The notes beneath the pieces are model-generated. The model did no database searches. It saw only the letters and a program-made list of their open reading frames with translations, and was not told the DNA's origin. Source: Fibrobacteria bacterium (lineage in GTDB: Bacteria; Fibrobacterota; Fibrobacteria; UBA11236). Taken from it: a DNA stretch of 60,384 nt. Position numbers and translations under genes: made by a program. The stretch spans positions 1 to 60,384 of the forward strand of contig JAYTSD010000021.1 of assembly GCA_043745805.1 (NCBI GenBank), in the 5' to 3' direction. Shown here piece by piece: positions 1-60,384 of this stretch. Position 1 is the stretch's first letter. Every line of letters begins with the position of its first letter.

Positions 1-122
1 TCATTGAAGCATTTATTCCTGAATCCAATGGAATGAATGCTCTCAAAGACTGACTTTAATACGTAAGGTCGCCGTGACCGGACTACACATGCGTTTAGAT
101 GGGGTAGATGAGGATCACGCGT

Positions 123-220
123 TTTCGTCGGTCATTTCGACAAGCTCAATGTCCGACGAAATGATTAAAACCGAGCTAGGTGTCCCCTGAGCGGAGCGCT
201 GCACTGAGCAAAGCCGAGGC
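123..220. repeat. Cluster of degenerate REP-like palindromic units
   Basis: Hairpin TTTCGTCGG(123-131)...CCGACGAAA(153-161) encloses TTCGACAAGCTCA. Downstream CCCTGAGCGGAGCG and CACTGAGCAAAGCCGAG resemble the opposite orientation of the same TTCGAC-NNN-GCTCA unit. Confidence 0.5.
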
Positions 221-384
221 TAGAGAAGACCTTTCCTCTTTATAAAGTAATTTGCAGGATAATATAGACTAAACTCTATATTTAATTTCCTAGCCATTTT
301 CCCTGTCATAATTACAAATTTTTTGCTTATATTAGAGCATTCAATGGAATGCTCAATTCCCTAACTTCCAACTCCGAGGTTTTT

Positions 385-1050
385 ATGATTAATAAAATCA
401 CCAAAGTTCTTTCAATAGCTGCTGTTCTAGTCGTATCCGTTTCAATGGCTCACATTAATACATTGAATATTAAAGGCGGAGAAACATTTACCCCTGGAGC
501 AAAACAAACTATCTCATGGGTCTTGGCGACTGCTCACGGTTCAAGTTTTTCAATTTCCTATTCAAAAGACGGTGGAACCACTTGGGCAAAGGTTGTCGAC
601 AATTTGCCACTAGTAGCGCAAGGAGCAACTGCTAGTTACTCTTGGACCATTCCAACTGAAACTACTACAAAAGGAATGATATGGGTAAACCATGTTACTT
701 CCACCCCTCCAAATTTAACCGGTGCAGACTACAACCTAAAATCCGGCGTTTTTACCGTTGGCCCCACCTCCTCCATCAATACCAACAACACAGAAATCAA
801 AAGCACTTTAGCTTACAACACTTCCACGCAAAGCATTGCCGTTGCTTACTCCTTAGTCAATAACGAGAATGTTACCCTCGAAGCCTTTGATGCCTCTGGT
901 AAATTATTAGTCACTTTGTTAAATCAAAATCAAAATGCAGGGGCTTATAATCAAACGATTTCCACTCAACAAATCGTCGCTAAAGGCCAAATCATTTTCA
1001 AATTAAAAGTGGGAAATGAAGTTTTAGCAGAAAAAAGTATTGCTCGCTAA
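385..1050 (+). CDS. Secreted protein, N-terminal beta-sandwich starting with His, plus T9SS-type C-terminal sorting domain
   Basis: GAGG upstream of ATG 385. Signal peptide ends SMA|H. GGETFTPG...YSKDGGTTW...SYSWTIP Ig-like pattern. Tail VTLEAFDASGKLLVTL...G.Y...IFKLKVG...K resembles T9SS CTDs. Confidence 0.8.
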   Translation: MINKITKVLSIAAVLVVSVSMAHINTLNIKGGETFTPGAKQTISWVLATAHGSSFSISYSKDGGTTWAKVVDNLPLVAQGATASYSWTIPTETTTKGMIWVNHVTSTPPNLTGADYNLKSGVFTVGPTSSINTNNTEIKSTLAYNTSTQSIAVAYSLVNNENVTLEAFDASGKLLVTLLNQNQNAGAYNQTISTQQIVAKGQIIFKLKVGNEVLAEKSIAR

Positions 1051-1071
1051 TTGATTTTTTAAAAGTCATGT

Positions 1072-1102
1072 AAAGCCCAGCCTTAATAGGTTGGGCTTTT
1101 TT
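1072..1102. terminator. Bidirectional intrinsic terminator
   Basis: AAAGCCCAGCCT-taat-AGGTTGGGCTTT followed by a T-run, between convergent genes. Confidence 0.85.
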
Positions 1103-1114
1103 ATTCGTCCAATT

Positions 1115-1606
1115 TTATTTCAATTGCGTTTGAATCAATACATCCAATTCTTTTTCAGCCACAGCGGAATAACCATTCAAGGTTTTTAATAATTGCCCTT
1201 TAGCATCGAAAACGTAAAGCGCGGGAATACCTTCAAAGCCATAAATTTTTGACTGCGTATCTTTTTTATCATGTAAAACCAAATAAGTGATACCCATTTT
1301 TTTAGCGAAGGAAGCCACTTTATTCGCTGTGGTTTTATCTAAACTAATGCCCACTATTTGCAGACCTTTTTCGCCATATTTTTTTTGTAATGACACTAAT
1401 GTGGGAATAGTCTCTTTACAAGAGGCACACCATGTCGCCCAAAAATCTATGATCACCACTTTATTAGCTAACTCCGTTTGTGTATGCATTTTACCCGTTA
1501 TGTCGGGTAAACTAAAAGGCGGTAGCGATTTAATTTCGATGGCATAAAGATTTACACTCAATAAGCCTGCCACAAAAGTACTGGTGAAAATATTTGTAAA
1601 ACGCAT
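1115..1606 (-). CDS. TlpA-family thiol-disulfide oxidoreductase
   Basis: Signal peptide, DFWATWCASC active site, GIPALYVFDAKG cis-Pro region. Confidence 0.92.
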   Translation of the reverse strand: MRFTNIFTSTFVAGLLSVNLYAIEIKSLPPFSLPDITGKMHTQTELANKVVIIDFWATWCASCKETIPTLVSLQKKYGEKGLQIVGISLDKTTANKVASFAKKMGITYLVLHDKKDTQSKIYGFEGIPALYVFDAKGQLLKTLNGYSAVAEKELDVLIQTQLK

Positions 1607-1615
1607 AAATCTCCT

Positions 1616-2899
1616 TTATAAATCAAAGCCTAAGCCGAGCATAAAAGTACCTTCTTGATAGTACTCCCTTGCCGAAAAGAGTTGATAGTGAAAATAATTT
1701 TTGCCATTGCCCTCATCGCCCTTGGTATTGCGAATACCTTGATCATAACTCATATCAAAACGATCGGGTAACCAAGCATTGTCATGCCAACTCTCAGCCA
1801 AAGTAGTGGCAAATTTAACTCCTACTGTGAGAGAAGAAAATTTAGTGTAGCGAATATCAGCGGAGCGATAGAGTTCATCGCCGACATAAGGATCTTTGGC
1901 AAACCCTGTAGCGCTTTGAGCATAACCTCTCACGCGCATTCTAAAATATCTTTCCTCACCAAAATATTGATACCATTGTAATTCGGCATCATCGGCTACC
2001 ATAGCCCAGCTATCCATATAATGCCGCGCTTCTAAATGAATAGATCCCAAATGATCACCCCAACGATAGCCTTGAATAACTTGTCCTGCAATCGCTAAAG
2101 TCTTTTTTTCACGCGGAGTATTTTCTTCAATTACTTTTCCGGAATCGAGAATAATCGGATTGTAAGGATGACCTAAATATCCATTACTATATATGCCATT
2201 TGCGGTGATCGCCACCAAAGTTAAAGGAGTTAATAATTGTGATGCCGATAATGTTAAAGAGCGGATTTGCTTATGACCGCCTTGATCGGCAAAAGCGCCT
2301 TGCGGATGAAAATCATCAAAGAACCACGCTAAGGAAGCGCTGACGGTGGTATTACGTTCATTAAAATCATGAGCAATGGATAAAGTCGGAGAATAGGAGC
2401 GATAATCCGATTCATCACTAAAATAAAAACCCGCCGTATAGACTTGGCCATTATTGGAATACGTAAAACTTGGGTTTTCGGAATGACGCATTTCTTTTTG
2501 CGAAGCACCGGCAATGACATCAAAAGCAGAATCACTCCAAATGTCTTCGAAAGGCTTTCCATTCGCAGCGCGCTTTGAGGCGCCTGAGTTGGCATCCACA
2601 CCATGATCGCCAAGTTTGCCAATTTTATCTAGGCCTAATCGTCGCGATGCACCGGACACCAAATCCAATTCTTGGGACCATTGAAAACTCCAAGCATGAG
2701 ATATTTTTTTAATCCAGTCAAATGCTGGTGTATGATTCCAAACATCATTTTTATCCCAATAATACATGTATTTAAAATCGATGCGATCTTCGGATTCCTC
2801 AGCCTGTATTTTTTTAGGTAACATGGAAGCTATCATTAAAAAACTTAAAGCCATGGAGATCAAGCGAGAAATCTTACTCCGTGGTTTTAACATCCGCAA
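1616..2899 (-). CDS. DUF3570-like outer-membrane beta-barrel protein
   Basis: Signal peptide, DxxSGAS motifs, ESDY.S, NTT, GYLGHPY, Y.DSW, SADIR, C-terminal amphipathic strand (LGLGFDL). Context between DUF4266-like and TlpA genes. Start may be ATG 2893. Confidence 0.82.
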   Translation of the reverse strand: MRMLKPRSKISRLISMALSFLMIASMLPKKIQAEESEDRIDFKYMYYWDKNDVWNHTPAFDWIKKISHAWSFQWSQELDLVSGASRRLGLDKIGKLGDHGVDANSGASKRAANGKPFEDIWSDSAFDVIAGASQKEMRHSENPSFTYSNNGQVYTAGFYFSDESDYRSYSPTLSIAHDFNERNTTVSASLAWFFDDFHPQGAFADQGGHKQIRSLTLSASQLLTPLTLVAITANGIYSNGYLGHPYNPIILDSGKVIEENTPREKKTLAIAGQVIQGYRWGDHLGSIHLEARHYMDSWAMVADDAELQWYQYFGEERYFRMRVRGYAQSATGFAKDPYVGDELYRSADIRYTKFSSLTVGVKFATTLAESWHDNAWLPDRFDMSYDQGIRNTKGDEGNGKNYFHYQLFSAREYYQEGTFMLGLGFDL

Positions 2900-3126
2900 C
2901 CACCACCCGAACCAGCACTTCCACCCGCTGCGCCTTCACGGCGAGGTAGATTATGACCTTGCATACCGCTTCCTAAAGGATCGGGAATGCGTTGCATAAT
3001 GGGATCGCTTAAAAATTCACGGTCCTTTTGATGTACATTTGCGCAACCGGAAAAAACAAAATTCAAACTCAGTAAAACCATTAATAAAAGGAGAGAAGAA
3101 AGTAAAAGCGAAAGCATACTTTTCAT
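2887..3126 (-). CDS. DUF4266-like small lipoprotein
   Basis: Lipobox FSGC, RE.LSDPIM, REGAAGG and terminal GGGCGC. Confidence 0.88.
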   Translation of the reverse strand: MKSMLSLLLSSLLLLMVLLSLNFVFSGCANVHQKDREFLSDPIMQRIPDPLGSGMQGHNLPRREGAAGGSAGSGGGCGC

Positions 3127-3824
3127 ATTGCAGGCTCCTCCCCCTTAAAGCCTTTAATTTTTTTGGAAGGAGCAGGCCATGCCCAAGCACCACCCGTGGG
3201 ATGACAGGCTACCGCAGAACAGGTTTCCATTTTGGGATTGAAGGTTGCCGCAGTGTCATTAAAGCGTTTAAGATCCGTATAGCGTGGATCAAATTTTACA
3301 TCTACAGTTCCATTCAAATGCGCCATGCTGGTAATCCACTCCTGCATTAAAGTCGATCTCGAATTATACGGGACAGGTATGGGATGATGTTCAATTAAGG
3401 TGTCGACATGATGGAAAACATAAGCTCCTTGCAGAATCGAATTACGAAATTGGGTATTGTCTCCAAAATCATAAGTCGAATAGGAGTTGTTAACTTGGTT
3501 TACCGTGTCCATAAAAATACTATCCATGATTTTCACATCACGGGATTGCAAAGAATTATAATGGCAATCAAGGCAAGTGATTTTGCCATTACCGGGTTTC
3601 ATTTTATCGGTATGTAATAAATGATATTGATGATTTACGCCACCCACCGGATAAGTGTGACAACTTGCACAATTAGCCGTTTCTTGCGTTTCTGTTGTTC
3701 GCGTGGCTAAAGCATTTTCTTCAGGAATCCAAGAGTTACATGCCAAGAAAAATAGGCCTAAACTCAAAGGAAAAAAATAGCGCAGATTTGATTTCGAATA
3801 AAAAGATTTATTTAAAAAAAACAT
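3123..3824 (-). CDS. Triheme c-type cytochrome lipoprotein (CxxCH x2, CxxxxCH x1)
   Basis: Lipobox FLAC. Motifs CASCH, CLDCH, CSAVACH. HxxH (HQYH) and AHLNG as candidate distal ligands, as in Geobacter-type CxxxxCH/CxxCH proteins. Confidence 0.8.
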   Translation of the reverse strand: MFFLNKSFYSKSNLRYFFPLSLGLFFLACNSWIPEENALATRTTETQETANCASCHTYPVGGVNHQYHLLHTDKMKPGNGKITCLDCHYNSLQSRDVKIMDSIFMDTVNQVNNSYSTYDFGDNTQFRNSILQGAYVFHHVDTLIEHHPIPVPYNSRSTLMQEWITSMAHLNGTVDVKFDPRYTDLKRFNDTAATFNPKMETCSAVACHPTGGAWAWPAPSKKIKGFKGEEPAI

Positions 3825-3860
3825 GTTTTTAACATACTAAATGAGGTCATAAAAATGCTT

Positions 3861-4700
3861 TTAAAGCAGGGGCCAATCGCCCCGAAAAACCTCTACCGCT
3901 GGTCCGGTCATTTTTACCGAGCCTTGGCCATTATATTCCAAAAGCAAATCGCCACCCAATAAATGAATGGTGATAGCGTCTTCGGTTTTACCTAATTTTT
4001 TGCATACCACCGATACCGCCGAAGCGCCTGTACCACAAGCCCAAGTCTCGCCAGAGCCACGCTCCCAAGTCCTTTGTTTGACTTCTTTACGATTAATTAT
4101 TTGCACAAACTCCACATTTACTTTGCGCGGGAAAAAAGGATGCATTTCAATTAAAGAGCCCACTGCTGCTACGGGGAAATTGTCCACATCGTCCACAAAA
4201 ATCACACAATGAGGGTTTCCCATGGATACAGAACTAAAAGAATAAGTTTTGCCTAAAATTTCGATAGCCTTTGCAAATACTTCGGGAGCATCAAAGGTGG
4301 TGGGGATTTTTAAGCCCTGCAAAATAGGCTCACCCATATCCAAACAAATGCTTTCCGCTTTGCCTTGCGCATCTCGTTTGCGAATAGTTGCGCTGCGCCA
4401 TCCCGCACCCGTCATCAACTTTAATTCATCTTTGCCAAAAGCATAAGTATCATGCACATATTTAGCCACGCAACGCAAACCATTGCCACACATTTCCGAA
4501 ACCGATCCATCGGCATTATACATTTCCATTTCCGCATCAGCGCCGATAAAAGGCTTTATAAGTATAAGGCCATCTCCACCTACTCCAAAATGACGATGTG
4601 AAATATCTATAGCTAAAGCAACTGGATCGGCGATGTAAATTTTGAATGCGTCGATATATACATAATCATTACCCGTACCATGCATTTTTATAAAATTCAT
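3861..4700 (-). CDS. dapF: Diaminopimelate epimerase
   Basis: FIKMHGTGND, EMCGNG, MGNPH, WERGSGETWACGTG. ATG 4700 overlaps the upstream stop (TAATG). Confidence 0.97.
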   Translation of the reverse strand: MNFIKMHGTGNDYVYIDAFKIYIADPVALAIDISHRHFGVGGDGLILIKPFIGADAEMEMYNADGSVSEMCGNGLRCVAKYVHDTYAFGKDELKLMTGAGWRSATIRKRDAQGKAESICLDMGEPILQGLKIPTTFDAPEVFAKAIEILGKTYSFSSVSMGNPHCVIFVDDVDNFPVAAVGSLIEMHPFFPRKVNVEFVQIINRKEVKQRTWERGSGETWACGTGASAVSVVCKKLGKTEDAITIHLLGGDLLLEYNGQGSVKMTGPAVEVFRGDWPLL

Positions 4701-5173
4701 TACCACCCCGATACTGTATGATCTAATAAGACTTTGACCAGCTCTTCTATGGCTAGTTTTTGTCCCGTTTCTTCGGTTTCCCCACGTGTTACGGTATAAT
4801 AGCCGTAACCTGGTAAATTATCTTCTTTATAAAGGGTGTCCCCTTTAATTTTATCCACGAACAAAACCTTCATCAAAATATCGACACGATAACTGGTTAC
4901 GGTAGAGCCACTCGTATTTTGTGCGCTATGATTATACTTTAGCAAGGAGCCAATAAGCCGCGCATCCCCGTTCTCATTTACTTTGCGTAAATTACTGCGC
5001 TTACGAAAACCCTCTTCAATCCCTAATGCTATTTTATCGGGTAGCGAGGATTCTAAAGTTTGATTAATAATGGGTTCTATTTGAATAGTGCGTAAATGAT
5101 TGGGCAAAGTTGTCCCTGAAAAGGAATAGCACCCCATTAGTAAAAAACTTAAACTCCAAATCCACTGCATCAT
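4700..5173 (-). CDS. lptE: LptE-family LPS-assembly lipoprotein
   Basis: Lipobox LMGC followed by YSFSG...LP.HLRTI.I, C-terminal TVSGW, as in FCB LptE homologs. Start uncertain (ORF extends to 5209). Confidence 0.75.
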   Translation of the reverse strand: MMQWIWSLSFLLMGCYSFSGTTLPNHLRTIQIEPIINQTLESSLPDKIALGIEEGFRKRSNLRKVNENGDARLIGSLLKYNHSAQNTSGSTVTSYRVDILMKVLFVDKIKGDTLYKEDNLPGYGYYTVTRGETEETGQKLAIEELVKVLLDHTVSGW

Positions 5174-5186
5174 TGAAAAGTAATAA

Positions 5187-7952
5187 TTACTCGGTTGGAG
5201 TTTCAGCACCTATTCCTAGGGCGGCTAAAGTTTTTTGCACCAAATCCTCTTCCTTTTCCGCAATCACAATATCTTGCGGAAGACTTTTCATAAAAGTGGA
5301 AGAATATTTATCGGAACCTAAACGAGGATCTAAAACCCAAATAGCTTTAGGCTTGCTTTCTCCGGGCAAAAATCTTTGCAATTCGCGCTTCAATTGCAAA
5401 ACCGCTTCTGGAATCACAAATTCAAACAAAGGATTTTTTCCCGCATTGGCAATCTCATCCATACGTGCCGCAACCTTAGGTTCGGAAGGAATTGGGAAAG
5501 GCAATTTAATAACGACTAATAATTCCATGTCCGCTGCGGCGGCATTGGAATCTAAAAAGCCACCCGTACCCAGCAAGCACGATTTATCCCATTGACGAAA
5601 AAGTTGTATCAAGTTTTCGCGACTGCCATCCACATGCTGCGCCAAAAGCATTCTGTCTTTGGTAGCTAACGGCGCTTGTAAATAGGCTTGATGATTCTTT
5701 AAATTTTGCACATTGGTATAAAGCACAAAAGTGTTACGGGGGATTTGCGGCAAAGTGCGCCCCAACATTTCCGCTAGAAATTGTGAACTGCCTTCTTGCG
5801 TGGGCAAAGGGCAAAAACGCGCCATTAAAAAAGCATTCCAAGCGGGTTTATGTTTGTCATAAATAACTTGGGTGAAAAGTTTTTTGCGATTGTTAAAACA
5901 ATAATCTTTTAAGCCGATATTTTTTGTGAAATAGTGAAACTGTTCTTGTACCGACACGGCCGAAGAGATGAATAAAATCGAATCCACATAAGGATAGAGT
6001 TTTTCACTAAATAAACTAGCGGGAGAAAGTGTTTGTGCCGCTAAAAGAATTTTATGCGGATTCAAATATTCTTCCATCCAGTAAATCTCTTCGCCTTCTA
6101 CAGGTTGGCTAATATGGCGAAATTCTCTTTGGAATTTGGAAATGGTTTCGTTTAAACTTTTTAAATCCGGTGCCAAAGCGGCCGCCTCGCCACCACAGCT
6201 TTCCAAAAAGCCATGCAAGGATGTTAACAGCGAAGATACCTCTTCAATAGCTAAAATAACCGGTTCGGGATCCGCGTTAAAATCAAAAGCCAAAGCCGTA
6301 TTATAACGAATTTTACTTTCGCCTTCACGTCTTCTTTTTTTAGCATGTTTCGCAATTTTATTAAAAAACTTTTGCAATTGCTTTTCGGGCTCAAAGGCTT
6401 TTTCCAACAATGCGGCAACTTCCATGCGACGCGCTTCCGGCCATTCTGCCTGTAATCCTTGCAAGGCTCCGCATAAGCCAAAACTATTATCTTTATCCTG
6501 TGCTAAAAGCTGTAAAGCATTGCGCAAGCGAAAAAAAGTAATAGCCGAACCCGTGTACTCAGGAGGAGGATCTAAAAGATTATCGGCTTCATCATAAACC
6601 AAATCATTAAAAGAGGGTAACAATGAAAGGTCTAATTCCAAATTCCGAAAAAACAAAGCCGGATGAATGAGCATAATATGCGAGGCCAAGGCTTTTTGTT
6701 TTGCTTCGGTAGCGTAACTTTCGGAATACCCACCTTCCGCTAAATAAGAATGACTATTTAATTTGGACCATAACAATTTATGTCTATCGGCATTAAATCC
6801 AGCATTTTCTTGTATATCACCCGTAACCGTGCTTTCCGTCCAAGTGAGCAATGGCAAAAAGGCCAGGCATTCTTCAGGAGTTAAATAGCGTTTAGGATTT
6901 TCCAATACTGCGGCAAAACGGCGTTTGCTTAAATAAAATTCAGGGGCCTTTAATACACATAAGCTTGCGTCAGGTTCCATTTTTTCGAGCAAGGGAAATT
7001 CTTTTTTCTCTATTTGTAAACGCAGCGCTTTACTTCCCACCACCACCATAGCTCGTCGACGATGTTGAATGGCTTTTTGAACCAAGGGTAACAAATAAGC
7101 AATGGTTTTACCTAGGCCAGGTTGGGTTTCTAAAACCATCAACTCATCGCGTTGCAAACCCTGTTGAACACGTGAAGCTAAATAGGCTTGGCTATTCCGT
7201 TTGCGATAAACGGTTTCGCTGCTTGCAAGTGCTAAAGCCAATTTTCCTTCCGCAGCAAAAACCGCATTCCAATCTTGGGTCGGAACATATTCCGTGGAAA
7301 GAGCCGACAAAGATTTTTTCACCCCTCCAAAAACAGGTTGCGTAGGAGAATCCGTTTGGGAAAATAAACTCAACCAAATAGAATGGGAGTCCGCTAATAA
7401 TTGATGAATATTGACCAAGGTTTGTTCCGAATAACTTTGCATTTTTTCTTGCGCCAATTTCCATAACCAAACGGTTTTCTCGGCATCGGGAAGTGCACGA
7501 TGGGCAGGTTGCTTAGGTAACTGCAAAGCTTCGGCTAAAGTTTCGAGACGATGATTAGCCAAGGTGGGCCAAGCCAAACGCGCCAAAAATAAAGAATCAA
7601 AAATGGCATTTGACAATACAGGCAAGCCAGCCTTTTGTAAAGCGCTTTGTATAAAGGTGCTATCAAATTCCGCATTGTGAGCAATCAACGGAAGTGCGCC
7701 CGCAAAAACCAAAAAGTCATTGAGTACATTCACTAAGGGATCGCCACTTTTAAGTTCCTCATCGGAAATTCCGGTGAGCTTGCGTACCAATAAACTTAAA
7801 GTCTGTTCACAATGCACCACGCGGCTAAAACGTTCGGTAACCAAGCCGTTTTCCATTTTCACTGCGCCAATTTCGATGATCACATCTTTTTCTGCATCGA
7901 GGCCGGTTGTTTCTAAGTCAAAAGCAATGAAGTGAGTATAGGGTTTAAACAT
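5187..7952 (-). CDS. DEDDh 3'-5' exonuclease fused to DinG-like helicase domain
   Basis: N-terminal FDLETTG, HNAEFD, HRALPDA. C-terminal GLGKT, DEAD, KLPFP.P, LDPR. Confidence 0.9.
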   Translation of the reverse strand: MFKPYTHFIAFDLETTGLDAEKDVIIEIGAVKMENGLVTERFSRVVHCEQTLSLLVRKLTGISDEELKSGDPLVNVLNDFLVFAGALPLIAHNAEFDSTFIQSALQKAGLPVLSNAIFDSLFLARLAWPTLANHRLETLAEALQLPKQPAHRALPDAEKTVWLWKLAQEKMQSYSEQTLVNIHQLLADSHSIWLSLFSQTDSPTQPVFGGVKKSLSALSTEYVPTQDWNAVFAAEGKLALALASSETVYRKRNSQAYLASRVQQGLQRDELMVLETQPGLGKTIAYLLPLVQKAIQHRRRAMVVVGSKALRLQIEKKEFPLLEKMEPDASLCVLKAPEFYLSKRRFAAVLENPKRYLTPEECLAFLPLLTWTESTVTGDIQENAGFNADRHKLLWSKLNSHSYLAEGGYSESYATEAKQKALASHIMLIHPALFFRNLELDLSLLPSFNDLVYDEADNLLDPPPEYTGSAITFFRLRNALQLLAQDKDNSFGLCGALQGLQAEWPEARRMEVAALLEKAFEPEKQLQKFFNKIAKHAKKRRREGESKIRYNTALAFDFNADPEPVILAIEEVSSLLTSLHGFLESCGGEAAALAPDLKSLNETISKFQREFRHISQPVEGEEIYWMEEYLNPHKILLAAQTLSPASLFSEKLYPYVDSILFISSAVSVQEQFHYFTKNIGLKDYCFNNRKKLFTQVIYDKHKPAWNAFLMARFCPLPTQEGSSQFLAEMLGRTLPQIPRNTFVLYTNVQNLKNHQAYLQAPLATKDRMLLAQHVDGSRENLIQLFRQWDKSCLLGTGGFLDSNAAAADMELLVVIKLPFPIPSEPKVAARMDEIANAGKNPLFEFVIPEAVLQLKRELQRFLPGESKPKAIWVLDPRLGSDKYSSTFMKSLPQDIVIAEKEEDLVQKTLAALGIGAETPTE

Positions 7953-7973
7953 ATAAGTTACGTTACAATCAGG

Positions 7974-9512
7974 TTACAGTGATTTAAGCCAGGATTTGAC
8001 CATTTGTTGATCATTATCTTGTTGGCCCGAGGGAAGTTCTAAATATTTTTGAAAAGCGGCACGCGCCTGTATTTTATGGGATGGAGTAGTTTGCGCATTT
8101 AATTTGCGATCCTCTTGCATATAAAGTTGGCCGAGCAATAAATAATACCGTGCTTGATTCTCAGGATTCATTTTATTTAGCCAAGGTTCAATTTGTACTA
8201 AATCACCTTGCGCCATATTCAACATATCTTGGTTTAAATAAATTTCCACGCGCAAGGCAGCGATAGTAGGATGAAAAGCAATATTCAGTGCTTTGTTAAT
8301 CAAGAGTAAAGCATTTCCAGCATCTTTGGAGCTTTCCCAATAAGCCTTGCCTACCCGAAAATAAGCTTCCTGCTGCAATGGAATGGGTAAAGTATTAATC
8401 AAGTTTTTTGCATCTTCAATTTTATGTTCTTCCAATAAAGCGTCAATCCCTTGCAAATCTTTGGACGAAGCCATTTTAGGAATTGAAGTCGTGGAATGCA
8501 GTAACAAAAAAATTACCAAGCCTAAACCTAAAGCCATTAAAACAAAAAAGGTAGTCTTGGATTTCCAAGAGGTGGTTTCCGGCAATAACGCTTTAAACTC
8601 AGCCGTACCAAATTGACCACGAGTTAAAAATCCACCCACCACTTGAGCGGGCGTGACTTCTCCATGATAGAGGCGATAAATAGCGTGTACGGCATTTAAC
8701 ATTTCTGAGGCATTTTGATAACGTTGTGCAGGATTCTTTGCTAATGCTTTTTGCAAAACCTCTCTCACCGCAGGATCACTATCTTTCAGCTCTTCTTCAA
8801 TATTGGCGATATTCCATTTTAAAATATTTTCGATCACCGTGGTGCGGTTGTTACCCTGAAAGGGACGATGTCCTTTATACAATTCGAAAAAGATTACTCC
8901 GATAGCGAAAATATCAATAGACCGAGTGCTTAATTCACCGCGTAAACGTTCGGGCGCCATATAGGCTACACTGCCACTTATATTTTGCGTTTGTGAAAGT
9001 AAATCGGCGCCTAATTTAGCAATGCCAAAATCACAGATTACCGGCTGTCCCAATTTGCGAATCAAAATATTTTCGGGTTTTAAATCACGATGAATAACAC
9101 CGTCATATTCAACGCCATCGAATTCTAACTTGGCATTATGCGCATGTTCCAATCCTTCCAACACCGCATAGATAATAGCCAAAGCCACCGGTAAGGGAAA
9201 GCTATGGCGCTTTTCTAAATGTTGCCTTAAGCTCAAGCCATCGATAAATTCCATTTCGATTTGCAATTTGCTATCGGTTTGTGTGACATCATAAATATGT
9301 ACAATAGCGGGGTGTTTTAAATTAGCTGCAAGTTGCGCTTCGAGTTGAAACTTTGCTTTGCGTTTTTTATCCAGCATCATACTTTGATGCAAAATTTTTA
9401 AAACGCGAAGTTCATTGAGCGCCTGATGCTTGGCCAGATAAACATCCGCTGATGAACCTTGCCCCAATATCTTTACGATCTCGTAGCGGGCATCAGCAAT
9501 TTCGGTTAACAT
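7974..9512 (-). CDS. Hanks-type Ser/Thr protein kinase with TM helix and TPR-like extracytoplasmic region
   Basis: LGQGSSADVY, HRDLKPEN, DFG, YMAPE. Hydrophobic stretch FFVLMALGLGLVIFLLL. Confidence 0.93.
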   Translation of the reverse strand: MLTEIADARYEIVKILGQGSSADVYLAKHQALNELRVLKILHQSMMLDKKRKAKFQLEAQLAANLKHPAIVHIYDVTQTDSKLQIEMEFIDGLSLRQHLEKRHSFPLPVALAIIYAVLEGLEHAHNAKLEFDGVEYDGVIHRDLKPENILIRKLGQPVICDFGIAKLGADLLSQTQNISGSVAYMAPERLRGELSTRSIDIFAIGVIFFELYKGHRPFQGNNRTTVIENILKWNIANIEEELKDSDPAVREVLQKALAKNPAQRYQNASEMLNAVHAIYRLYHGEVTPAQVVGGFLTRGQFGTAEFKALLPETTSWKSKTTFFVLMALGLGLVIFLLLHSTTSIPKMASSKDLQGIDALLEEHKIEDAKNLINTLPIPLQQEAYFRVGKAYWESSKDAGNALLLINKALNIAFHPTIAALRVEIYLNQDMLNMAQGDLVQIEPWLNKMNPENQARYYLLLGQLYMQEDRKLNAQTTPSHKIQARAAFQKYLELPSGQQDNDQQMVKSWLKSL

Positions 9513-9524
9513 GTTTTGAATAAA

Positions 9525-10025
9525 TTATTCCTCGGCAGCTACCGACTCAATCAAGTTGAAGAATTCCTGCAAACCCGATCCCATCACAAAACGTTTTTGA
9601 CCTTCGGGAATATAATTCTTTAAGCCGCGTAAAATAAAACAGGGGATATCCACTTTTCCCTCGGCATGTAAAGCATCGAGTACGGCTTCGTATTGGGGTT
9701 TGTAAAAAAATATAGGCGAGCCTTCATGATCTTCTTCATCGAGCAAAATTTGTAGCCAGCTAGCCACTTCATTGCGCTCCACCCCATCAAAACCAATTTC
9801 CACCAAATCTTCCATTTTACCGGAGTCAATATTGGAATAAGTAATTTCTTCCAATATTCTCTGCGCTTGCTGCATATCTTCTTTTTCAATAAGCAGATGA
9901 TGTCTTGTATTTTGATAAGGATCGACTTCAATATGGCATTTTATTTGATGATGGGTAAGAAATTTTTCTAAGCGTTCGAGGGAATCTCTCTCGAAGCTTG
10001 AAGCAATATGAACCAACTCTGCCAT
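9525..10025 (-). CDS. Hypothetical protein, DUF2007-like N-terminus
   Basis: In-operon ORF. L...I.C.I...LLIEKEDMQQAQRIL resembles DUF2007. Confidence 0.6.
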   Translation of the reverse strand: MAELVHIASSFERDSLERLEKFLTHHQIKCHIEVDPYQNTRHHLLIEKEDMQQAQRILEEITYSNIDSGKMEDLVEIGFDGVERNEVASWLQILLDEEDHEGSPIFFYKPQYEAVLDALHAEGKVDIPCFILRGLKNYIPEGQKRFVMGSGLQEFFNLIESVAAEE

Positions 10026-10108
10026 GGTGCCTAAAAGTTAACTTTTAAAAACCGGATTAGCAAAAAATCCGCTCGCATTTATAGGGTCATGGATAATTAA
10101 AGTATTTC

Positions 10109-11911
10109 TCATTTGATGGCAGGGATCTGGAAAGAAGGTTTGCGTAAATCTTCCAGCTCCGAAACTTCGCGCGCTTTGATTTGCACGGTATCAATCCCTC
10201 GCCGATAACCTTCTTGCTCATGCCAAGGTAAAAGCGTTCCCGCATTCCATAGCCCATCCCCATTTTTATCCTGAAAATATTCCAAATGATAGGCGCCAAC
10301 AGGAATACTATCTATAAGCATTTCTTCGCGTGGGATAATTTTACGAATCTCGGTAGGACCAAAATTTTGTGTCAGCAATAAAGTCCAGCCGAAGAGTACC
10401 TTGTCTAATTTAAGTTTCAACAAACCCCATTGCGAAGATTTAATAGGCTTAAAGCTTTCGAGAGGAGCAATATCCATCTTTGTCGAACTATCCATTTGCT
10501 TTGTGAGTTTTTTCCAACCGAAATTTAAGGTCTCGTCTTTCTCTTCGGGGAAAATATATTTCACAGTAAATTCATGTGTGTTTAAAGGTTGTATTTCAAA
10601 TGGATGAGTTACGGTATCGATTTTAAGCGAAAGGTTGGTTTTGATGGAAGTCAAAACAGTAGGAGTTAACGTTTTGGAAGAATAAATAGAAAAAGGATGA
10701 TTGGGGAAAAAATTGTCGCTGGGTAATTTTGCTCTCATGCCTAAATAATTGGCACCACCCAAAAAGAAAAATCGAATCGGCGTAGAGTCAATTTTAGCAC
10801 TTACTCTAAATTTTGCCCAATGCGACGTATCTGCTAGGTTACCGTAATTATCGCGCATACCCTGTAAGCGCAAAACATATTCACTATCACAAACCAAGCC
10901 GCTGGTCGATAATTCGATTTCACCGGTTTGTGGATTGCGATTTACACCCACAATATTCAAGGTATCTTTAAGATTATGGGCTATTAATCTATAAGCTGAT
11001 TTCAACAAAGACTCTTGTGGGTGAGGTTCTCGATTAAATTTTACACGGATAATTCCTTGTGCTTTTTTCTCCGCTACACTTTCACTCAACCACTCGGCGG
11101 CCTGTAATTTCAAGCTTGCCGTATCATAAGCGGCCAAAGTCAATTGTAAAACATCACCCTTATTTTTTTTCACCTCACGGTGAAAATTTCCGATGGCCAA
11201 ATTTTCCGAACCTAAATTTGGGAATTGATTTTGATTCAAATCTTGAAAGGCTATCACAGCGTAACTTCCAGGTTTTATACCCGAAAGATGAAAGCGACCG
11301 GCAGAGTCCGTAGCGCAAATGTACATAGGACGTTCTTTATGAATTTGTGGTAAGGTATCGGGCGATACCAAACTATCATGGTGCATTTGCAAATACCCTA
11401 AGGAAAATCGATCCGACGAATTAGGATACATCGCCACCAAGGTATTGGTAGGTGCGCCTTTAATTCCCAATCCACCCACCCATCCGGTAATTTCTCCCGA
11501 ATCAATTTCTGGGCCGGTAGAAAAAATTATTTGATAATTATCTTTTAATCGCAAGCCATTGAGATCCGCAATATTATTAAGGCTTAAGCTATAAGTTGTT
11601 TTGGGTTCCAGCTGCGCTTCGGACGTCAATTCTAGGCGATTGCCTAAGGCCTTAACATGAATTTTTTTGGCTAACGGTGGCGATAGCAATACTTGATTTT
11701 TTTCCAAATGGGCATTAACCCATTCCGAAAATTCGAATTGTGCATTTAAATCGCGAGAAAGATTTACTGCATTGGGGGCAGGGTAAACTGCCACGACACG
11801 AGGCAAAGTAGTGTCCACGGGTCCACCTGGAGGTGCTTCCATATGGGCACAGCGCCAAAATCCCCAAGCTAGGCCAAGGAGTGTAGCCCTATAAACGGGG
11901 CGAAACTTCAT
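10109..11911 (-). CDS. Ig-like (Big_5) domain lipoprotein
   Basis: CA....P.GGPVDTT.P.V, FEFSEWV, FSTG..IDSG, two D.N.[DN] Ca-type motifs. Confidence 0.82.
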   Translation of the reverse strand: MKFRPVYRATLLGLAWGFWRCAHMEAPPGGPVDTTLPRVVAVYPAPNAVNLSRDLNAQFEFSEWVNAHLEKNQVLLSPPLAKKIHVKALGNRLELTSEAQLEPKTTYSLSLNNIADLNGLRLKDNYQIIFSTGPEIDSGEITGWVGGLGIKGAPTNTLVAMYPNSSDRFSLGYLQMHHDSLVSPDTLPQIHKERPMYICATDSAGRFHLSGIKPGSYAVIAFQDLNQNQFPNLGSENLAIGNFHREVKKNKGDVLQLTLAAYDTASLKLQAAEWLSESVAEKKAQGIIRVKFNREPHPQESLLKSAYRLIAHNLKDTLNIVGVNRNPQTGEIELSTSGLVCDSEYVLRLQGMRDNYGNLADTSHWAKFRVSAKIDSTPIRFFFLGGANYLGMRAKLPSDNFFPNHPFSIYSSKTLTPTVLTSIKTNLSLKIDTVTHPFEIQPLNTHEFTVKYIFPEEKDETLNFGWKKLTKQMDSSTKMDIAPLESFKPIKSSQWGLLKLKLDKVLFGWTLLLTQNFGPTEIRKIIPREEMLIDSIPVGAYHLEYFQDKNGDGLWNAGTLLPWHEQEGYRRGIDTVQIKAREVSELEDLRKPSFQIPAIK

Positions 11912-13209
11912 TCAATTAATTTTCCTATGCGTGACCATCGAATTTTACCTGGAATAGTTAACCAGCTAAACGGATTGGTAAATGAAAATGCATTGTCCTC
12001 ATTCTCGAAGGAGAAATACACAATAAAAGCTTTGGCTTTTACATAATCTTGCGAAAGCAATCCCCAGTATCGGCCATCTGAACTATTGTCACGATTATCA
12101 CCCATCATGAAGTAACATTTTTTTTGAATACGGTATTGCTTTACTTTTTGACCGTCGATGACCAATGAAGGAATGATGCGATATTTTTTTCCAAGTTGCG
12201 CGCCTTGGCCACGAATGTTTTGTCCAATTAATTCCAAATAATGGCCCATAAAATATTCACCCATTTCCACGCGTTTTTGACCTGGCTGAGTTTGCACTCC
12301 AAAGGCAGGTAAATCGTTAGTGCGAATAAATCCCGTGCGCGCAATATTTTGAATAGCCGAGAAAGGAATATTTTCAGCATGAATATAAGGCACACCACCC
12401 GGCCCCATCACTTGCTCCCAGCGATAATTCAATAAAGCAAACACAGCATAATGGGAACGAATACGCGTATCCCCATTGAGATAAGGTAAAACATAATTAT
12501 TGTCGATGACCGAATCTTTTTGCATGTCCAATTGTAATTCCACTTTGCTATCGGGATTTTCTTGATAGGCTATAGACTTAATCCACACGGCTTCGCGTAA
12601 ACTTAAAGTGTCAAAATCGTAAGTTTCATCGGGACTAGGAAGACGAAAGTTTAAAGTGTCGCGCTGGGGATCAAATTCACGAAAATCGATAAATTTCCCA
12701 TGCGGAGGTAGAGGTGAATCTTTGCCATCAATGAATAGTTTTTTACCCGAAACAGTTAAGGTTTGTCCGCTTTTAGCCACACAACGTTTGATAAAGTCTT
12801 TGGGCATGTACCATACCATTCGATTCTCACCCTCAGCAGGATGCCTATCCCAATACAAATTACCGAAGAGGAATAGGTTCGCCACAAATTGATAACGTTC
12901 CTTATCCCCTTGCGGATATTCGGGATCACCTGGATATTTAAAAATCAAAACATCGCCAGGATGCGGCTCCGTCAGAGCAGGTAATTTTTTGTGAGAAAAA
13001 GGAATGGGTGCGCCATAAATAAATTTTAAGCCTAAAAGAAAATCGCCTATGAGTAAGGAGTCTTCCATAGACGCGGAAGGAATTTTAAATGCTTGTATTA
13101 CAAATTGTATGACAATCAATGCCATAAGTATAGGGATGAGTATTTCCTTGGTGAAAACTCTCCCCGCTTTGCGAATATCGGGATATTTTTTTTCTGAATC
13201 TTTCACCAT
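11908..13209 (-). CDS. lepB: Signal peptidase I
   Basis: AFKIPSASME (Ser), DFIKR (Lys), MMGDNRDNSSDGRYWG. Confidence 0.95.
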   Translation of the reverse strand: MVKDSEKKYPDIRKAGRVFTKEILIPILMALIVIQFVIQAFKIPSASMEDSLLIGDFLLGLKFIYGAPIPFSHKKLPALTEPHPGDVLIFKYPGDPEYPQGDKERYQFVANLFLFGNLYWDRHPAEGENRMVWYMPKDFIKRCVAKSGQTLTVSGKKLFIDGKDSPLPPHGKFIDFREFDPQRDTLNFRLPSPDETYDFDTLSLREAVWIKSIAYQENPDSKVELQLDMQKDSVIDNNYVLPYLNGDTRIRSHYAVFALLNYRWEQVMGPGGVPYIHAENIPFSAIQNIARTGFIRTNDLPAFGVQTQPGQKRVEMGEYFMGHYLELIGQNIRGQGAQLGKKYRIIPSLVIDGQKVKQYRIQKKCYFMMGDNRDNSSDGRYWGLLSQDYVKAKAFIVYFSFENEDNAFSFTNPFSWLTIPGKIRWSRIGKLIE

Positions 13210-13405
13210 GTTTGCCTTGAGTTACGTTAAGAATTTGAAAAATTTGAAGTGTTCATAGCTTATGTTTTTTGCTTATTGATTTGCTTATGCTGGCTAAAAT
13301 ACAAACCTAGGGTCAAGTTGTCTCTATTTTGAAATGCAGGCATTCATTGCATTCGTAATTCATGGATGCGTATAATGGAGAGTAGCGTTTTACAGGGGGC
13401 TTATC

Positions 13406-13606
13406 ATGGGAGAAAATCATAAACTTTTTGATGAAAATATCGTGAAGGAAATCATGATATCCACGGCACTATGCGTGAAAGAGCTTTTGTTAGATGATCC
13501 TAAAGCTAAAGAAGATGAGATTTATGAGTTTGTAGAAAGCAATTATCGCAATATTATTACCGAAACTTTAACCGCTGAAGCCGAAAAAGAAGTCGACGAA
13601 GAATAA
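13406..13606 (+). CDS. Small acidic hypothetical protein
   Basis: AGGGGG RBS and coding-like composition. Confidence 0.7.
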   Translation: MGENHKLFDENIVKEIMISTALCVKELLLDDPKAKEDEIYEFVESNYRNIITETLTAEAEKEVDEE

Positions 13607-13733
13607 TTAATCGTCATTTTTAGCTTAATTTAAGCAAAACAGACCCATTCAATGCCAATTTTGCCCCAGAGTTGTACATTATCCAACCATTAAACCAATC
13701 CTCGGATGGATTAAGTTAAGCAAAGGATTTTGC

Positions 13734-14042
13734 ATGTCGGGTAGTTTTTTAGACAAATTAAAAAAATCGGTTATCGCTGGTGCGCAAACATCGGCGATTA
13801 AAATTGAAGAAGCCGCGCGTACGGCTAAGCTGCATTTAGATATTATGGCAGAAAAAAGACGTTTATCACAAAACTATACCGAACTCGGTAAAGAAGCGCA
13901 TCTGGCCTTATTAGAAAATTCCATCGCACAATTTTCCGCAAGACCTGGAATTGATATCTTACAAAACCAAATCGAAAAATGTAAGCGCACTATTTTGGAT
14001 TTGGAGTTCAAAGTCATGGAATCCCAGAAAAAAAACAAATAA
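13734..14042 (+). CDS. Small helical/coiled-coil hypothetical protein
   Basis: AAGGA RBS. SFLDKLKK...Y.ELGK pattern. Confidence 0.7.
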   Translation: MSGSFLDKLKKSVIAGAQTSAIKIEEAARTAKLHLDIMAEKRRLSQNYTELGKEAHLALLENSIAQFSARPGIDILQNQIEKCKRTILDLEFKVMESQKKNK

Positions 14043-14057
14043 TTTCCAGTTACTCGT

Positions 14058-14987
14058 ATGCCGTATAAGTTTCGCATACGCCTATATCCCACGGACACTT
14101 CGCGTGTTAAGGAAATTGCCTTTTCGCGTAAATGGGGATGGTTTATGGCTATTAGCCTCATTCCACTCAGCATGCTGGGTTATTGGCTAGTTTTTTCCTC
14201 TGCGCTCAAAGAAGAAAAAGATCAGCATTTGTTGCGTCAAAAATTAGCTGGAGAAAATCGCGAACTAAAGCAACAGGTCAAAAGCTTGCATAAAGATCTT
14301 TTGCAAATGCAATCCGAAATCAATGCCTTAGAAGAACAGAAACTCAATGCTCTTTTGCTCACGGGTTTGGAATACATGCAAACCGAAAATAAAAAAACCA
14401 ATCGCTCTTTATTTTCCTTTTTTAAATCCTCTCACAATGAGGATGTTGATGTGTCGGCCTTATTAACTAAAGCCAAAGGAGTATCCCATGCGCTCGACTC
14501 CTCTTTAGAACTATTGCAAGGGCATGCCGAATGGGTAAAGCATATTCCCACCTCTCCCCTCATTGAATCACCTGCGATTATTATTCGTGGTTTTGGCTAT
14601 TCGCCCGATCCTTTTACCGGTCGCAAAAGCTTTCATGCAGGAATTGATTTTGCCGACAAACTAGGCACTGCTTTTTTTTCTCCAGGCGATGGCTTAGTCA
14701 CCGCCGTCGCCCGAGACAATATATGGGGCCTTTATATTCAAATCGATCATGGAAAACAAGTGGAAACTCTTTATGCCCATTTACAGGATGCTGCGGTAAA
14801 TGTGGGGCAATTAGTTTTGCGCGGACAAAAATTAGGAACCGTAGGAAACTCGGGAATTACCACCGGATCGCATTTGCATTATGAATTGAGTTTAGCCGGA
14901 GAAAAAACTGATCCCTTAATCTACATTCTACCCAAGCTCAATAGCGGCAATGAAAGGCCAAGTGTGGAGAATGAGGGTTCAATATGA
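14058..14987 (+). CDS. M23 family metallopeptidase
   Basis: TM plus coiled coil. HAGIDF, YAHL, HLHYE. Confidence 0.92.
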   Translation: MPYKFRIRLYPTDTSRVKEIAFSRKWGWFMAISLIPLSMLGYWLVFSSALKEEKDQHLLRQKLAGENRELKQQVKSLHKDLLQMQSEINALEEQKLNALLLTGLEYMQTENKKTNRSLFSFFKSSHNEDVDVSALLTKAKGVSHALDSSLELLQGHAEWVKHIPTSPLIESPAIIIRGFGYSPDPFTGRKSFHAGIDFADKLGTAFFSPGDGLVTAVARDNIWGLYIQIDHGKQVETLYAHLQDAAVNVGQLVLRGQKLGTVGNSGITTGSHLHYELSLAGEKTDPLIYILPKLNSGNERPSVENEGSI

Positions 14988-16186
14988 ATAAGCTGAATAA
15001 GTCGCCCAATCCTCAGGAAAACATTCCTGCATCGCTCCTAGATTATACGTGTAATATCCGTCATGATTTACATAAAAACCCTGAACTTTCTTTAAATGAA
15101 TTTCATACCACCCAAAGGGTTGAAAGCGAGTTAAAAAAAATGGGCTTGGAGGTTTTACCTCGTTTAGGGCCCACGGGAGTTGTGGCCTTATGGCCAGGAA
15201 TGGATCGTAATCGCTCAGTAGCTTTACGCGCCGATATGGATGCCTTGCCCATGCAGGAAAAATCGGGAAAAGCTTGGACTTCGCAAAACCCCGGTATTAT
15301 GCATGCCTGTGGACATGACGGCCATACGGCTATTTTATTAGGGGTAGCCAAGGCGTTAACTCTTACACAAAAAAAATATCCTTGCGACATTACTTTAGTA
15401 TTTCAACCCGCCGAAGAATCGGGTCATGGTGCAAAACATATGTTGGATTGCGGATGGTTAAGCCACCCAAAACCCGAAGCTATTTTTGCTTTGCATGGCT
15501 GGCCCTCTTTACCGCAAGGAACGGCTTGTGTGCATGCGGGACCAATGATGGCCTCGGTGGATAATTTCGAAATTTTAATCACCGGGCGCGGTGGACATGG
15601 CGCTCAGCCGCAGTTTACTCTCGATCCTATTGTTTTGGCCGCACAGCTAGTTACTTTAAGTCAGTCCCTGATTAGTCGTGGCCTTGATCCTGCGGAAACG
15701 GCCGTACTCACCTTCGGACAAATCGAAGGTGGAACGACTTTTAATGTGATTCCCGATACCTGCATGTTACGGGGTACCCTGCGCACCCATGCTAATGAAA
15801 TCCGCCTCGACTTGAAGGAAAAAATAACGGCTCTATGCAATCATATGGGCCAAAGTTTTGGACAAGAGGTAAAATTAATTTGGGTAGAAGCGTGTCCTGC
15901 CACAGTGAATAATGCACTCATGGCGGAAATTGTGAGACGTGCAATTTATAGTGAATTAGGCAATGCGGGTTTCTATTTGGAAAAACCTAGTATGGCGGGA
16001 GAAGATTTTTCTGTCTTTTTGGAAAGCATTCCGGGTGCTTATTTTTGGCTAGGATTAGGATTAGAACAAGGCTCTTTGCATAATGCCCGCTTTGATTTTA
16101 ATGATGCGGCCTTGGAAACCGGTATGCGTTTATTTCTCGCCGTGCTCGTCGAGTATTTTGCTGGCTTTCCTCAAGAAGCCATTTAA
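14984..16186 (+). CDS. M20D family amidohydrolase
   Basis: LRADMDALP, MHACGHDGH, FQPAEE, GEDF, LHN. Confidence 0.93.
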   Translation: MNKLNKSPNPQENIPASLLDYTCNIRHDLHKNPELSLNEFHTTQRVESELKKMGLEVLPRLGPTGVVALWPGMDRNRSVALRADMDALPMQEKSGKAWTSQNPGIMHACGHDGHTAILLGVAKALTLTQKKYPCDITLVFQPAEESGHGAKHMLDCGWLSHPKPEAIFALHGWPSLPQGTACVHAGPMMASVDNFEILITGRGGHGAQPQFTLDPIVLAAQLVTLSQSLISRGLDPAETAVLTFGQIEGGTTFNVIPDTCMLRGTLRTHANEIRLDLKEKITALCNHMGQSFGQEVKLIWVEACPATVNNALMAEIVRRAIYSELGNAGFYLEKPSMAGEDFSVFLESIPGAYFWLGLGLEQGSLHNARFDFNDAALETGMRLFLAVLVEYFAGFPQEAI

Positions 16187-17721
16187 CGCTTAGGTAAATA
16201 CGGCAACCACGCATCGGGACCGTTTACTTTACGCAACCATTCTTTTCGGTTCAATTCAATTAAATCTTCATGCGATGAGGTTCTATTCGCCGCTTGCTTG
16301 GCATTTACTTTAATATTGGTTTTTGCTAAAAGCAAACCCACACTGACCGCTTTATTTAATTCCGCTTTACCTGAGCTATCCACAGCATAGTCGGGTTCAA
16401 TGCCTTTACCATGATAATCATCCCCATCTCCCCCATAAAAATGCAAAGTGGTAATTAAGGCTAGTCCTTTAGCATAAGTATCAACCACGCTTTGTCCAAT
16501 CCCTTTACCATAGGTTTTATGCCCAACTAAGGGCGCATGTAAATTTTCTTTTAGGGCCGAAACAAAAATTTCGGAAGCGCTAGCGGAACCACCATTCGCT
16601 AATAAAACAAATTTACGGTTTTCCCCATGCCCACCTTCATTGGCAAAATAATCATGATGTGAAAGCACCGGCACTCCCGCTTTGGAATCAAAATCCCTAT
16701 CCAGTTGGCGAATAATGATTCCCGTACTTAAAACCTCTTGACACATATCTATTACTTCAGTAACCGATCCGCCCCCATTATCACGCAAATCAATGATTGT
16801 AACTGGAAAGTTACGAGTAACTAATAAGGCATCGACAAATTCAGAGGCCGTAGATTTTCCTTCAAGAGTTTTGCTGGTAAAAGAAAAAACTGCAATATAA
16901 CCTAGGCCATTTAAAGAATCGGTCATTACGCTTGGAAAGCTTATCGTCGCTTTGGACAATACAAGGGTTTGCAAATTTTGATTTAACAATACCGTAAACA
17001 CAAAAGGGCCATCCCCTTGCACAAAGCGATAAAAACGCGACCCGGCTGAATCCCCAATAACCGAAGAATCATTGATGGCAAGAATTCGCATCCCTGTTTT
17101 TAATCCCGCTTTTTGCGCAGGCGATATCACCACCACTTGCCTGATCATTAAGGTATCCTGCGTGTCAACAAGCTCCATGCGAATACCAAAACCTTTGGAA
17201 TCACTAGTGAGTATCCGTTGTTTTAGCGCTCCCGCAGAGGTGCTATCAAAGTAGCGGGTAAATTGATCTTTCATTTCAATGGCGGCATAGAGTTTTTTTA
17301 CATCATTTGCCATTCCTGTAGTATCTGGCAAATCGCTTTGAAAATAAAATAACGTGCGTAAATAAAAATAATTCCATTGAAATTCTCGTTCCGCGGACCA
17401 ACTACCAAAGTCCTGTGAACTGAATTTATAGCGTAAGAGCTTTCCCGTAAGATAGTCTTTTACCAAGGGATTATTTTCCTCTTTTTGTAGGACTCCTGCT
17501 GCTCCAGGGGCGAGGGTACGTGACAATCGAGGCAAAAACAAATCGAATGTTTGGTCCGGAATTCCATTGATCTTTAGGCTATCAAGCACGGCAATATTAT
17601 CGGCTTTATAATCTGGATTGGAGTCGGTAGTGAAAACACAACCGAAAAAACTCGAAGCACAAAATAAGGTCCAAAAACCAAATCTCAGCAGTGAAAAAAA
17701 ATGTTTGAATTGAGATGTCAT
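16183..17721 (-). CDS. S41 family peptidase (PDZ), lipoprotein
   Basis: Lipobox FFGC, GFGI PDZ, DLRDNGGG, SASASE, TYGKG. ATG 17721 preferred over 17769. Confidence 0.9.
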   Translation of the reverse strand: MTSQFKHFFSLLRFGFWTLFCASSFFGCVFTTDSNPDYKADNIAVLDSLKINGIPDQTFDLFLPRLSRTLAPGAAGVLQKEENNPLVKDYLTGKLLRYKFSSQDFGSWSAEREFQWNYFYLRTLFYFQSDLPDTTGMANDVKKLYAAIEMKDQFTRYFDSTSAGALKQRILTSDSKGFGIRMELVDTQDTLMIRQVVVISPAQKAGLKTGMRILAINDSSVIGDSAGSRFYRFVQGDGPFVFTVLLNQNLQTLVLSKATISFPSVMTDSLNGLGYIAVFSFTSKTLEGKSTASEFVDALLVTRNFPVTIIDLRDNGGGSVTEVIDMCQEVLSTGIIIRQLDRDFDSKAGVPVLSHHDYFANEGGHGENRKFVLLANGGSASASEIFVSALKENLHAPLVGHKTYGKGIGQSVVDTYAKGLALITTLHFYGGDGDDYHGKGIEPDYAVDSSGKAELNKAVSVGLLLAKTNIKVNAKQAANRTSSHEDLIELNRKEWLRKVNGPDAWLPYLPKR

Positions 17722-17847
17722 CGTGTAATTATAGCTTAGGAAAACCCAAGCTGGACTGAACTTTCCCAAAAGAATCCTATTAAATTGGAAGTAATAACTG
17801 AAGTAGCAGATTTATAACATGATCTTTTCAATTCCGCATAAAATCGG

Positions 17848-17875
17848 TTGACAAAACTCAGATTCTTGCTATCTT
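17848..17875 (+). promoter_or_regulatory. Sigma70-type promoter with extended -10
   Basis: TTGACA-16nt-TATCTT with TG. Confidence 0.6.
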
Positions 17876-17927
17876 TTCAGCTCAATGTATTGTGCCGCCT
17901 TCGGTCCCAAAAAAAAGGTTACACCGC

Positions 17928-18311
17928 ATGCAACTGCCTAAGTATAAAAAGAAAAAACGTATCAAGCTCAAAGTTTGCCAAGAACCAGGTTGTGGTCGCG
18001 AATTTTGGGGTCATCCTATCGCCAAATATTGCGAATTACATCGCGATATTAAACAAAGAGCGAAACATAAGAAGGAATTCGAAAGCGTTGATGTTAAAAA
18101 CATGGTTTTCAAGCACAACTATACCGAAGTGCTGGACCTTGAATTTCGTTGCTGCCTAGACGGTTGTGAAACCAAATACATTGTGAAGGTATTCCCTAAG
18201 CAATTCGTATATCCTCGTTATTGCCTTGAACATCGCAATGATTTCCGTCGGGCTAATTTTGTTCGTGTGCAAAGACGTAAATCACGTCTCATGTCCGCTT
18301 CCACTCACTAA
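17928..18311 (+). CDS. Basic protein with two Cx4C...CxxH putative zinc sites
   Basis: CQEPGC..CELH and CLDGC..CLEH, Lys/Arg-rich termini. ATG 17928 follows AAGG. Confidence 0.8.
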   Translation: MQLPKYKKKKRIKLKVCQEPGCGREFWGHPIAKYCELHRDIKQRAKHKKEFESVDVKNMVFKHNYTEVLDLEFRCCLDGCETKYIVKVFPKQFVYPRYCLEHRNDFRRANFVRVQRRKSRLMSASTH

Positions 18312-18315
18312 AAAC

Positions 18316-18891
18316 TCAATTACTTGACAGGTCTTGATAACAAGGCCTGAATTTTACCTGCTCCAATAAGTTTTTTAAAGCGTCTTGGCCTTCTAGGATT
18401 TTAAGCTCCTGCAATTCAAGAACCATGTCTGCTATTGGAGTTTGCGAAGTCGTGGCCGCCCAAATACCACAGCCTCCTTCTGCAAGGCTTTTTAAGCCAT
18501 CTAAGCCTTCACGGAAAAATCCGGATAGCACGATGGCGCAACAAGAAATGTCAGTTTTTGCTGCGCTCTTAAGCAGCGTATTGGCATCCAATACTCCAAG
18601 GGTACTATCGCGAATAAGTCGCAGAGGAGAATGCTCCAAACGATAATGATGGTCACGTGATAAAAAGTATGCATAACCCGATTTTAATTCCGAAGTTTTT
18701 AAAACTTTGTTGATTTTTCGCCCCGACTCTTCTCGCACCGCATCAACAAAAATGTCCAGTATATCATCGCCAACTCTATCTTGAATTACAATGAAAGCCG
18801 TTTCTTCGCGGCAATTACCCGACAATAACGGCGCAAGCATTTTGGTGCCGCCAGCCGAGGATAAAATAAAACACAGCTTTATGTTACTCAT
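18316..18891 (-). CDS. Stand-alone degenerate CheB methylesterase-like domain
   Basis: SSAGG, IVIQD, AIVLSG..EG.DGL..L...G, P..DM follow the CheB pattern. Confidence 0.7.
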   Translation of the reverse strand: MSNIKLCFILSSAGGTKMLAPLLSGNCREETAFIVIQDRVGDDILDIFVDAVREESGRKINKVLKTSELKSGYAYFLSRDHHYRLEHSPLRLIRDSTLGVLDANTLLKSAAKTDISCCAIVLSGFFREGLDGLKSLAEGGCGIWAATTSQTPIADMVLELQELKILEGQDALKNLLEQVKFRPCYQDLSSN

Positions 18892-20498
18892 TATTTAACA
18901 CTCGCAAAAAAGTCATTGCCTTTATCATCGCAAACTATAAAGGCTGGAAAATTTTTCACGGTGATTTTTCGAATGGCTTCCATGCCTAAATCTTCGAAAT
19001 CCACTAATTCTACTTTTAAAATATTGTCCTGCGCTAAAATGGCAGCAGGGCCACCAATGGAACCTAAATAAAATCCCCCGTATTTTTTACAAGCATCCTT
19101 TACGGTTGCAGAACGATTGCCTTTCGCAAGCATAATAAGCGATCCACCCTGTGCCTGAAAGTTTTCCACATAAACATCCATGCGGCCCGCCGTCGTAGGA
19201 CCAAAACTGCCGGAAGCCATACCCTCTGGGGTTTTTGCGGGACCAGCATAATAAATGGGATGCTGTTTAAAATATTCAGGCATAGCTTGTCCATCATCCA
19301 GCATTTTTTGAATGCGTGCATGTGCGACATCTCTCGCCACAATAAGCGTACCCGAAAGGGAAAGTCGGGTTTTAATAGGGTAACGTGAAAGTTCCTGCAA
19401 AATTTCCGTCATAGGTCGATTTAAATCAATTTCCACTGATGGCGAAGTATCTTCACTAATACCTGCTAAAAATTTTTCCGGCTGCATTTCGAGTTGCTCT
19501 AAAAATATTCCATCACGCGTAATTTTTCCTTTAATATTACGATCGGCACTGCAACTTACCCCAATCCCAACTGGACAGGAGGCTGCATGACGAGCTAGGC
19601 GAATAACTCGGACATCGTGAACAAAATACTTGCCACCAAATTGGGCGCCAATTTTACTTTCATAGCCAAGTTCCGTAACAGTTTTTTCCCAAGCTAAATC
19701 GCGAAAGGCTTGACCTAATTCATTACCTTGCGTAGGCAAATCATCATAGTAACCTGCAGAGGCCAGCTTCACGGCCTTTAAATTAGCTTCGGCGCTGGTC
19801 CCACCAATAACCAAGGCTAAATGATAAGGAGGGCAAGCTGAGGTTCCTAAGGAAAATAATCTTTCCTTTACAAATTTTATCAAACTCTTTTCATTTAGTA
19901 AGGATTTGGTTTCTTGATAGAGAAAACTTTTATTTGCCGAACCGCCACCTTTAGCCAAAAACAAAAAGCGATATTCTTCGCCTTCATCTGCATAAATTTC
20001 AATTTGTGCTGGAAGATTAGTCCCAGTATTTTTTTCTTCGAACATGCTAAGTGCAGCCAGTTGCGAGTAGCGTAAGTTTTCTTGTTGATAGGTTTGAAAA
20101 ATTCCTTGCGCTAAAGCTTTTTCATCTTTGATACCCGTCCAAATACTTTGTCCTTTTTTTCCCATGACAATGGCGGTGCCCGTATCTTGGCAAGAAGGCA
20201 ATTGCTTTTTTGCGGCAATCACAGCATTTTTAAGTAATGTTAAGGCTACAAAACGATCATTATCCGAAGCTTCAGGATCCTCAAGAATTAGACGTAACTT
20301 GACTAAATGCGAAGCTCGTAAATAAAAATTAACATCGCTCATGGCCTGTTGCGCTAAAAAAGTAAGTCCCGCCGCATCCACTTTTATGATTTCTCGGTCG
20401 CCCCATTTTTCTAGGGTAACATAATCAGCCGTGAGCTGACGATATTGGGTTTTTTCTTCCCCCAATAAAAAGGGGTTTTGATATTTAAATTCCAGCAT
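18891..20498 (-). CDS. Fumarate hydratase class I (Fe-S)
   Basis: [34 protein letters not shown]. Confidence 0.96.
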
Positions 20499-20579
20499 AA
20501 TGCCCTCTTAATATCTGTTTAAAAGTAACTAAAAAGAGTTTCGCTTATGGAGAACAATATGCAGAGTAAAAGAGAGGGG

Positions 20580-21479
20580 CTATTTAATGAAAGTAAAAGG
20601 CATATTTACGGTGTCAATTTCCGTATTATTTATGGGAATAAATTTTACGCCCAAACAAACGGTCTGAATCTCATTCATTAAACTTGAATCCTTGATATTT
20701 CCCCCCACCACTCTCCATGACTGAACAATTCCAGAAGGAAGCACCGTGATTTGAAAAAGAGATTGGCCTTCAAAAACCTTTTTCCCAAAATACTTGGTAT
20801 AAATTGATTTTAGTTTCGACTTAATATCGTCCACCACCACCGCGATATCATTTTGTGAGCGTGCACTGGGTATGGTTTTGGTTTTTTTTAAAGAAAAAAT
20901 ATCATTCAAAAATTGTTCGGAATTATTTCCTGCCCATATATAATCATGGGTTTCAGCCGCTTTTTTGTTTTTCAAAAAATCCACGGTATATTCTCGTGGA
21001 TAAAAACTAAAGTGATCTAATTTAACCGCATCACAAATTATCGCATTACCCCAATGATTGGTTTTAGCTTTTATTAAAAAGCGCAAGAAATTTTCTTTTT
21101 CCGTTTGTGTTGACAAAATAATACGTGGCTGATTTTTTGTATTTCCGAATTTAGATCCGAGCTGCAATAGCGTATCCAGCCATCCCGAATCAGTATAAAC
21201 AATTTTTTTAGTCCATCCGCCGGGCTTCCCTATAGCCACCCATGATTTGGTAAAGGCCAAATAATTTTTATCCAAATCCGAAGTTTTTTGTTCTGAATAA
21301 TTTTGAATAATCAATGCGGATTCTTGCAGAACTATTTTAATTTTTTTTTCCTGAAAGGAATTTTTTCTTAACGAATCGAGGAGTGTAGTAGCATCAAATG
21401 TAAAGTTATTTTGTGGTCCACCATAAATATTCCACACGAAAAACAAAAAACCAAGGCGGCAAAAAGCTGCGAATCTCAT
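20580..21479 (-). CDS. Exported protein with TonB C-terminal-like (AgmX/PglI-type) domain
   Basis: Signal peptide. C-terminal LKSIY.KY....EG...F.ITV.PSG.V...PF.F. Confidence 0.6.
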   Translation of the reverse strand: MRFAAFCRLGFLFFVWNIYGGPQNNFTFDATTLLDSLRKNSFQEKKIKIVLQESALIIQNYSEQKTSDLDKNYLAFTKSWVAIGKPGGWTKKIVYTDSGWLDTLLQLGSKFGNTKNQPRIILSTQTEKENFLRFLIKAKTNHWGNAIICDAVKLDHFSFYPREYTVDFLKNKKAAETHDYIWAGNNSEQFLNDIFSLKKTKTIPSARSQNDIAVVVDDIKSKLKSIYTKYFGKKVFEGQSLFQITVLPSGIVQSWRVVGGNIKDSSLMNEIQTVCLGVKFIPINNTEIDTVNMPFTFIK

Positions 21480-21582
21480 ATTTGGATATTAGACCAATTT
21501 TGATTTTTCGAGTTCATGCTTATAGTTTAGATTATCCGGTTGTAAAAATGCAAGCGCTCGGTTAATAAATGACGTTTTTGGC

Positions 21583-22197
21583 TTAATTTCGAGGTCCTTT
21601 AGTTTGCAAAACTTTATACACTTTATTTTTTACATAAATCACTTTTTCGGCGCCGGTTATTTTATCATAAATCCTAAAACCATGGTTTTTTAAGATAATA
21701 ATCGCATTTTTTCCGTTGCCAATGGACTTCGCCTCCTCAATAATTTTTGTGCCCGCAGCTACTTTTTGTATCCCATACTCCATCTTTTCAAGCCGTTCTT
21801 GTGTTTCGCCACATTGAGTAGGTAAGGAATCTAAAATTTGCTGTATAACCCCTTTGGGTGTAATCGTTAAAACTGCATAGGAAGAATGCATGCAAAATCC
21901 ACTATCTTCGAGGGCATAAAAGTCATTGAAGAGAAAAGCAAAATCGGGATTTTTGTCGCCATCAAAATCTTCCGGTAACAAAGAAGAAACTCCAAATTCG
22001 TCCGCATCATCTGGAGAATAACTTCCTAAGCCTTGGAAATAATAATTTGGAAAATGATCGTTGAGGTATTTGTTTAATACTTCATTGGACGGTTTTGGAG
22101 AAATGGAATCCGTGATATTAGGAGAATTCGTTACCTGCGAAAAGCTATAGCTTACCAAGCCCATCACCAACATTATCCACAGATAAATACTACTCAT
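21583..22197 (-). CDS. Exported hypothetical protein
   Basis: Signal peptide (SFSQ) and DFDGDKNPD Ca-binding-type loop. Confidence 0.7.
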   Translation of the reverse strand: MSSIYLWIMLVMGLVSYSFSQVTNSPNITDSISPKPSNEVLNKYLNDHFPNYYFQGLGSYSPDDADEFGVSSLLPEDFDGDKNPDFAFLFNDFYALEDSGFCMHSSYAVLTITPKGVIQQILDSLPTQCGETQERLEKMEYGIQKVAAGTKIIEEAKSIGNGKNAIIILKNHGFRIYDKITGAEKVIYVKNKVYKVLQTKGPRN

Positions 22198-22766
22198 ACT
22201 AATGGTGCTCCGATTAAAGAACCTTTAGACACCCCACCGGAAATAATAAATGTCATTACTTTAGCACTATCTTGGGCGGGTAAAGGAGTAATTCTATCGC
22301 GAGGTACCAAAATTAAATTGGCGGAATAATTATAGGATTGTGGGAGATAAACCGAGACATAATTTTCTGTGCCTGGAAAATCCAAACTCTCTTGCGTTAC
22401 AAAACCCAATATCTTAATGCCCCCTTCGGGAATAAGGGTAACCACTACTGGACGATTAAAACTTTTCTTTTCCCCCACAAAGGCATTAATCAAATCTTTA
22501 ATAGAGAAATAAAGAATCTTCACCAAAGGCAATCGTGTTAGCGCCCTTTCCATATACTCCATAAATTTTTTGAAGAAAATGTTGGAGGCTAAAAAACCCA
22601 CTATAGAAACAAAGAGTATGGTGATCACAAAACCTAAACCTGGCCAACGCAAATGGAGCAGTCCATCAATTTTGATGAAAATAAAATACAAGACATAAGT
22701 GGTAACCATTAGTGGCACCAACACCAATAATCCTTTAAGAAAGTTTGTCAAAAATTTTTGCATCAT
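22194..22766 (-). CDS. DUF502 family membrane protein
   Basis: FL.GLLVLVP, LPLVK.LY.SIKD, GFVT, VYLP.SY, IISGG. Confidence 0.9.
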   Translation of the reverse strand: MMQKFLTNFLKGLLVLVPLMVTTYVLYFIFIKIDGLLHLRWPGLGFVITILFVSIVGFLASNIFFKKFMEYMERALTRLPLVKILYFSIKDLINAFVGEKKSFNRPVVVTLIPEGGIKILGFVTQESLDFPGTENYVSVYLPQSYNYSANLILVPRDRITPLPAQDSAKVMTFIISGGVSKGSLIGAPLV

Positions 22767-23440
22767 AAAACCGAAACGCCTTTATCATCACCCACAAGTA
22801 TAGTGGATTTATCCGTAAAAGCAGTGAACAAACCGTGTCCTACCACACCCGGAATACGCATAATAGGCGTATCTAAATCGACCCAATTAACGGTGGCTGG
22901 AAAAACTGTATCCAAAATAAAATTCCCTTGATCGGTAACCACGGGGCCATCTTTTCCGGCGGCTTCCCGTAACGTACAGATTCCACCTAAATCTTGTAAA
23001 CCCTTTTGTACAATACGCCATGCCATTGTTAAAGCTTCAACCGGCAATGGAAAGGCTGTTCCCAAGCGCGAAACTATTTTTCCGGAATCCACAATCACCA
23101 AAAATTGTTGTGCCGCATAAGCCAATAGTTTTTCTCTCACCATCGCGCCACCGCGCCCTTTTAAAAGATTTTTACCGGAATCCACCTCATCGGCACCATC
23201 GGCATAAAGATCAATTTCTGAAATTTGATCCAAGCTCAATAACGGAATGCCAAATTGCTGCGCTAAAATAGTAGAGGAAAAAGAACTTGAAACAGCAGAA
23301 AAAACTAAATCTTCTTGCGCCCGTCGCGCCGCTAAAGCTTGAATAAAAAAAGTGGATGTTGATCCTGTTCCCAAACCAACAATCATATCTGTTTGCACAT
23401 ACTGGGCAGCGGCAAAGCCTACTCGTTCTTTTGCATTCAC
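22763..23440 (-). CDS. rpiA: Ribose-5-phosphate isomerase A
   Basis: GLGTGST, DGADEVD, KGRGGA..REK, GVV.HGLF. GTG start. Confidence 0.96.
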   Translation of the reverse strand: MNAKERVGFAAAQYVQTDMIVGLGTGSTSTFFIQALAARRAQEDLVFSAVSSSFSSTILAQQFGIPLLSLDQISEIDLYADGADEVDSGKNLLKGRGGAMVREKLLAYAAQQFLVIVDSGKIVSRLGTAFPLPVEALTMAWRIVQKGLQDLGGICTLREAAGKDGPVVTDQGNFILDTVFPATVNWVDLDTPIMRIPGVVGHGLFTAFTDKSTILVGDDKGVSVL

Positions 23441-23558
23441 TCTTTGGATTATCCTTAATTAAGTCTGAGTTTAATTTGATTAAATTTAGTAAAGGAGGTT
23501 AGGAAATGCCTTTTTACAGAAAAAGCACTTGCTTTTTTAAAGCGAGAGCTTAGATTTA

Positions 23559-23640
23559 GGATCTCTCGAGTGGTGTCCGTTGCGCGGGTAATACGGCCCA
23601 TTCAATTATGACTAGGGAGATTTTGTCTCCCTAGTCCCCC
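23559..23640 (+). ncRNA. Candidate small structured RNA or leader (unassigned)
   Basis: GC-rich island with two hairpins, preceded by TTGCTT-16nt-TAGATT. No family recognised. Confidence 0.3.
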
Positions 23641-23724
23641 AATTAATCGCAATGTCATAAACAAATTTAAAAGAGCATAGCTTACTTCTGTGGTGTTATA
23701 TTTTCGCCATTAGGAGATTGTCCA

Positions 23725-24516
23725 TTGCCCCATTTTTTAGCTTGTATTTTTTTATTGATTCTATGCACACGCAGCTTCGGATTTGGGCAAATAGGCCATG
23801 AAGTTATTGCCAATATCGCGCAAGAACATCTTTCTCTCAAAGCGAAAAAGTCATTGGTCCTATTATTCGGTTCTGATTTTGATCTTTCAAAAATTTCCAA
23901 TTGGGCCGATGAAATTAAATCTGTACAGCCCGAATCCAAAAGCTCACATTATATCAATTTGGAAATAAATACCGGCAAAACTTTTTCGCAACAACTTGCA
24001 AAATGTGAAACGCCCAATATTTATACCGCTAGTATAAATGCCCTCCAAATGCTTAAAAACAAAAATGCCTCTTCGGAAGAAAAAGCCGAAGCCATTAAAT
24101 GGCTTATTCATCTCTTAGGAGATATGCATCAACCTTTACATATAGGTGAAAACCATGATCATGGTGGAAATGAGTTTTTAATCAAATGGAAAAGGCATAA
24201 ATATAATTTGCACGAAGTTTGGGACTATGTGCTCATTGAGCAAGGGCATAGAACATCTGCGGCTTTAGCGCTATTATTGAATCACGAAATAACACAAGAT
24301 AAAGCCTTTGCTAAACAAATGGAACAAGGTGATATTAAAGAGTGGATGCAAGAGTCTTTTGCTAAAGCTCGTGCCTGTTATCAGTTTAAAGGGAACTTCC
24401 TGAAGAGGAACCAAGAATTACCTTTAGGATATGTGCTTGATAATGAAAAAGTTGTTCGAACGCAACTTAAAATTGCGGGCATGCGTTTGGCGAGTTTATT
24501 GAACGGGATATTATAA
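23725..24516 (+). CDS. S1/P1 nuclease
   Basis: Signal peptide then FG..GH, WADEIK, HYIN, H..GDMHQPLH, GGN, NLHEVWD. Confidence 0.93.
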   Translation: MPHFLACIFLLILCTRSFGFGQIGHEVIANIAQEHLSLKAKKSLVLLFGSDFDLSKISNWADEIKSVQPESKSSHYINLEINTGKTFSQQLAKCETPNIYTASINALQMLKNKNASSEEKAEAIKWLIHLLGDMHQPLHIGENHDHGGNEFLIKWKRHKYNLHEVWDYVLIEQGHRTSAALALLLNHEITQDKAFAKQMEQGDIKEWMQESFAKARACYQFKGNFLKRNQELPLGYVLDNEKVVRTQLKIAGMRLASLLNGIL

Positions 24517-24557
24517 GCAGTTATAATCTAGCCTTCGGGCTAGATTATAACTGCTTA
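24514..24557. terminator. 20-bp perfect inverted repeat with C(UUCG)G loop between convergent genes
   Basis: TAAGCAGTTATAATCTAGCC-TTCG-GGCTAGATTATAACTGCTTA. Confidence 0.7.
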
Positions 24558-24562
24558 ATGTT

Positions 24563-26611
24563 TTACTGGATAAAAGTAAAGAAGCCTTTAATGTTTTCGC
24601 CACTGGACAGTTTGATTCTATAGTTATAAACTCCGACAGGTAATTCATTACATACCCATGTTATAGTTGTGCCTTCTGCAATCTGACTTTTCGCAAAAAC
24701 CAATTCTCCTTTTGAATTAAAAGCTTGTAAAGTAACCTTTTCGTTACGGCTCAAAAACAACTGTATCTGTCTACCCTTAATTTGAAGCTGTACGAAACTT
24801 TGGTTTAAGTTCTTGGGTGAAATGGATTGAGCACTTATAGGCTTTAGGGCTTGGGAAGTGAAATTACCCTGAATTTTGCCTTCATTCAAATACGCTGATT
24901 TAATTTTCAAGGCGGAAGCGTTCCCGTTTTGATGAACTCTGACTATCCACAAATAAGTATCTGCCTGATCAACCGCATCATCAGTCGCCAGAGAAATTTT
25001 TAGTGAATCACTTTCAACTTTTCTCTCAATTTTACAGACGCCCAAACCAGAATAGACTGAATCTACAGAAATTAAATTAGTCGCTAGTTGCACTGAAAAT
25101 TCACCAGCTTTTAATCCTTGAATATTAGATCCCTTCAAGTGGTACTCATAAACACCACTTCCCAAACTAATGGGATCTTCTATGCTTAGTGCCCCAAGAA
25201 TGGCACTCTTTTTAGTTAGACCTTTTGCATTCGGATTTAATATTGGCAATAATCCAGCACAATGCTGCATGATTAATGAAGCATCATAACTTGTTACCTG
25301 ACCGTCCCCGCTCACATCTTCAATATCACGATTTGAAATGGACTTTAAAGTGTCAAGTCCAACCACCTGCTTAAATATTTTTTTTGCGTCTTCAAGATCC
25401 ACTAAACCATTGCCATCTACATCACCCAATATTTTTTGAGGCTTTCCGATTTGTATGTATCCTTGAGTTTTTGAAAACGAAATTTCAGGTCTTTCATCCA
25501 TCCTAATGCTGTCGAGAATTAAATCAGAAAAATCACCTGCCGAGGCATTCGTTTTGATTTGAAATTTACAACGAAGCAATTCCCCTTCACCATACTGTAT
25601 AGGTTTAATCAAACCACCCAAAGAAATTTTAGTGCAATTACTCGAAACTTTATTCCATTGCGAGGACCAACTGGAGCCAAAGCCACTATCACTTTCTGTG
25701 GAAATAAAACTCACTTTGTTAGAGTCAAACATCAAAGAAAACTGACAGGCCGCTAATGAAAGGTTTCCAAAATTGGTCAAATAAATCGGCACTATAATGG
25801 TATCACCTGGCTTCCCATAGTGAGTTTTCATCCCTAAATTAATTTTAGACAAAAGCCCCGAACCCAATGTAGGCCGATTGGTTTTTTCTGCTACCCAAAC
25901 AGCAGAATCATTATCTCTATAATTATGACTCACACCTCTAATCAATTTATTGCCAGTTGAGTCAAACCAAGCCCAATACACTCCAATTAAGCCACCGCCA
26001 TAATCCACAGAAAAGTTTATACTGTCTCCAATAACTACTCCTTTTAAAGTGCCGGGAGAATGATTACCCCAATCAGCTTGTCCACTTATTTTATCACCTA
26101 TTTGATTGATATAGAGATCACCATAATACAATTGTCCATTCGCATTGGTTTGATGTACATCCCAAAAACCATCGACAACACATTTTTTTGCAACAACCAC
26201 TTTTTCAGCTGTCCAAATTCCAGAGTCGGAAACTAAAATATTATGGGTTTTACCATTAACCATTTTTAATTTTGAGGAGTTCAAAATGGCGATGTATTCC
26301 CCTTTTAAATTTGGGCTAAAAGTGGCTAAAAACTTAATGCTATCTCCTACTAGCTCGCCTTCAATGGAAGATTTTGTATGATTATCCCATTCGGCGATTC
26401 CAGTGATCGAATATCCTGTTTGCTTTATAGTTAAATCCCCATAGTAATTGGTACCATCCTTATTTATTTGATGAACTTTCCAAAGTCCATCAATTGGGGT
26501 TACAGAGAATGCGAATTTAGGTATTACGACCACCAGGAGAAAAAGAAACAACCAAATGCTTCTGTTAAAAAAAATATTTTCGACTTTTGATACTTCTTCA
26601 GAATTGACCAT
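24563..26611 (-). CDS. Secreted protein: two tandem beta repeats, cohesin, dockerin, T9SS-type CTD
   Basis: Repeats DGLWKVHQ/DGFWDVHQ. Cohesin-like GKPGDTIIVPIYL..FSLMFD. Dockerin GDVDGNG.VD..DA and DVSGDG.V...DA. Tail FNSKGELV..LPVGVYNYRI. Confidence 0.82.
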   Translation of the reverse strand: MVNSEEVSKVENIFFNRSIWLFLFLLVVVIPKFAFSVTPIDGLWKVHQINKDGTNYYGDLTIKQTGYSITGIAEWDNHTKSSIEGELVGDSIKFLATFSPNLKGEYIAILNSSKLKMVNGKTHNILVSDSGIWTAEKVVVAKKCVVDGFWDVHQTNANGQLYYGDLYINQIGDKISGQADWGNHSPGTLKGVVIGDSINFSVDYGGGLIGVYWAWFDSTGNKLIRGVSHNYRDNDSAVWVAEKTNRPTLGSGLLSKINLGMKTHYGKPGDTIIVPIYLTNFGNLSLAACQFSLMFDSNKVSFISTESDSGFGSSWSSQWNKVSSNCTKISLGGLIKPIQYGEGELLRCKFQIKTNASAGDFSDLILDSIRMDERPEISFSKTQGYIQIGKPQKILGDVDGNGLVDLEDAKKIFKQVVGLDTLKSISNRDIEDVSGDGQVTSYDASLIMQHCAGLLPILNPNAKGLTKKSAILGALSIEDPISLGSGVYEYHLKGSNIQGLKAGEFSVQLATNLISVDSVYSGLGVCKIERKVESDSLKISLATDDAVDQADTYLWIVRVHQNGNASALKIKSAYLNEGKIQGNFTSQALKPISAQSISPKNLNQSFVQLQIKGRQIQLFLSRNEKVTLQAFNSKGELVFAKSQIAEGTTITWVCNELPVGVYNYRIKLSSGENIKGFFTFIQ

Positions 26612-26743
26612 AGACTTCTCCAAGGGTATTTAACAAGCTAGCAGCCATAAATGTTAATTCTTGAACTCCATAAAAGCAACCCTTTAGATGGGTGAATAAA
26701 GGAAAATTCCCTGTATCCTCTTTAAATTTTACCTTTATAAGCC

Positions 26744-27805
26744 ATGAATCTTACTTTAACAACTCAATTAATACTTATAACCCCTTACCCATTAAAATCG
26801 GGAATTGTCGGTGTGCATATTCGGGATTATATCGAGGAATACCGTAAATTAGGATATACGGTAAAAACTGAAAAAATGTATTTCTGGGAAAGTAAACTCT
26901 TCTATAGCTTCAAATGGCTGTATCTTCTACGTTACCTTATAAGTCGCAAGAATATTTTTGTTTTACATCAACATACGCCTACCGCTTCGGGTCCAGGAAT
27001 TATTTTCTTTTTAGCCTTACTTCGCATACTTGGTCGCAAACCCATTGTAGTAGCGCATGAAACCCCAGATACTTATGCAAAATATCTTTCACCTTTTTTC
27101 AAAAAACTGTATTTCACCTATGAAAAATGGATAGTAGATTTAAGTTTTTTTTATGTGATTCATACCGGTTTACATTTTCACGAAATGCAAAAAATTGCCC
27201 CTACTAAAAAATTGCAGATAATTCCTCTGCCAGTTCCCCAAGTGCGCCGCCTAATTGCCGAGAAAAAGTTTTGGGGTATTTATGGAATGGTCAGCCATAA
27301 AAAGGGTGTTGATATACTCCTAGATGCCTATCAAAGCTTACCTGCAGGCAGTCTTCCTGATTTAAAAATTATGGGTGCATGTGCGCCGGGTGATGAAAAG
27401 TATTTGCAGAGTATTAAAAACAAAGTCGCTCTTGAGTATCAAGCTTTTATTCATTTTTCCGGCTATGTGGCGGATGAAGATAAACCCTCCTTATTTGCCG
27501 ATGTGGCTTTAATGATTTTTCCTTATCGTTGGATTTCACAAAGCGGCGTACTGAATGAAACCTGCATGTATCGCATTCCCTATTTGGCTTCCGATGTTCC
27601 TTTCTTTCAGGATTTCCAAAAAACTTATGGCGGAGGTTGTTTATTTCCCAGCGAAAATATTGCGGCTTTAAAAGTTATTTTGGCCGAACTTGCAAAACAT
27701 CCTTTAGAAATTTCCGAAGAAACTTTTGCGCATATGGAAAAGCTTTTTTCACTTTCGGCTTGTTCAGCACAATTTCATACTCTTTTTGAAGCCTGTAAAA
27801 TTTGA
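26744..27805 (+). CDS. Glycosyltransferase family 4
   Basis: HKKGVD.LL.AY, FPY..ISQSGVL, P.LASDV. Confidence 0.88.
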   Translation: MNLTLTTQLILITPYPLKSGIVGVHIRDYIEEYRKLGYTVKTEKMYFWESKLFYSFKWLYLLRYLISRKNIFVLHQHTPTASGPGIIFFLALLRILGRKPIVVAHETPDTYAKYLSPFFKKLYFTYEKWIVDLSFFYVIHTGLHFHEMQKIAPTKKLQIIPLPVPQVRRLIAEKKFWGIYGMVSHKKGVDILLDAYQSLPAGSLPDLKIMGACAPGDEKYLQSIKNKVALEYQAFIHFSGYVADEDKPSLFADVALMIFPYRWISQSGVLNETCMYRIPYLASDVPFFQDFQKTYGGGCLFPSENIAALKVILAELAKHPLEISEETFAHMEKLFSLSACSAQFHTLFEACKI

Positions 27806-27887
27806 GTAGGAAAAATCTGCGCAAGAAAATCGTTTCTTATTAGTTTAATGCATATGGGCCTGCATACTTAAGTGCAAAAGGAGAATT

Positions 27888-28481
27888 ATGGAATTTGTAG
27901 CGAGTAAAATTGAAGAGAATGTGAAGGTCATGCAAGCCTTAGCGAGCAACTCTATTATCCATCAACAAATAGCTACTCTCACAGATACCATTATAAACAT
28001 GTATCGCCAGCATAATGGTGTAGTCTATTTTATGGGTAATGGGGGAAGCGCTGCCGATGCGCAACATCTCGCAGCCGAATTAGTCAGTCGTTTTTATCTG
28101 GAAAGGCCCGGATTAGCCGCCCAAGCTCTGCATACCAATACTTCAGTAATCACAGCCGTTGGCAATGATTATAGTTATGAAAAAATCTATGAAAAACAAA
28201 TTGAAGCGTTTGTTCGTCCCCATGATGTAGTGATTGGTTTATCCACCAGCGGCAATTCTAAAAATGTGGTTTTAGCGATTGAATTGGCCAAACAAAAAGG
28301 TGCCTTTACGGTTGGATTTACTGGATCCAAAGGTGGCAAGCTAAAAGAAGTATGCGACTTATGCATTTGTGTGCCTTCGGATGATACGCCTCGCATTCAA
28401 GAAGGACATATTCTCTTAGGTCATATTTTTTGCGAAATGGTGGAAGCGCGCATGGTGGCTTTAAGTAAGGCTAGCGCTTAA
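27888..28481 (+). CDS. gmhA: D-sedoheptulose 7-phosphate isomerase
   Basis: GNGGSAADAQH, NDY, STSGNS, RIQE.H. Confidence 0.96.
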   Translation: MEFVASKIEENVKVMQALASNSIIHQQIATLTDTIINMYRQHNGVVYFMGNGGSAADAQHLAAELVSRFYLERPGLAAQALHTNTSVITAVGNDYSYEKIYEKQIEAFVRPHDVVIGLSTSGNSKNVVLAIELAKQKGAFTVGFTGSKGGKLKEVCDLCICVPSDDTPRIQEGHILLGHIFCEMVEARMVALSKASA

Positions 28482-28506
28482 TCACATAGTAATAGATAAG
28501 CTGAAG

Positions 28507-29625
28507 TTATTTTTTGCTTGCTGCTTGTTGTAGCAACTCTAAATAATTTTTAGCAACGGCATAAGTAAATTCAGGTGCACGAGTTTTACGTAAATGCCAA
28601 AGATCAGGAAAGTCCGCCGTGTCATATGCAAATTCTGGATGTAACATAACCGCATCCCATTTTTTTAAAGTGTTTTTAAAACCCAGTCGTTCTTGTTTAC
28701 GCAAAGGTGTATCATAAGGAACCTGCTGCACATTGGACAGTGGCATGCCTAGAAAGACTACGTAGCCACCTGCCTTTTTCACCATTTGAAAAATTTCGGC
28801 CACTATGGTATTGTCAAAATTATCCCAAGGATCTTGCTTTACCGTTTCTTCATGCGCAATGCGTATAGCGATATCACGAGCGGTTTCAACACCTTTAGCA
28901 TCCGCACGAATTCCACCCTCCGTCGTCAAATCAAATCCTATTAAATCTTTTTCTTTCGGGGCCAACTTGATTAGTGGGCTAAAAATAGTTTGCAAAATAG
29001 TGTCTAATTTAGGCAAAGCATTTTGTCGTAAGCGAGGAATGTTTTCCATAAAAGGTGCGATTAAATTAGCCGTAATCACAAATTTCATACTAGTTTCTGT
29101 TGTGGATTCTCGCCATAATTTAAAAAGATCACTTGTATGAATATTAGCCGTTAATAAGTCGGTTCGGTCGGCAACAATCCAATCACTTTTCCAAGTTGAG
29201 TATTCTGGTACATCGGAAGGGGCTTCTATAAAAACCACAACACCACGCAAAATATTTGGATTAGTTTCTAACAAATGCCGAATGCCAAAATAATGCTCCG
29301 ACATTCTGCACCAACCCATTCCCAAATTAATAGTAAGCGTGGGCGTTTTATAAACTTGCTGCATTATTTCATCGAAAACTTCGGCTTTAATTGCTGCACG
29401 AGTTCTCGATGTGCCTAAGAATAGATAATTAAAACGACCACCATTATGCATATAATCTATAACGGGTCCATACCATATATCGGGGTTTTCGTTTTTAGAT
29501 TTTCCTAAGGAATTTAGACCCAGCACGATGATAAAAAACCCGATGATAAAAATCGAGCTTTTTAAAATTAAAGTCTTTTGCTTAAAACCGGAAGTAGAGG
29601 AATTCTTCATTGCCAAACTTTCCAA
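28507..29625 (-). CDS. SGNH-like (DltD/AlgJ-type) periplasmic acyltransferase partner
   Basis: N-terminal TM, GTSR, C-terminal D.WHL. Overlaps the MBOAT gene. Confidence 0.65.
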   Translation of the reverse strand: MESLAMKNSSTSGFKQKTLILKSSIFIIGFFIIVLGLNSLGKSKNENPDIWYGPVIDYMHNGGRFNYLFLGTSRTRAAIKAEVFDEIMQQVYKTPTLTINLGMGWCRMSEHYFGIRHLLETNPNILRGVVVFIEAPSDVPEYSTWKSDWIVADRTDLLTANIHTSDLFKLWRESTTETSMKFVITANLIAPFMENIPRLRQNALPKLDTILQTIFSPLIKLAPKEKDLIGFDLTTEGGIRADAKGVETARDIAIRIAHEETVKQDPWDNFDNTIVAEIFQMVKKAGGYVVFLGMPLSNVQQVPYDTPLRKQERLGFKNTLKKWDAVMLHPEFAYDTADFPDLWHLRKTRAPEFTYAVAKNYLELLQQAASKK

Positions 29626-31018
29626 AGACGATGAGTGCCACTATTAATACATACCATAAAGCCCAAGATAAAGCTAACGGTAAAGCTTCTAAACGAATTA
29701 ACATAGAGCGCTTGCGATGCAAATACTGTAACACTTCTAGGCCTATTATAAGCGCAATGCCTATTCTTACATTGGTTTCCGAAAAGGCCAAACCCAGTTG
29801 TGATAAATTATAGCCAGAAAATATTCCATGAATCACGCTAAGAGCCGCATGCATGTCGGTGGCGCGAAAAAATATCCACGCAAAGTCCATTAATACAAAG
29901 GTAGAGATAACCATGCCTATTTGTATCAGAGGTTTAGTGGCCATATTCAACCATGCAGAGGTTTTGCCTAGGGTTTGCATAAGTAACCGTTGTGTTACTA
30001 TATAAATTCCATGTAAGCCACCCCAAACCAAAAAGGTCCAATTCGCTCCATGCCATAAACCCGAAAGCAAAAATACCAGCATAATATTTCTGCTCGTTTT
30101 TAAAAAACCACCCTTGCTACCCCCTAAAGGAAAGTAGAGATAGTCGCGAAACCAAGTAGACAACGATATATGCCAGCGATGCCAAAACTCCATTGGACTA
30201 CGACTGCTATAAGGATGATTAAAATTCAACATAAGCTTATAGCCCATAGTCCGTGCAATGCCGCGAGCGATATCCGTGTAGCCGGAAAAATCACAATAGA
30301 TCTGAAAACCAAAAAAAACCGTGGCCAATAAAAGCATCCAACTGGATTGATGGCCCGGATCCGCATAAGCCTTTTCCACTACCGTAGAAAGTCTATCCGC
30401 AACTAATACTTTTTTGGCAAATCCCCAAAGCATCAGTTGTAAGCCGGCGATAAATTCACTGGCATTAAAAACAGTTTTTTTATGAAATTGATCCAAGAGG
30501 TTTTGCGGTCTTTCAATAGGACCCGCCACCATTTGCGGGTAAAACAACACATACAAGGAATAAATCCCAATATGGCGTTCGGCCTTTCGGTGACCTTGAT
30601 AAACTTCAACGGTATAAGCCATAGATTGAAAAGTGTGGAAAGACAAACCAATGGGAAGCAACAAAGGAAAGCGCCAAGCAATTGAGCCCATACCAAAGGC
30701 TCCCATAGCATCTGAAATATTACCCAGAAAAAAATTCAAATATTTGAACGTAGCCAGCATACCCAAATTTGCGGCCAAACTTCCAATCAATATCCATCGC
30801 TTTTTATTTTGATCTTGGGCTTTTTCGAGCCAAATACCGGCTCTATAGTCTATAGCAATCAATGCGAATAAAATCAGAATATAGGCTGGAATTAATGCCA
30901 TATAAAACCAGCAGCTGGCCACTATTAACCATATCCAACGAAAGCGATGCGGCAAGGCCTGATAGGCCAAACTAACGACAACGAAAAAAACCGCGAACTG
31001 GAAGGATACGAAGGACAT
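29582..31018 (-). CDS. MBOAT family O-acyltransferase (AlgI/DltB-like)
   Basis: LPIGLSFHTFQ, AGPIER, DFSGY, FW.RWHISLS.WFRDY, GLWHG. Confidence 0.95.
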   Translation of the reverse strand: MSFVSFQFAVFFVVVSLAYQALPHRFRWIWLIVASCWFYMALIPAYILILFALIAIDYRAGIWLEKAQDQNKKRWILIGSLAANLGMLATFKYLNFFLGNISDAMGAFGMGSIAWRFPLLLPIGLSFHTFQSMAYTVEVYQGHRKAERHIGIYSLYVLFYPQMVAGPIERPQNLLDQFHKKTVFNASEFIAGLQLMLWGFAKKVLVADRLSTVVEKAYADPGHQSSWMLLLATVFFGFQIYCDFSGYTDIARGIARTMGYKLMLNFNHPYSSRSPMEFWHRWHISLSTWFRDYLYFPLGGSKGGFLKTSRNIMLVFLLSGLWHGANWTFLVWGGLHGIYIVTQRLLMQTLGKTSAWLNMATKPLIQIGMVISTFVLMDFAWIFFRATDMHAALSVIHGIFSGYNLSQLGLAFSETNVRIGIALIIGLEVLQYLHRKRSMLIRLEALPLALSWALWYVLIVALIVFGKFGNEEFLYFRF

Positions 31019-31258
31019 GAGCTAAGAGCTTTGCTTTAGGTTAAAAGTCGAGTGATTATCGAATCAATAATTTTGACGTTATAAGCTATGTTCATGGAAT
31101 GAATAGTAAACATATATTGCGAGGAAGAAAAGGCTAGGAAACTTTCCCATAAAAAACGTCTTGTTGAAAGAAATCAGGATTATGTTTAACACTTTCCCGA
31201 TTTCATTATATCACTTTAAGCAATTAGTTTTGAATGCGAATACAAAACCAAATACAAA

Positions 31259-31660
31259 TTACATAGCGTTTCCATTTTGAATAATAATATCAAATCCTTT
31301 GCGAGTATTTGCGGATTGCCAAGTGCCGATTGGATTTTGAAAATAAATCGCTTGAAGCGTACTGTTCAAATATGTGCAAGGTGTGCAAGGATCGCTCCAA
31401 ATTCTAACGCTTGCGCCTTTAGCAAATGCGGTAAGTGCAGCCTGATACATTAAATTTCCTTTTGTATCATTTAATTTCCAAGCATAGCCTGTTCCGGCAA
31501 TTCCAACTTTTACAACTGGTGGTCTTGTTGAAGTACCATCACCTGCATAAACTTGAATATCATTAATTGGAGTCGGATCGCTCCAAACTGGGGCTTGGGA
31601 CATGCCCATGCTAATAAGAAATAATGACGCGATGCTACCTTTTACTAAAAACTTTAACAT
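31259..31660 (-). CDS. Small secreted hypothetical protein
   Basis: AAGGA RBS, signal peptide, CTPC. AT-rich flanks. Confidence 0.7.
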   Translation of the reverse strand: MLKFLVKGSIASLFLISMGMSQAPVWSDPTPINDIQVYAGDGTSTRPPVVKVGIAGTGYAWKLNDTKGNLMYQAALTAFAKGASVRIWSDPCTPCTYLNSTLQAIYFQNPIGTWQSANTRKGFDIIIQNGNAM

Positions 31661-31884
31661 TTTTTATCCTTTATTAATTGTTAATTACACGCACGACAAA
31701 AATCAAAAATATTTCGGAGGAGATTCATCACCCTACCTGATATTTCGAATAAAAATTTTATCCGATATTTTTTTTCGCAAATGCTTAATTGAAAATAGAT
31801 TCATAAAACAAATCATTCAATCATTTTTTAATGAAATGTTTGAAATTATCAGAAATAAAATATGTGCGAAAAGTATATTGTGGT

Positions 31885-33027
31885 TTATCTACTCTGATAC
31901 AACTTCATTAATTTCGAATAATGACTTTCAGCACCAAAATCTTTTTCCAGTTTTGCATACGAAGCTTGACCCATTTTACTTATACAAGCTCTATTTTCTA
32001 ATACTTGCGCAAAAACTTTTTTTATCGCCGCAGGGTTACTTTTCTCTACTAAAAACCCATTGCCTTCATGCTCTATCAAATCAGGCAAACCACCAATATC
32101 CGAGCCAATTAAAGCTCTTCCGCATTTCATGGCTTCCAAAGCAAACATGGGAAGATTTTCCATCCAGATACTCGGCAAAATGCAAAAATCCGATTCGCGA
32201 ATCAAAGTACCTACTCGCTCATTTGGCACTTTACCTAACCAACGGATTTGATTCACTACTCCATGAGTTTTAGCCAAAGCTTCCAATTGACTTTGATAAA
32301 CTCCTCCACCGGCAATAATCAATTCAACAGGCATTCCTTTTAAGGCAGGAATCACGAACTGTAACCCTTTTTCCAAAACTAATCGGCCTGCAAAAAATAT
32401 TTTTAAGGGTTCGAAGTTTATCTCTTTTTGCGAGGGTAATGTTTTTGGCATTTCAATAAAATTTGGCATATGGCGCGTTTTATTCGGATAGTATTTTGCT
32501 GTCCAAACCATCAAAAATCGTGAGCAACAAAGAAAATGATTAATGGAATAACGATGAATAGGAAGAATGATCATGTTCCGAATAAAATTCATCCGTCTTT
32601 GAAAATCCAAATAAGGAGAAGTGCTACGAAAACATTTGCTATTAAAGCAATGCCGATCTAAAAATTTTTCGCAAGCACAGCCATTACCTCTTACGCCAAA
32701 ACCATCTGGACAAAAAAGCCCAACATCATGTAAAGTGATAAGTGTATTAATTCCAAAAATTTTACCCATTAATGCCGGAACAAATGAATACACTAAATTG
32801 CATTTATTTATATGTATGACATCCGGCCTCCAGGTAAGATTAATCCAACCAAATTTGAATAAATACCAAGGATTAAAAATTCTGGAAAAATAATGAATGA
32901 GACGAGGCTTATCGCCCACTAATCGAACGGTGTGACCTTTGGATTTGAGTAAATCCATAAGCGCAAAAACATAGGTTTCTGCTCCACCGGCTTCATAGTT
33001 AAAGTCATTAACGATCAATACTTTCAT
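31885..33027 (-). CDS. Glycosyltransferase family 4
   Basis: GGAETY, GRL..EKG, PSIWMEN.P...LEAM, GGLPDLI. Confidence 0.93.
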   Translation of the reverse strand: MKVLIVNDFNYEAGGAETYVFALMDLLKSKGHTVRLVGDKPRLIHYFSRIFNPWYLFKFGWINLTWRPDVIHINKCNLVYSFVPALMGKIFGINTLITLHDVGLFCPDGFGVRGNGCACEKFLDRHCFNSKCFRSTSPYLDFQRRMNFIRNMIILPIHRYSINHFLCCSRFLMVWTAKYYPNKTRHMPNFIEMPKTLPSQKEINFEPLKIFFAGRLVLEKGLQFVIPALKGMPVELIIAGGGVYQSQLEALAKTHGVVNQIRWLGKVPNERVGTLIRESDFCILPSIWMENLPMFALEAMKCGRALIGSDIGGLPDLIEHEGNGFLVEKSNPAAIKKVFAQVLENRACISKMGQASYAKLEKDFGAESHYSKLMKLYQSR

Positions 33028-33079
33028 GTAAGCAAAAATCTAGTGAGGGTAAATACTACTTCAATTACAAATATATTTT

Positions 33080-33904
33080 CTAAGGCTTATCTCTTAGATA
33101 AGGTTGCCATTGAGTCCCATGGCGTTTTGAAATAAGCTTTTGTATTGGAACTTTAACCTTTTCCACTACTGATACATAGGGATAAGTATGAACGGAGTGT
33201 ACCATACTTTGCACATTATTAGTCTGAGGCTTATCCTGATGCAAATGCAAGGATAAGCCATGCATATAGGAAAGATAAGGATTATAACGTCCTTGCAAAT
33301 CCTCGCATAAAAATACACCGCCTGGACGCATGTGAGGAAATACTTCTTCGAAAGTAATCACCTGTTGATGGGTTAAATGCCCACCATCATCGACGACAAT
33401 GTCAATGGGAGGTGCTTCTTTTCGAAAACGCTCCCAAAAGTTTCTATCCGATTGATCTCCGATAAACACCTTAACCGAATCGGATTCATAATTTTTGCAA
33501 GAAGGTTCAATGTCTACTCCATAAACTGTACACTTAGGCCCAAAGTAACTTTTCCACATCCCTAGGCTTCCACCACTATAAATTCCAATTTCCAATATTC
33601 TTACTTCTTGCCCGATAAATTTGGAAAAGTGATGATGATAAATTTCAAAATAATGCTGCCATTTCCATATTCCTGGACCTTCGGTATGCGCATTAAAATA
33701 AAGTTGCAGGGGATTAGTAATAGTTGTTTCCGTATTAACGGTATCCTCTAATAATTTTCCGGCTTTTAGTTTACTCGCTCTTTTAAACCCAATAACAATC
33801 AAAGGAATCATTTTTCCCGCATGCCAAATATCAATGATTGATTGTTGGGACTCGACGGGAATTATTTTGTAAAACACTTTTTTAATGCTAGCTAACAAAC
33901 TCAC
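33080..33904 (-). CDS. Class I SAM-dependent (sugar O-) methyltransferase
   Basis: LEIGIYSGGS, GVDI, GDQ.D, DDGGH, ED. Confidence 0.88.
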   Translation of the reverse strand: MSLLASIKKVFYKIIPVESQQSIIDIWHAGKMIPLIVIGFKRASKLKAGKLLEDTVNTETTITNPLQLYFNAHTEGPGIWKWQHYFEIYHHHFSKFIGQEVRILEIGIYSGGSLGMWKSYFGPKCTVYGVDIEPSCKNYESDSVKVFIGDQSDRNFWERFRKEAPPIDIVVDDGGHLTHQQVITFEEVFPHMRPGGVFLCEDLQGRYNPYLSYMHGLSLHLHQDKPQTNNVQSMVHSVHTYPYVSVVEKVKVPIQKLISKRHGTQWQPYLRDKP

Positions 33905-34114
33905 TATAATTTCTCCTTATAGCTGTCCTTAGGGTATTTTTTCAAAGCAATACCTCGAAAAGTCAACTTGTAATATCTGTCTTAGATATTGCCAGCTTTT
34001 GCTGGAAAAACCAACTAAGAGCCCGTTAAGATATATTGCTAGGGAAGAAATTTCAATCAAAACCCCCATTAAACGAGTCCTTTTCAAAGCTTTTTTTATT
34101 AAGCTTAATCTGCA

Positions 34115-34810
34115 ATGTTTAACAGACAGAAAAAAAATACAAGATTACAAAATATCCAAGAAAGCTGGTTTTCGGCCGGCTTTCTTACACAATCTGCTTT
34201 ATTGGCAAATATGCAAACCCTCATAGGCAAACATATTATTCCCAACTTAAAGCTTAAACAAGAGCAACCTTATGTTTTGGATATCGGTTGCGGCCATCAA
34301 CCCTACAAACCTTTAATTCCTGTGTCCTGCCATTGGATTGGGGTTAATCCAGATACTGACAATGCTTCCCCGACTCTCGTTGCGGATGGCCTACTCTTAC
34401 CTTTTCATAATCAACAATTTGATTTTGTGCTCTGCACACAAGTGATTGAGCATGTGTCTGATCCTTTACAATTAGTCCAGGAAATTAGCCGCTGTCTCAA
34501 ACCAGGAGGCCTGCTTTTACTTTCTGGACCAATGTATTGGCCTTTACATGAAGAACCCCACGATTATTGGAGATTTACAAAATACGGTTTGCGTCAATTA
34601 CTGAAGCGTACTGGGCTTGAAGAGGTGGAAATGCGCAATGATGGATCAGCCATTAGTCTGACCCTTACCTCCATTAATCATTTATTTCGCGGATTTTATT
34701 TTGCACCACTGCGATTGGCTTTAAATATTCTGGGTGTAATTTTAGAGAAAATTACACCTGTACCACATAGTACGCCTAACCTGAGTTTAATCGCTAAAAA
34801 ATTACCCTAG
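34115..34810 (+). CDS. SAM-dependent methyltransferase (Methyltransf_11-like)
   Basis: VLDIGCG..PY, TQVIEHV, LKPGG, HEEPHDYWRFT. Confidence 0.9.
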   Translation: MFNRQKKNTRLQNIQESWFSAGFLTQSALLANMQTLIGKHIIPNLKLKQEQPYVLDIGCGHQPYKPLIPVSCHWIGVNPDTDNASPTLVADGLLLPFHNQQFDFVLCTQVIEHVSDPLQLVQEISRCLKPGGLLLLSGPMYWPLHEEPHDYWRFTKYGLRQLLKRTGLEEVEMRNDGSAISLTLTSINHLFRGFYFAPLRLALNILGVILEKITPVPHSTPNLSLIAKKLP

Positions 34811-36055
34811 ATCTTGGCGAATCAAAATTTTTCTTTGGTAGAGAATAAAAGCCAGAACACCCAATAGGATGGTTCCGGGTATTTCCGAACAATAACTTGC
34901 CTGTATCATCCCCAATCCACCTTGCTCCGGAACCCACAAGTTACCTAAGAAAAATTTTAATCCCATGGTAGCCAAAAGCGCAACGCTAGCTATCCACTGT
35001 TTGTCGGCACCAATAAAAATCGACAACCAGAGATAATTTAAAGTGGACATTGCTAGCAATAATCCAAAACCATGGATAAACAAAAGTCCCGTCTCATATC
35101 CTGCACGCGGATATACTTTTGCAAAAACTATTTGGCCAGCTATATGGACTACACCCCAAAGAAAAAATGCCAACCCCGCATGCGCTGCAAAAGCCCTCCA
35201 AAAATTTCGTAAACTTCTATCCAATCGATGAAGATTAGGATACATATGTGCTGACAATGCTTGGCCAAAAAATGTTCCGGCAAAAACCATCATGTAAGCT
35301 GCAAAGTAACGTCCAACTTCTTCACGACCGCGATGCGTATCAATTACCCATAACTCTAAGCGTACCGAAAGACAAATGAGCCAAATATAAATGAAAGACT
35401 GAATTAGAAACGAACGATATTGCTTCCATAAGCTAGGCAGAAAAGACCATTCCGGAGTAAGCCGTATATGCATATTACGTAAAGCGATTAAATAGAAAAC
35501 TGTTAAGCCAGCCGGTGGGATGGTGTAAGCTATTAAAGCTCCGATGAGGCCCGGTTTTATTAGCCAAAAAAATGCAGTGCTAATCAATACTAAAATTGGA
35601 AAAGCCAAACGAGAACGAAATTCTTTAACGGAGGCCTCGCGCGCGCGCAATGTCTGACGCAAAAACTCATTGAATGAGTTTAGGGCATAATAAAAGCCAG
35701 CCAACCACATGGCAGGTAAACTTTCTCCATGACGTCCGGAGGCCCATTGCCAAAAGAACAATCCACAAATGAATAAAATCAAACCAAGTAATTTGGGAGC
35801 CAATAATTTTGAATATGCACTCTTATCAGGATTATTAGATAAAAAACGCAATACTAATGAGTTGACGCCCAAATCGGCTAAAGGGGTTAATACAGCAGCT
35901 GAAGCCAGGGTAACACCCAGGGAACCATATTGCTTAACTCCTAAACCATAAGCAATCAAAAATTGGAATACAATGATTGATGCTCTGGATACAACCTCGC
36001 CTGCTAAGGTAAGTACTGCTCCCCATGGAATTTTAGGGGAAAAGGGCAACTTCAT
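34802..36055 (-). CDS. Polysaccharide flippase (Wzx/MOP-like)
   Basis: About 12 hydrophobic segments, LG...YG, ADLG, VG.Y.AA. Confidence 0.8.
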   Translation of the reverse strand: MKLPFSPKIPWGAVLTLAGEVVSRASIIVFQFLIAYGLGVKQYGSLGVTLASAAVLTPLADLGVNSLVLRFLSNNPDKSAYSKLLAPKLLGLILFICGLFFWQWASGRHGESLPAMWLAGFYYALNSFNEFLRQTLRAREASVKEFRSRLAFPILVLISTAFFWLIKPGLIGALIAYTIPPAGLTVFYLIALRNMHIRLTPEWSFLPSLWKQYRSFLIQSFIYIWLICLSVRLELWVIDTHRGREEVGRYFAAYMMVFAGTFFGQALSAHMYPNLHRLDRSLRNFWRAFAAHAGLAFFLWGVVHIAGQIVFAKVYPRAGYETGLLFIHGFGLLLAMSTLNYLWLSIFIGADKQWIASVALLATMGLKFFLGNLWVPEQGGLGMIQASYCSEIPGTILLGVLAFILYQRKILIRQDLG

Positions 36056-38424
36056 TAGGGTTTTGAAACTGCGAGAATAGCTTTGCCTTTTGGCAAATAA
36101 CGTGAGAAAAAAAGAAATATTCCCAATCCCAATAACGCTGCAAGACTAATATAAAAACTCTTATGAATCCACGGACTCACATAATGCATTTCCACATGAT
36201 TTTCTCCAGCAGGCAAGAGCACACCTCTAAAGGCATAATTAACCCTTAACAAGGTCACAGGCTTTCCATTAACCGTTACCTGCCAAAATGGAAAATAAAT
36301 TTCGGACAATACTAATAAACCCGACGAGGTATTTTTCACATTATAATCAAGACGAGAAAATCCTTCATAATTACGCTTAATTATTGCTGAAGTGGAATCT
36401 GAATCCGCACCAGAAAATGGAGTAGGAGTTGTAGAGGATACCAACACTTTTCGTTTAGGATCAAACTCTGGCGTTTTCATTTTTTCTAAAATCACATTAT
36501 CATCTGCATTTTCCCATTGATGCACAAAATAGGCGCGCGGCAAAACTGTTTTATTTAGAGCCAATTTGATACCTGGATCATTTTGGGTACGAAATGCAAT
36601 GTACTTCACATTTAACATATCCAAAAATTTACTCCCTCCTACAGTTCCATCAGGATTTTGCTGCAAGCCAAAAAAGAAATTGGGGTTTTGTTGATAATCG
36701 TTTCCCCGATACGCTCGATAGATAGTGTATTCATTATCCGCCCAATCATCCGCAGTTTGTATTTTGTTATACTGCATATAACCGCGATCGTAGGCACCAG
36801 GCACACCGAAAACCCGAAAGCTACTTGTATCGGTTTTTAAATATTCCACCGCTTGCTCTTTGGGAAAGATGCGATTAAAATCAATGCCATAGATGAATTT
36901 GTTATCCACTAAATACAAATCTACCAAAACAATTGCAGCCAAAACCAATCCAAACTTGTTCCAATTCGATCCTTGTAATACCCATTTCCCTAAGGCAAAA
37001 ACTAGAATCGCTAACAAAACACCATTTTTAATGGTCCCTACTGAAAAATCCGAATAATTACTGGGCTGGGCATTAATATTGGGGAAGTTTGTGCTGCCTA
37101 GAGTAGAGTTCCATAATCCATAAGTAGCAGAAGCTGATAAGCCGCCTAAGATGAGGAGGCCACTAAAACCAAATCCAAATTGAAATAATTTTTTAGTCCA
37201 TTGTTGCTTTTTAGCTTCCGACATATCCAGTAAGGTTTTTTCAAGTAGGCTTAAAGTTTGTGCGCTCATCATCAACAAAGCGATTGCCAACCAAAATAAA
37301 ATCATACTGGGTGCACGGAAATTTTTAATACCCGGAATGAAATCATAAAAAAGCCTAAAGAAAAACGTATGCGCGCCAAGACCAAATATAATGCTTAATA
37401 AGCCAAGGCCTGCCCAAAAATAAAACCACCTGCTACGGAAAGCAAATAAGCCAAACGCACCCAAAAACAAAACGGCTAAACCTGGATATTCGGAATTAAG
37501 CTTGAAAGGATTTTGTCCCCAATATTTTTTTTCACCTTTCACATCAAATCCTGAAAATTCTGGAACTATTAAGGAGGCAACTTCTTCCGGATGCATAGAC
37601 CACGAGGTGGCATGCTCATAAGTTGTCCTTTCGCCTTGCCCGCGTACGGAGAATAATTTGTTGTACTGTGTGGGAGGATAAAATAAAGGAAAAGCCAAAC
37701 CAACCCCAAGCAAAATGGGTATCCAAAATTTTAAGACTAAAGTGAATGAACGACCATAATCTTTTTCTTTAAAACTAATGCCGATTTTAAAACACCAAAA
37801 TAAAAAATAGCCCATCAGGACATAATAGGTGAATTGTAAATGAGAGGTTAAAATGAATAGCGTAATTGTAAGGCTGAGACCTAAAAGGTGAAACCATTTT
37901 CCTTCTTTTTGCAAACTTCGAATTAGAAAAAATAAAGAAAGCGGCAACCAAGCCATGATATGAAATTTTCCCGTATGGCCCGCATGGATATGCGAAATAA
38001 AATTGGTATTAAGCATATAGGCTAAGGCGAGGGCAAAACTAAGTAACCCACTTAAATTGAATATTTTTCTTACCAATAAAAACGCTGCGCAGCCTGCAAT
38101 CAAAACATGCAAGATAAAACCGTATTGCACTACTTTTTCTGGAGAAAGCAAAATTCCTAGAAGAATAAAAAATGGATAAGAGCCATCCGCGGGTGATGCA
38201 TCAAAAATGGGCATGCCACCCAAATGATAAGGGTTCCAAAAAGGAATATCGCCATGACGCCAAGCGTCAAAATAAACTGACCAAGAAGCCGAACCTAGTT
38301 GATCGGAAGCGAACAATATCTCATGGGAAAATAATATGGATAAAAAAGGAAGCAATCCAAAAAAAATGATTAGTCCGAACCATTTTCCGTTCCCCTTCCA
38401 AAATGACATCCAATTATCTTGCAT
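36055..38424 (-). CDS. YfhO family membrane glycosyltransferase (GT-C)
   Basis: PFWNPY..GGMP, FR.P, LPRAYF, LVLSEIY.P.W...VNG, NYAFRGV.LPAG. Confidence 0.88.
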   Translation of the reverse strand: MQDNWMSFWKGNGKWFGLIIFFGLLPFLSILFSHEILFASDQLGSASWSVYFDAWRHGDIPFWNPYHLGGMPIFDASPADGSYPFFILLGILLSPEKVVQYGFILHVLIAGCAAFLLVRKIFNLSGLLSFALALAYMLNTNFISHIHAGHTGKFHIMAWLPLSLFFLIRSLQKEGKWFHLLGLSLTITLFILTSHLQFTYYVLMGYFLFWCFKIGISFKEKDYGRSFTLVLKFWIPILLGVGLAFPLFYPPTQYNKLFSVRGQGERTTYEHATSWSMHPEEVASLIVPEFSGFDVKGEKKYWGQNPFKLNSEYPGLAVLFLGAFGLFAFRSRWFYFWAGLGLLSIIFGLGAHTFFFRLFYDFIPGIKNFRAPSMILFWLAIALLMMSAQTLSLLEKTLLDMSEAKKQQWTKKLFQFGFGFSGLLILGGLSASATYGLWNSTLGSTNFPNINAQPSNYSDFSVGTIKNGVLLAILVFALGKWVLQGSNWNKFGLVLAAIVLVDLYLVDNKFIYGIDFNRIFPKEQAVEYLKTDTSSFRVFGVPGAYDRGYMQYNKIQTADDWADNEYTIYRAYRGNDYQQNPNFFFGLQQNPDGTVGGSKFLDMLNVKYIAFRTQNDPGIKLALNKTVLPRAYFVHQWENADDNVILEKMKTPEFDPKRKVLVSSTTPTPFSGADSDSTSAIIKRNYEGFSRLDYNVKNTSSGLLVLSEIYFPFWQVTVNGKPVTLLRVNYAFRGVLLPAGENHVEMHYVSPWIHKSFYISLAALLGLGIFLFFSRYLPKGKAILAVSKP

Positions 38425-38481
38425 ATTAGGCTCCTGAGAAAGTCATTAAAATAGGAAAATGTGTCTTTGTTTTCGTAATAA

Positions 38482-39462
38482 TTAAGGAAGAATCGCTTTT
38501 AAATCCACCCACTCACAATGCGCCACCACCCACCGTAAGCGTTTTTCCCCTGGTTCAATATAGTCCGCGAACTGCGCTATCCCCTTCACGCGACTTAAAA
38601 AGCAATAGGCTCCCAAAGCCTGCATAATCCTTTGCGCCGCAGCCAAATAAAATTGCTGCTGCATGGCCGCAAAAGTTAATGGGTTCAAAGAATGCACATG
38701 ATAAAAGCGCAATAAGGTTTCAATGATTTCATCGGTTAATAACACATAGGGATCGAGTAATAAAGAAGCTAAATCATAATAAATAGAACCTAAGCGGCTA
38801 CCCTGATAATCAATAATGCGTACATGCCCATCGGCTTGAAGCATAATATTTTGACTTTGAAAGTCGCGATGCATAATGGATTTGGGTTGCGCCTCCACCT
38901 TATCGGCCAATTGCTCAAAAACCTGCTGCAAGTGTTTTTTTTCGTCTTCCGAAAAAACCTTTTCGAGGTAACCTTCCAGATACTGCGTGGTATAGTATTG
39001 CGTTTCCCACAGCAAATCATGTTTATCGAATAGTCGCGAATTAATATCCGGACATTCTTTATGTAAAGCAAAACAACGCGTTTGCATGTCGATCAGCACG
39101 GTAATAGTTTTTTGATAAAATTCTTCCACCGCAGGAAAATGCGCTTTGGCCCAATCGTATAAACGTTGATTACCTAAGTCTTCCAATATCACCTGATGAC
39201 TAATATCATCAATGCAATACACACTTGGCACGGGAAAATTCATCAAGCGATAAAATTGCGTGATACGTAAAAAACGCCCAAAGTCCAAATCATCTTCGGG
39301 TGATTGCAGCACAATGAAAGTATTAATGCCTTCACGAAGGCGATAATACGCTCGCTTTGAACCGGCTATGCCCGCTAAAGTGATTTCACATTCTGCCGTG
39401 AAACCATATCGCATCAAAAATTTTTGGAGGGTTGCTGAAAGAGAAGAATAATCAATAAACAT
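38482..39462 (-). CDS. Aminoglycoside-phosphotransferase-fold kinase (AmgK-like)
   Basis: GS.R.YYR, LEDLG, HRDFQSQNIM, IDYQG, YDLASLL.D, QR..QALGAY. Confidence 0.85.
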   Translation of the reverse strand: MFIDYSSLSATLQKFLMRYGFTAECEITLAGIAGSKRAYYRLREGINTFIVLQSPEDDLDFGRFLRITQFYRLMNFPVPSVYCIDDISHQVILEDLGNQRLYDWAKAHFPAVEEFYQKTITVLIDMQTRCFALHKECPDINSRLFDKHDLLWETQYYTTQYLEGYLEKVFSEDEKKHLQQVFEQLADKVEAQPKSIMHRDFQSQNIMLQADGHVRIIDYQGSRLGSIYYDLASLLLDPYVLLTDEIIETLLRFYHVHSLNPLTFAAMQQQFYLAAAQRIMQALGAYCFLSRVKGIAQFADYIEPGEKRLRWVVAHCEWVDLKAILP

Positions 39463-39502
39463 ATCAGAAAAGATATGTTTTACACACTAAGCAGACAAAT
39501 TT

Positions 39503-39718
39503 TTATCCCAACATATCGAGTAAAGTGCCCAACATTTTATCGCGGGTTTTAATGACTTGCATTTGCATGCCGACTTGATTCTTATCGGTAGAAAGTTCCA
39601 CCATATCTTTTTCAAGGGTTGGATCTTCCACGCCTTGGGCAATTCGTTCTCCGCGCTGGGCATTTTGCGCAAAGGCATTTTGTACGGCATTTACAGAAGA
39701 AATTGATCCAGTATCCAT
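39503..39718 (-). CDS. Small protein resembling the flagellar rod/hook C-terminal (Flg_bbr_C) segment
   Basis: AGGAG RBS. LEKDMVEL...VIKTRDKMLGTLLDM. Confidence 0.7.
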   Translation of the reverse strand: MDTGSISSVNAVQNAFAQNAQRGERIAQGVEDPTLEKDMVELSTDKNQVGMQMQVIKTRDKMLGTLLDMLG

Positions 39719-39920
39719 AGTAGTTCTCCTATCCCCATTCTAAGGATGGCGAAGACAAAAGTCGAATAGTTTTCTCTTGTCGCATTGTTGTGATTTGGCT
39801 TTCTCGGGAAAAGTGAAATAAGACGCTTAAATCGTGATTTATCCAAGCGCTTGCATTCCCTTCCTCATCGATTTTACAATACCTACGGAAAGGCCTCCGT
39901 TCGCGAGGCATGCACAGGCC

Positions 39921-41309
39921 ATGGGATATTTCCTCATCTATCAATTATTACCGCTAGCCTGTTTAGGAATTTTATTTCAGTGGCTGGGAAAATGGGAATG
40001 GTTTATACATTGGGGTCTTACTTTAATTTTTTTAGGTGGCGCACTACTGCAATTAAGCCTTTGGTGGGCTAGCACTCCGTCCCTATTAAATCCCGATAGC
40101 AACGGATTTTATCTCTTAAGTAAAGGAATGGAAACCGATCTCCGTTCTATTTTATACCGACCAAAATTATATCCGCTTTTTCTCGGTTGCTTTACTTCTT
40201 TGAAGGTTGCCGTTTTTATGCAATGCCTGCTTAAACTGGCCACAGGCGGATTCATTATAGGAATGGGGAAACTTTTAGCATGGCGAATGCCAACCCTCGC
40301 TTGCATATTATTTTTATTCCTAACCAATTCCCTATGGCTACAAGAACCCCTGCGTATTTTGGATACCACTTTATTCACTTTTTTATTAACCGGATTTTTT
40401 TATTTGACTTTATTTACCTTGCAGCAACCCTCATGGATTCGCTTCACTATGCTTTGCCTCTTTGCGGCCCTAACCACTTTGGTGCGTCAAGTAGGAGATG
40501 TTTCTTTAGTATTAGTAATTGTAGGAGTCGCATGGATTTCTATTGTGCAGAGTAAACAAAAAATCAAAGGCATATTAGTTTCTTTACTACTGGGAATGGC
40601 TTTAGCTTCATCAGGTGCTATTATAAATTATTGGCATTATGGTATTTGCAAAAGATCCATAGCTTTAGGAGTTTCCCTTTATACGCATCAAACACAATAT
40701 GCTTTGGCGGATGTAAATTCTTCGGAATGGAAATTTGTAGAAGGGTTGTTGCCTAGTATTCGCGAAAAAACCGAGCCGTGGAAAACGAATTATCATGAAC
40801 AATTATCTTGGACCGTTAATGCTATTCCCCATCAGGTAGAAAGAGCATTGGGAAGTCAAACCCTTCCCGAAATTTTACATGCCGATAAAATACTGTGTCA
40901 GCGCTTTTTCGCTTGGGCTTATACCCATCCACAACAATTTATTTTTTCCTTTCAAAATGAATTGAAGCGCCTACTTTTAAAATGCGAGGAATATGGTTCT
41001 GAATCGCTTTTGGGAAAAATTATTTCGCAGCCCATTCCATTTTTTATTCTCCGTATGGAGCGAGGGATTCTTTATCAACCACCTTGGTTATTACTTTGTT
41101 TGGGTATTCTTGGAATTATTATTGGTCGAGGAAACCGAATGGGCCTCTTGCTTTTGGGGATTGCTTGCTTAAGCTACCTTGTTCTCATTGCCTTAATCAT
41201 GGTGGGATTTACCCGTTATGTACTTTCCATTTTCCCTTGCCTTTTGGTGCTTTCCGGGCAAGCCATTACCAATCACAAAGCCCGTATCAGAGCAAATAAC
41301 CTCAATTAG
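39921..41309 (+). CDS. Polytopic membrane protein, GT-C/ArnT-like
   Basis: PDS.GF, R...YPLFL, many TM segments, C-terminal RY..P. ATG 39921 follows GAGG. Confidence 0.65.
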   Translation: MGYFLIYQLLPLACLGILFQWLGKWEWFIHWGLTLIFLGGALLQLSLWWASTPSLLNPDSNGFYLLSKGMETDLRSILYRPKLYPLFLGCFTSLKVAVFMQCLLKLATGGFIIGMGKLLAWRMPTLACILFLFLTNSLWLQEPLRILDTTLFTFLLTGFFYLTLFTLQQPSWIRFTMLCLFAALTTLVRQVGDVSLVLVIVGVAWISIVQSKQKIKGILVSLLLGMALASSGAIINYWHYGICKRSIALGVSLYTHQTQYALADVNSSEWKFVEGLLPSIREKTEPWKTNYHEQLSWTVNAIPHQVERALGSQTLPEILHADKILCQRFFAWAYTHPQQFIFSFQNELKRLLLKCEEYGSESLLGKIISQPIPFFILRMERGILYQPPWLLLCLGILGIIIGRGNRMGLLLLGIACLSYLVLIALIMVGFTRYVLSIFPCLLVLSGQAITNHKARIRANNLN

Positions 41310-41579
41310 GTTCCCTATTCTGCATTGATTTTTTAATTCCTAATTCCCTCAGGTTTCCAAAAAACCGTCAGCTTTTTTTACGCCACGGCGTATATTAGAT
41401 AAAACTATTAGGGTTTCGTTATTTAAACTAAGGCTCTAAATCCATGAAACTGGTGTTTATTTTATTTTCAAATATAATGTATTCTACAAAAATAAAAATA
41501 AAAAATACTTGAAAAAAATAGATGAAATGGTCTACAATTAAAAACTAAAACCATATAATTGGTTTAGATATTTATTGAC

Positions 41580-42863
41580 ATGATCAAAGAGATTGAAATG
41601 CAGTTAAATACCAAAGTCCTTATTAGCATCACTTTTTTCATTTTCAACATACAATTCGCATTCTCGGCTCTGTCTGCAACTATCGGCTGGAGCGAAATAC
41701 CTAACACAAAATTAAATACCGTATGTCCAGATACCATGAATGGTTATGATTATAAAGGAAATTGTGAAGCTGTTGTTACAGCTTGGAATAGTGCGACCTT
41801 AGACGATACTCGCAATCGATTAATAGTTTGGGGTGGCGGTCATCAAGATTATAGCGGCAATGAATTATACGCAGTGGACTTAAATACGTTAACTATAAAA
41901 AGATTAAGTGACCCTGCACCTCCGGCCAGTGGCTGCCCCGAAGATTTAGCTGGTGGTACACAGCCCAATTCTAGACATACTTATAATGGGCTAACCTTCA
42001 TTTCTCATCTCGACAAATTATTTGTTGCAGGGGGTTCTCTAGCAAACTGTGGATATATGTCCAATGGAACATGGACCTTCGATTTTAAGACCCTCAAATG
42101 GCAGGCTATGAAACCCAAAGGAGATCGCATAAATGCTGCACCGGGAATTATTAGTGCTTACGATCCGGTCACTAAAAAAGTTTATTTGCACGATGATGGA
42201 AGTTTTTTTTCTTATACCTATGAAACGAATACTTATAAACTGCTTTCCGAAGGCGGTATTGATTACCATTTAACCGGAGTGCTCGACCCCGTACACCGTA
42301 AATTTATTATGATAGGTGGTGGCCAACAATGGATGATTGATTTAAATGATCCCACCTACAAGCACCAAGTTTTAGGAAGTACAGGTGGCTCAGCAGTTAT
42401 AAATGCAGACAGTCCTGGTTTAACTTATGATGCCGTCGAAAACCATATTGTAGCTTGGAGTGGGGGTAACACAGCCCACATCTATGATGTAGATAAAAAA
42501 ATCTGGTCTACGAATACGAATAACAGTGGCCCAGGCGCCGCAATGAGTAATGGAACCAATGGTCGCTTTGCTTTCGTTCCCTCCTTAAATGTTTTTGTAT
42601 TAGTCAATGGCATGGCCAAGAATGCATATGTGCTGCGTTTAAATCCTAAAGCAGGGGTTCCTATCAAAACAATGCCGATCAAGTCTAAATCAAAAAAAGA
42701 AAAGAATTTTTTAATAAATAGTGTTTTTGGCATTCCGGAAAACAATTTATCCTTATTAAAAGAAAGCCGCGATTTGCAAGGACGCAAAATGGATATGTCG
42801 CTTTTCTGTTCGGTATGCAGTAGAGAAGTGTTTTATTCCGGCATTCGCGCAACTAAAAAATAA
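41580..42863 (+). CDS. Secreted Kelch-like beta-propeller protein
   Basis: Signal peptide, WGGGHQDY.GNE.Y, P.SRHTY, repeated YD/W units. Tail DLQGRK. Confidence 0.8.
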   Translation: MIKEIEMQLNTKVLISITFFIFNIQFAFSALSATIGWSEIPNTKLNTVCPDTMNGYDYKGNCEAVVTAWNSATLDDTRNRLIVWGGGHQDYSGNELYAVDLNTLTIKRLSDPAPPASGCPEDLAGGTQPNSRHTYNGLTFISHLDKLFVAGGSLANCGYMSNGTWTFDFKTLKWQAMKPKGDRINAAPGIISAYDPVTKKVYLHDDGSFFSYTYETNTYKLLSEGGIDYHLTGVLDPVHRKFIMIGGGQQWMIDLNDPTYKHQVLGSTGGSAVINADSPGLTYDAVENHIVAWSGGNTAHIYDVDKKIWSTNTNNSGPGAAMSNGTNGRFAFVPSLNVFVLVNGMAKNAYVLRLNPKAGVPIKTMPIKSKSKKEKNFLINSVFGIPENNLSLLKESRDLQGRKMDMSLFCSVCSREVFYSGIRATKK

Positions 42864-42981
42864 CTCCGTATATTTGTAAAGAAATTCGAAAAAAATCAAG
42901 TGCGGAGAATATGGTCAAAATAACTTTTTGGCTTTAATTAATTAGATTTTCACCACCTTATGATGAAGTTGTGGTGAAAAG

Positions 42982-44409
42982 ATGGTGAAAGCCAGTATTA
43001 TAAAAAGCGAAAAAGAGCTGCAAACTTATTTTGTGCAGTTACCTTCGTTACAAGCAGCGACACAAAGCACATTATCCTTTCACCAGCCCTTTTTTTCGGA
43101 AATCTGGTGGAAACATTTTAATAATCAAGATGGTAGTGATTTCGGTGTCAAAAGGGGTCGAAATTTTTTTGGCTTAAAAAACCAGCTGGAAGAACGCATT
43201 TGGGTTATCGCCGAAAATACCCATGGACTTTGTGGTTATGTGCCTCTTGTCTGGAATTCACTCACAATCAAAGGTCGTGCCGAACCCTTGCGTATGCTCT
43301 CTTTTTGTGCAGACTCGGTTATTATTTTTTATCAAGATTTATTTACGCATCCTATTGATCGCGAAACTACCGTAACCGCTATGTTAAATGTGGTTACCGA
43401 TTATATTGCCGAAAATAAAGGTCTACTTTTTTTGGGGCATATTCCCGAAGCCTCTCCCAATACTGCATTTTTACAAAAAGCTTTTGCCCAGTATTTGCAA
43501 CAGGGATGGAAAGGTGGCTGGGGTGCGAATCGGTTTCGCGGCGGCGTATACCCCTGGACCTTGCATAAACTGGTGCAGGCTTTGCAAACTCTACAAGAAA
43601 AACTTGGTGAAGCGGATGAATACACCACAAGCGTAGTCGCTTTAATCGCGAAGCTAGAAAAACAAGGATCCGCTTTACTCGGCTTTCCCGGAACTCGAAT
43701 TGCTTTAGAAAAAGAAGTGGCTACGTTACTGGAACGTTACCATGGAAATCCTGAGCTTTTGGAAATCAGCGAAAACATTTCTCTCGCCATTACGGGAGAT
43801 GTAATCAAATATCCTTTTATACCCTTGCCTAAAACGCCGGATGAATATTTGCAAAGCTTAAGCTCTAGTCGCCGCTATTATTTTCGCCGCTATTTGAAAA
43901 AATATGAAGAAATGGGTGGGACTTTTGAAAACTTAGCGCCTGAACAAATCACCGAAGCGGACATTAATGATTATTTACACTTACATGAACAACGTTGGGG
44001 CGCAGATTCAGTAGCGGTTAACGAAGTTACTCTAGCTTTTCATCGAGAGCTATCTTTAGCGGCTGCAAAGGCAGGTGTGTATCGCATGTTCTTTGCTCGC
44101 CATGAAGGCAAGCGTATTGCCGCCCATGTTTGCTTTGATATTGCCGGACGCAGAGAATATTTTTTTGGTGGGAGACGATTAGAAGCCGAAGAATTAAGAG
44201 CTGGTAAACTTTTAGTTATGCATACTGTACTGGATGCTATTCGCAATGGATTTACCACTTATGATTTTGGATATGGTGGAGATGAATACAAAGCCGATTT
44301 CACTAAAATTTGGAATCCCGTACTAAGTTTTTTCCTTACGCAAGATGAATCACTCTTGGATTTGGAAAAGATTTTCCCAAAATACGAACACTTAAGCATA
44401 GATAAATAA
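42982..44409 (+). CDS. GNAT/FemABX-like acyltransferase (CelD/BcsL-type) with helical insertion
   Basis: F.Q...W..WW, YP.IPLP...DEYL.SLS...R, LH..RW, G.LL..., FDFG-type YDFGYGGDEYK. Confidence 0.8.
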   Translation: MVKASIIKSEKELQTYFVQLPSLQAATQSTLSFHQPFFSEIWWKHFNNQDGSDFGVKRGRNFFGLKNQLEERIWVIAENTHGLCGYVPLVWNSLTIKGRAEPLRMLSFCADSVIIFYQDLFTHPIDRETTVTAMLNVVTDYIAENKGLLFLGHIPEASPNTAFLQKAFAQYLQQGWKGGWGANRFRGGVYPWTLHKLVQALQTLQEKLGEADEYTTSVVALIAKLEKQGSALLGFPGTRIALEKEVATLLERYHGNPELLEISENISLAITGDVIKYPFIPLPKTPDEYLQSLSSSRRYYFRRYLKKYEEMGGTFENLAPEQITEADINDYLHLHEQRWGADSVAVNEVTLAFHRELSLAAAKAGVYRMFFARHEGKRIAAHVCFDIAGRREYFFGGRRLEAEELRAGKLLVMHTVLDAIRNGFTTYDFGYGGDEYKADFTKIWNPVLSFFLTQDESLLDLEKIFPKYEHLSIDK

Positions 44410-45644
44410 TGCCTCGTGTATTAATCATTGCTTTTCATTTCCCTCCCATTCAAGGGAGTAGCGGCTATTTGCGCACTTTAAAATTTACACGTTACCTTCC
44501 TGAATTTGGTTACGATCCTATTGTTCTTACCGTGCATCCTAGAGCTTATGGACAAACCAATCCACAACTCTTAAAACAAATTCCAGCCTCCGTCCCTGTA
44601 CATCGTAGTTTTGCCTTAGACGCGCAAAAACATTTATCGTGGAAAGGGAAGTATTTTAGCTTCACCAGTATTCCCGATCGCTATGCTACTTGGATTCCCG
44701 CAGCTATTCTAGACGGATGGCGTTTAATTAAAAAACATAAAATTGATATAATTTTTTCCACCTACCCTATTCCCAGTGCACATATCATTGCCTATGCACT
44801 AAAAAAGATTACTGGAAAACCTTGGTTAGCTGATTTTCGCGATCCCATGTGGGATGAATATGTTGCCGCTTCTTCTGGTGCATTAAAAGCAAGGCAAATT
44901 ATCGAGGCCAAAGCGATACAAAACTGTTCGCATGCTATACTCGCTACAGCAGGTATGGAGGCACTATTTCATAGACGTTACCCCCAGCTTGATAAGACTA
45001 AAATGTCGGTGATTTTAAATGGATTTGATGAAGCTGATTTTACAAATATTAAATCTATTCCTCGCCAAACCAAGGCACCAGTGACATTTATCCATGCTGG
45101 GTTACTAGAGCAAGTGGACCGAGATCCGGTCCCATTTTTTAAAGCCATAAAACTTACTCTGGATAAAGGCTCTCTAAAAAAGGAACAGCTGCGTGTGCAT
45201 TTAATTGGGATTGGCAACAATACTACTTACATAGCTGAACTGAAAAAACTTGATCTCGCCGATGTTGTTTTATTATTGCCGCCTATTTCCTATAATGAGG
45301 CCTTACAACAAATGGCTAATGCTGATGTTTTATTACTTTTTCAAGGGCCTAGTTGCGATGCTCAAATTCCCGCCAAGCTTTATGAATATATGCGAATTGG
45401 TAAACCCATTTTTGCGATTACAACTGTTGCAGGTGAAACCGGAAAAATGATATTGGAAAACCAAGCGGGCGAAATTGTTTCGCCCGCTGATTCAAATATT
45501 ATAGCCGAAGCCCTTATTAATTGGATACATAAAATTGAAAGTGGCGACAATTTGCCCATCGCAAAGCGAGAAGTCATTGCTAATTTTTCGCGCTATAAGC
45601 AAACTCAGGAACTTGCAATAAGACTTGCAAAGCAAAAATCTTAA
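44409..45644 (+). CDS. Glycosyltransferase family 4
   Basis: FHFPP, ADFRDP, I.NGFD, IPAKLYEY...GKPI. Confidence 0.92.
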   Translation: MPRVLIIAFHFPPIQGSSGYLRTLKFTRYLPEFGYDPIVLTVHPRAYGQTNPQLLKQIPASVPVHRSFALDAQKHLSWKGKYFSFTSIPDRYATWIPAAILDGWRLIKKHKIDIIFSTYPIPSAHIIAYALKKITGKPWLADFRDPMWDEYVAASSGALKARQIIEAKAIQNCSHAILATAGMEALFHRRYPQLDKTKMSVILNGFDEADFTNIKSIPRQTKAPVTFIHAGLLEQVDRDPVPFFKAIKLTLDKGSLKKEQLRVHLIGIGNNTTYIAELKKLDLADVVLLLPPISYNEALQQMANADVLLLFQGPSCDAQIPAKLYEYMRIGKPIFAITTVAGETGKMILENQAGEIVSPADSNIIAEALINWIHKIESGDNLPIAKREVIANFSRYKQTQELAIRLAKQKS

Positions 45645-45677
45645 ACTTAATTTAGCCTAGACTCGTTTGAGGACCTC

Positions 45678-47009
45678 ATGAAAAAAAAATTAACCGTACT
45701 CTTAATGTTAACCATTATCATCTCAACCTATGCAAAAAAACAAGTGTTACCCCCACTTTACTGGGGTATTTACACTATTGATAATTCTGGAGAAATCTGG
45801 GGCCAATCAAAAGTACGTTTTGATGCTCAAGGCAAATTGAAATTGGCTTTTCGTGGCCATTATGATATTCGCTATACCGAGATGAATGGAAGTATTTGGA
45901 ATAAACCTATTATAGTGGATTCAAATGCGGGCTCTGATGCCCGTGTAGACATGGTTTTAGACAAAGCAGGCAATGCCCATATTGTTTCTCAAAATGATAA
46001 TAATACCAAAATTCGTTATGCCTATTTCAACGGAACAAAGTGGAATGGTCAATTAATTGACTCGCATCGTTATGTAGATTTCTATCAATTCGCAATGGCC
46101 ATAGATTCCAAAGACGGTATACATATGGCTTATCCTCGTACGGTAACCAATAATGGTAATGATATGTCATCTTTGAAGTATGTTTATTTGCCTTCTAGCA
46201 ATATTCTGCAAGATAGCGCGGTGATTTGTCCAAATTGTGGCTTTCATGGCAAATGGACGGCTATGACTGTGGATGCGCAAGATAAACCTGTAATAAGTTA
46301 TTTTCGTCATGGTGAGGAACATTTGGTTGTTGCCTATCAAGAAAACAACCAATGGAAAAATCAATTTTTAGATTCAGCAAGTATCGATCATCCACAAGGT
46401 TTTCACAATACTATCGCCAACGATACCGGAAATGCTTATTACATTGCCTTCAATCAAAAATCAAAAAACATATTACGCCTTGCCCATGGTATGCTAGGCG
46501 GACAGTGGACTTATGAAAAAGTGGATAGTTTGATTGGATACACGGTTTTCTCTTCCATGATTTCTCTCGCTCTTGACAAAGACCAACGCCCCTTTGTGGC
46601 TTATGCTCAAGTACAATCAAGTGATGCTGTTAAAGCGGAGCGTTCCAAATTACAACTTGCCTATAAAGAGGGAAGTGATTGGAAAACCTTCACCATTGAC
46701 TCTTCCGTCACAATTGCCGGAGAATATGCTTCGATGGCCATTTCACCCATTACCGGATTACCCGCAATTAGTTATGTCGCTGTAGGGGCAAAAAGGGAAT
46801 TAAGAGTAGCCATTGCAAGTCTTACTCCTATCGCCATTTCACCCAAATCAAACCATGGAAAAACCAAAGCGCCTCGAATCGATTTATCCAAAAAAGCTTT
46901 CTTTGATGCGCAAGGAAAATCGGAAAAAAAAGTATCTGCTTCGGGCTTGCATTTTTCCAAAGAAACCGGAATGTTACCTGTCATAAAATCTTCTGCGAAT
47001 CGAGATTAG
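45678..47009 (+). CDS. Secreted beta-propeller-like protein
   Basis: Signal peptide, repeated S.ALD..G.PHI.Y / W....D units. Tail FDAQGK...SG..F. Confidence 0.75.
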   Translation: MKKKLTVLLMLTIIISTYAKKQVLPPLYWGIYTIDNSGEIWGQSKVRFDAQGKLKLAFRGHYDIRYTEMNGSIWNKPIIVDSNAGSDARVDMVLDKAGNAHIVSQNDNNTKIRYAYFNGTKWNGQLIDSHRYVDFYQFAMAIDSKDGIHMAYPRTVTNNGNDMSSLKYVYLPSSNILQDSAVICPNCGFHGKWTAMTVDAQDKPVISYFRHGEEHLVVAYQENNQWKNQFLDSASIDHPQGFHNTIANDTGNAYYIAFNQKSKNILRLAHGMLGGQWTYEKVDSLIGYTVFSSMISLALDKDQRPFVAYAQVQSSDAVKAERSKLQLAYKEGSDWKTFTIDSSVTIAGEYASMAISPITGLPAISYVAVGAKRELRVAIASLTPIAISPKSNHGKTKAPRIDLSKKAFFDAQGKSEKKVSASGLHFSKETGMLPVIKSSANRD

Positions 47010-47012
47010 TCT

Positions 47013-48077
47013 ATGCCCTTGGCGGCCATTAAAGAGAAAACTTTTCACTTAATTGGTCGTGCGACTCGCCTCTCGGGATTAGGTCGGAAGGTCACCGCAC
47101 TTGTTGATACAACGCACTTTTCCTTGCGACCCTTTCCGCGCCTAAGTAAAAGCTCTTCTCTCAAAAATCATATTATCATTTACCATCGCGTTTTACCGAA
47201 GCTGGATGAATTAGCTATTGGGCCAGTTACTTCCGAAATGTTTCATGCCCAACTTAATATTCTCAAAAAAAATTTTCGTGTCATTCCGTTAGAACAATTA
47301 ATATTTGAAAACCAAAAATCGTCTCAAAGTCCCGTGCAATCGGGTGCGGTGAGCATCACTTTCGACGATGGTTATCGCGATAATTATGATCATGCTTTCC
47401 CTATACTGCGCAATTTAAATTTACCCGCTACTATTTTTTTAGCGACTGATTTTATTGGTACTGGAAAAACACCGTGGCACGATAAAATTTTACATGCCTT
47501 TAAGAAAACAACCTTAAATCAATTTGCATATACTCCTGCTAAAATTTTAAGCGTCCCCTTAAATTCTGACAAACTAAAAGCGCACGCCGCCTTTACTCTT
47601 TTAGAATGGTTAAAACAATTTCAACCAGAATCCCGCGATATGCATATTGCGCAAGTTGAAAAACTGTTAGGTTTTACTGAAGGTACTAATGAGCGCTTGA
47701 TGTTAAATTGGGATGAAGTAAAAATAATGGATCAGCAAGGTATTAGTTTTGGTGCGCATACGCAAAGCCATCCTATTTTATCAACACTGAATGAACGAGA
47801 CATGGAAAATGAAATTGTGGGCTCACAAAAAATAATCTCGCAACAGCTGGGGAAACCTGTTCCGCTATTTGCTTACCCCAATGGTCGTCGGGGAGATTAT
47901 AATGAAATGAGTAAACTAATTTTAGACCGTCACGAATTTGCAGGTTCAGTGACAACCAATGTAGGAGTCAATACCACCGAACAAAATCGTTTTGAGTTAT
48001 TACGTCGACAAGCTTGGGATAAAACCGCCGATGCTTTTTTCTGTCGCCTGCTTTTAGAGCGATGGACCACCGCATGA
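47013..48077 (+). CDS. Polysaccharide deacetylase (CE4/NodB)
   Basis: YHRV, TFDDGY, HTQSH, FAYPNG. Confidence 0.93.
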   Translation: MPLAAIKEKTFHLIGRATRLSGLGRKVTALVDTTHFSLRPFPRLSKSSSLKNHIIIYHRVLPKLDELAIGPVTSEMFHAQLNILKKNFRVIPLEQLIFENQKSSQSPVQSGAVSITFDDGYRDNYDHAFPILRNLNLPATIFLATDFIGTGKTPWHDKILHAFKKTTLNQFAYTPAKILSVPLNSDKLKAHAAFTLLEWLKQFQPESRDMHIAQVEKLLGFTEGTNERLMLNWDEVKIMDQQGISFGAHTQSHPILSTLNERDMENEIVGSQKIISQQLGKPVPLFAYPNGRRGDYNEMSKLILDRHEFAGSVTTNVGVNTTEQNRFELLRRQAWDKTADAFFCRLLLERWTTA

Positions 48078-48973
48078 AAAGTCCATCTGTAACATTTGGG
48101 TTACCCGTCTATAATGGAGAACTTTATTTACGCGCATGCTTAGAGTCCTTATTAGCGCAAACTTTTACCGACTTTGAAATCATAATCTCCGACAATTGCT
48201 CCACCGACCAAACGGAATCTATCTCTCATGAATACGCGCAAAAAGACCCTCGAATAAAATATTTTCGCCAGTCCACTAATTTAGGTGCCGCGGGAAATTT
48301 TCAAAAAGTTTTTGCCTTAGGTCAGGGCTATTATTTTAAATGGGTGGCTTATGATGATTTACATTCTCCGGTATTTTTAGAAAGATGTATAACCGTTTTA
48401 GAGGCACAAAAAGATGTAGTACTTTGTTTTGGGGGCACCGTCATTATTGATGCACAAGGCGAAAAGGTAGCAGACTATCATGATCTCTTAAAAATCGATT
48501 CGCCTTATCCCTCCATTCGCTTTCAGCATTTTTTAAGAGAGCTGGGACTTTGCAATTCCATGTTCGGATTGTTCCGCCGTGAACAACTCGGCTGCACACC
48601 GTTAATTGCAAAATTTGTCGCATCCGACGTGACCATGCTCGCTGAATTGGCATTAATGGGAAAGTATTACTTTGTACCCGAAACCCTTTTCTATCGACGC
48701 GTTCACGCTCAAGCCTCGGCATCCGCAAACCCCAACTTGTCTGGCCTTTCCTCTTGGTACGACCCCAAAAATGAAGGGCGCTTAGTGTTACCCACTTGGA
48801 CACATTTCCGAAAATATTTTGGAGCTATTTTACGCGTACCTATGTCGATTTCTGAAAAAATAAAATGCTTCAAGGCTTTAATCTCTTGGGCCTATTTCGA
48901 AGTTCAGGATTTAAAACAAGAATCTAAAGTCGCGGTTTTTTGGTTTTGGAATAAAAAAATTGTGCGTCACTAA
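48074..48973 (+). CDS. Glycosyltransferase family 2
   Basis: GLPVYNGE, ISDNCSTD, NLGAA.NF, YDD. ATG overlaps the upstream TGA. Confidence 0.93.
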   Translation: MKSPSVTFGLPVYNGELYLRACLESLLAQTFTDFEIIISDNCSTDQTESISHEYAQKDPRIKYFRQSTNLGAAGNFQKVFALGQGYYFKWVAYDDLHSPVFLERCITVLEAQKDVVLCFGGTVIIDAQGEKVADYHDLLKIDSPYPSIRFQHFLRELGLCNSMFGLFRREQLGCTPLIAKFVASDVTMLAELALMGKYYFVPETLFYRRVHAQASASANPNLSGLSSWYDPKNEGRLVLPTWTHFRKYFGAILRVPMSISEKIKCFKALISWAYFEVQDLKQESKVAVFWFWNKKIVRH

Positions 48974-49000
48974 GTTTATTTTTCAAAGGTTTCTGCCAGC

Positions 49001-50473
49001 ATGAAAAATCCAATCGCTAAACTCCTTTTGGCCAGTCGTGAAATATACGCACTCCGCTCCGCTACCGCCCTCTTAGCTTGGGACCAAGAAACTAAAATGC
49101 CTCCTTCAGGTGGAGAAGGTCGAGCCCAAGCCTTAGGTGCCCTGTCAACCATCATTCATGAAAAATATTGTTCGAAACGTTTAGCCGACTTACTCGAGGA
49201 TTCATCCCAAGACTCAGGCTTAACCGAAAGCCAAATTGCTTTGGTGCGCGAGTTAAAACGGGATCGGGATAAAGCGGTGAAAATACCTGCATCTTTAACC
49301 GAAGAATTGGCTCGTAGCACTTCGCTCTCGCAAATGGCTTGGGCCAAGGCCCGCCCACTCAACGACACTAAAAGTTTTAATCCTTGGTTGCAAAAAGTTT
49401 TTGCTTTACGCAAACAAGAAGCGGAATGTTTGGGTTATGAAAACCATGCTTATGATGCTTTGCTCAACCAATATGAACCGGGAGCAAAATCCGAAGAATT
49501 GAAAATTTTATTCGCCGATTTAAAAAATTCTATCGTGCCCCTCTTACAAAAAATTATTGGCGCCTCGTCCAAGCCCTTGCCAAAGCTCACAAGTTACCCT
49601 ATCGAAAAACAAAAAAAAGTGAATGCTAAAATCCTTAGTGATATGGGTTTTGATTTACAAGCCGGAAGGCTTGATGAAAGCGCACATCCTTTTACTGAAG
49701 GCGTTTATCCAACTGATGTTCGCTTAACCACGCGTTATTTTGAGGATAATTTTCTCAGTTCCATTTTTAGCACCTTGCATGAAGGTGGCCATGGGCTTTA
49801 TGAACAAGGCTTTCGGACCGAAAACTTTGGAACGCCACTTGGTGAAGCGACTTCTTTAGGTATTCATGAAAGCCAAAGTCGCCTATGGGAAAATCAAGTA
49901 GGTCGCTCGCATGAGTTTTGGGAATATTATGCACCGCTTTTACAAAAAGAATTAGGTGATGGTTTTTCGAATACCCAAAGCTTAATGCAAATTATCAATC
50001 ACGTAAAGCCTTCTTTAATTCGGGTAGAAGCCGATGAGGTAACCTATAACTTACATATCATTTTGCGCTTCGAATTGGAGATTGCCTTATTCAATGGTGA
50101 ATTACAAGTTGCAGATTTGGAAGCGGCATGGAATGAAGGGATGCAAAAAAGTTTTGGCTTTGCGCCCGATTCGCCCAGCAATGGATATATGCAGGATGTG
50201 CATTGGAGCTGTGGCTTAATTGGGTATTTTCCCACTTACACTTTGGGGAATCTATGTGCTGCACAACTTTTTAATAAAGTACAAGAAAATATTTCGGGGT
50301 TAAACGATAAAATTCGCCAAGGACAATTCTCCCCGCTTCAAGAATGGCTAAAAATTAATATTCATCAATATGGCCGGCAGTTTAGCGGAGATGAATTAAT
50401 GAAAAAAGCGACGGGTGAATCCATGCAAAGCCACTATTTTGCAAATTATTTGAAGCGAAAATATGCACCCTAA
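49001..50473 (+). CDS. Carboxypeptidase M32
   Basis: HPF, HEGGH, HESQ, IR.EADE, QDVHW, GYFPTY. Confidence 0.96.
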   Translation: MKNPIAKLLLASREIYALRSATALLAWDQETKMPPSGGEGRAQALGALSTIIHEKYCSKRLADLLEDSSQDSGLTESQIALVRELKRDRDKAVKIPASLTEELARSTSLSQMAWAKARPLNDTKSFNPWLQKVFALRKQEAECLGYENHAYDALLNQYEPGAKSEELKILFADLKNSIVPLLQKIIGASSKPLPKLTSYPIEKQKKVNAKILSDMGFDLQAGRLDESAHPFTEGVYPTDVRLTTRYFEDNFLSSIFSTLHEGGHGLYEQGFRTENFGTPLGEATSLGIHESQSRLWENQVGRSHEFWEYYAPLLQKELGDGFSNTQSLMQIINHVKPSLIRVEADEVTYNLHIILRFELEIALFNGELQVADLEAAWNEGMQKSFGFAPDSPSNGYMQDVHWSCGLIGYFPTYTLGNLCAAQLFNKVQENISGLNDKIRQGQFSPLQEWLKINIHQYGRQFSGDELMKKATGESMQSHYFANYLKRKYAP

Positions 50474-50503
50474 TTAAAAATCCTTATTTAAAATCTCTAA
50501 AAC

Positions 50504-50532
50504 AAAAAAGTCCGGCTTTAAAACCGGACTTT
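50504..50532. terminator. Intrinsic terminator, likely for the sigma gene
   Basis: AAAAAAGTCCGG-ctttaaaa-CCGGACTTT between convergent genes. Confidence 0.8.
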
Positions 50533-50572
50533 AATTTTTAGAATTTACTAGAAGGTTTTTTTAAGCGCCTAA

Positions 50573-51385
50573 TTAAGCACCAAGAGCTTGTAAATAACCT
50601 TCATATTTTTCACGCAAAATTTCTTTATTCTTATTCTTGCGAATACGACGTAAAGCTTGATCACGTAATTGACGTACACGTTCATGAGAAATATTTAAGG
50701 TTTCACCCACTTCGCGCAAAGTTTGTGGCGCTTCGTGATTGATTCCAAATAATCCTTTGATCACTTGAGCTTCGCGTTCTGGTAATTCAGACAATAAATC
50801 CTTAGCTAAATGTTCTACCGCTTGAATTTCGGCTTCAGCTTCAGGATTTACCGCTTTATCATCAGGCAAAACTTCTTGATAAGTGGTTTTGGTATCCGTT
50901 TTTAATGGAGCATCAAATGAAATACCCGCTTCACCCAATTGAATGAGTTCACGAATATCATCACCTAATTCCTTACCTTTAGATTTTTCTTTCAGAGCTT
51001 TGCGTACACGCAAATGCTGATTGGCAGGTAAACGAATAAGTGAACCTTGTTCATTAATTGCTCGGGTGATATAAGCTTTAATCCACCATACGGCATAAGA
51101 AATAAATTTTAAACCACGAGAATGGTCGAAACTTTCAATGGCGCGTATTAAGCCCATTGCGCCTTCGCTAACCAAATCGGGTAGAGGAATTGGGCATCCA
51201 CGATATTGCAGAGCTACTTTGAGAACAAAGCGCATATTTGCACTAACTAATTTTTCACGAGCGGCACGATTACCTTCACGACATAACTTGAACAAGAGGT
51301 GTTCGTCTTTACGGTCGATAGGACTCGTCTTTCGAATATCTTCCAAGTAACGTTTTAGGGTTTCATCGGTCGTATCAAAAGTCAT
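50573..51385 (-). CDS. Short RpoD/SigA-family sigma70 factor
   Basis: Region 1.2 YL.DI, ANMRFV, DLVSEG..GL..A...FD, FISYAVWWI, region 4 TLREVG..L.IS.ERVRQ. Confidence 0.93.
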   Translation of the reverse strand: MTFDTTDETLKRYLEDIRKTSPIDRKDEHLLFKLCREGNRAAREKLVSANMRFVLKVALQYRGCPIPLPDLVSEGAMGLIRAIESFDHSRGLKFISYAVWWIKAYITRAINEQGSLIRLPANQHLRVRKALKEKSKGKELGDDIRELIQLGEAGISFDAPLKTDTKTTYQEVLPDDKAVNPEAEAEIQAVEHLAKDLLSELPEREAQVIKGLFGINHEAPQTLREVGETLNISHERVRQLRDQALRRIRKNKNKEILREKYEGYLQALGA

Positions 51386-51522
51386 TCGTTATCCTTTGCT
51401 TGGTGTCCTGGTTGATTGAATGCAAGTCATCCCAATTTCTGGAATAAACTCGCTTTATTTCCCCTTTTTTCGGCCCATTAAAAGAATGAGAGGGAAAAGT
51501 TATTCGTCGTAACATAAAATGC

Positions 51523-51552
51523 AATATACACTCTTAACCAGATCAAAAGCAA
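51523..51552 (-). promoter_or_regulatory. Putative sigma70-type promoter of the sigma gene
   Basis: Minus strand TTGCTT-18nt-TATATT. Confidence 0.4.
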
Positions 51553-51677
51553 GCATTTTTTAATAAAGTTAAAGATATTCGTCAAGGGAAACTATAACTT
51601 TTAAAAAAAAACCTTTAGACTGCTAAATCAGCTCATTTTAGTGGTTTAAATCTCCAAAAAACGCTTCGGGAAAACTT

Positions 51678-51705
51678 TAAAGAATTGCCATGCAAGTGTC
51701 GATAA
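51678..51705 (+). promoter_or_regulatory. Sigma28 (FliA/SigD)-type promoter
   Basis: TAAA-16nt-GTCGATAA, 27 nt upstream of fliD. Confidence 0.75.
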
Positions 51706-51732
51706 ACCTAGTAAACCCGAATTGTAGGCAAA

Positions 51733-53829
51733 ATGAGTACTATAGGTGGAGCAAATAATCTTTCAGTAGGCGGACTAGCCTCAGGCTTGGATACGAATCA
51801 CATTATTGATGGATTGGTTGGACTCGAACAACAAAGAGTCACCACCGAACAAAATAAGGTGAGCGCCTATCAAGTTAAACTCAGCACGTTTAATGATTTG
51901 GGCACCAAACTAAAAGAATTTAATGATAAGGCTACGAGTCTTGATGATGTAAACTCCTTTAACATTTTCAAAAGTACCTCCTCGGACGAAACCATTGCAA
52001 AAATCACAGGAACTACCAGCGCTGTGGCCGGTAATTATGATTTGCAAGTATTAAACTTAGGCACCACAAATAAAGTAGCATCCAATTCCTATGCTTCCAC
52101 AACCTTAGCTTTAGGGCTTACCGGAAGTTTTACCATCTCGGCATCAACAGCCTCCTTGGTCGCTGATCCCACGACCACCACCATGTCCGTTGATTTAGCG
52201 GCCACGGACACTTTAAGCGATATTGCAAAAAAGATTAATCGCGCAAAGGGATCCGGGGCATCAGCATCTGTTGTGAATTTTGGAAATAATGATTTTCGCT
52301 TAATGTTAACCGGCGTAGATGAGGGCAGCAAAGGCTTTACTTTAACTTCAACTTCAGGAACTACCGTCGGCCCAACAGGGCTGGGAATTATTAGCAATAC
52401 CAAGGCTATACGCTCTTCTACCGAATTCAAATTAGCGGCGGGTGGAGCGGCTGTAGCTGCGACCAAATTAAATACCCTCTTTACTAGCATTGGTGGCAAT
52501 AGCACACTTTCGGTAGGTGACAAAATTCACATTACGGGTACAAAGTCCGATGGTACTGCTGCCGCAGTTACGGATTTTACCATTGCCAACACAGCAACTG
52601 ACGATGTGCAAGGAATAATGACCGCGGTGCAAACGGCTTTTGGTGGTCCAGGTTCCGCAAGCGTAACATTAAATAATTCCGGTGAAATTGTAATCAAATC
52701 CTTGCTAGGCACGCAAACGCAAGATTTAACCTTGAATTTGTCTTTTGTGGATTCCGATGCATCAGGCTCTGCCCTTAGCTTAGGTGCGGGCCAAGTTAAA
52801 AATGATTTTTCAAATGTGGTTTCCGAAGGCAAAAAAGCCTTTTATATGATGAACGGATTATCCGTTTCCTCCCAGAGTAACAAAGACAATACCTTAGTCA
52901 CGGGCACTACTTTTGAATTACTTAAAGTAAGTACGGAAACCGTTAAGCTCACGCTCGATCGAGACAAAGATGGCATTAAAAAGAAAATTCAAGAATTTTT
53001 AGATAGCTATAATAATACCCTAATCTTTATCGATAGCAAAAGCAAAATCAATGTTACCGACCCCACTAAGAATGATCCCTTACAAAAATTAAATAGCAAT
53101 AAACAAGGATCGTTTACCAAAGGACCCTTTGCAGGTGATTCTTCCATATTGGGATTAAAATCACAACTACGAAGCATTATGACTAATTCTATTTCGGAAT
53201 TAAAGGATATGGGTCTTAGTACATACACAAGTTTTGCAGCCATCGGCATTACTTCAAATCAAAAAGATGGCTCCATGAGCATAAACGATACCACCTTTAA
53301 TAGTGCCATGGACGCAGACTTTGAAGGGGTAAGACGTTTATTTGTTACGGGCGGGTATTCTACCAATCCTTTGCATGCCTATGGCACTTCAACCAAGGAT
53401 ACCCAAACTGGTATTTATAATATCACTCCCGCCACCGATCAATTTGATACCTCAAAAGTCCAGGGAACTATTAGTTATGCCACTGCTGCTAGAGTTGAAT
53501 CGGTACTCACATCCAGTACTGGTGATTCAAATGGCTTGGCTATAACTGCTACCACAACTAGCGGAACAGGGCAATTCACTTTTATCCGTGGTATAGCCGG
53601 TCAAGTCACAAAATACAGCAAGCAAATTAATGACTTTGTGAATGGCTTTGTATCCTCCACTACTAAGGGAATCAAATCCCAAATTGAGGATAGCAATAAA
53701 AAAATTTCCACTCTAGAATTAAGAGTTGCCGATACGAAAAAAAAATTAATCACCCAGTTCGCAAATATGGAACAAGCGATTGCAAGATTGCAAAGCCAAA
53801 GTTCGGCTTTTTCAGGACAAATTAAATAA
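51733..53829 (+). CDS. fliD: Flagellar filament cap protein
   Basis: GLASGLDT..II..L, S.SN, F...YN, GDS, C-terminal L..QF..ME.AI..LQSQ. Confidence 0.94.
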   Translation: MSTIGGANNLSVGGLASGLDTNHIIDGLVGLEQQRVTTEQNKVSAYQVKLSTFNDLGTKLKEFNDKATSLDDVNSFNIFKSTSSDETIAKITGTTSAVAGNYDLQVLNLGTTNKVASNSYASTTLALGLTGSFTISASTASLVADPTTTTMSVDLAATDTLSDIAKKINRAKGSGASASVVNFGNNDFRLMLTGVDEGSKGFTLTSTSGTTVGPTGLGIISNTKAIRSSTEFKLAAGGAAVAATKLNTLFTSIGGNSTLSVGDKIHITGTKSDGTAAAVTDFTIANTATDDVQGIMTAVQTAFGGPGSASVTLNNSGEIVIKSLLGTQTQDLTLNLSFVDSDASGSALSLGAGQVKNDFSNVVSEGKKAFYMMNGLSVSSQSNKDNTLVTGTTFELLKVSTETVKLTLDRDKDGIKKKIQEFLDSYNNTLIFIDSKSKINVTDPTKNDPLQKLNSNKQGSFTKGPFAGDSSILGLKSQLRSIMTNSISELKDMGLSTYTSFAAIGITSNQKDGSMSINDTTFNSAMDADFEGVRRLFVTGGYSTNPLHAYGTSTKDTQTGIYNITPATDQFDTSKVQGTISYATAARVESVLTSSTGDSNGLAITATTTSGTGQFTFIRGIAGQVTKYSKQINDFVNGFVSSTTKGIKSQIEDSNKKISTLELRVADTKKKLITQFANMEQAIARLQSQSSAFSGQIK

Positions 53830-53852
53830 AAATTGATTGAGGGAGAAAAGAC

Positions 53853-54281
53853 ATGGCAAATAGTTATCAGAATTACCAAAACACAAATATCAGCACCGCA
53901 GATAAGGGTAAGCTGGTTTTGATGGTATATGACCATTGCATTAAGTGGTTAAAAAAAGCTGAGGAAGAAATGGCTTTGGATGAAGACGCAAAACCTATGA
54001 GCTCTTTGCGGCGCGCACAAGACGGTCTCACAGAATTGCGTTGCAGTTTAAACATGGAAAAAGGCGGAGAAATTTCCAAAAATCTATTCAGTCTTTATGA
54101 ATTTTATTCCTGGCATTTAACCGAAGCTTTACGCGTAAAATCTGCGCAATTTATTCGTGACGTGGTTGAAATGATGAGTGCCTTACGGGAAGCTTGGGCT
54201 TTGGCTATTGAAACCATTCGCCGTGAAGATGCAAATTTACTTAAAGAAAATACGCCCACCCAATTTTCCATGGTGTCTTAA
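53853..54281 (+). CDS. fliS: Flagellin export chaperone
   Basis: YQ...I.TA..GKLVLM.YD, EL..SL.ME.GGEI..NL..LY, LREAW. Confidence 0.94.
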   Translation: MANSYQNYQNTNISTADKGKLVLMVYDHCIKWLKKAEEEMALDEDAKPMSSLRRAQDGLTELRCSLNMEKGGEISKNLFSLYEFYSWHLTEALRVKSAQFIRDVVEMMSALREAWALAIETIRREDANLLKENTPTQFSMVS

Positions 54282-54709
54282 TGAAATTAGGAGATATTCA
54301 TCCCATTACTAAACAATTAGTGGGAGAGCTTGACTTACTCTATGGGCTCTACCAATTGGCGATTGAATATGGCCAAAAAATTACCCCTGATGATGATCAA
54401 GCTGGGCTTTGGCTAGATGCACGTGAAAAAATTCTTCATCGAACTGACATTGCCTCCAAAGAAGTGGTAAAACTTTTACAGCAATTTGAAAGTGTTCCAT
54501 TGACTCCTGCCAATGAAAAAGCCTTAGTAGAAGAAAAGCGTTTTTTAATTGCCGATTTAGGACTTAAAATGAAAGCGGCGGATAACCGAACTTTAAAGGC
54601 TATGCAAATCAAGCTCGCTGAAATCCGCGGTCAAATGGCTTCACAAACGGAAAGAAAAAATGCTATGCGAGCCTATATTCAAGCTCCTTTAGCACAAGCT
54701 TATAACTAA
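54281..54709 (+). CDS. FliT/FlgN-like helical chaperone
   Basis: Coupled to fliS (TAATG). All-helical, ..RE..L, C-terminal AMRAY. Confidence 0.55.
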   Translation: MKLGDIHPITKQLVGELDLLYGLYQLAIEYGQKITPDDDQAGLWLDAREKILHRTDIASKEVVKLLQQFESVPLTPANEKALVEEKRFLIADLGLKMKAADNRTLKAMQIKLAEIRGQMASQTERKNAMRAYIQAPLAQAYN

Positions 54710-54724
54710 AAGCTAAACCGGAGA

Positions 54725-55561
54725 TTATTTTTCCGGAGCTTGCTCTTTTCCCAAAATCCCAAATAAAATAGCGAATTGCTCGACACTTAAATCCTCGGCG
54801 CGAGAGGTCTCGGGTATTTTCAATTTCTCTAAAGCGGCTTCGGTTAATTCCTTCGCGTAAAACGGCTTTAAAGAATTAATCAACATTTTGCGCTTTTGAG
54901 AAAATGCTTTTTCCACAAATGGGAGAAAGCCTGGATCTTGAATAAAAGGCTTATCTAAAGGCAATAGCTCAACGGTAGCCGACATTACTTTAGGTTTAGG
55001 TCTGAAGGCCTCCGGGGAAATTTTTTGCATTAAGCGTGCGCTTGCATAGTTCTGGACAAAAACAGTGAGAAATCCAAAATCTCGACTATGCGGCTTGGCA
55101 CAAATTCTTTTCGCCACTTCATATTGCACCATCACTGAGATGCTTTGAAATTGACGAATATAAGGAATGAAGTGAAATAAAATCGGTGCGGCTCTATTAT
55201 ACGGGAGATTACCCACTACAAAAGGCTTGTTTTTATTTGGCAGAGGGTTATTCTTCAATAAAGCGTCGATATCCACTTTGATGGCATCGGTATGAATAAT
55301 ATCTAAGGTGCCCCAATCCTGTTTGGCTCTAAGCTTTTCCACCCATTTTAAATCGATTTCCAAAGCGGTGACTTGACGAGATTTTTTAGCCAAACGCTTA
55401 GTAATGGCCCCTTGACCAGGACCAATTTCAATAATCCAATCCTTTAAATTCGCAGGTACATCATCGGCGATTTGTTGAATAACCTGATCATCTACTAAAA
55501 AATTTTGACCAAATTTCCATCGATTGATGCGTTCGAATTTTTTTTGGGGATCCTTATTCAT
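54725..55561 (-). CDS. rsmA: 16S rRNA m6,2A dimethyltransferase
   Basis: FGQNFL, EIGPG.G, GNLPY, MVQ.EVA.R, F.PKPKV.S, RAE.L. Confidence 0.96.
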   Translation of the reverse strand: MNKDPQKKFERINRWKFGQNFLVDDQVIQQIADDVPANLKDWIIEIGPGQGAITKRLAKKSRQVTALEIDLKWVEKLRAKQDWGTLDIIHTDAIKVDIDALLKNNPLPNKNKPFVVGNLPYNRAAPILFHFIPYIRQFQSISVMVQYEVAKRICAKPHSRDFGFLTVFVQNYASARLMQKISPEAFRPKPKVMSATVELLPLDKPFIQDPGFLPFVEKAFSQKRKMLINSLKPFYAKELTEAALEKLKIPETSRAEDLSVEQFAILFGILGKEQAPEK

Positions 55562-55813
55562 TTTGCACAAGCTTTCCTGGAGAAGCACCCGAACTTAGCA
55601 GTTTACTTCGCCTCGGGCAAGGCAAGGAGCACAAAAAAGCGACTTTGACTGGTTTAACCACATTTACTCAATGTCTTCAGCAAACAGGCCGAAAGGTTTT
55701 CAATTTCGTATAATATTCTGTTTATTAGAAATCTGTAGCGAAAATAGCCATGTTCTCTCTTACGGATGCTAAGTTTTTGTTTTTTGTGATGAATTAGAAA
55801 GATTGCATTGTTG

Positions 55814-58800
55814 ATGGGAAAAAGTTTTCGCTTTCGATTTAAGCTTTGGCTTTGGCCCCTATTACTATGCGTTGGAGCCGCATTTGGCGTTTATCAAGAA
55901 CGTACCGATTATTTACCCGTACCAGAGCAAACCCATCCTTTAGATAATTTATTACCGCAAAAAGGCATTGGTTCTAGCGGCGGGTATTTAAAAATCAATA
56001 GCGAATTTCTTAAACGCCAACATAATGTCAATTTCGATAAGCGTTCCGTGGAAATAGTCAGCTATTTAAAGGTCGGTGAAGCCGGAACCGAATCCTCCAA
56101 AAAAGATTCTATCACTCTTTCTCAAGCCTATTATCAAGAGCTCAATTCTTATTCCATGGACATGAATGATTTGGCTTTACGTCGACTATGGCTCAATCAA
56201 TTTGTAGGCAAAGAAGATGCCGGCCAAGCTACGACGGGAGGATTATTCGACCTTACCTTGCCGGTTACGGTTCCCGATTGGATGCGTCGCATTGGCGTTG
56301 AAGCCCCAAGGTTACGGATTAATGGTTCCTATAAATTAGTTGTGGAAGGGAAAAGTATTACCGGTAATGGATCGCCCATTAATAGCGGATGGTTTCCCTC
56401 TTTGCATATGGATCAGCAACCGGCCATTTCCGTAAAAGGTTCTATTGGTCGACTGATTAATGTGGAAATCAATAGTGAAGAAGGCTTTGGCACCAATCTT
56501 AAAGACCAATTAAAAATCAGTTATAAAGGCGAAGGGGCGGAGTTAGAAGACGAAATCATTCAAGAAATTGAAGCGGGAAACACGTCTTTAACCTTGACGG
56601 GTACGTCACTTACCGGTTACACCGAAACGCATAAAGGTATTTTTGGTTTAAAAATGCGCATGCGTTTTGGAGGATTAGAAGTAACCACTATTGCCTCTCA
56701 GGAAGGCGGCTCGCAAGAAAGGCAAACGCTCGGCACAGGGACTGAAGCGCGAACGTTTACTATTGAAGACAAAGCGATTGATTTGCACAAACATTTTTTC
56801 CTTAAATTGTCCGATCGAAAAGATTATGCCGATCAGATTGAAGGCGTGGGAACACCAAAATATATCAGTGCTGGTCAAGGTCGACGTGAAGTGGAGGTTT
56901 TTCAATTATTAACCAGTAATGAAGATGTAAAAGATTCTCACGATTCAGCAACGGCCTATCTCTATGACTCATCTGGGAATCAAACGGGAATCACGGAATA
57001 CGGACGCTGGAAGTCTTTAAAAGTAAACGATGAATTCGTTTATGATGAAGCCTTACGCATGCTTTCCATTTTTCAAGGGCAAAGAAGTACCTCTTATGCC
57101 GTACGTTGGACTAATGATTTTTTGATGGCTGCGGGTAAAGGACGCGACAAAAAATCACTCATTTTAATCCATAGTCGTAATGGGGCAGGGGATGCAAATC
57201 TCGAAAAACTGCTGTGGATGAATGTTTACAATATTGGCAAAGTTGCCAAACAAGATAGAGATAATTTTCAATTAGAGGTTCGTGACAATGATAGCCGGGA
57301 GAGTAACCCTGGCGATACCATTAATTTCACGCGCACTCTAGGATTACAAAAAGTTGAAAGCAACAAACTTGATTTTGAAAACGAACAAGTTTTCAACTTT
57401 GATCAAGGTTTATTGATTTTGCCTTGTAAAAGTAAAGTCGCGAAAGATGGTGATTTGGGCAATTGCTTTACACCTATGCGACGTGTGAATAAGGACACGA
57501 AAATTTATACCGAGTCTATTGATGATATTAGTAATTTAAATAGTACGCATAAATTTTTGATTACAGGAAAACAAAGAAAATCCTCTTTTGATGTTCGTGA
57601 AAATTCTCAATCCGTAAATGGATCCCAATGTTTAGACATTACTCCAGGAACCGAAAAGCTAACGATCAATGGCTCCACCGTTTTAACCAAGGATGCGGAT
57701 TATGAAGTTTTATATGAAACGGGTCAAATCACTTTAATCTCGCCGCGCGCCAAAGATCCAAATGCAAAAATTGATATAAGCTATGAATGCACACCTCCCT
57801 TTCAGATCCAAGATAAAGTTTTGCTCGGAACGCGATTTGAGTATAAGCTGGATAATATCTCTGAAGAAAGTATCTTGGGTGCTACCGTACTTTACAAAAG
57901 CCAGAACACCACTTCCACGCAACCAGAACTTGGACGAGAACCCTTTAATCAATTGCTTTGGGGGTTTAACGCCCGCTTATCGGGAAGTCCCGCATGGATG
58001 ACTAAATTGGTTAACAAAATTCCCTTTATAGCTACCGAAGCCAAATCCAAAGCCAATTTTGAATTTGAAATTGCCCAAAGCCGCTATAATCCCAATACCA
58101 AAGGAACCGCCTTTTTAGATAATTTTGAAAGCAGTCAAAACTCATCGGGTAGCATGCCTTTAAATTATTACACATGGTTTCAATCCTCACCTCCAGGTAA
58201 CACTTCGGAGGATGCTCTTATTTTTGATGACAGCCTAGATTATCGTCATCGAGGTCGTTTTATTTGGCATTCCAATCTAAAAGAACAATATTCGCGTATT
58301 TATGGATCCACTGGAAATACCCTTACCAATAGTCGCGAACAAACTTTATTGAAACTCAGTCTCCTCGCAAATGACAACCTACAAGGCCATTCTTGGGGAG
58401 GCGTCATGCGTGGTTTTTCTCCCAGCAGCTACAATCAAAGCCGCAAGCGAAGTTTGGAGGTGGTAGTTAATGGACGCGAGGGTAACCTCTATGTGGACAT
58501 GGGCCAAATTTCCGAAGATTTATCCATTAACGGAGAAGCCCCCAATGGGCATATGGATTCTGAACTGAAACCGGGCGAAATCAAAAATACGCGTGATGCG
58601 GGATTAGATAATGTTACCGATGCAGAAGGAGAGGTTGCAAAAAACTGGCAATGCCTTCCCAATTGTTTCTATTCCTTAAAAGACAATTCCAATACGGGAG
58701 GAGATGCGGCGCAAGATAATTTTGATGCTAATAAAGTTGTTACTGGAGAATCGGATCCCGCAACCGCAGAGATGGATGGCACTGAAGGCAATAATAAAGC

Positions 58801-60384
58801 CGCTGATGGAGCCTCTTATGACACGGAAGATTTAGATCGCTCCGGTAATTTGGATTCTCGTAACCGTTATATGCGTTATGCTATGCCATTGGATAGTGCT
58901 TGCTCAGCCAAATTTTATTGCGAGCAATTACAAAATGGCTGGCGCAAATATCTCATTCCACTTTATGGGGGCGGAAAAAAAATTGATCCCACCAATATTG
59001 AAAGTGAAGAAACTGTTTTAAAGAATGTTAAAATTATGCGTTTGTGGATGGGAAAATTGCCCAAGCGCGTCGCCAAGGCGGAACTGTTATTAGCACGCAT
59101 TAATATTGTAGGCAATGCTTGGGAAGAAGGTCGTAGAAATACCAGTTATGAAATCAATGCCGACCGCTTTACCAATGGTGATTTACCCGATAGTGCAGCC
59201 CTTTATGTCCCCACAGCTACGCCTGATAGCAATGCTTTAAAAGTAGAAGTGATTAATAAACAAGAAGATCGAAATTATATCCCCTCTCCCAATACCATCA
59301 TTGAAAAAGACACTCGCTCCAATGAACCGATTGCCGAAAAGGCCCTTGTATTGAAATACGAAAATCTGCATGAAGGCGAAGTGGTGCATGCCACTCGTTT
59401 ATTAGGCAATGATCCCAAAGACTTAACTTTATATAGCCGTATTCGTATGGAAATTCATCCCAATCTTGTTACCGCGGCTAGCGGCCAAGGCAAGGTAACT
59501 TTTGGGTTACGATTAGGAAAGGATTTAGGTAACCGTGAATCCAAAGATTATTATGAAATACGTTTGCCCATGGATGGAGTAGCTGCCCCAGGAAGCGATG
59601 AAAAAGTATGGCTAAAAAATTCTTTCAATGTAAGCCTCGATCAGCTTACTAATTTAAAAAATGAGGCGGCGTATCGCGCCTATACCGGCAGGGAAGTTTC
59701 TCATCATGCTTATCATGAAGGACGTGGCGATACCTCTATCACCCTTTCGGTGGTAGGTAACCCTACTTTATCGCGCATCGACTGGATGCGTTTAGTTGTT
59801 TATGTTGACTCCGGCGTAAGCAAACAAAGTGGTGAAATATGGGTGGATGATTTACGCCTCGAAGGCGTAGACAAATCGATTGGAAGTAGTATGCGTACTA
59901 GTTTGCAATTAGACTTTGCGGATTTTATAAATTTATCGGGCAATCTAGTTTATCGGAATGGAGGTTTTACCACCATGAGTGAAACCAAAGCCACGCCAGC
60001 CAATTCAGCTTCTAAGGTGGATTACAATGGTACCGCTAGTTTATATGCCAATAAATTTTTTCCGGATGTATGGGGTTTGAATATACCGCTTTCCATACAA
60101 TATTCGGGTAGCATTAATCGACCTTTTACTAAACCCACTTCCGATTTGAATTTGCATGGCACTGACTTACAAGACTTTGTAAATGATTTATGGCATGATA
60201 ATCTGCGGACCCGAAACACTCTTGCGGATAGCCTTGCGGATATTGAAAATCAACGTTCCCGGTATTATCAAACTACTCAATTCGATAAACGATTTACCAC
60301 CAGTTATAAAAAGGATCATCGCTCCGGCAATTTTTGGATACAGTCTTTTTTAGAAAGGCCCGATCTCAGTTATACCTATTCTAC
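55814..60384 (+). CDS. sprA: T9SS outer-membrane translocon SprA/Sov, 3'-truncated (about 1520 codons visible; not in ORF track)
   Basis: Read by hand in frame 2: MGKSFRF signal peptide, YKGEGAELEDEIIQEIEAGNTSL, GIFGLK...RFG, IASQE, LLGTRFEY, DNFE, SWGGVMR, EDLDRSGNLD, GEIWVDDLRL. Frame still open at the last bases; spot-checked, not fully translated. Confidence 0.9.
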   Translation, partial: MGKSFRFRFKLWLWPLLLCVGAAFGVYQERTDYLPVPEQTHPLDNLLPQKGIGSSGGYLKINSEFLKRQHNVNFDKRSVEIVSYLKVGEAGTESSKKDSITLSQAYYQELNSYSMDMNDLALRRLWLNQFVGKEDAGQATTGGLFDLTLPVTVPDWMRRIGVEAPRLRINGSYKLVVEGKSITGNGSPINSGWFPSLHMDQQPAISVKGSIGRLINVEINSEEGFGTNLKDQLKISYKGEGAELEDEIIQEIEAGNTSLTLTGTSLTGYTETHKGIFGLKMRMRFGGLEVTTIASQEGGSQERQTLGTGTEARTFTIEDKAIDLHKHFFLKLSDRKDYADQIEGVGTPKYISAGQGRREVEVFQLLTSNEDVKDSHDSATAYLYDSSGNQTGITEYGRWKSLKVNDEFVYDEALRMLSIFQGQRSTSYAVRWTNDFLMAAGKGRDKKSLILIHSRNGAGDANLEKLLWMNVYNIGKVAKQDRDNFQLEVRDNDSRESNPGDTINFTRTLGLQKVESNKLDFENEQVFNFDQGLLILPCKSKVAKDGDLGNCFTPMRRVNKDTKIYTESIDDISNLNSTHKFLITGKQRKSSFDVRENSQSVNGSQCLDITPGTEKLTINGSTVLTKDADYEVLYETGQITLISPRAKDPNAKIDISYECTPPFQIQDKVLLGTRFEYKLDNISEESILGATVLYKSQNTTSTQPELGREPFNQLLWGFNARLSGSPAWMTKLVNKIPFIATEAKSKANFEFEIAQSRYNPNTKGTAFLDNFESSQNSSGSMPLNYYTWFQSSPPGNTSEDALIFDDSLDYRHRGRFIWHSNLKEQYSRIYGSTGNTLTNSREQTLLKLSLLANDNLQGHSWGGVMRGFSPSSYNQSRKRSLEVVVNGREGNLYVDMGQISEDLSINGEAPNGHMDSELKPGEIKNTRDAGLDNVTDAEGEVAKNWQCLPNCFYSLKDNSNTGGDAAQDNFDANKVVTGESDPATAEMDGTEGNNKAADGASYDTEDLDRSGNLDSRNRYMRYAMPLDSACSAKFYCEQLQNGWRKYLIPLYGGGKKIDPTNIESEETVLKNVKIMRLWMGKLPKRVAKAELLLARINIVGNAWEEGRRNTSYEINADRFTNGDLPDSAALYVPTATPDSNALKVEVINKQEDRNYIPSPNTIIEKDTRSNEPIAEKALVLKYENLHEGEVVHATRLLGNDPKDLTLYSRIRMEIHPNLVTAASGQGKVTFGLRLGKDLGNRESKDYYEIRLPMDGVAAPGSDEKVWLKNSFNVSLDQLTNLKNEAAYRAYTGREVSHHAYHEGRGDTSITLSVVGNPTLSRIDWMRLVVYVDSGVSKQSGEIWVDDLRLEGVDKSIGSSMRTSLQLDFADFINLSGNLVYRNGGFTTMSETKATPANSASKVDYNGTASLYANKFFPDVWGLNIPLSIQYSGSINRPFTKPTSDLNLHGTDLQDFVNDLWHDNLRTRNTLADSLADIENQRSRYYQTTQFDKRFTTSYKKDHRSGNFWIQSFLERPDLSYTYS

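Follow-up and report, generated by a model that had tools for sequence, protein, structure and literature searches.

A candidate cell-surface copper protein with a predicted N-terminal histidine, encoded beside a flavin, haem and thiol redox module in Fibrobacteria

The P0001 gene and the module beside it

The window, i.e., the whole stretch of 60,384 nucleotides analysed here, comes from a Fibrobacteria bacterium and carries near its beginning the gene P0001 (385..1050, forward strand, stop codon included), whose product has 221 aa. According to the list of open reading frames and their translations, the frame that holds it spans 349..1050 (+). ATG 385 is the likely start, judged from a GAGG 7 nt upstream and from the canonical signal peptide that follows. 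ATG 349 was rejected as a start, as it would put 12 extra residues before an otherwise normal signal peptide and lacks an SD-like motif. Starting from ATG 385, the N-terminus reads MINKITKVLSIAAVLVVSVSMA followed directly by HINTL, and the n, h and c regions together with the (−3,−1) rule predict a signal peptide of 22 aa (385..450, +) that would be cleaved between SMA and His. The remainder consists of an FN3/Ig-like sandwich of about 105 aa and a diverged T9SS-type C-terminal domain. Downstream, between two convergent genes, lies a terminator-like palindromic hairpin (1072..1099) with a 12-pair stem and a subsequent T run; Rfam returned at most a chance rliH match for positions 1–1200 and nothing for the whole window.

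The C-terminal domain (805..1047, +) is probably a seven-stranded, diverged T9SS type-A sorting domain. With hhalign, profile–profile alignment to a genuine Por_Secre_tail protein encoded in this genome gave a probability of 96% (E 4.6e-9), and FlgD_ig matched 6 of 22 relatives. The sequence-only reading of this DNA had called P0001 a T9SS-type cargo; this profile–profile likeness speaks for it, whereas the domain stays below the curated cut-offs of both Pfam (PF18962, 11.2 bits against 27, E 0.48) and NCBIfam (TIGR04183, 13.7 bits against 23, E 0.046). The host itself has the secretion system, with SprA_N at window positions 59015–60139 (E 1.1e-31) and 42 Por_Secre_tail matches at E≤1e-3 in its genome.

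Four genes follow on the reverse strand. A TlpA-like thioredoxin-fold protein with a WCASC motif (1115..1606, −) matches AhpC-TSA, Redoxin and Thioredoxin_8 with E-values of 1e-15 to 1e-22. Next to it are a DUF3570 protein with two SGAS motifs of the flavinylation type (1616..2899, −; PF12094, E 1.8e-36) and a small DUF4266 lipoprotein that ends in GGGCGC (2887..3126, −; PF14086, E 7.2e-12). The fourth gene encodes a lipoprotein with two CxxCH and one Cx4CH motif (3123..3824, −), probably a tri-haem cytochrome c as judged from these motifs; its Pfam cytochrome matches are only weak. The features are well kept among homologues: two [ST]GA[ST] motifs occur in 8/8 DUF3570 cluster homologues, the GGGCGC end in 8/8 DUF4266 homologues, all three haem motifs in 12/12 homologues of the lipoprotein, and the motif of the thioredoxin-like protein in 6/6.

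By sequence, the genes beside P0001 thus are the known DUF3570/DUF4266/thioredoxin-like flavinylation system. In the main text of Meheust et al. 2021 (PMC8238504), DUF3570 is described as flavinylated by ApbE, and its cluster as an extracytosolic electron-transfer system to which no function is assigned there. The DsbD-type cluster of that work (ApbE, DUF3570, thioredoxin-like protein, DUF4266) has the same two [S/T]GA[S/T] sites, and both sets hold the C-terminal CXC of DUF4266 and a thioredoxin-like protein. In contrast, the P0001 locus lacks ApbE and has an added tri-haem lipoprotein; moreover, one to three surface proteins with an N-terminal His lie inside or beside the set. ApbE was absent from the annotated flanks of the locus, and the ApbE gene of this genome lies on another contig (C46). 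In parts of PMC8238504 we found no mention of the tri-haem lipoprotein or the N-terminal-His proteins. A part of the preprint 10.1101/2023.06.07.544157 mentions JDVT-CTERM partner proteins. A search of DUF3570 against plasmids gave no match.

A histidine pole on a common surface repeat fold

AlphaFold2 modelled the mature protein as a sandwich of 7–8 strands at residues 1–103, a low-confidence linker at 108–113 and a second, seven-stranded sandwich at 119–197 (pLDDT 86.8 for the two-domain model), in line with the earlier description of a beta-sandwich of roughly 105 aa followed by a sorting domain. With this two-domain model as the query, the fold search returned only antibody light chains, because the query contains two tandem Ig-like domains; we rejected these matches as an artefact and refolded the N-domain (451..771, +) alone. 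The isolated model reached a pLDDT of 89.0 and a pTM of 0.80, and its N-terminus is ordered, with a mean pLDDT of 92 over residues 1–10. FN3 modules were found with Z-scores of 7.6–9.1, the top match scoring 9.1. From the model, the FN3 matches and a profile search we assign the N-domain to FN3/Ig-like sandwiches of the Kre9_KNH or "PNGGE + Asp-box" repeat superfamily. Protein-atlas scores for P0001 were 0.80 or lower and served as leads only.

Among copper proteins, the AA15 lytic polysaccharide monooxygenase (LPMO) 5msz aligned to the N-domain with Z 7.8 and an rmsd of 2.4 over 101 residues (model 1..106, chain 1..195), and LaX325 (6ibh) with Z 7.6 and an rmsd of 3.3 over 99 residues (model 1..108, chain 1..139). 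Both alignments begin at residue 1 of each chain. The AA10 structure 5ftz appeared at Foldseek rank 49, and CopC, YcnI and PmoF1 were not among the best 50 matches of any fold search and may be present further down. A likeness to LPMO and X325 structures was thus found as the sequence-only reading had anticipated, but on the level of the models it ties with that to hundreds of ordinary FN3/Ig domains. Profile searches against solved structures matched only the Asp-box (SxDxGxTW) of sialidases. Pfam was also silent on the known copper families: at E≤1, no LPMO, CopC (PF04234), YcnI (DUF1775) or X325 (DUF6595) model matched P0001, and in 22 relatives at E≤0.1 CopC, DUF1775 and DUF6595 were likewise missing, while LPMO_10 matched 2/22 at E 0.09 only. 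The protein had been described as fitting no known AA family, and these searches extend that statement to CopC and X325.

The parent of the domain is a very common repeat. A profile search with the N-domain retrieved 6560 proteins at E≤1e-3; among the top 150 matches, giant adhesin-like proteins carry 8–55 copies each. Kre9_KNH matched 6/22 family members (best E 8.6e-5) and Reelin_subrepeat-B 8/22, and a generic repeat copy in the same genome matched at E 1.5e-6. We regard these repeats as true homologues of the N-domain, their likeness being that of the parent fold. They are nevertheless internal and tandem, and lack the His/His/Gln/Tyr set, whereas the N-terminal-His family has one copy only, at the N-terminus, with a newly conserved pole and, usually, a longer F–G loop braced by a disulfide. 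Generic repeat-family members start with Gln or Thr in place of His.

Conservation within the family was followed in a set of 51 sequences and in a separate alignment of 22. In 49/49 family sequences with an intact N-terminus, a His stands at +1 directly after an AxA-type site, with Ala at −1 in 47/49 and at −3 in 42/49. This His1 of the mature protein (precursor His23; 451..453, +) occurs in 22/22 sequences of the alignment and 50/51 of the family, the sole exception being cut by a locus end. His29 (precursor His51; 535..537, +), in the TAHG motif of what DSSP assigns in the model to the B–C strand loop, is found in 51/51. In the corresponding columns of the parent repeat (1991 copies from 150 proteins), His makes up only 1% and 2%, and the conservation pattern of His1 and His29 exceeds chance at the sequence level. 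Tyr94 (precursor Tyr116; 730..732, +), in ADY at the start of strand G, is invariant in the 22-sequence alignment; in the family this column holds Tyr in 46/51 and Trp in 4/51. His81 (precursor His103; 691..693, +), in NHV at the end of strand F, is in contrast peculiar to P0001, as its column contains Gln in 46/51, Leu in three and Glu in one.

The sequence-only reading, which had placed all four residues at the exact codons and a signal peptide ending in SMA directly before the first His, is thus borne out for His1, His29 and the Tyr as family traits; the third His is not one. P0001 is itself an outlier on a long branch (1.56); the disulfide, Arg and Gln have been lost in it, with Trp and Asn in place of Arg78 and Cys80 of the family. 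The positions whose conservation is specific to the subfamily are 1, 2, 29, 80, 81 and 94, and they map in the model to the N-terminus, the B–C loop or the flanks of the F–G loop. None of them is a conserved Asp or Glu that could fill a fourth coordination site.

Distribution and gene linkage

The 51 sequences come from Fibrobacterota genomes and unnamed metagenome proteins only. A contig scan with the exact pattern L[SNL][IVP]KGGE[TM]F, which is a weak test of absence outside Fibrobacterota, gave 11 loci; the four from Fibrobacterota were of the His1 type, and the other seven (WOR-3, TA06, Blastocatellia and an uncultured bacterium) encode generic repeat proteins. The same scan with a C-terminal-domain pattern found no relative. 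We found no description of the family in the open literature and no literature match for "histidine brace" with Fibrobacter, subscription journals being outside the scope of both searches.

What is new here is the linkage of N-terminal-His family genes to the DUF3570 module. DUF3570 lies within 5 kb of 23/41 family genes and within 10 kb of 25/41; among the 16/41 without one in the wider range are the paralogue in this genome and the entire basal clade of five sequences. The full module was seen in the window and at seven further loci, from three genera of the same family and from a second taxonomic family, and in three checked loci the His1 genes stand between the TlpA-like gene and DUF3570. 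Linked family genes are spread across several well-supported paralogue clades. They are always on the opposite strand from the module, therefore co-transcription with it is excluded. Furthermore, this genome has a second DUF3570 module, and such modules are widespread without the N-terminal-His family. A complex prediction for DUF3570 (residues 34–426) with the N-domain (108 residues), made from an alignment of nine rows, scored 0.00 against a mark of 0.32 and is neutral on binding.

Genomes with a His1 protein also tend to encode a haem-copper oxidase, with COX1 in 22/24 of them versus 66/296 across the phylum. In f6, the phylum's largest family, the N-terminal-His family occurs in 0/151 genomes and haem-copper oxidase in 2/151. 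The co-occurrence with COX1 and DUF3570 may be a lineage effect, because related genomes are not independent samples. Up to four family paralogues occur per genome, which would be unusual for a metal-uptake part and was counted against copper uptake. Among the annotated loci, we saw neither copper-homeostasis genes (CopA/B/D, CusF or similar) nor a glycoside hydrolase or other substrate-related gene that is conserved beside the family genes. Two distant members without DUF3570 linkage adjoin KatG and a nitroreductase, or glutathione peroxidase and MarR.

A putative copper site and its possible roles

Few kinds of His-brace protein exist, namely LPMOs, the CuB site of pMMO/AMO, X325/Bim1, CopC, PmoF1 and YcnI, and each added kind has altered ideas on copper biology. 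Because the N-terminus, the B–C loop and the F–G loop meet at one pole of an FN3/Ig sandwich, we read the conserved residues of the N-terminal-His family as a mononuclear His-brace copper site. P0001 would be exported by Sec and then sorted by the T9SS, and removal of its signal peptide at the AxA-type site would expose His1 as the first residue. Its amino group and imidazole would then bind copper together with His29, with Gln and Tyr in the outer sphere. From the sequence evidence we put the probability that P0001 is a His-brace-type copper protein at roughly 0.6, and regard it as a good candidate for a copper protein of a new kind at the cell surface.

Three known groups come close to this arrangement. 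X325/Bim1 proteins (DUF6595) are small and secreted, form a beta-sandwich that starts with a His once mature and has another His, and are tethered to the cell surface as we propose for P0001; parts of PMC10952591 describe them as inactive on polysaccharides and as implicated in the acquisition of copper. We found no sequence relation between the two, and X325 is fungal and GPI-anchored whereas P0001 is bacterial with a T9SS domain. Moreover, X325 has about 150 aa versus the 105 of the N-domain, fills the fourth coordination site with an Asp where the P0001 family has no conserved acid, and is linked to a Ctr transporter, while P0001 adjoins a flavin/haem module. With CopC, PmoF1 and YcnI, P0001 shares an Ig-like sandwich of about 100 aa, a bacterial origin and, as predicted, a His exposed by signal-peptide cleavage, and their genes, too, are clustered with functional partners according to the same parts of PMC10952591. 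These proteins are periplasmic, however, whereas P0001 is predicted to be exported to the surface by the T9SS; neither CopC nor DUF1775 of Pfam matches it, the spacing of its putative ligands (His1 and His29) differs from theirs, and it neighbours redox proteins instead of CopD or YcnJ. LPMOs (AA9, AA10, AA15 and others) have in common with the P0001 family the His1, the second His, the axial Tyr or other aromatic residue, the outer-sphere Gln and the FN3/Ig-like core.

That P0001 is a minimal, free-standing LPMO acting on cellulose, chitin or another glycan, with an irrelevant neighbourhood, nevertheless appears very improbable to us. It would account for the N-terminal His, the second His and the axial-type Tyr on a beta-sandwich, for the AA15 alignment across the whole domain, and for T9SS secretion, a route that glycan-degrading enzymes in this phylum group often take. 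Yet the domain is half the size of an LPMO and without the loops that build the substrate face, the family searches gave only the faint LPMO_10 matches mentioned above, and a search for longer, fused family forms found no CBM or other fusion, which is weak evidence. Polysaccharide cleavage, which the LPMO-like label of the sequence-only reading suggests, is further at odds with the lack of any conserved CAZyme beside the family genes and with the absence of the family from f6, which mostly lacks haem-copper oxidase. Since the conserved neighbourhood is an envelope flavin/haem/thiol redox module, it speaks for copper handling or redox chemistry at the cell surface, and less for a classical LPMO.

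The module could also serve catalysis, keeping surface copper reduced for turnover of O2 or H2O2 instead of passing copper inward; P0001 would then be an oxidase, peroxidase or peroxygenase on an extracellular substrate, or would make or remove peroxide. Such a role would be well served by the continuous electron supply of a multi-cofactor chain, and the His/His/Gln/Tyr set resembles the His–Gln–Tyr second sphere of AA9 and some AA10 enzymes as given in parts of PMC10472438 and PMC11137697. The family moreover lacks a conserved Asp or Glu for the fourth site, unlike X325 with its Asp (PMC10952591, in part), and its paralogues have expanded with Tyr or Trp variants. The neighbours KatG and glutathione peroxidase fit peroxide chemistry, but they occur at two loci only, both in the clade lacking DUF3570 linkage. 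With no conserved substrate-related gene nearby, a domain about half as large as any known LPMO and no evident extended binding face, we consider catalysis unlikely, all the more as every limit on the copper site itself carries over to it.

Somewhat doubtful, too, is a pole without copper, which would instead bind haem b, Zn, Fe or Ni, or dock to the outer-membrane protein of the module. Several surface proteins bind haem through His/Tyr or His/His pairs on beta-sandwiches, and the haem b option may be likened to the NEAT, HmuY, DOMON or CDH-cytochrome sandwiches. In agreement with this, the N-domain derives from a generic surface repeat, the fold search yielded generic Ig/FN3 matches only, and a haem- or flavin-relay partner would explain the neighbourhood equally well. 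A haem ligand or docking residue, however, need not stand exactly at +1, where the His is found in all 49 intact sequences and is fixed although the following 5–8 residues vary in length and sequence; generic family members have Gln or Thr there. A free amino terminus beside an imidazole is, moreover, the hallmark of the His brace in the parts of PMC10952591 that we cite.

For the His-brace copper protein that we prefer, the module would supply electrons. The tri-haem lipoprotein, DUF4266, DUF3570 and the TlpA-like protein would reduce Cu(II) to Cu(I) in the surface centre. In the leading version this would serve reductive copper capture and hand-over at the outer membrane of organisms that produce a haem-copper oxidase. 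The known small His-brace proteins CopC, PmoF1, YcnI and X325/Bim1 are tied to copper transport (PMC10952591, in part). We hold this full chain, from copper site and coupling to the module to reductive capture, only tentatively. More speculative still would be to see in P0001 the first His-brace centre that is genetically wired to its own outer-membrane electron conduit, i.e., a T9SS-displayed extracellular copper oxidoreductase, with electrons passing from thiol to flavin barrel and then to the tri-haem lipoprotein.

If the copper assignment is true, an abundant surface repeat has given rise to a new kind of His brace. The phylum is known for degrading glycans, and we detected no AA10 gene in this genome. 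On the more speculative reading, the widespread DUF3570 system would also gain a terminal partner, and a slot headed electron transfer or unknown for His-brace proteins, in the part of PMC10952591 concerned, would be filled. The gene linkage likewise offers a hypothesis on the role of the flavinylated DUF3570/DUF4266/TlpA system and on whether bacteria use His braces for electron transfer or to capture copper at their outer membrane. With its 105 aa, the N-domain is small and amenable to expression, EPR and crystallography.

The gene, its fold and the parent repeat

The gene at 385–1050 (+) is a clean open reading frame in the ORF list, with GAGG 7 nt 5' of the ATG at 385, and encodes a product of 221 aa whose translation begins with MINKITKVLSIAAVLVVSVSMA, the predicted signal peptide, followed directly by HINTL. 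The codons for three His residues (451–453, 535–537 and 691–693) and for a Tyr (730–732), named in the sequence-only reading, are exact on translation. Across the family, AxA-like residues precede the His (Ala at −1 in 47 of 49 sequences and at −3 in 42 of 49). Pfam and NCBIfam placed the His1 protein above cut-off in no family, and these curated models also missed its C-terminal domain. Profile–profile comparison aligned this domain with that of the genome's second-best Por_Secre_tail protein (96% probability, E 4.6e-9). The genome holds 42 Por_Secre_tail matches, and the window encodes the T9SS translocon protein SprA (59015–60139, +, running off the window end) as well as a homologue of signal peptidase I that is long, at 433 aa (11911–13209, −). 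At the contig start, 5' of the His1 gene, a G+C-richer stretch (60–240) holds neither an ORF nor an Rfam match.

AlphaFold2 modelled the mature protein from a 22-row alignment as two sandwiches with a low-confidence linker between them (pLDDT 86.8), and the N-domain alone from 51 rows with a pLDDT of 89.0 and a pTM of 0.80. Strands in the latter model span residues 2–5, 18–25, 32–38, 46–53, 60–66, 72–82, 95–97 and 101–103, and residues 1–10 reach a mean pLDDT of 92. As modelled, the N-domain is structurally FN3/Ig-like: the best VIA-align match scored Z 9.1, CbhA FN3 modules 8.6–8.8, adnectin 7.9 and antibody V domains 7.4–7.9. Residue 1 of the AA15 LPMO 5msz (Z 7.8, rmsd 2.4, 101 aligned) falls on residue 1 of the model, as does that of LaX325 (6ibh, a copper protein; Z 7.6, rmsd 3.3, 99 aligned). 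These scores tie with hundreds of ordinary FN3 domains, and hence the fold alone is uninformative on function.

Judged by its sequence profile, the N-domain is a common surface repeat of the type SPNGGE..ITW..IDYSxDGGxTW. Searching 1.84 billion representatives gave 6560 proteins at E ≤ 1e-3, and the best 150 of these were all giant (821–6941 aa, 8–55 tandem copies). None of 18 giant repeat proteins inspected has a His at the start of its first repeat. Pfam relates the repeat to Kre9_KNH in 6 and to Reelin_subrepeat-B in 8 of 22 relatives; solved structures were matched by sequence solely through the Asp-box. Elsewhere in the same genome, a 781-aa protein (L003:565–2910, G000:C20) carries a single generic, His-less copy, flanked by a beta-helix-like region on the N-terminal side and by a GH17-like region, and so illustrates how the parent domain is ordinarily used here.

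Residues that set the His1 family apart

Among 5.8 billion proteins, word-indexed searches picked out 22 small ones of the His1 type; they include the window's own and a paralogue encoded by the same genome, 34% identical to it. Within the phylum, the type occurs in 24 of 296 species genomes, with two more matched through generic repeats alone. In a pattern scan, the carriers were Fibrobacteres, Fibrobacteria or Chitinispirillaceae MAGs; matches from WOR-3, TA06 and Blastocatellia were generic repeats. Among 51 aligned sequences, His29 is invariant and His1 is present in 50, the remaining sequence being cut by the locus end. Cys80 (45/51), Gln81 (46/51) and Tyr94 (46/51, Trp in 4) are likewise retained, whereas 0–2% of 1991 generic repeats have the same residues at these columns. 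Every position specific to the subfamily falls at the N-terminus, in the B–C loop or on either flank of the F–G loop. FN3 domains and antibody V domains bring these elements together at one pole, the CDR/monobody face that adjoins the N-terminus, and this supports a putative single functional site in the predicted structure.

The window's own copy, which sits on a long branch (1.56), replaces family Arg, Cys and Gln by W78, N80 and H81 and has no disulfide. The third His of the sequence-only reading is thus a Gln-to-His change and a departure from the family. A maximum-likelihood tree separates a 5-row clade (families f13 and f8, genus g6) from a 46-row clade. Genomes of genus g3 hold three or four diverged paralogue types together (L036 9194–12414 in G253; L037 9402–11174 and 14227–14907 in G250), with a long F–G loop and Tyr, a short loop and Tyr, or Trp for Tyr, and their joint retention suggests a division of labour within the family.

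A redox module beside the His1 genes

Our main new result is the gene neighbourhood. Four convergent genes lie 3' of the His1 gene, encoding a TlpA-like thioredoxin-fold protein, a DUF3570 protein with two SGAS motifs, a DUF4266 protein ending in GGGCGC, and a lipoprotein in which CxxCH occurs twice and Cx4CH once. Comparing match positions by hand, we found a DUF3570 match on the same contig within 5 kb for 23 of 41 N-domain-bearing matches, in 13 genomes, and within 10 kb for 25, counts that kinship inflates; the His was inspected in all but three of the 41 (G260:C55, G247:C551, G269:C16), and one of the two extra matches at 5–10 kb lies in an unpublished genome, G254. Linkage occurs across several well-supported paralogue subclades of the 46-row clade and in none of the 5-row clade. 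Seven more annotated loci (in G245, G249, G250, G251, G252, G253 and G263) all hold the same gene set, and in each the strand opposite to the module bears between one and three His1 genes. Some of these diverge from the cytochrome gene across gaps of 87–176 bp, others lie between the TlpA-like gene and DUF3570, and the flanks outside the module vary from locus to locus. All 12 cytochrome lipoproteins, all 8 DUF3570 proteins and all 8 DUF4266 proteins compared retain their cofactor motifs. DUF3570 ends in a G-x-x-F-x-F/L pattern, which we take to resemble an outer-membrane beta-signal.

Meheust et al. (PMC8238504) showed that ApbE flavinylates DUF3570 at two [S/T]GA[S/T] sites; in their description ApbE, DUF3570, a thioredoxin-like protein and DUF4266 make up an extracytosolic electron-transfer system with no known function. 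Here, the ApbE gene sits on another contig. Another DUF3570 set of the genome (L061, G000:C18, 3241–13252) comes without cytochrome lipoprotein or His1 gene; alongside DUF3570 it encodes a protein of 764 aa, a TlpA-like protein and a DUF4266 protein that ends in GGGCGCSK, and it lies directly 5' of five Nuo/Mrp-like membrane subunit genes.

Other neighbours recur in genus g3. Exported proteins of 122–137 aa adjoin the TlpA-like gene (L036:16490–16903(−), L037:7064–7432(+), L039:9651–10052(+), L041:7940–8347(+)); in these proteins a signal peptide and a short stretch rich in Ala and Gly are followed only by the family's C-terminal domain, and they may be His1-gene remnants or separate T9SS cargo. 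In three genomes a lipoprotein of ~630 aa (CarboxypepD_reg, DUF2341, Laminin_G_3) adjoins the module (L036:4463–6355, L037:14927–16828, L038:5879–7765). In a single case, a glucose/sorbosone dehydrogenase homologue (L041:12063–13916) adjoins the cytochrome lipoprotein; PQQ sugar dehydrogenases of fungi are known to reduce LPMOs.

Possible roles of the His1 site

An invariant +1 His beside a variable stretch is, as read from the alignment, the signature of a site that would use the free amino terminus. The histidine brace is described as using it in this way (review PMC10952591). We assume, with a probability of roughly 60%, that the His1 protein carries a His-brace-type copper site; that the residues instead serve a non-copper ligand or docking seems rather doubtful. 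If the site does bind copper, the redox module suggests that its reduction would take place at the outer membrane. For its role we lean, tentatively, toward copper capture and reduction for uptake, because all ~100-aa bacterial His-brace proteins known to us, and surface-anchored Bim1, are copper carriers, because the CGC tail of DUF4266, which the TlpA-like protein would keep reduced, recalls Cu(I) thiol chaperones, and because organisms with His1 genes produce a copper enzyme.

A catalytic role as oxidase or peroxygenase would agree with the Gln/Tyr outer sphere, with the absence of any conserved acidic residue as fourth ligand and with the surroundings of two distant f13 members without the usual C-terminal domain (L044:7979–9751, L045:4927–8216); we nevertheless consider it unlikely. 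Of these two members, one adjoins glutathione peroxidase and a MarR regulator, and the other has a KatG-type catalase-peroxidase next to it and a nitroreductase close by. A classical LPMO is very improbable. The genome gave no AA10 LPMO match. Haem-copper oxidase subunit I (COX1) is present in the genome, and occurs in 66 of 296 phylum genomes and in 22 of the 24 His1 carriers. In f6, a large family of 151 genomes, COX1 occurs in 2 and the His1 type in none. This co-occurrence amounts to consistency and is no proof, since the genomes are kin.

Follow-up and report, generated by a model that had tools for sequence, protein, structure and literature searches.

The porin-cytochrome conduit MtrCAB of Shewanella has a 26-strand barrel with an MtrA-like decaheme cytochrome threaded inside it. 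A second system, built from DUF3570, DUF4266, thioredoxin and ApbE proteins, is found in hundreds of genomes, and what it does is still described as uncertain (PMC8238504). Clusters of genes for ApbE, for DUF3570, for a thioredoxin-like protein and for DUF4266 were described as the "DsbD system" by Meheust et al. (2021), whose account also includes 316 clusters without a linked DsbD (PMC8238504). DUF3570 is an experimentally flavinylated substrate of ApbE, with two conserved flavinylation motifs according to these authors, and the CXC motif of DUF4266 is regarded as possibly redox-cycling (PMC8238504). A first-pass annotation of the locus described here had called the function of these genes unresolved, which agrees with the published wording but omits the flavinylation of DUF3570 by ApbE. 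In the literature found on DUF3570 and DUF4266 there was no link between DUF3570 and a cytochrome, nor a DUF3570 barrel, although the gene neighbourhoods in Supplementary file 1 of PMC8238504 may include such clusters. The available text of a 2024 preprint (10.1101/2024.03.13.584918) mentions the outer-membrane localisation of flavinylated domains once and does not name DUF3570.

Here we describe a four-gene cassette in a stretch of 60,384 nucleotides (JAYTSD010000021.1, hereafter the window) from a sediment Fibrobacterota genome (GCA_043745805.1). Its core corresponds to the DsbD system of Meheust et al., to which a cytochrome has been added. The stretch was found in four DNA runs belonging to one sediment-metagenome study, two of which are its possible origin; no RNA run was listed.

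Gene layout and conservation in Fibrobacterota

The four genes are on the minus strand. The first encodes a lipoprotein cytochrome with three heme sites (3123..3824, 233 aa). It is followed by genes for a DUF4266 lipoprotein (2887..3126, 79 aa; PF14086, E 7e-12), a DUF3570 protein (1616..2899, 427 aa; PF12094, E 1.8e-36, with 126 bits where the cut-off is 25) and a TlpA-like thioredoxin (1115..1606, 163 aa; AhpC-TSA and Redoxin, E 1e-22 to 1e-20). The cytochrome and DUF4266 genes share an ATGA overlap (3126-3123), DUF4266 and DUF3570 overlap by 13 nt (2899-2887), and a 9-nt gap with an AGGAG ahead of the tlpA ATG separates the last two genes. The DUF3570 start codon is TTG, with an ATG two codons downstream. 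These coordinates and junctions were re-read from the sequence and agree with the ORFs and spacing of the first-pass annotation. A GC-rich 12-bp hairpin (1072..1099), located between convergent genes and 16 nt past the tlpA stop, likely marks the end of the transcription unit. It was the only convincing one among eight terminator-like sites in the region 900-5400, where shuffled sequences gave 4.7 +/- 2.4. Promoter-like sites in the same region numbered seven, against 12.5 +/- 3.9 in shuffles, and none could be assigned to the 36-nt gap after dapF.

A search with the cytochrome gave 77 matches in 34 of 296 genomes of the phylum, with up to six per genome. We took 40 stretches around cytochrome matches, and in 34 of them the order cytochrome, DUF4266, DUF3570 was found on one strand. 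Among the other six, one is reordered as DUF4266-DUF3570-TlpA-cytochrome (L066), one lies at a contig end (L061) and four (L042, L047, L054 and L073) have no DUF3570 neighbour; therefore the cytochrome family also occurs outside the cassette. Seen from the other side, the linkage of cytochrome and DUF3570 in relatives, on which the first-pass annotation had staked its reading, held: the cytochrome is directly upstream of DUF4266 in 36 of 44 Fibrobacterota DUF3570 loci, tblastn added a 37th (L085), and in three further loci it comes after TlpA. DUF3570 is present in 49 of the 296 genomes and accompanies the cytochrome in all 34 that carry it. Outside the phylum the cytochrome was found at none of 38 DUF3570 loci, of which 25 have an adjacent apbE and 20 a TlpA gene upstream. 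Likewise, 36 genomes of other phyla that carry DUF3570 gave no match to the profile of our cytochrome alignment, while the window gene, as positive control, was recovered at E 3.9e-77. The compared genomes are interrelated and mostly metagenome bins, so that these counts overstate independence. The same order recurs throughout the phylum, in seven GTDB-level families, which places the arrangement far beyond chance. The four genes are a conserved unit and the cytochrome is a lineage-wide partner of DUF4266 and DUF3570.

The cytochrome could instead be a periplasmic carrier with a job of its own that travels with the cassette by operon history. The four stretches without a nearby DUF3570 and the multiple copies of the family in some genomes agree with this explanation, but we consider it very improbable in view of the gene order kept across seven families, the translational coupling of cytochrome and DUF4266 by the ATGA overlap, and the presence of DUF3570 in every cytochrome-bearing genome. 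Moreover, a second DUF3570 cassette in the same genome is also led by a heme protein, an unrelated, hydrazine-synthase-like diheme protein, and relatives show the same arrangement in 11 of 14 loci.

Support genes for such a cassette are present in the genome. No apbE is present on the window's contig, as had been noticed, and the genome has one apbE only, which is on another contig (C46:54345-55430) and encodes a lipoprotein. Its absence from the cassette had been presented as distinguishing, which does not hold, because two relatives (L103 and L100) carry apbE inside the same gene string: cyt-DUF4266-DUF3570-TlpA-CcdA-fn3/Ig-ApbE-NusG_II-Hpre_diP_synt_I. In these loci a CcdA-type DsbD_TM protein is encoded directly after TlpA and apbE lies three genes past TlpA; of the 40 stretches centred on the cytochrome, 8 include an apbE. 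The absence of apbE from the cassette is only a rearrangement. A flavin-independent version of the system was considered and rejected on the apbE of C46, the apbE in the operons of relatives and the conserved flavinylation motifs. One three-domain DsbD is encoded on contig C40, unlinked, and neither dsbD nor ccdA is found at the window cassette. The heme maturation system that the first-pass annotation had asked for is present as ResB/CcsA (C4:35362-37496), a second CcsA-like gene is on C46, and 17 ORFs of the genome have two or more heme motifs.

The cytochrome and its partners

The cytochrome has a lipobox FLAC (3738..3749, minus strand), with Cys29 as the predicted lipidated residue, and heme sites CASCH (residues 52-56; 3657..3671), CLDCH (residues 84-88; 3561..3575) and CSAVACH (residues 202-208; 3201..3221), all on the minus strand. 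Calling it triheme was thus correct as to number, although a motif check makes it two CxxCH sites and one CX4CH. In an alignment of 36 cytochromes, C29, C52/C55/H56, C84/C87/H88, H169 and C202/C207/H208 are invariant and H65 and H68 nearly so, and conservation extends to three candidate distal histidines. Two CxxCH and a C-terminal CX4CH were found in 45 of 47 homologues. With its three conserved sites, a lipoprotein signal and maturation genes in the genome, the protein has the features of a c-type cytochrome. Every match to the Pfam and NCBIfam cytochrome models was under its cut-off: Cytochrome_C7 gave 15.5 bits (Pfam gathering threshold 24.8), Cytochrom_CIII 16.8 bits (22.9), TIGR01904, the CxxxxCH/CxxCH domain, 23.3 bits (27) and only for the CX4CH half at residues 169-212, and the Mtrc-MtrF domain, at E 0.028, was far below. 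Two full-length relatives (P0021 and P0040) matched no Pfam family. A profile search of the PDB gave no solved relative, the best match being a diheme stretch of NrfA (E 7e-4).

The structural model of the cytochrome contains a long beta-hairpin (residues 94-148). Compared with the PDB by Foldseek it matched nothing at E<=0.001, a result to be read knowing that AlphaFold2 models of heme proteins made without heme are unreliable. In a comparison with about 48,000 chains by VIA-align the highest Z was 3.8, mostly over residues 71-151, which does not make the fold new. The C-terminal module of the cytochrome profile is repeated up to 43 times in giant proteins. Four of the multi-stretch profile matches were scanned, and PF14522 was found in all four and PF09698 in one. 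Look-alikes in the Atlas were clusters of c7/GSu_C4xC__C2xCH proteins (score 0.92). A distant relationship to c7/c3 cytochromes (PF14522, PF02085) is likely. Among 1.84 billion representatives, about 40 clusters belong to the family at E<=1e-30. By sequence comparison it is a new family, without a Pfam model or a solved relative.

The DUF3570 protein begins with a hydrophobic leader that ends in IQA, followed by EE. Its AlphaFold2 model (pLDDT 79, pTM 0.75) has 16 strands, and the best Foldseek matches in the PDB are outer-membrane barrels, BcsC (6tzk, E 1.8e-8), OccK2, PelB, CymA and AlgE, so that the model bears out the beta-barrel proposed at first. Three predicted flavinylation motifs, all on the minus strand, are DLVSGAS (residues 79-85, end of strand 3; 2645..2665), DANSGAS (residues 102-108; 2576..2596) and DVIAGAS (residues 127-133, just before strand 4; 2501..2521), that is, SGAS at 82-85 and 105-108 and AGAS at 130-133, with Dxx ahead of each. 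The first corresponds to a column with Dxx[ST]GA[ST] in 21 of 24 distant DUF3570 proteins. The second lies in an insert found in the closest subclade of the window and, in a varied form, in a few distant rows. The third has Ala at the position where most relatives have Ser or Thr, and in the DUF3570 alignment (A1) D127 and A132 are invariant and S133 is nearly invariant. All three are located in a single long loop between strands 3 and 4, on the long-loop face of the modelled barrel, and residues 85-133 of this loop are the low-confidence part of the model. Two or three motifs occur in 40 of the 43 DUF3570 proteins in the Fibrobacterota set and only one in 31 of 33 from other phyla and in 14 of 14 type-b paralogues. 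Since two motifs have been published, the low number may reflect too stringent a pattern on our side or a difference between subfamilies.

The barrel suggests another explanation, that DUF3570 is a substrate channel in an outer-membrane-bound oxidoreductase or uptake reductase. The flavins, hemes and thiols would reduce or oxidise a small molecule on its way through the barrel, candidates being ferric chelates, a sulfur species, a peroxide, and a quinone or a humic compound. The nearest structural matches, BcsC, OccK, CymA and AlgE, are substrate or polymer channels, and conserved polar residues E163/D165/Y166/S168 and a GYLGHPYNP block would lie in loops on the face of the flavin loop. However, the structural matches are generic (TM 0.3-0.5, 6-10% identity), and neither in or next to the window cassette nor in the operons of the relatives examined were transporter, TonB or iron-uptake genes found. 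We therefore regard a channel function as improbable.

The DUF4266 protein has a lipobox FSGC with Cys28 and a Gly/Ser-rich tail that ends in GGGCGC. In an alignment of 42 sequences C28, R36 and the C-terminal GGGCGC are invariant, and the final CGC (2890..2898, minus strand), a CxC confirmed by a motif check, is a putative redox motif. The TlpA-like protein has CASC at residues 60-63 (1418-1429) behind a signal peptide and also matches Pfam Thioredoxin_8. Against the NCBIfam equivalogs it gave 82 bits for ResA (cut-off 170) and 73 for TlpA (cut-off 230), which are domain-level matches only. A role of this protein in maturation of the cytochrome was set aside, since TlpA is equally present in cytochrome-free cassettes of other phyla and need not be a maturation factor.

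A candidate thiol-flavin-heme relay

The cassette is probably the form that the ApbE-dependent DUF3570/DUF4266/thioredoxin system takes in Fibrobacterota, with a dedicated cytochrome added, working as an outer-membrane-anchored electron relay from thiols through flavins to hemes. Reducing power from the cytoplasm would enter via DsbD, which is unlinked here and has its counterpart CcdA in the operon of relatives, and would reduce the CxxC of the periplasmic TlpA. The C-terminal CGC of DUF4266 would exchange with TlpA, and the dithiol would in turn reduce FMN attached covalently by ApbE to the serines of the three Dxx[S/A]GAS motifs, in the long loop between strands 3 and 4 of the DUF3570 barrel. 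The flavins would split two-electron thiol chemistry into one-electron steps, and electrons may then pass to the three presumably bis-His hemes of the cytochrome and to an acceptor at or beyond the outer membrane. In this scheme we infer all protein contacts, the direction of the electrons, the acceptor, and where the loop, DUF4266 and the cytochrome lie relative to the membrane. A complex prediction with DUF3570 (residues 34-427), DUF4266 (28-79) and, as partner, the cytochrome (29-233, with three hemes), run without controls, gave a score of 0.00 (mark 0.32) and says nothing for or against binding. The topology of the modelled barrel suggests that the chain may cross the outer membrane. Since ApbE is periplasmic and the flavin loop would be on the face that is normally outside, modification would have to come before insertion of the barrel, a point against the relay.

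A more specific form of this relay, which we consider unlikely, would make DUF3570 a flavin-lined conduit across the outer membrane (a "porin-flavin"). The CGC-tipped, Gly-rich tail of DUF4266 would enter the barrel at one side, the lumen would be bridged by two or three FMNs bound covalently to the loop between strands 3 and 4, and the three-heme lipoprotein would be on the other side. The thioredoxin pool, and not the quinone pool, would in this way be wired to one-electron acceptors outside the cell, for instance Fe(III) or humics in sediment. If so, the unrelated heme proteins on DUF3570 cassettes, triheme and hydrazine-synthase-like diheme, would be different terminal modules of a shared conduit.

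Flavins work in both directions in known flavoprotein disulfide reductases, and the flow may be the reverse of that proposed. The cytochrome would then take respiratory electrons, for example from a NapC/NirT-type quinol dehydrogenase, and FMN would relay them to the thiols of the CGC and CxxC motifs, giving an envelope thiol reduction independent of DsbD; in the oxidising sense, thiol electrons would be drained to the respiratory chain and disulfides formed. Such a flow would accord with a membrane-anchored ORF with five CxxCH and the size of NapC/NirT (C31:32156-32830; the family label is our reading), with nuoJ-N directly downstream of the second cassette and with the lack of a linked dsbD or ccdA at the cassette of this genome. 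However, CcdA directly after TlpA in relatives fits thiol electrons coming from the cytoplasm, and it would be strange for a relay confined to the periplasm to be built on an outer-membrane barrel. Reverse flow thus seems doubtful to us, and the outward relay is retained as the preferred reading. Taken with the barrel model, this reading gives a so far unexplained redox module of the envelope a form that can be put to the test, in which thiols, flavins and hemes are linked in series at the outer membrane. The cassette supplies a candidate redox partner for the system in a small cytochrome with three heme sites, which lends itself to spectroscopy.

Comparison with described systems

The thioredoxin shares a signal peptide, the thioredoxin fold and a WCxxC active site with TlpA/ResA/CcmG oxidoreductases. 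It scores under the ResA and TlpA equivalog cut-offs, and is a family member to which sequence does not assign a specificity. The cytochrome resembles cytochrome c7/c3 and GSu_C4xC__C2xCH proteins (PF14522, PF02085, PF09698/TIGR01904) in the short spacing of its heme sites, bis-His-type ligation and one CX4CH, but falls under all cut-offs and, in its model, has the long beta-hairpin.

With the DsbD system of Meheust et al. (PMC8238504) the locus shares DUF3570 with [S/T]GA[S/T]-type motifs, the CxC of DUF4266, a secreted thioredoxin-like protein and, elsewhere in the genome, ApbE and DsbD. ApbE and CcdA are even inside the operon in relatives of the window. The differences are also clear. Here apbE and dsbD are unlinked, the order is cyt-DUF4266-DUF3570-TlpA instead of TlpA-DUF4266-DUF3570-ApbE, two or three motifs are found in one loop, and the thioredoxin matches AhpC-TSA and Redoxin best, while PF13899 is given in the published account. 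Above all, the cassette is led by a conserved three-heme lipoprotein cytochrome, and none was found in the DUF3570 account of PMC8238504. The cytochrome, tied into the operon by overlapping frames throughout the phylum, is the new part, since the DUF3570/DUF4266/thioredoxin core had already been published. Even if no electrons cross the outer membrane, the cassette is a clean lineage-specific variant of that system with a new cytochrome family.

The likeness to MtrCAB, an outer-membrane barrel with a lipoprotein multiheme cytochrome and possible transfer across the outer membrane, is one of concept only. A large barrel sheathing a cytochrome of about ten hemes is not found in the window cassette, whose modelled barrel has 16 strands instead of 26 and whose linked cytochrome has three heme sites and is no decaheme. 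There is no relation in sequence or fold, and flavins and thiols would stand in for most of the hemes. If electrons do cross, extracellular reduction would be tied to the thioredoxin pool, and the cassette would be a second, flavin-based answer to a task for which porin-cytochrome complexes are so far the known solution.

Gene organization of the cassette

The cassette consists of four minus-strand ORFs in head-to-tail arrangement. These encode a cytochrome of 233 aa (3824..3123), a DUF4266 protein of 79 aa (3126..2887, Pfam E 7e-12), a DUF3570 protein of 427 aa (2899..1616, Pfam E 1.8e-36) and a TlpA-like protein of 163 aa with a redoxin/thioredoxin fold (1606..1115, Pfam E 1e-22). The first two ORFs share an ATGA, the second and third overlap by 13 nt, and 9 nt containing AGGAG separate the last two. 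The DUF3570 ORF has a TTG start and, two codons later, an ATG. A GC-rich hairpin of 12 bp (1072-1099) lies 3' of the last stop codon, and the neighboring gene converges on it. Upstream, on the same strand, are dapF and then lptE. The 36-nt gap between dapF and the cytochrome gene holds no terminator-like site, so the transcript may start further upstream than the cytochrome gene.

Other genes of the window were also noted. At 5187-7952, a 921-aa protein joins an RNase T-type exonuclease to a DinG-like helicase; its ORF overlaps the 5' end of lptE and is on the cassette strand. A cohesin-domain protein (24563-26623) is encoded just ahead of a long polysaccharide-synthesis region (26744-48973), which has several GT1, GT2 and GT4 glycosyltransferases, an MBOAT protein, a flippase-like protein, a YfhO-like protein, a polysaccharide deacetylase and methyltransferases. 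The segment 50573-54709 has a sigma-70-family factor (regions 2-4), FliD, FliS and one more small ORF, and flagellar parts are encoded in this sediment Fibrobacterota genome.

The cytochrome and its linkage to DUF3570

The Pfam matches of the 233-aa protein are to cytochrome families only and are all sub-threshold, as is the NCBIfam match of its C-terminus to a CxxxxCH/CxxCH domain. Despite this, every hallmark of a c-type cytochrome can be seen in its sequence: a lipobox FLAC (Cys29), CASCH, CLDCH and a C-terminal CSAVACH. The lipobox Cys, the three heme sites and His169 are invariant among 36 aligned homologs, and His65 and His68 are nearly so; three hemes and three candidate distal histidines are therefore predicted. 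Two CxxCH sites and a C-terminal CX4CH occur in 45 of 47 homologous ORFs, the exceptions being one cut by a contig end and one with CxxCH as its third site. This is a small family: in a search of 1.84 billion representatives, its profile matched 363 proteins at E<=1e-3, with 116 of them reaching E<=1e-10 and 41 reaching E<=1e-30. The full-length matches measure 190-270 aa, and the two checked against Pfam had no family. Weaker matches are giant multiheme proteins that repeat the C-terminal module up to 43 times; four of these were scanned, with Cytochrome_C7 in all four and GSu_C4xC__C2xCH in one, and Atlas look-alikes agree with this picture. No solved relative was found by sequence or by fold. 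In L039 (G253:C70, 6395-15156) the cassette is a tandem duplicate with four cytochrome paralogs. Some homologs occur within open frames of 500-611 aa, which may be either genuine N-terminal extensions or over-long ORF calls (L039:10001-11686, L040:6013-7848 and L053:674-2179).

The first-pass annotation had placed a cytochrome at the head of the cassette, and this arrangement recurs in relatives. Among 296 Fibrobacterota genomes, the cytochrome is present in 34 and DUF3570 in 49, with DUF3570 in all 34 cytochrome-bearing genomes; one genus of 101 genomes has neither. From 77 places with a cytochrome match, 40 stretches were taken, best-scoring first and then at least one per further genome. 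The order cytochrome, DUF4266, DUF3570 was found in 34 of these 40 (33 of 39, with all else unchanged, without G254, a genome marked unpublished that supplied L051 and one row of each alignment), and in the reciprocal survey, a scan with the DUF3570 alignment of one genome per species, the cytochrome is immediately upstream of DUF4266 in 36 of 44 Fibrobacterota DUF3570 genes, counts that are not independent events, as the compared genomes are mutually related and most are metagenome bins. The order holds across seven family-level groups. In the first survey, L066 has the cytochrome after TlpA, L061 ends at a contig end, and L042, L047, L054 and L073 show no DUF3570 near the cytochrome. In the second, L085 is a 37th such locus, detected by tblastn and overlooked by the ORF rule; three of the remaining genes have the cytochrome after TlpA, two are cut and two are without it. 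On these counts, we regard it as very improbable that the cytochrome is a mere neighbor of the DUF3570 module, the reading to which the four stretches without DUF3570 would belong.

Among 38 DUF3570 genes from Nitrospirota, Pseudomonadota, Verrucomicrobiota, Myxococcota and other phyla, none has the cytochrome beside it; apbE is directly downstream in 25 and TlpA upstream in 20. The cytochrome profile, which recovered the window gene at E 3.9e-77 as a positive control, gave no match in the 36 genomes bearing these genes. In two Nitrospirota loci (L121:3136-4227 and L122:4741-5832), the gene directly upstream of TlpA-DUF4266-DUF3570 is an ORF of 363 aa that contains two heme motifs and has no clear Pfam family; here, too, the module may have been paired independently with a heme protein. 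In two Fibrobacterales loci (L117:8819-15142 and L114:8784-15050), a multiheme cytochrome block follows TlpA directly on the opposite strand. It encodes a c554-like protein (4 heme motifs), a 9-motif protein with an MtrC/MtrF-like domain, an 11-motif fusion with a cytochrome b561 membrane domain, and a 6-motif protein resembling NapC/NirT.

The modeled DUF3570 barrel, its putative flavin loop and DUF4266

The AF2 model of DUF3570 (pLDDT 79, pTM 0.75) has 16 long strands, and the top PDB matches are outer-membrane barrels without exception. Counted from the strand boundaries, the connections sum to about 143 residues on one face against about 32 on the other. Outer-membrane barrels usually have their long loops on the outside and both termini in the periplasm; by this rule, the long-loop face of the model would be the outer one. 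The connection between strands 3 and 4, of 54 residues and disordered in the model, bears all three flavinylation motifs: DLVSGAS (residues 79-85) at the end of strand 3, DANSGAS (102-108) in mid-connection and DVIAGAS (127-133) just before strand 4. The first is aligned with the single motif of distant homologs in 21 of 24 cases. Two motifs are present in 36 and three in 4 of 43 Fibrobacterota proteins, while a single motif is found in 31 of 33 proteins from other phyla and in all 14 paralogs of the type found in the second cassette described below. By these counts, gain of the cytochrome in this clade went along with a multiplication of flavin sites. A flavin loop located on the outer face or within the lumen would require ApbE to act ahead of barrel insertion, which fits the published finding that DUF3570 modified by ApbE was recovered mostly from the insoluble fraction (PMC8238504).

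Across 42 DUF4266 sequences from several phyla, three features never vary: the lipobox Cys, Arg36 and the terminal GGGCGC. A Gly/Ser-rich stretch precedes the C-terminus. DUF4266 would be a lipid-anchored, flexible, thiol-tipped tail, as expected of a part reaching into or along the barrel. That the cassette is a channel-bound oxidoreductase is a reading to which we give little credence.

Partner genes, the second cassette and the proposed relay

The window genome is 99% complete in 50 contigs. The lack of apbE reported by the first-pass annotation holds for the window and is local only: a single apbE, encoding a lipoprotein, lies at C46:54345-55430. It is followed by genes for a NusG_II-domain protein and an Hpre_diP_synt_I-family membrane protein (trio at C46:52806-55430, L158), partners that may serve flavin supply to ApbE. 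The trio is conserved, and in relatives it is at the end of the cytochrome-DUF3570 operon. Loci L103 and L100 have the string cytochrome, DUF4266, DUF3570, TlpA, CcdA, fn3/Ig protein, ApbE, NusG_II and Hpre_diP_synt_I, of which the window genome is a split version with the internal order of the trio unchanged. The fn3/Ig-domain protein between CcdA and ApbE is small (L103:9499-10062, L100:9560-10360). The window genome also has one three-domain DsbD (contig C40) and 17 ORFs that each contain at least two heme motifs, and the search for cytochrome c maturation genes found ResB/CcsA on contig C4.

A second DUF3570 cassette is present in the same genome (C18:9110-13976, L157), with nuoJKLMN directly after it. 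Its genes, all overlapping or abutting, encode a 247-aa protein, a 764-aa heme protein, TlpA, DUF4266 (ending in GGGCGCSK) and a second DUF3570 with one motif. In the 764-aa protein, the hydrazine-synthase-alpha middle domain PF18582 is matched at E 2e-20, and there are two CxxCH sites. Heme protein, DUF4266 and this DUF3570 paralog occur together in 11 of 14 fetched loci of relatives. Of these, two run into contig ends, one shows a gap ahead of TlpA and L178 lacks a TlpA match. Recruitment of two unrelated heme proteins to this module within a single genome argues that electron exchange between heme and module is the point of these cassettes.

The best reading, which we consider probable, is that the cassette is a thiol-flavin-heme relay as such. 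Electrons would pass from DsbD/CcdA to the CxxC of TlpA, then to the CGC of DUF4266 and to covalent FMN on the DUF3570 barrel, whose flavins would convert between two-electron and one-electron chemistry, and from there to the three cytochrome hemes and an acceptor. The same relay with electrons flowing in the reverse direction would use the same components and seems unlikely. For the thiol-flavin-heme relay, a path across the outer membrane, as the first-pass annotation had proposed, is doubtful.

Chlorobium luteolum DUF3570 is flavinylated by ApbE at two [S/T]GA[S/T] motifs (Meheust et al. 2021, PMC8238504). The same source describes clustering of ApbE, DUF3570, a thioredoxin-like protein and DUF4266 with a C-terminal CXC, in 227 clusters with DsbD and 316 without; it states that the function of the system "remains uncertain", and its DUF3570 account names no cytochrome, barrel or outer membrane. 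One of the five papers found to name either DUF describes JDVT-CTERM proteins adjoining such genes in a few Pseudomonadota. A literature search, the full neighborhood table of PMC8238504 excluded, found no published description of the cytochrome-led Fibrobacterota form. The module is known, and what is new is its cytochrome-led, multi-flavin variant in Fibrobacterota.
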